IMG/VR virus record: IMGVR_UViG_3300029736_000350
Reading direction: 5' to 3' (one strand)
DNA: 10,211 bases
Source: a virus
Taxonomy: Duplodnaviria; Heunggongvirae; Uroviricota; Caudoviricetes
Shown here one piece after another: positions 1 through 10,211 of the stretch. Position numbers and translations under genes: made by a program. The notes beneath the pieces are model-generated. The model saw only the letters and a program-made list of their open reading frames with translations, searched no databases and was not told the DNA's origin. Each line of letters starts with the position of its first letter. Positions within the stretch are counted from its first letter, which is position 1.

Positions 1-150
1 TCATATAGCCATTTCCGGACATACTGGTCTGAATGTTACCCATTCCACTAATTTGTCCATTAAAAAGTCATCTCTTTTGTGACCACCATCAAAACGAACA
101 GCAGAACCGCCCAAACAACCGCTGATCCCAATCACAGGTTTTTTTATCAT
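1..150 (-). CDS. 49-codon ORF resembling the N-terminus of DUF523 (YbgA/TudS-like) proteins; probable truncated remnant
   Basis: Not in the ORF track (too short). ATG at 150..148 preceded by GGGGAGG; translation MIKKPVIGISGCLGGSAVRFDGGHKRDDFLMDKLVEWVTFRPVCPEMAI, stop TGA at 3..1. The GCLGG...RFDGGHKR and PVCPE motifs match my recollection of DUF523 N-termini, but those proteins are roughly three times longer, so this looks truncated. Family assignment is from memory. Confidence 0.35.
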   Translation of the reverse strand: MIKKPVIGISGCLGGSAVRFDGGHKRDDFLMDKLVEWVTFRPVCPEMAI

Positions 151-342
151 TTCCTCCCCCTTGACTAATTCATTAACACATAAACTTTGTAGTGCACGGA
201 CTAAATTGCCTTTCTGGCTTCATCACTGACAATTTTTCTGTTATTGACTATTCCTAATATAGTAGGAAAGTTCTTTAAGTGATCGGTCGTACTCATCTAT
301 CTTTCATACTTACTCTCAACTATCAAAAGTACAGGATTTATT

Positions 343-867
343 ATGAAGTTATGGCCTGTGTTGGCTGGCATTGCACTCTCTTTCACTCTTATAGCATGTA
401 AGGCTCCGACACCACCTAAAGGTGTGCAGCCGATTACAAATTTTGACGCCAACCGCTACCTCGGAAAATGGTATGAAATAGCTCGCCTCGAGAACTGGTT
501 CGAACGTGGTCTGGAACAGGTCAGCGCTACTTATGAAAAACGGAACGACGGAGGGATTCGCGTACTTAACCGTGGATACGATCCAACGAAAAACAAATGG
601 AGCGAGAGCGAAGGTAAAGCATACTTTACTGGAGATACTAAAACTGCAGCGTTGAAAGTTTCGTTTTTTGGCCCCTTCTATGGTGGCTATAATGTAATCA
701 AACTGGATGATGAGTATAAGTATGCTCTTGTCAGTGGTCCGAACAGAGAATACCTATGGATTCTGGCAAGGACCCAAACTATTCCAGATAATGTAAAAGC
801 AGACTATGTGCGTACCGCTCAAAAGTTGGGATTCAATGTCAATGAACTATTATGGGTTAAACAATAA
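343..867 (+). CDS. blc: Blc-family bacterial lipocalin, predicted outer-membrane lipoprotein
   Basis: 174-aa ORF; ATG at 343 with AGGA about 8 nt upstream. Signal peptide with lipobox LIAC (Cys19, Lys at +2). Lipocalin motifs GKWYEIAR and SFFGPFYGGYNVI. Clearly homologous to, but divergent from, the E. coli chromosomal Blc as I recall it; visibly more AT-rich than neighbouring genes. Confidence 0.88.
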   Translation: MKLWPVLAGIALSFTLIACKAPTPPKGVQPITNFDANRYLGKWYEIARLENWFERGLEQVSATYEKRNDGGIRVLNRGYDPTKNKWSESEGKAYFTGDTKTAALKVSFFGPFYGGYNVIKLDDEYKYALVSGPNREYLWILARTQTIPDNVKADYVRTAQKLGFNVNELLWVKQ

Positions 868-895
868 AATCCCCACCCGAAATGATACTTATTAG

Positions 896-922
896 AAAAA
901 AACCAGCCTTTGGGGAGGCTGG
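896..922 (-). terminator. Rho-independent terminator for minus-strand transcription, downstream of Q (tR'-like)
   Basis: Perfect 7-bp inverted repeat CCAGCCT (903..909) / AGGCTGG (916..922) with 6-nt loop. On the minus strand the hairpin is followed by a 7-U run (complement of A896..A902). On the plus strand no U-tract follows, so it is unidirectional. Confidence 0.65.
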
Positions 923-1022
923 CTAAATCAGGAAATAAGCTGTTATATGATAATAACTACGTTGCGATTCCAACATTTAAAATGTTAGACTAATGAAAAT
1001 CAGACAGCAACTTTTCCTTTAA

Positions 1023-1400
1023 TTATTTCGAACAATCAGCATCCATCTCCAATCGGAGATCCAACACCATCAGCATGCCCTCCACTACGCCCTCAGCTTT
1101 CTGGAGCATCCTGCCAACCCAACAATCAGATCGCCCATGCTTACGTGCAAGCGCCATAAAAGTCATGCCGCCGACATAATAGTCCACCAATAAATCATGT
1201 AAATCGCTGTTGTTTTTTTTCAGGCGAGCCATACATTCACAAATGATCATCGCGTCATCGTCACAGCATTGCGGACGAGATCTTACTTTTGAAGGAATTA
1301 ATCCCTTAAAACCGGCGGCAATGGACGACCAGGTCACATCTTCATGATTATTAGCCGCCCATGCCCCCCAACGCTCAAGAACCATCTGAATATCACGCAT
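1023..1400 (-). CDS. Phage antitermination protein Q (QuuD / phage 82 type)
   Basis: Track ORF 1023..1415 begins with a TTG; the likely true start is ATG at 1400 ([22 protein letters not shown]...) with GGAG about 9 nt upstream. Sequence matches the DLP12 QuuD-type Q antiterminator as I recall it, including the [11 protein letters not shown] cysteine-rich motif. Confidence 0.85.
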
Positions 1401-1417
1401 CAACTTACTCCACAAAA

Positions 1418-2348
1418 TTAGGCCAGCACACCAATTGCCAGCGCGCGATCGATAAATCGAAAAATCAGCTCCAGTTGGGAGCCATACTTCTCTTCAAATG
1501 CCACGGTATCCGTATGCAACTCGTCGTGATGCTTTCTGCACAAAGGCAAAACAAAGAGATCATGTGCTTTGGTTCCCATTCCGCCCTGCCCGTGACCAAT
1601 CAGATGATGCGGATCGTCGGCTGGCATACCGCAGCAAGCACACGGCTGTGTCTTAACCCAGCGTGTGTATTTCTCCTTAACCCACCGGTGACGTTTAGGC
1701 AGCTTCATGAAAGATTCCGGAGACTCTGGATCAACGGTGATGCTTACCACCGTCTTTTCCTGTGATGGGTTTTGTTGCTGGTGGGCGTGAGGCAACGGTG
1801 CAAGATTTTTTGTGCGCTGTTTCAATATGCTGGTGGCGGTCTGCTCTCCCGGTACGATGTCGCTTTCGCGGTACACCGAGCAGATTTTTTCCGCTGGTAA
1901 TCCCAGCGAGCGACGTAATACCGCTTCCGGTAGCGCGTCCGCCAGCTGATTGCGGACCGCCCACCAGGATACCCGGGTATTGTGGAATACCGGCATGGAT
2001 TCACGGCCCGGCTTAACGACCACCAGCCCAAGTTCCGGTACCAGAACAGGTCGAAGTAATACCCGCACGTTACCTCCAGATGCGTTGCTGGAATGTACGG
2101 GACGGACGCGGTGGGCGTTCGGAGTAAGGCAATCTGACTGAGATTATCCAGTGACGGTAGTCGAGACTAAGGGCTTTCTTAACCTCGTATCCGCGCCTGC
2201 GGTAACACTGAATTATCCATTCAGCCTGCTCTTCAGTGCATGGAGGGTGTTGGAACCATTCAGACTTGAATGCGTGAGAATACCGCTCGTGCGTGCAGAC
2301 AAGAACGGGCGAATTATCAGAATTGTAATATTTTACGTTGCGTGCCAT
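1418..2348 (-). pseudogene. DUF968 / YdfU-like HNH-type putative nuclease, split by a frameshift
   Basis: Two adjacent minus-strand ORFs, 2070..2348 (ATG at 2348, GGAG 9 nt upstream) and 1418..2068 (starts at GTG). Both frames are open across 2070..2143, so a single indel there would rejoin them to about 310 aa. C-terminal part carries a Cys/His motif (PCACCG...HHLIGHG...CRKHHDELH). Sits directly upstream of Q, as ydfU does in K-12 Qin. DUF number is from memory. Confidence 0.6.
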
Positions 2349-2414
2349 CGGTTTTCTCCGGTGGCACGGTGTTACTCAGCGGGAGTTCAGCCCCGCGCAA
2401 GATTGTAGATGAGT

Positions 2415-2567
2415 TTATTCTTCTGCAAAAGCTGAAAAGCCTGCTTTTATTCCGATCTCTTTCAGTGCCTGTATCCCCCAAGCAGCAACACTTGCCAGTC
2501 TCACTCCTGCGGCATTGGCAAGCTTTGTTTTGCTGCCAAAAAAAGTAATTGCGTCAACTTTAAGCAT
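2415..2567 (-). CDS. Cro/DicC-like small regulator, divergent from the repressor gene
   Basis: Not in the ORF track (50 aa). ATG at 2567 with GAGGGGG 5-6 nt upstream; translation MLKVDAITFFGSKTKLANAAGVRLASVAAWGIQALKEIGIKAGFSAFAEE, stop at 2415..2417. Position (divergent from the dicA-like gene, first gene of the operon leading to Q) and the GSKTKLA...AG..LASV pattern fit a Cro/DicC-type protein. Confidence 0.55.
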   Translation of the reverse strand: MLKVDAITFFGSKTKLANAAGVRLASVAAWGIQALKEIGIKAGFSAFAEE

Positions 2568-2580
2568 CAAAGCCCCCTCT

Positions 2581-2598
2581 TGTTAGACTTTTCTAACA
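2581..2598. promoter_or_regulatory. Palindromic operator (OR-like), candidate DicA-like repressor binding site
   Basis: Perfect inverted repeat TGTTAGA-cttt-TCTAACA between the divergent Cro-like and dicA-like genes; the same arms recur at 3092..3109. Confidence 0.6.
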
Positions 2599-2625
2599 TT
2601 ATTGTGCGCGGGATACCTAAGTCAA
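2598..2625 (-). promoter_or_regulatory. Sigma70-type promoter for the Cro/DicC-like operon (pR analogue)
   Basis: On the minus strand: -35 TTGACT (2625..2620), 16-nt spacer, -10 AATAAT (2603..2598). The -10 abuts and the predicted start site falls inside the palindromic operator at 2581..2598. Confidence 0.5.
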
Positions 2626-2647
2626 GAAAAATTAGAATTACCTAACT

Positions 2648-3055
2648 ATGGATACAAGAACCCTAGGCCAGCGAGTTCTGGCGCGACGAAAAGAATTACG
2701 CTTAACACAACGAGAAGCTGCGCGCCTCGCTGGAGTTGCTCACGTCACAATTTCACAATGGGAAAGAGACGAAACCCAGCCAGTCGGAAAACGATTGTTT
2801 GCTTTAGCGGATGCTCTGAAGTGCTCACCTACATGGCTAATGTTTGGTGACGAAGACAAGGCACCAGTGCCTGCACAAGAACTTCATGTGGAAACAGAGC
2901 TAACTCCCAACCACAAAGAATTGATCGAATTATTCGATGCTCTTCCATCTTCCGAGCAGGAAGCCTTGCTGTCTGAAATGCGCGCAAGAGTAGAAAACTT
3001 CAACAAACTCTTCGAAGAAATGCTTAAAGCGCGTAAAAATAAATCAATAAAATAA
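2648..3055 (+). CDS. dicA: DicA-like HTH (XRE-family) prophage repressor
   Basis: 135-aa ORF; N-terminal HTH (LRLTQREAARLAGVAHVTISQWERDE) and C-terminal region (CSPTW..FGDEDK....LPSSEQ..LSEMRARVENFNKLFEEMLKAR) closely resemble E. coli DicA as recalled, while the HTH region appears more divergent. No strong SD before the ATG at 2648; an in-frame TAG at 2633 rules out an upstream start. Confidence 0.85.
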   Translation: MDTRTLGQRVLARRKELRLTQREAARLAGVAHVTISQWERDETQPVGKRLFALADALKCSPTWLMFGDEDKAPVPAQELHVETELTPNHKELIELFDALPSSEQEALLSEMRARVENFNKLFEEMLKARKNKSIK

Positions 3056-3087
3056 CATTCTTTTCAAGTGATTAGTTGCGCCCACCC

Positions 3088-3113
3088 TTTTTGTTAGATC
3101 AATCTAACAAAAA
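3088..3113. promoter_or_regulatory. Palindromic operator (OL-like) upstream of the ydfA-dicB operon
   Basis: Extended perfect inverted repeat TTTTTGTTAGA-tcaa-TCTAACAAAAA; core arms identical to the operator at 2581..2598. Lies between the dicA-like stop (3055) and the ydfA start (3224). Confidence 0.6.
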
Positions 3114-3127
3114 ACACTCGCCTCTCA

Positions 3128-3145
3128 TGTTAGGTTATTCTAAAT
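3128..3145. promoter_or_regulatory. Degenerate third operator-like site
   Basis: TGTTAG-gttat-TCTAAAT, an imperfect copy of the operator palindrome about 36 bp downstream of the perfect site; possible cooperative site. Confidence 0.3.
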
Positions 3146-3223
3146 TACTTTCCATCAAGACACCGCACGGTGTTCTCAGCAAACAGTTCCGCTACCCCGG
3201 CGTTAAGGGGAAATGAGGTCAGC

Positions 3224-3376
3224 ATGGATACTATCGATCTTGGCAACAGCGAATCTCTGGTATGTGGCGTGTTCCCCAACCAGGACGGTACGTTCACCGC
3301 GATGACATATACCAAAAGCAAAACGTTTAAAACCGAATCTGGCGCGCGTTGCTGGTTAGCCAGAAACACTGACTGA
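3224..3376 (+). CDS. ydfA: YdfA-like small protein (Qin prophage early-left operon)
   Basis: Track ORF 3170..3376 contains an internal ATG at 3224 with GAGG about 8 nt upstream; product MDTIDLGNSESLVCGVFPNQDGTFTAMTYTKSKTFKTESGARCWLARNTD (50 aa) matches the Qin YdfA as I recall it. Confidence 0.75.
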   Translation: MDTIDLGNSESLVCGVFPNQDGTFTAMTYTKSKTFKTESGARCWLARNTD

Positions 3377-3753
3377 TGAGGCTGACGATGGAATTTAAAG
3401 ATTTACCGTCTGATGTACAGAAAACAGCAGCTCATACATTGCATTCTGTGCTGCGAGAAATCGGGAAAGATATTGCAAGCGAGCCAGCAAAAGATCTGGC
3501 CCGGAAAATCAAGACCGCTTTCGTTGAGCTTTATAATGTTGGCACTGACTCTGAAACTGTCGAGACCAAGACCGTAAGTTCACCAATATTCTCACTTGAG
3601 CCAGGCGTATTATCAGGTGAAATATGCACCGAGATTTCCAGCGAACTGCTTCCGGTAATACGAGAAGCAATTTGCCGTCGCGGTTTGGATGGAAGTTACG
3701 ATCATGACGTCCTGCAAGTTCTCAGGACAATGGTGACTTCACTGGGGATTTGA
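3376..3753 (+). CDS. Hypothetical early-left protein in the ydfB/ydfC position
   Basis: 125-aa ORF whose ATG at 3376 overlaps the ydfA stop (TGATG); alternative start ATG at 3388 with GAGG 7 nt upstream. K-12 has two small genes (ydfB, ydfC) here; this may be a fused or unsplit version. No recognisable domain. Confidence 0.5.
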   Translation: MRLTMEFKDLPSDVQKTAAHTLHSVLREIGKDIASEPAKDLARKIKTAFVELYNVGTDSETVETKTVSSPIFSLEPGVLSGEICTEISSELLPVIREAICRRGLDGSYDHDVLQVLRTMVTSLGI

Positions 3754-3922
3754 TCCCTGCGTCCTCTAACCTTTTGATATAGCGGTCCTCCAAGAAGCGG
3801 TAAATTTTGTCGAAATCATCTTTCCCCTCTGGTTTATTCAGAGGATTACAGGACCCGTAAGTAGCGGCATACATTTCAACCGTTTTATCAAAAATATAAG
3901 AGACAAATTCTTCTTTAGTCAT
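3722..3922 (-). CDS. Candidate small protein, convergent with the preceding ORF (unknown function)
   Basis: ATG at 3922 with AAGGAA about 7 nt upstream; 66 aa (MTKEEFVSYIFDKTVEMYAATYGSCNPLNKPEGKDDFDKIYRFLEDRYIKRLEDAGIKSPVKSPLS). The longer track ORF 3722..4009 starts at a GTG. Overlaps the 3' end of 3376..3753 by about 30 nt. No family recognised. Confidence 0.25.
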   Translation of the reverse strand: MTKEEFVSYIFDKTVEMYAATYGSCNPLNKPEGKDDFDKIYRFLEDRYIKRLEDAGIKSPVKSPLS

Positions 3923-4197
3923 ATAGATTTCCTTCTTGGTTATTCGGGATAAGAAGGATACCACCTCGCCTGACGTGGTTAAAAGCAGGCACACAACACG
4001 AAAGCGCACGGCGAAGTTCGTCTCACTGTACGGTGTCGTTAAATTTAATTCGACCGTGCGCTTCCGGTTGTGGCAACCCGCGAAATGGCGCGGCGGTAAG
4101 TATGGCGGGGTTATTCCTTCCCCGTTGAGGACACCGAGTTGTCAGGTTGACCATACGCTTAAGTGACAACCCCGCTGCAACGCCCTCTGTTATCAAT

Positions 4198-4255
4198 TTT
4201 CTGGTGACGTTTGGCGGTATCAGTTTTACTCCGTGACTGCTCTGCCGCCGTTTTT
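4198..4255 (+). ncRNA. dicF: DicF small RNA
   Basis: TTTCTGGTGACGTTTGGCGGTATCAGTTTTACTCCGTGACTGCTCTGCCGCC matches the E. coli DicF sequence as I recall it, followed by a T5 run; located between the ydfB/C-like ORF and dicB as in K-12. Ends are approximate. Confidence 0.75.
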
Positions 4256-4424
4256 AAAGTGAATTTTGTGATGCGGTGAATGCGGCTAAGCGCACGCGGA
4301 ACAGTTAAAACCAAAAACAGTGTTATGGGTGGATTCTCTGTATCCGGCGTTAATTGTTAACTGGTTAACGTCACCTGGAGGCACCAGGCACTGCATCACA
4401 AAATTCATTGTTGAGGACGCGATA

Positions 4425-4613
4425 ATGAAAACGTTATTACCAAACGTTAATACGTCTGAAGGTTGTTTTGAAATTGGTGTCACTATCAGTAACCCTGTAT
4501 TTACTGAAGATGCCATTAACAAGAGAAAACAAGAACGGGAGCTATTAAATAAAATATGCATTGTTTCAATGCTGGCTCGTTTACGTCTGATGCCAAAAGG
4601 ATGTACACAATGA
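4425..4613 (+). CDS. dicB: DicB cell-division inhibitor
   Basis: Internal ATG at 4425 of track ORF 4320..4613, with GAGGA about 9 nt upstream; 62-aa product MKTLLPNVNTSEGCFEIGVTISNPVFTEDAINKRKQERELLNKICIVSMLARLRLMPKGCTQ is essentially the K-12 DicB sequence as I recall it. Confidence 0.9.
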   Translation: MKTLLPNVNTSEGCFEIGVTISNPVFTEDAINKRKQERELLNKICIVSMLARLRLMPKGCTQ

Positions 4614-4801
4614 ATTCAGCATTTGCGCTTGTTCTGACAGTTTTTCTTGTTTCCGGAGAGCCAGTTGATATTGCAGACAGTGTTCACAGGACAATGCAGG
4701 AGTGTATGACTGCAGCAACCGAACAGAAAATTCCCGGTAACTGTTACCCGGTCGATAAAGTTATTCACCAGGATAATATCGAAATCCCGGCAGGTCTTTA
4801 A
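4610..4801 (+). CDS. ydfD: YdfD-like small membrane protein (prophage lysis protein)
   Basis: ATG at 4610 overlaps the dicB stop (ATGA); 63-aa product MNSAFALVLTVFLVSGEPVDIADSVHRTMQECMTAATEQKIPGNCYPVDKVIHQDNIEIPAGL with an N-terminal hydrophobic segment, matching Qin YdfD as recalled. Confidence 0.85.
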   Translation: MNSAFALVLTVFLVSGEPVDIADSVHRTMQECMTAATEQKIPGNCYPVDKVIHQDNIEIPAGL

Positions 4802-4894
4802 AACAGTTCCGTAATAAATATCCGGTTTCATTCTTATATGCCAGCAATGGCAGGGATTTGTTCATCCTTAAATCTGTCATGAGGTTAAAACAAA

Positions 4895-7366
4895 ATGAGT
4901 AAAGTCTTTATTTGCGCCGCTATTCCTGACGAACTGGCAACAAGGGAAGAAGGCGCTGTGGCTGTAGCCACAGCCATTGAAGCTGGCGACGAACGCCGTG
5001 CTCGAGCAAAATTTCACTGGCAGTTCCTGGAACATTATCCGGCTGCTCAGGACTGCGCTTATAAATTTATTGTCTGCGAGGATAAACCTGGCATACCCCG
5101 CCCTGCCCTCGATTCATGGGATGCTGAATATATGCAGGAAAACCGCTGGGATGAGGAGTCTGCTTCTTTTGTCCCGGTTGAGACTGAATCCGATCCGATG
5201 AACGTCACTTTTGACAAGCTGGCCCCTGAAGTACAGAACGCTGTCATGGTTAAGTTCGACACATGTGAAAACATCACCGTTGATATGGTTATTAGCGCAC
5301 AGGAATTGTTGCAGGAAGACATGGCAACATTCGACGGACATATCGTTGAAGCGTTGATGAAAATGCCAGAAGTTAACGCCATGTATCCGGAGCTTAAGTT
5401 GCACGCCATTGGGTGGGTTAAGCATAAATGTATTCCTGGTGCTAAATGGCCCGAAATTCAGGCAGAGATGCGCATCTGGAAAAAACGTCGCGAAGGTGAA
5501 CGCAAGGAAACCGGAAAATACACGTCTGTTGTTGATCTCGCCCGCGCCAGAGCCAATCAACAGTACACTGAAAATTCAACAGGAAAAATCAGCCCGGTCA
5601 TTGCTGCCATTCATCGCGAATACAAGCAGACATGGAAAACACTGGATGACGAACTGGCCTACGCTCTCTGGCCTGGTGATGTGGATGCCGGAAACATTGA
5701 CGGCAGCATCCATCGCTGGGCAAAAAAAGAAGTTATCGACAACGACCGCGAAGACTGGAAGCGTATCTCGGCATCAATGCGCAAACAGCCTGATGCCCTT
5801 CGCTACGACCGCCAAACTATTTTTGGCCTTGTCCGTGAGCGTCCGATCGACATTCACAAAGATCCCGTAGCACTGAACAAATATATCTGCGAATACCTGA
5901 CGACAAAGGGCGTGTTTGAGAATGAAGAAACAGACCTGGGCACTGTTGATGTTCTCCAGTCATCAGAAACACAAACTGATGCAGTGGAAACTGAGGTATC
6001 TGATATCCCAAAAAATGAAACCGCGCCGGAAGCTGAACCATCTGTAGAGCGTGAGGGGCCGTTCTATTTCCTCTTCGCAGATAAGGACGGAGAAAAATAC
6101 GGTCGCGCAAACAAACTTTCTGGTCTGGATAAGGCACTGGCTGCTGGCGCCACTGAAATCACAAAAGAAGAATATTTTGCCCGAAAAAATGGCACATACA
6201 CGGGCTTACCGCAAAATGTAGATACCGCTGAAGATTCAGAACAACCAGAGCCGATAAAAGTTACCGCTGACGAAGTAAACAAAATTATGCAGGCAGCCAA
6301 TATCAGCCAGCCTGACGCCGATAAGTTGCTTGCTGCATCACATGGTGAATTTGTTGAAGGGATTAGTGACCCGAATGATCCGAAATGGGTTAAGGGGATC
6401 CAGACCCGCGATTCTGTGAACCAGAACCAGCATGAATCGGAACGGAACTACCAAAAAGCGGAACAAAACAGCCCAAATGCGTTACAAAACGAGCCAGAAA
6501 CGAAACAGCCTGAACCAGTGGCGCAACAGGAAGTGGAAAAAGTCTGCACCGCCTGCGGTCAGACCGGCGGCGGCAACTGCCCTGATTGTGGCGCGGTGAT
6601 GGGCGACGCAACATACCAAAAAACATTCGATGAAGAGTATCAGGTTGAAGTTCAGGAAGATGATCCGGAGGAAATGGAAGGCGCTGAACATCCACACAAG
6701 GAGAACACTGGCGGCAATCAGCATCACAATAGCGATAATGAAACTGGCGAGACGGCAGATCACTCAATTAAGGTGAACAGTCATCACGAAATCACATCCA
6801 CCAGCAGGACGTGTGACCATCTAATGATCGACCTTGAAACCATGGGAAAAAATCCTGATGCACCGATCATCTCAATAGGTGCAATATTTTTCGATCCGCA
6901 AACCGGAGATATAGGACCGGAATTTAGTAAGACTATCGATCTGGAAACTGCTGGCGGAGTCATTGATCGGGACACCATTAAATGGTGGCTTAAGCAATCA
7001 CGCGAAGCACAATCTGCCATTATGACCGATGAAATCCCGCTAGATGATGCACTGTTACAATTGCGGGAATTTATCGACGAAAACTCCGGTGAATTTTTTG
7101 TTCAGGTTTGGGGAAATGGAGCCAACTTCGACAACACGATTTTGCGCCGTTCATACGAACGGCAGGGGATCCCCTGCCCGTGGCGTTACTACAACGATCG
7201 CGATGTACGCACAATCGTTGAGCTGGGGAAAGCCATAGATTTCGATGCCAGAACGGCTATTCCATTCGAAGGTGAGCGCCATAATGCACTTGATGACGCC
7301 CGTTACCAAGCAAAATACGTTTCAGTTATCTGGCAAAAACTGATCCCGAGTCAGGCTGATTCTTAA
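4895..7366 (+). CDS. Large YdfE-like early protein: N-terminal domain of unknown function, Cys4 zinc ribbon, C-terminal DEDDh (DnaQ-like) 3'-5' exonuclease domain
   Basis: 823-aa ORF; ATG at 4895 with GAGG about 10 nt upstream. C-terminal motifs: Exo I MIDLETMG (D646, E648; nt 6830..6838), Exo II WGNGANFD (nt 7109..7132), Exo III HNALDDA (nt 7280..7300). C-x2-C-x7-C-x2-C at aa 551..565 (nt 6545..6589). Acidic low-complexity linkers around aa 335..380 and 575..630. Occupies the recE-like position upstream of xis-int. Confidence 0.85.
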   Translation: MSKVFICAAIPDELATREEGAVAVATAIEAGDERRARAKFHWQFLEHYPAAQDCAYKFIVCEDKPGIPRPALDSWDAEYMQENRWDEESASFVPVETESDPMNVTFDKLAPEVQNAVMVKFDTCENITVDMVISAQELLQEDMATFDGHIVEALMKMPEVNAMYPELKLHAIGWVKHKCIPGAKWPEIQAEMRIWKKRREGERKETGKYTSVVDLARARANQQYTENSTGKISPVIAAIHREYKQTWKTLDDELAYALWPGDVDAGNIDGSIHRWAKKEVIDNDREDWKRISASMRKQPDALRYDRQTIFGLVRERPIDIHKDPVALNKYICEYLTTKGVFENEETDLGTVDVLQSSETQTDAVETEVSDIPKNETAPEAEPSVEREGPFYFLFADKDGEKYGRANKLSGLDKALAAGATEITKEEYFARKNGTYTGLPQNVDTAEDSEQPEPIKVTADEVNKIMQAANISQPDADKLLAASHGEFVEGISDPNDPKWVKGIQTRDSVNQNQHESERNYQKAEQNSPNALQNEPETKQPEPVAQQEVEKVCTACGQTGGGNCPDCGAVMGDATYQKTFDEEYQVEVQEDDPEEMEGAEHPHKENTGGNQHHNSDNETGETADHSIKVNSHHEITSTSRTCDHLMIDLETMGKNPDAPIISIGAIFFDPQTGDIGPEFSKTIDLETAGGVIDRDTIKWWLKQSREAQSAIMTDEIPLDDALLQLREFIDENSGEFFVQVWGNGANFDNTILRRSYERQGIPCPWRYYNDRDVRTIVELGKAIDFDARTAIPFEGERHNALDDARYQAKYVSVIWQKLIPSQADS

Positions 7367-7438
7367 TGTTCAACTGTCGCCGGTTGTGACTGGTATTCTG
7401 CAACCGGCGCTCGTCTGATGTAAGAGATAAAGAAATCG

Positions 7439-7690
7439 ATGAGCGAAGTAATCATGATTGTCTCTCCCGGCAAATGGGTATCCGAAGAGCAGTTAATTGC
7501 GCTGAAAGGAATAAAAAAAGGTACGTTAAAAAAGGCCCGGTAAAAATCGTTTATGGAAGGAAGGGAATATAAGCATGTCGCTCATGACGGTATGCCATGG
7601 GATAACAGTCCATGCTTTTACAACCTGGAAGAAATTGATCGCTGGATTGAGCGCCAGGCATCAGCGAGACCAAGACGTCATCTTACTTGA
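7439..7690 (+). pseudogene. Excisionase (Xis)-like gene interrupted by a +1 frameshift
   Basis: Frame A: ATG at 7439 gives MSEVIMIVSPGKWVSEEQLIALKGIKKGTLKKAR, stop at 7541. Frame B from 7545 gives KSFMEGREYKHVAHDGMPWDNSPCFYNLEEIDRWIERQASARPRRHLT, stop at 7688..7690. Joined, this is an ~80-aa protein with the GREY motif of lambda-type Xis. The shift must lie in 7515..7540, which contains A-runs. Confidence 0.55.
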
Positions 7691-7724
7691 CTAAAAGCCA
7701 CACTAACTAATGAGAGAAGTTGAA

Positions 7725-9004
7725 ATGAAATATCCGACAGGCGTGGAAAACCATGGAGGGAAATTACGTATCTGGTTTGTTTATAAAGGCGTAAGAGTCA
7801 GGGAAAATCTGGGGGTTCCTGACACAGCAAAAAACAGGCGCGTTGCAGGTGAACTACGCGCCTCTGTTTGTTACGCAATAAAAACTGGTGTTTTCGACTA
7901 TGCAAAACAGTTTCCCTCCTCACGCAATCTGGAAAAATTTGGTGAGGCCCGACAAGATTTAACCATAAAAGAACTGGCTGAAAAATTTCTGGCACTAAAA
8001 GAAACTGAAGTCGCCAAAACATCACTCAACACATACCGTGCCGTCATCAAAAATATCCTGAGCATAATCGGTGAAAAAAATCTTGCCTCATCGATTAATA
8101 AAGAAAAATTACTGGAGGTTCGTAAAGAGCTACTGACTGGATACCAGATCCCCAAAAGTAACTATATTGTTACACAACCAGGGAGATCGGCTGTAACTGT
8201 AAATAATTACATGACAAATCTTAACGCCGTGTTCCAGTTTGGTGTTGATAACGGTTACCTGGCAGATAATCCGTTTAAGGGGATCTCGCCATTAAAGGAA
8301 TCAAGAACCATTCCGGATCCTCTTTCGCGGGAGGAATTTATCCGTCTTATCGATGCGTGCAGAAATCAGCAAGCAAAAAATTTATGGTGTGTTTCTGTTT
8401 ATACTGGCATTCGCCCTGGTGAGCTGTGTGCACTTGGATGGGAGGACATAGATCTGAAAAATGGAACAATGATGATCAGGAGAAATTTAGCAAAAGACCG
8501 TTTCACGGTACCAAAAACACAGGCGGGAACCAATCGGGTCATTCATCTTATTAAGCCAGCAATCGACGCTCTCCGGAGTCAGATGACATTAACGAGACTG
8601 AGCAAAGAGCATATCATTGATGTTCACCTCAGAGAGTATGGCAGAACAGAAAAACAAAATGCACCTTTGTTTTTCAACCTGAAGTGTCAGCGAGAGTAAA
8701 AAATTATGGTGACCATTTTACCGTTGACTCAATAAGGCAGATGTGGGACGCAGCGATAAAACGTGCCGGACTCCGCCATCGAAAATCATATCAGTCGAGA
8801 CATACTTATGCCTGCTGGTCGCTGACAGCTGGTGCTAACCCGGCATTTATAGCAAACCAGATGGGCCATGCAGATGCGCAAATGGTATTTCAGGTATACG
8901 GAAAATGGATGTCTGAAAACAATAATGCACAGGTAGCTTTGTTAAATACACAGTTAAGCGAGTTTGCCCCAACCATGCCCCATAACGAAGCAATGAAAAA
9001 TTAA
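7725..9004 (+). pseudogene. intQ: Tyrosine recombinase (phage integrase) split by a frameshift
   Basis: Track ORFs 7710..8699 and 8684..9004 (second starts at GTG). Likely start ATG at 7725 (MKYPTGVENHGGKLRIWF, arm-binding N-terminus) with GAGAG upstream. First frame carries the box I Arg (YTGIRPGEL); second frame carries H-x-x-R (LRHRKSYQSRHTY), a His (MGH) and the catalytic Tyr (QVYGKW). Both frames open across 8621..8696. Position next to rspB matches intQ of K-12, itself annotated as defective. Confidence 0.8.
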
Positions 9005-9191
9005 TTTAATATTTATCAAATAGTTAACACTAATGACTCTTGAAATCCATAAATTCAAGCGCAGTGCCCAGCCATCCCGATACTGCTGCTTTCACCAAAT
9101 CCTTAGTGCTTCTTTCGTGTTTTTCTATTGTCATAATGGTTATCTCTAAAAAAGAGGTAAGATGCGTACTACTTACTCGCCGTTATTGGTA

Positions 9192-10211
9192 TTATTCAGA
9201 AAAAGTGAGTAAGACTTTGCAGCAATGTTTTTGATCCTGTTCAAATAAACTAATGGCATCAGCAACATGCTGGAAATCAAACGTATGGGTAATTAATTTT
9301 TCTGGTTTAATTAACCCTTTACTTAACCAGTCGATAACGACCGGGAATTTATTTGCATTTAAGCGTGAAGAGAAAATAGAGAGTTCTTTTCCGGTAATTC
9401 CTTGCTGAATCACTTCAGACGGTTCACTGGAGAAACCCATCAATACAATACGTGCCGCTGGAGAAGCCAGCGTTACGGCCTCTTTCAGGATAGAAGGATG
9501 ACAAGCCGCATCAATAATTAATGTCGGCTTGATGCCTTTTTCAGTGAAAATCTCGCCAAGCGGTGTCTGGCTGTTATTAATCGCCCAGTCAGCCCCGCTC
9601 TCTTTCGCTTTTTCCAGTCGTTCATCAATGCGATCGGCAACAATCACATTTTTAACGTTATAGACGCCTTTTAATACCTGAACGATCGTCAGGCCGATTG
9701 GACCGGCACCATAAACCAGAACGGTATCATTTTCAGTCGGTTGACCATGTCCGGTTACGTTAGCCGCAATGGTAAAAGGTTCGATCATTACCGCATATTG
9801 ATCGGCCACTGCTTCAGGAATTTTCCACGCATTTTTTGCCGGAACCACGGCATATTCACTGAAACCACCGTCAGCGTGCACACCTAATACAGCCAGTGTC
9901 GTACAAACGTTCGGTTTACCTATAGAGCACGGATAGCAATGCCCACAGCTGACCACCGGATCGACAGCAACACGTTCACCGACTCTGGCGCTTTCCACGC
10001 CTTCACCCACTGCATCAATGACGCCAAAGAATTCATGACCAATGACGCGCGGATATTTCGCAAAAGGATTATGCCCACGATAAATATGGCTATCTGAACC
10101 ACAAATTCCGGCAAGTTTCACTTTTACTCGTACTTCACCCGCTGACGGGGTGGGTATTTCACGTTCGACAATCGCCAGTTGATTCGGTTTTTCAATTAAT
10201 ATGCTTTTCAT
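9192..10211 (-). CDS. rspB: Zn-dependent alcohol dehydrogenase-family oxidoreductase, starvation-sensing protein RspB
   Basis: 339-aa ORF whose ATG is the last 3 nt of the window. MDR motifs: GICGSDSH (catalytic Zn), structural-Zn cysteines CGHCYPCSIGKPNVC, Rossmann GAGPIGL. Sequence and its adjacency to the prophage integrase match E. coli rspB as recalled. Confidence 0.85.
   Translation of the reverse strand: MKSILIEKPNQLAIVEREIPTPSAGEVRVKVKLAGICGSDSHIYRGHNPFAKYPRVIGHEFFGVIDAVGEGVESARVGERVAVDPVVSCGHCYPCSIGKPNVCTTLAVLGVHADGGFSEYAVVPAKNAWKIPEAVADQYAVMIEPFTIAANVTGHGQPTENDTVLVYGAGPIGLTIVQVLKGVYNVKNVIVADRIDERLEKAKESGADWAINNSQTPLGEIFTEKGIKPTLIIDAACHPSILKEAVTLASPAARIVLMGFSSEPSEVIQQGITGKELSIFSSRLNANKFPVVIDWLSKGLIKPEKLITHTFDFQHVADAISLFEQDQKHCCKVLLTFSE

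Follow-up and report, generated by a model that had tools for sequence, protein, structure and literature searches.

Features of the rudS-blc-Q region

The window, that is, the whole stretch of 10,211 nucleotides that was analysed, is over its positions 1-2400 identical (100%) to E. coli B (REL606 and BL21(DE3)) and to a strain deposited as E. coli C. It corresponds to the defective lambdoid prophage of E. coli B at the ydfJ/rspB site, which lies between a truncated ydfJ and rspB in BL21(DE3) and REL606. This prophage is decaying, with a frameshifted integrase and a truncated DUF968 gene, and to the left of the lipocalin gene described below it contains tail-fibre genes followed by ydfJ', the flank of the attachment site. 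An IS3 just outside position 1 of the window interrupts the distal part of the module on this side, inside rudS, and an IS3-associated deletion in BL21(DE3) took out the DNA right past the rudS fragment. Despite the IS3 and the decay of the prophage, the lipocalin gene, the antiterminator gene Q and the terminator between them are all intact in the window.

The left edge of the window is occupied on the minus strand by the 5' fragment of rudS (1..150), which encodes a TudS/DUF523-DUF1722 fusion, a tRNA 4-thiouridine desulfidase (Pfam 2-thiour_desulf, E 1e-11). The fragment comprises the first 49 codons, with the ATG at 150..148, and its RefSeq entry in BL21(DE3) and REL606 is a pseudogene with a missing C-terminus, beside IS3. 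At the amino acid level it is 86% identical to gp66 of phage 1H12, which is the protein RudS_vir, the overexpression of which reduced tRNA s4U (Jamontas et al. 2024, PMC11417400). RudS enzymes take 4-thiouridine off tRNA, and their genes are typically found in light-responsive operons controlled by MerR/LitR (PMC11417400).

A spacer of 32.8% GC (151..342) separates rudS from a divergent blc-like gene on the plus strand (343..867), which has an ATG start and, from its open reading frame and profile matches, encodes a lipoprotein lipocalin of 174 residues. An AGGA is found at 333..336, six nucleotides 5' of the ATG. The protein matches Pfam Lipocalin_2 (PF08212, E 7.5e-43) and, with residues 1-174 covered, the NCBIfam model NF007786 'outer membrane lipoprotein Blc' (312 bits, for a cutoff of 267), and it aligns over residues 16-174 with the solved structures of E. 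coli Blc, 3mbt and 1qwd (E 1e-65 to 1e-67). It is also a member of the PHROG family phrog_2809, a function-unknown family. Its N-terminus, MKLWPVLAGIALSFTLIA followed by CKA, reads as a lipoprotein signal peptide (codons 1-18, 343..396) with the lipobox L-I-A-C, in which Cys19 (397..399) is the predicted site of lipid modification. The residue at position +2 is a lysine and, therefore, not the aspartate that serves as inner-membrane retention signal. In an alignment of 22 homologues the pair A18-C19 is unchanged, and G41, W43, Y44 and the block FFGPxYGGYN are invariant; the phage protein keeps all of the invariant positions. It is clear that this protein is a Blc-type lipoprotein lipocalin, in agreement with the sequence-only reading, which had placed a Blc-family outer-membrane lipocalin on the plus strand. 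Membership of the Bor family was not found, given that the Pfam scan returned lipocalin families only. That reading had also described the gene as more AT-rich than its neighbours, and this holds with respect to Q (47.4% GC) and the DUF968 gene (54.1%) but not with respect to the rudS fragment (40.7%); overall the bias is modest, with 43.8% for blc and 45.6% for the whole window.

On the other side, blc converges on Q across a spacer of 34.8% GC (868..1022) that contains the late-promoter region of Q and a terminator, and that is nearly invariant among the window, phage 1H12 and phage IdasGreatGrand from approximately 970 to 893. Q lies on the minus strand (1023..1400, 125 residues; up to 1415 and 130 residues if the upstream TTG is used) and belongs to the Q21/QuuD family (PF06530, E 8e-51). 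Its relationship to the Q21 structures 6p18 and 6jnx is distant (E 5e-9), and the identity is too low for the Q21 binding site to be carried over. Compared with quuD of K-12, the nucleotide identity is 85% from window position 1041 leftwards in the gene, and similarity is absent from the last codons of Q and from the spacer. The fact that the similarity to quuD stops at position 1041, inside Q, indicates that the segment with the promoter and the terminator is specific to the Q allele that accompanies blc. When the boundary of an insertion was sought with Q alleles that lack blc, none could be drawn between the terminator and blc.

The hairpin that had been noticed at 896..922 is indeed an intrinsic terminator of the minus strand, situated between Q and blc. 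Both the terminator scan and the folding place a terminator of the tR' type at 893..924, ending 26 nucleotides before the stop codon of blc, with a stem of nine pairs (924..901) that is followed by a run of T (-19.1 kcal/mol, z = -4.4). Read in the plus direction, this hairpin precedes CUAAAUC, which is not a U-tract, and its fold is no better than those of shuffled sequences (z = -0.5); blc is, therefore, left without a convincing terminator of its own. A gene of the Q family followed on the same strand by a promoter-proximal intrinsic terminator is the arrangement of a Q-dependent late unit. The candidates for the late promoter on the Q side are three and all weak. One candidate of the pR' type, TGGAGA-18-AATAAT, was obtained in the consensus scan and overlaps the stop codon of Q (1051..1022, minus strand); another, TTGCTG-17-TAACAT, was read by eye (1010..982, minus strand), and its -10 element differs between phages (TAACAT or TAATGT). 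The search of Rfam gave no match at positions 1..1100, DicF being the sole match across the window.

Relatives and probable origin of the phage lipocalin

The lipocalin of the window is 59% identical to E. coli Blc over its full length, which bears out the earlier description of the gene as divergent from the chromosomal one. The E. coli Blc sequence used here agrees with the alignment to the PDB structures where both overlap. This comparison was made at the protein level given the apparent insensitivity of blastn to E. coli blc: the search in its 'distant' setting matched 1412 of 5426 genomes and apparently missed E. coli's own blc, the listed matches at 60-80% being plasmid copies of a Citrobacter-type blc. 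The nearest lipocalins outside phages are 72-79% identical and come from Cedecea, Enterobacter, Leclercia, Klebsiella, Pantoea and related genera, and a search of 5.8 billion proteins returned no relative outside phages that is closer than 79%.

The genomic context divides these relatives into two classes. In the long form of the first class, found in Cedecea lapagei and Klebsiella variicola, the lipocalin gene is divergent from an operon that encodes, in this order, a MerR/MlrA-like regulator, a SnoaL-like protein, an SDR, an amine oxidase, DUF1365, a CMAS (cyclopropane-fatty-acid-synthase-like) protein, DUF2878, DUF3833 and a RudS of 319 residues. A short form, with the MerR-like gene and rudS, is found in Enterobacter mori, E. 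sichuanensis, E. intestinihominis, Leclercia tamurae and one metagenomic contig; L085, the sole short-form locus for which genes had been called, has a transthyretin-like gene separating these two. The second class consists of lipocalins that are 53-61% identical to the phage protein (E. coli, E. ruysiae, Salmonella, Citrobacter, Enterobacter chuandaensis and others), which in most of these loci are followed by a convergent sugE, situated about 530 nucleotides after the start of the lipocalin gene. In the loci compared, sugE is absent from the surroundings of both the phage gene and its MerR-linked relatives.

The neighbour-joining tree (100 bootstraps) gives the same division, with the three phage alleles together in 100 of 100 replicates, and these together with the MerR-linked clade, apart from the sugE-linked genes, again in 100 of 100. 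Neither synteny nor clustering in the tree supports orthology with the sugE/ampC-linked blc of E. coli. Taken together, context and tree assign the phage gene to a separate clade of MerR/rudS-linked lipocalins and show that it is not a drifted copy of the sugE-linked blc of E. coli.

Phage RudS is 71-76% identical to the RudS of the MerR-linked clusters, so that the two genes from the ends of such a cluster are retained in the phage, where they stand back to back. One capture event, after which merR and the intervening genes were lost, would explain this most simply, and blc and rudS were probably captured together. An ancestral phage would have taken a piece of a MerR...rudS cluster and, with merR and the genes between gone, blc and rudS would have been left adjacent. 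The GC content of phage blc is 43.8%, while that of its nearest relatives is 57-63%. This low value and the lack of any relative above 79% suggest that the donor is unsampled or that the capture is old. Since E. coli is devoid of the rest of the donor pathway, the native ligand of the lipocalin may be missing in this host.

Candidate transcription signals in the rudS-blc spacer were assessed by position against these homologues. The MerR-linked chromosomal genes have a conserved CTACACTT roughly 30-40 nucleotides 5' of the start codon, with which the CATACTT of the phages (AATACTT in 1H12; window positions 305..311) aligns. The sugE-linked genes also have the CTACACTT motif at a similar distance from the ATG, as seen in upstream sequences that were not aligned. 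The candidate -10 element of blc is, on this basis, CATACT followed by TA (305..310, plus strand); the T expected at -12 is missing from it, and the alleles differ here (CATACT or AATACT). A second block, AATATAGTAGGAA (256..268; TATATT on the minus strand), agrees at 11 of 13 positions with the block AATATACTACGAA of the MerR-linked genes, and a manual count places it 87 nucleotides from the ATG both in the window and in one Cedecea locus (L087). In the clusters of the donor type the AATATACTACGAA block lies about 30 nucleotides 5' of the merR start codon, and the phage block may be a relic of the -10 element of the donor operon promoter. The consensus scan upstream of blc gave no sigma-70 promoter on either strand. 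When the junction of the merR deletion was sought by unconstrained local alignment of the rudS-blc spacer with spacers of the donor type, the scores were not above those of shuffled sequences. The CATACTT element and the 13-nucleotide block, both compared under a constraint of position, are no more than suggestive, and the assignment of the blc promoter is tentative.

Linkage to lambda-like phages and prevalence

In the isolated, plaque-forming phages 1H12 and IdasGreatGrand the gene order is Q (minus), blc (plus), rudS (minus), an araC-like gene (minus) and the holin-endolysin-Rz genes (minus). The rudS of these phages is an entire DUF523-DUF1722 gene of 319 codons for amino acids, and the araC-like gene encodes a YdeO/GadX-like protein of 243 residues. 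A table of neighbours obtained by tblastn for four annotated loci and 80 IMG/VR viral contigs shows the same Q allele (95-100% amino acid identity) about 683 nucleotides from the start of blc wherever the 80 contigs reach that far. The exception is one contig (L039) in which an IS has been inserted in the spacer and Q lies 2006 nucleotides away. The start of rudS is found 1149 nucleotides upstream of that of blc in most of the IMG/VR contigs. The outer modules vary, with DUF968 or RusA past Q and two unrelated endolysins (95-98% versus about 31-34% identity to the reference). A constant core within variable outer modules indicates that Q, the segment with the late promoter and terminator, blc and rudS travel as one mosaic unit.

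This unit is common. An 863-bp segment with blc is present in 1143 of 5426 complete E. coli genomes (1037 of them with at least 80% of the query) and in 12 Escherichia phage records, and rudS is present in 1064 of the 5426 genomes, which corresponds to approximately 20% for rudS and 19-21% for blc. Among the four annotated loci and the 80 viral contigs compared, no copy of blc was found in a prophage-free context. The gene does travel with Q-containing prophages, as a comparison proposed together with the sequence-only reading was meant to establish, and within functional phages it separates modules that would adjoin without it, as a moron does. The moron interpretation of that reading is supported by the plaque-forming phages with the same gene order, by the 80 contigs and by the presence of the gene in about one fifth of complete E. 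coli genomes. Its further statement that blc stands where the lysis genes should begin is correct as to the site on the Q side, but in intact relatives blc, rudS and the AraC-like regulator all lie between Q and the holin. Given that the lysis and structural genes of functional phages lie past blc on the opposite strand, the gene order implies that Q-dependent late transcription must cross blc in antisense.

From this evidence, the likely explanation is that blc is moron or lysogenic-conversion cargo of widespread lambda-like E. coli phages, carried in a unit of Q, late promoter and terminator, blc, rudS and the araC-like gene ahead of the lysis cassette. The core finding is not new, as the moron status of blc has already been published (Mathieu et al. 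2020, PMC6969025) and is also reflected in genome annotation; what is added here is the assignment of the paralogue, the probability that rudS was captured along with it from a cluster of the MerR-linked type, the purifying selection described below and the figures of prevalence. Searches of the literature, including searches with protein and locus identifiers, returned no paper on how the phage lipocalin gene is oriented, where it came from or what it does.

Proposed role of the cargo and comparison with known systems

As lysogenic cargo, blc would be transcribed in the lysogen from a weak promoter of its own, with the diverged CTACACTT element as -10. After export, the protein would receive its lipid at Cys19 and reach the periplasmic face of the outer membrane, where it may bind a hydrophobic ligand, as Blc does with lysophospholipids, and may add to envelope maintenance under stationary-phase or photo-oxidative stress. 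For the chromosomal counterpart, it has been reported that expression of E. coli blc rises as cells enter stationary phase and is reduced in an rpoS mutant (PMC4512719), and that Blc, which is anchored in the outer membrane on its periplasmic side, has a nanomolar affinity for lysophospholipids (PMC8177097). In uninduced cells, transcripts from the Q side would stop at the terminator (924..893), just before blc. Upon induction, Q-modified polymerase would read through the terminator and transcribe blc in antisense, by which blc would be silenced, and this read-through would then express rudS, the araC-like gene and the lysis genes. In the prophage of the window, this late path would be broken by the IS3 within rudS.

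An extension of this scheme, which we put forward tentatively and consider rather improbable, is that the island is a captured near-UV or photo-oxidative stress module that has been divided between the two life styles of the phage, with rudS expressed late and blc in the lysogen only. RudS, encoded by the first gene past the late terminator, would strip the photosensitive 4-thiouridine and keep translation going in UV-damaged induced cells. The lipocalin would handle damaged lipids or lyso-lipids at the outer membrane until turned off by Q read-through, and the convergent transcription of blc might also damp leakage into the lysis genes.

A regulatory effect of this kind could even be the main role of the locus, with the convergent transcription of blc, or its RNA, acting in lysogens as a brake on leaky read-through from the Q side into rudS and the lysis genes. 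In its favour, blc converges on the region of the promoter and terminator, the hairpin has no U-tract on the plus strand, so that blc transcripts may enter the late promoter, and the arrangement is invariant in the 80 contigs. Nonetheless, a pure RNA role would not need the purifying selection that is seen on the protein sequence, and we give this explanation a low probability; it is not exclusive, being compatible with an additional function of the protein.

The selection was evaluated in 84 phage and prophage loci, which contain 18 nucleotide alleles and nine protein variants. None of the alleles has an internal stop or a frameshift, and the pairwise dN/dS has a median of 0.17 and is 0.06 for the most divergent pair. 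This shows that the phage copies of blc are under purifying selection. The same data bear on whether blc is a functionless passenger that was dragged in with rudS and is unexpressed or useless in E. coli. Such a passenger would explain why blc has no clear promoter or terminator of its own, why the other genes of the donor cluster are absent and why the -10-like element departs from the CTACACTT that is conserved elsewhere. However, the intact alleles, the low dN/dS, the retention of every invariant lipocalin position and the fact that the blc ORF is whole even in decaying prophages in which IS3 has split rudS all argue for a working protein, and make a mere passenger unlikely.

A different function for such a protein would be superinfection exclusion or the masking of a receptor, as performed by Cor and Llp, in place of lipid binding to the benefit of the host. 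By analogy, outer-membrane lipoproteins made by prophages often block receptors, and membrane proteins dominate among lambda morons (Mathieu et al., PMC6969025). Nonetheless, the Pfam scan detected lipocalin families only, with no similarity to Cor, Llp or Bor, and the phage protein shares 72-79% identity and the invariant core with chromosomal lipocalins that have no link to phages, so that an exclusion factor appears very improbable. The alternative offered by the sequence-only reading, that the gene is chromosomal flank left beside Q by a deletion of the late region, can be dismissed: the prophage is defective and the IS3-associated deletion of BL21(DE3) did remove DNA past the rudS fragment, but blc lies inside the prophage with tail-fibre genes and ydfJ' further left, the order Q-blc-rudS recurs in plaque-forming phages and IMG/VR contigs, and E. 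coli's own blc is the different, sugE-linked gene with 59% identity.

The interpretation of blc as lysogenic cargo mainly confirms textbook phage biology, in which the junction from Q to S gathers cargo and antisense lipoprotein genes are expressed in the lysogen. About one fifth of the complete E. coli genomes have a second, phage-borne lipocalin together with a phage-borne RudS. E. coli has been described as lacking RudS, and UVA assays were done in BL21(DE3) (PMC11417400); the presence of phage-borne rudS in approximately 20% of the genomes qualifies this description, the copy in the BL21(DE3) prophage being a stub of 49 codons. Where blc alleles of gut E. coli are studied, the two paralogues may need to be distinguished. 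The probable origin from a MerR-controlled, light- or UV-linked cluster gives a testable idea of how the cargo may benefit lysogens or induced phages.

The closest known system is the blc moron of lambda-like coliphages (gp65 of 1H12, 'Lipocalin Blc'), which is the same gene (93-97% nucleotide and 95-97% amino acid identity) at the same site, with Q and rudS as its neighbours and an orientation antisense to the late genes. The copy in the window differs in that it resides in a defective prophage of E. coli B, with a late region interrupted by IS3. Mathieu et al. (2020, PMC6969025), who isolated phages of the 1H12 type, listed blc among the morons and found it in over 50% of 19 lambda-like phages; they give its frequency without orientation, origin or function.

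Chromosomal Blc of E. coli (1qwd, 2aco, 3mbt) shares with the phage protein the subfamily HMM, the length, the lipobox and the lipocalin core, and the chromosomal genes have a -10 element of the CTACACTT type that is about as far from the start codon. The two differ in sequence (59% identity), in synteny class (sugE-linked versus MerR/rudS-linked), in clade and in GC content (52.6% for E. coli blc versus 43.8%). The loop that bears Gly84, a residue implicated in the binding of LPE by E. coli Blc (PMC7026729), reads DRGMW in E. coli Blc and TKNKW in the phage protein. A link to the G84E polymorphism of Blc was considered and dropped, since the phage protein has an asparagine at this position. 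The MerR/MlrA-like...rudS operons of Cedecea, Klebsiella, Enterobacter and Leclercia contain the closest relatives of both phage blc and phage rudS, with the lipocalin gene in the same divergent orientation; in contrast to them, the phage has neither merR nor any other gene up to rudS, and the GC content of its blc is about 14 points lower.

Lambda bor, an outer-membrane lipoprotein gene that is expressed in lysogens, lies like blc on the opposite strand within the late unit, and it had been aptly chosen as a precedent, given that in phage 1H12 a Bor-like gene is likewise antisense to the late genes, in the orientation of blc. The two genes have no sequence relationship, and bor lies after Rz, whereas blc lies directly past the late promoter and terminator; the comparison is not meant to suggest serum resistance, the function of Bor, for blc. 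With stx of the Stx phages and with nmpC, which follows quuD in DLP12, blc shares the cargo hotspot directly downstream of Q. The stx genes are co-oriented with late transcription and depend on Q. Unlike stx, blc is antisense to this transcription and should be shut off by Q.

Prophage rudS and the neighboring araC-like gene

The left edge of the window holds a 49-codon stub of the prophage gene rudS (1..150, minus strand), the product of which is a tRNA 4-thiouridine desulfidase. In locus L004, prophage rudS occupies positions 930..1760 and 3004..3150. Among E. coli B strains, the gene is interrupted by IS3 in REL606, and its distal part is gone from BL21(DE3). Of the 5426 complete E. coli genomes, 1064 have a prophage rudS that is close to full length, a result that runs counter to the statement in the RudS paper that RudS is absent from E. 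coli (Jamontas et al. 2024, PMC11417400). The UVA assays of that study used BL21(DE3) as the strain (PMC11417400).

In intact relatives, a gene coding for an AraC-family protein of 243 amino acids is located between rudS and the holin gene (2417..3148, minus strand, in locus L002; 1..523 in L004). The top matches of this protein, both below the threshold, are YdeO and GadX, which are regulators of acid resistance. The protein may thus far be read as a candidate regulator, supplied by the prophage, of stress genes in the host.

Missing segment and damaged genes of the prophage

When compared with REL606, the window lacks 4168 bp at 2468..2473, with an overlap of 6 bp at the junction. In REL606 this segment contains rem, hokD, queH, a methyltransferase fragment, DUF977, a hypothetical gene, ydaT, and part of a cro-like gene. 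The ten complete genomes among the matches listed all align to the window as two separate pieces, not as one continuous stretch. The gap reflects either a deletion peculiar to this strain or an artefact introduced when the window was produced. The integrase frame (7710..9004, plus strand) is broken into two ORFs, 7710..8699 and 8684..9004, and RefSeq labels the prophage integrase as frameshifted. The DUF968 gene (1418..2068, minus strand) is N-terminally truncated according to RefSeq. Damage to both genes fits a prophage in decay; its blc and Q are still intact.

Lipocalin genes in other contexts

In genomes of Chromatiaceae and Burkholderiales (loci L137, L140, L148, and L150), a Blc-type lipocalin gene directly follows, on the same strand, a cluster composed of an amine oxidase gene, a DUF1365 gene, and a cyclopropane-fatty-acid-synthase-like gene. 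The lipocalin must therefore have been associated with this lipid-modification cluster for a long time, and the association extends beyond Enterobacterales. A different lipocalin gene, with about 67-73% nucleotide identity, is found at 362 places in E. coli plasmids (matches H106-H111). This gene, which we take to be probably a Citrobacter-type blc that travels together with blaCMY-2, is unrelated to the phage copy.

The Q-blc spacer and DicF

In one viral contig (L039), an insertion sequence at about 6600..7800 sits in the spacer between Q and blc, on the upstream side of the conserved GTTGGAATCGCAAC block, and parts Q from its terminator. It holds a long transposase-like ORF that is unannotated. 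The small RNA DicF (Rfam RF00039, 72.5 bits) is found in the window at 4199..4250 on the plus strand, where it precedes dicB/ydfD, the same placement that it has in the Qin prophage of K-12.

Follow-up and report, generated by a model that had tools for sequence, protein, structure and literature searches.

The region around dicA in the window (the whole 10,211-nt stretch of DNA that was analysed) belongs to a cryptic lambdoid prophage of the Qin type and is its immunity region, in the E. coli B-type allele dicC-dicA-(ydfA-dicF-dicB). The reading that best explains it as a whole, to which we give a probability of roughly 85%, is a Qin-type switch built on DicA operators that has decayed through a SNP and a deletion and is probably locked off. 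By sequence comparison, the window is nearly the same as E. coli B REL606 (NC_012967, 1616726-1631110), from which it differs by the absence of 4174 bp and by only three SNPs, and the prophage adjoins rspB within E. coli chromosome sequence. For K-12, the operator model, repression at dicC and dicBF and a near-leaderless message of dicA are already in the literature; a comparative site map and natural promoter and deletion variants are all that is added here to that picture. Functional roles are carried over by analogy from K-12 DicA, which is 57% identical to the repressor in the window.

Table 1. Features of the immunity region and its surroundings, with positions in the window.
Feature	Position	Strand	Remarks
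Remaining dicCp unit after the deletion	1023..2348	-	92-aa ORF, DUF968, antiterminator Q
Antiterminator Q	1023-1415	-	
DUF968	1418-2068	-	
92-aa ORF	2070-2348	-	
Chimeric ORF	2415..2567	-	50 aa from ATG 2567; 51 aa from TTG 2570
Deletion junction	2473..2474	.	4174 bp missing relative to REL606 (2674-6847 of the compared stretch)
O_C, candidate primary DicA operator TGTTAG-N6-CTAACA	2581..2598	.	half-sites identical to K-12 Oc
dicCp	2598..2625	-	-35 TTGACT (2625-2620), 16-nt spacer, -10 AATAAT (2603-2598); consensus scan
O_A-like fourth site AATTAGAATTACCTAACT	2630..2647	.	overlaps proposed dicAp -10 (2633-2638) and predicted start A2645
dicA-like repressor gene, 135 aa	2648..3055	+	WP_000381212.1; HTH_3 with a short C-terminal region and without an S24 peptidase domain
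O_B1, perfect palindrome	3092..3109	.	9 bp upstream of the proposed dicBp -35 hexamer
Proposed dicBp	3118..3146	+	-35 TCGCCT (3118-3123), 17-nt spacer, -10 TAAATT (3141-3146)
O_B2, degenerate candidate operator TGTTAGGTTATTCTAAAT	3128..3145	.	over spacer and -10 of the proposed dicBp
Conserved leader of the ydfA-dicF-dicB transcript	3153..3223	+	
ydfA (DUF1391)	3224..3376	+	profile match; first gene of the operon under DicA in K-12
DicF sRNA	4199..4250	+	Rfam RF00039, 72.5 bits, E=7.7e-15
dicB, cell-division inhibitor	4425..4613	+	RefSeq annotation of identical REL606 sequence, offset 4374

The repressor gene and its start

The gene assignments proposed from the sequence alone were borne out by profile searches. 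The repressor reached 224.7 bits against the NCBIfam DicA profile (NF007257, cut-off 101) over residues 1-134, and the assignments of ydfA to DUF1391 and of DicF to RF00039 (72.5 bits) held likewise. Pfam matches of the 135-aa protein were confined to helix-turn-helix families, and the same profile search gave no match to the Peptidase_S24 autocleavage domain, which is also absent from K-12 DicA (PMC10448788). The closest solved structure was the N-terminal domain of P22 C2 (E=1.3e-18, residues 1-71). A disrupted dicA, to which a 71-aa call on one public contig would point, was rejected: the DNA there is identical to the window, and the short call is a gene caller's choice of start, as is to be expected because dicA has no Shine-Dalgarno sequence.

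The 20 nt before ATG 2648 (aaaattagaattacctaact) do indeed contain neither GGAG, GAGG nor AGGA, and the idea of a leaderless dicA message that had been built on this agrees, by analogy, with the transcription start of K-12 dicA, which was mapped 3 nt ahead of its ATG (PMC4681348, Table S3). TAGAAT lies 7 nt upstream of the base that corresponds to that mapped start (ATG minus 3). We propose it as the -10 of a dicA promoter, dicAp, which has a predicted start at A2645 and no recognisable -35; Reg-Seq did not find an active dicA promoter in K-12 (PMC7567609). The consensus promoter scan called the hexamers of neither dicAp nor dicBp, and both sets were inferred. Taken together, the lack of a Shine-Dalgarno sequence and the placement of TAGAAT are consistent with a near-leaderless dicA mRNA.

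Palindromic sites on either side of dicA

The exact palindrome TGTTAGA-N4-TCTAACA occurs twice in the window (TGTTAGACTTTTCTAACA at 2581-2598 and TGTTAGATCAATCTAACA at 3092-3109), against 0.00 expected from 200 dinucleotide-preserving shuffles. The sequence-only reading had called these two operators identical, which is correct for the half-sites, but the central 4 nt differ. A degenerate copy with three mismatches does start 36 bp after the second palindrome, as that reading had also noted; the set of three that it described is in fact a set of four, arranged as two plus two, since the site at 2630-2647 had been missed. The TTAG-N6-CTAA core is found four times in the 10.2-kb window, always inside 565 bp around dicA, while 300 shuffles gave an expectation of 0.22 and a maximum of 2. 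A chance origin of the palindromes is ruled out by these shuffle counts.

On the dicC side, an operator of the Oc type overlaps the dicC promoter. The minus-strand promoter scores 10/12, the last base of its -10 is the last base of the palindrome, and O_C also covers its predicted start (~2591). The homologous K-12 promoter reads TTGACT-17-TATCTT, and the AGTCAA block that carries the -35 is conserved across genera. The divergent genes are 80 bp apart, as first described, when counted from ATG 2567, which corresponds to the start of K-12 DicC (MLK...), and 77 bp apart if the dicC-like ORF starts at TTG 2570. The unit served by dicCp consists of dicC'-'rem, the 92-aa ORF, DUF968 and Q. On the other side, the proposed promoter between dicA and ydfA is flanked by candidate operators, with O_B1 and O_B2 bracketing hexamers homologous to those of K-12; O_B1 lies 36-41 bp after the dicA stop across alleles, and a homologue of O_B2 follows it by 35-36 bp in K-12 (TGTTAGTCATGGCTAATC), Citrobacter and Buttiauxella. 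Neither of the centre-to-centre spacings, 36 and 49 bp, amounts to a whole number of helical turns, and lambda-style cooperative binding of adjacent dimers is hence not implied.

The assignment of these sites to DicA draws on K-12. There, DicA binds Oc in vivo, a single base change abolishes binding, and occupancy of Oc represses dicC and activates dicA, while the predicted sites Om and Oa were reported not to bind DicA in vivo (data not shown) (PMC3441716). K-12 DicA also represses the dicBF operon's promoter (PMC3441716, PMC10448788), and deletion of dicA induces dicBp 22-fold (PMC10448788). Reg-Seq detected the site at which DicA represses dicC and gave the DicA site at dicB a low evidence rating and an unknown location (PMC7567609); we found no further information on DicA sites in the Reg-Seq and gSELEX papers. 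As the half-sites in the window are those of K-12 Oc (TTGTTAG-N6-CTAACAA), a model in which one repressor controls both operons, as proposed in the sequence-only reading, is by analogy well founded.

The loci for the comparative analysis were collected solely by similarity to DicA at the protein level, with a single genome for each species, and come from E. ruysiae, E. albertii, Citrobacter, Buttiauxella, Enterobacter, Pantoea and Erwinia. The four sites occupy the same positions in the Escherichia, Citrobacter and Buttiauxella loci, and O_C is held at -67 from the dicA ATG in this set, picked by protein similarity only. In a seven-allele alignment the conserved blocks are only the TTAG/CTAA half-sites, the dicCp -35, TAGAAT and the TTG and TAAAT/TAATC of dicBp, and both intergenic spacers have otherwise diverged between alleles. 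The Enterobacter, Pantoea and Erwinia alleles carry CCTTAGG...CCTAAG instead. Co-variation of recognition helix and operator was considered for this, but these alleles have an identical recognition helix (VAHVTISQWERDETQP); their DicA proteins differ in helix 2 and the N-terminal arm.

A scan of related prophages for the motif, which the earlier reading had suggested, placed a DicA-like gene 39-81 bp from an exact TTGTTAG-N6-CTAACAA in 43 of 120 viral contigs (the first 120). Among 42 distinct regulatory regions, TTAG..CTAA was invariant at O_C and present in 41-42 of 42 at O_A; the viral contigs among them were picked by the motif, which makes conservation of the selected site there partly circular and leaves only their non-selected sites as independent. 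Tripartite operators were not found in the window or across alleles, each region having two TTAG-N6-CTAA sites. The layout conserved across genera is thus 2+2 sites, not 3+3, and the map gives the poorly located DicA sites at dicBp a position, the first upstream of the -35 and the second across the -10.

The fourth site has another possible interpretation. Conservation at 2630-2647 might reflect the dicA core promoter, its start and a near-leaderless translation start, with the likeness to a half-site being incidental, and we consider this a real possibility, somewhat below even odds. The equivalent site in K-12, Oa, was not bound by DicA in vivo (PMC3441716), TAGAAT precedes the K-12-homologous dicA start by exactly 7 nt, and the site scores only 9/12, a level at which about 5 matches per window are expected by chance. 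However, TTAG and CTAA with a 6-nt gap are retained in 41-42 of 42 regions although a -10 has no need of the CTAA half. ChIP-seq of DicC, moreover, located one site to either side of dicA, with the motif TT(A/C/T)G...C(G/A/T)AA, and the peak in the dicC-dicA intergenic region (TTNG...CNAA) speaks for an operator here (PMC11430063, preprint), as does lambda logic, by which Cro would be expected to bind over the promoter of the repressor gene. The same ChIP-seq result could be turned against DicA altogether: with DicC on both sides of dicA, the palindromes might mainly be targets of DicC/Cro alone or of the host protein YjdC, cited as a regulator of DicA targets when DicA is absent (PMC11430063), and DicA might act elsewhere or indirectly, in keeping with the low-evidence rating of its site at dicB in Reg-Seq (PMC7567609). 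We think this improbable, because DicA-Oc binding in vivo is sequence-specific and DicA-dependent (PMC3441716) and Reg-Seq did recover a DicA repressor site at dicC (PMC7567609); in lambdoid phages, repressor and Cro normally share operators, and a role of DicC or YjdC complements the DicA reading rather than replacing it.

Most improbable of all is that the palindrome after dicA (3088-3113, with 12-nt arms) is an RNA hairpin or terminator for dicA and not a protein site. Its RNA fold is strong (-9.9 kcal/mol, z = -8 against shuffles), and a scan of the window found no other terminator after dicA. The stem, however, is A/U-rich and followed by an A run, with no U run on either strand, and the homologous K-12 site (TGTTAGCTATAGCATACA) has no pairable palindrome. 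Across alleles the half-sites are kept while the centre varies freely, which is the pattern of a protein site. A terminator or hairpin role was rejected on these grounds.

With DicA operators on both sides of dicA as the preferred reading, the switch might work as follows. A DicA-like dimer, with a P22 C2-like helix-turn-helix and no RecA-cleavable domain, would bind TGTTAG-N6-CTAACA operators. At O_C it would cover the edge of the dicCp -10 and the start, shutting off the leftward operon, and, by analogy with K-12, would stimulate the weak dicAp, whose mRNA would have a leader of about 3 nt. At O_B1 and O_B2 it would flank and cover the -35 and -10 of dicBp and so keep the toxic operon ydfA-dicF-dicB silent. 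DicC would probably repress dicA from O_A, a weak site over the dicA -10 and start.

Decay of the switch

The proposed dicBp, with a predicted start near A3154, was delimited by alignment with the K-12 hexamers TTGACC-17-TAATCT and five other alleles. Its -35 carries one of the only three SNPs relative to REL606, a T-to-C change at C3119 that turns TTGCCT into TCGCCT, while the TTG is present in all six other aligned alleles. The chance that one of three random SNPs lands in the hexamer is ~0.002, a value calculated after the fact. The exact 61-mer with C3119 occurs in 2 of the 477 complete genomes that carry the segment. One of these, strain MIN14, has the SNP without the 4174-bp deletion, and the SNP therefore preceded the deletion.

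Downstream of this promoter, the conserved leader contains, in order, CATCAA, the hairpin ACACCG-CA-CGGTGT, TCTCAG, GTTCCGC and the hairpin CCCC-GGCGTTAA-GGGG. It gave no credible Rfam match (best E = 0.51, far below gathering), and as a whole it folds no better than its shuffles (z = -0.02). An HK022 put-type RNA was considered and rejected, as blastn (word size 7, E<=100) returned 0 matches between the leader and a 5-kb HK022 stretch including PL-nun, and reading the HK022 PL-nun interval by eye showed no likeness to putL. Further along the operon, PF05358 (DicB) is recorded on a public contig identical to the window, and ydfD follows dicB.

The deletion has reshaped the other arm of the switch. 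Comparison of the translated ORF with Cro (75 aa) and Rem (83 aa) of REL606 showed that DicC residues 1-32 are joined in frame to Rem residues 66-83, its last 18, with the rem stop codon in use. The gene described from sequence as Cro/DicC-like is thus DicC-like over its first 32 residues, but the remainder is a Rem tail, making it a truncated DicC'-'Rem chimera. A full-length divergent DicC (~75 aa) is absent from the window: only residues 1-31 match DicC family profiles, with 51.6 bits against NCBIfam DicC NF007282 (cut-off 130) and 24.7 against Pfam P22_Cro (cut-off 30.2, profile positions 2-30 of 60 only). The 43 C-terminal residues that were lost are 100% identical between K-12 and REL606, and full-length DicC is retained in REL606 and MIN14, which represent the ancestral state. 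Relative to REL606, the deleted segment comprises the 5' part of rem, hokD, queH, a methyltransferase fragment, DUF977, a replication-type gene, ydaT and the 3' half of dicC, and its ends share a GTA microhomology. The junction is found in none of 5426 complete E. coli genomes. The chimeric protein is, on the other hand, encoded in exactly this form on 7 public contigs, three of which match the window completely or almost completely over up to 5.6 kb; an artificial or misassembled junction is ruled out by its presence on 7 independent public contigs, and the junction is therefore real. The compact appearance that had been taken for a minimal switch, and the proximity of Q to dicCp that had been taken for a Cro-Q operon, are both products of the 4174-bp deletion and not of design.

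In K-12, where DicA and DicC have been shown to be bistable, Rem is an antirepressor (165-fold induction), and induction, whether spontaneous or by urea or heat, requires DicC (PMC10448788). As Rem and roughly half of the Cro fold are missing, the two known ways of derepression, through Rem and through DicC, are probably lost in the window, and we infer that the switch is probably locked in its DicA-on state. The steps of decay would be a T-to-C change that destroys the TTG of the dicBp -35, followed by the 4174-bp deletion that fused DicC(1-32) to the Rem tail. SNP and deletion together suggest a progressive silencing of the toxic operon. That selection drove this stepwise, by a -35 down-mutation and then by a 4.2-kb deletion removing both derepression routes, is a more doubtful proposition, which we hold to be possible but unlikely. 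The DicC(1-32)-Rem(66-83) peptide could keep partial activity, in DNA binding or in contact with DicA. If the changes were adaptive, they would show how a bistable prophage switch has been turned, in nature, into a one-way lock. Natural promoter and deletion variants of the switch in E. coli B-related strains would affect DicB and DicF expression in strains that serve as laboratory hosts.

Relation to lambda, P22, Gifsy-type and K-12 switches

The proteins of lambda are unrelated to those of the DicA system beyond the helix-turn-helix motif, and the likeness is one of logic. By analogy, the repressor would block PR- and PL-like promoters and activate its own weak promoter, from which a nearly leaderless message would be made, with Cro as the counter-repressor, although the Cro arm is truncated in the window. 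The centre of O_C lies ~55 bp ahead of the predicted start of dicA, unlike lambda OR2, which lies at -42. RecA-mediated induction, present in lambda, is absent from the DicA system.

P22 immC is closer in its parts, with a C2-type N-terminal domain, the P22_Cro match, a divergent repressor/cro pair and a single repressor in control of early promoters in both directions, leftward and rightward. Yet P22 has three sites per promoter region against the two conserved here, and its operator half-site is of the TTAAG type against TTAG in the window. P22 C2, furthermore, has 216 aa with an S24 autocleavage domain, compared with 135 aa without it here (PMC10448788). Non-cleavable repressors of the Gifsy type offer a parallel, as K-12 DicA too is inactivated by a small antirepressor, Rem, and not by cleavage (PMC10448788). 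In contrast to both the Gifsy type and K-12, the antirepressor gene in the window is reduced to its last 18 codons and the route is absent.

The closest relative by far is K-12 Qin, with the same chromosomal site (rspB), the same gene order, a DicA of 135 aa and a dicCp -35 of TTGACT; a dicA without Shine-Dalgarno and a downstream ydfA/DicF/dicB are likewise common to both. K-12 Oc (TTGTTAGTCATAACTAACAA) precedes the dicA ATG by 68 bp and has the half-sites TGTTAG/CTAACA seen in the window, ATTTAGCATTAGCTAACT overlaps the K-12 dicA ATG, and sites at -67/-68 and -18 are found in both. After K-12 dicA, the site homologous to O_B1 is followed 35 bp later by that homologous to O_B2, with TTGACC-17-TAATCT between and over them. 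The differences concern the central operator bases (TGTTAGA..T in the window, TGTTAGY..R in K-12), O_B1, perfectly palindromic in the window but degenerate in K-12, and the -35 of dicBp (TCGCCT against TTGACC). Unlike K-12, the window has a DicC of 32 residues with a Rem tail, and rem, hokD, ydaT and replication genes are deleted; its 823-aa exonuclease is intact, whereas that of K-12 is a pseudogene interrupted by IS2. A DicA allele that is 57% identical and has the same outer half-sites could be used for tests of specificity or heteroimmunity, and the present copy is best placed as an allelic, partly decayed member of the Qin dicA/dicC/dicB region.

A chimeric DicC-Rem frame and a SNP in the proposed dicB-operon promoter

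Relative to REL606 (E. coli B) and the strain MIN14, the window has lost 4174 bp, including rem, hokD, queH, a DUF977 gene, ydaT, and a replication-type gene, and the deletion fuses DicC(1-32) in frame to Rem(66-83). The junction was not found among 5426 complete E. coli genomes; the deletion and its chimera occur on seven public contigs, including GCA_015555725.1 and one from a human gut metagenome. A T-to-C change at position 3119 converts the otherwise invariant TTG of the proposed -35 hexamer of the dicB operon to TCG. This rare SNP (2/477 genomes) is common to the deletion-free MIN14 and all three chimera-bearing contigs shown. Two further SNPs separate the window from REL606, at 364 (G against A; lipocalin gene) and at 7541 (T against G; excisionase gene interval).

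Features of the window
Feature	Position	Details
DicC(1-32)-Rem(66-83) chimera ORF	2415-2567	in-frame; junction 2473/2474; from comparison with REL606 and MIN14
ydfA-dicF-dicB transcript leader	3153-3223	order: CATCAA, hairpin, TCTCAG, GTTCCGC, hairpin
YdfE-type exonuclease gene	4895-7366	823 aa, intact
Integrase, split	7710-9004	two overlapping ORFs, 7710-8699 and 8684-9004

Leader of the ydfA-dicF-dicB operon

The leader is kept across genera, and pairing in its second hairpin is preserved by compensatory changes in 3/8 and 2/8 sequences. It had no match in Rfam and showed no resemblance to HK022 putL. Together with ydfA, it is also present in the functional phages mEp460, HannyBb, PhiR42_1, and phiES15, whose repressors differ. 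In the Citrobacter and Buttiauxella loci (L006-L008), a boxA-like CGCTCTTTAACAA preceded by a GC hairpin lies ~90-110 nt downstream of the dicBp-like promoter, the place occupied by ydfA in Escherichia loci. This arrangement suggests a putative nut-type site in these prophages.

DicA alleles and gene calls

The DicA alleles of Enterobacter, Pantoea, and Erwinia (L009-L011; 65-68% identity) are accompanied by CCTTAGG-N4-CCTAAG operators, located ~67 bp before the start codon (ATG) of the dicA-like gene and replacing TGTTAG-N6-CTAACA. Despite the different operators, the recognition helix VAHVTISQWERDETQP is identical in these alleles, and their differences sit in the N-terminal arm and helix 2 (SQAALGKMVQ, P22 C2-like), which may be the specificity determinants. 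On contig L027, whose DNA is identical to that of the window, a gene caller reported a dicA of only 71 aa (2513-2728), presumably having passed over the real start codon, which lacks a Shine-Dalgarno sequence.

Integrase and exonuclease

The split integrase is consistent with a prophage unable to excise; the identical gene in REL606 is annotated as frameshifted by RefSeq. The YdfE-type exonuclease gene is intact in the window, whereas in K-12 it is an IS2-interrupted pseudogene.
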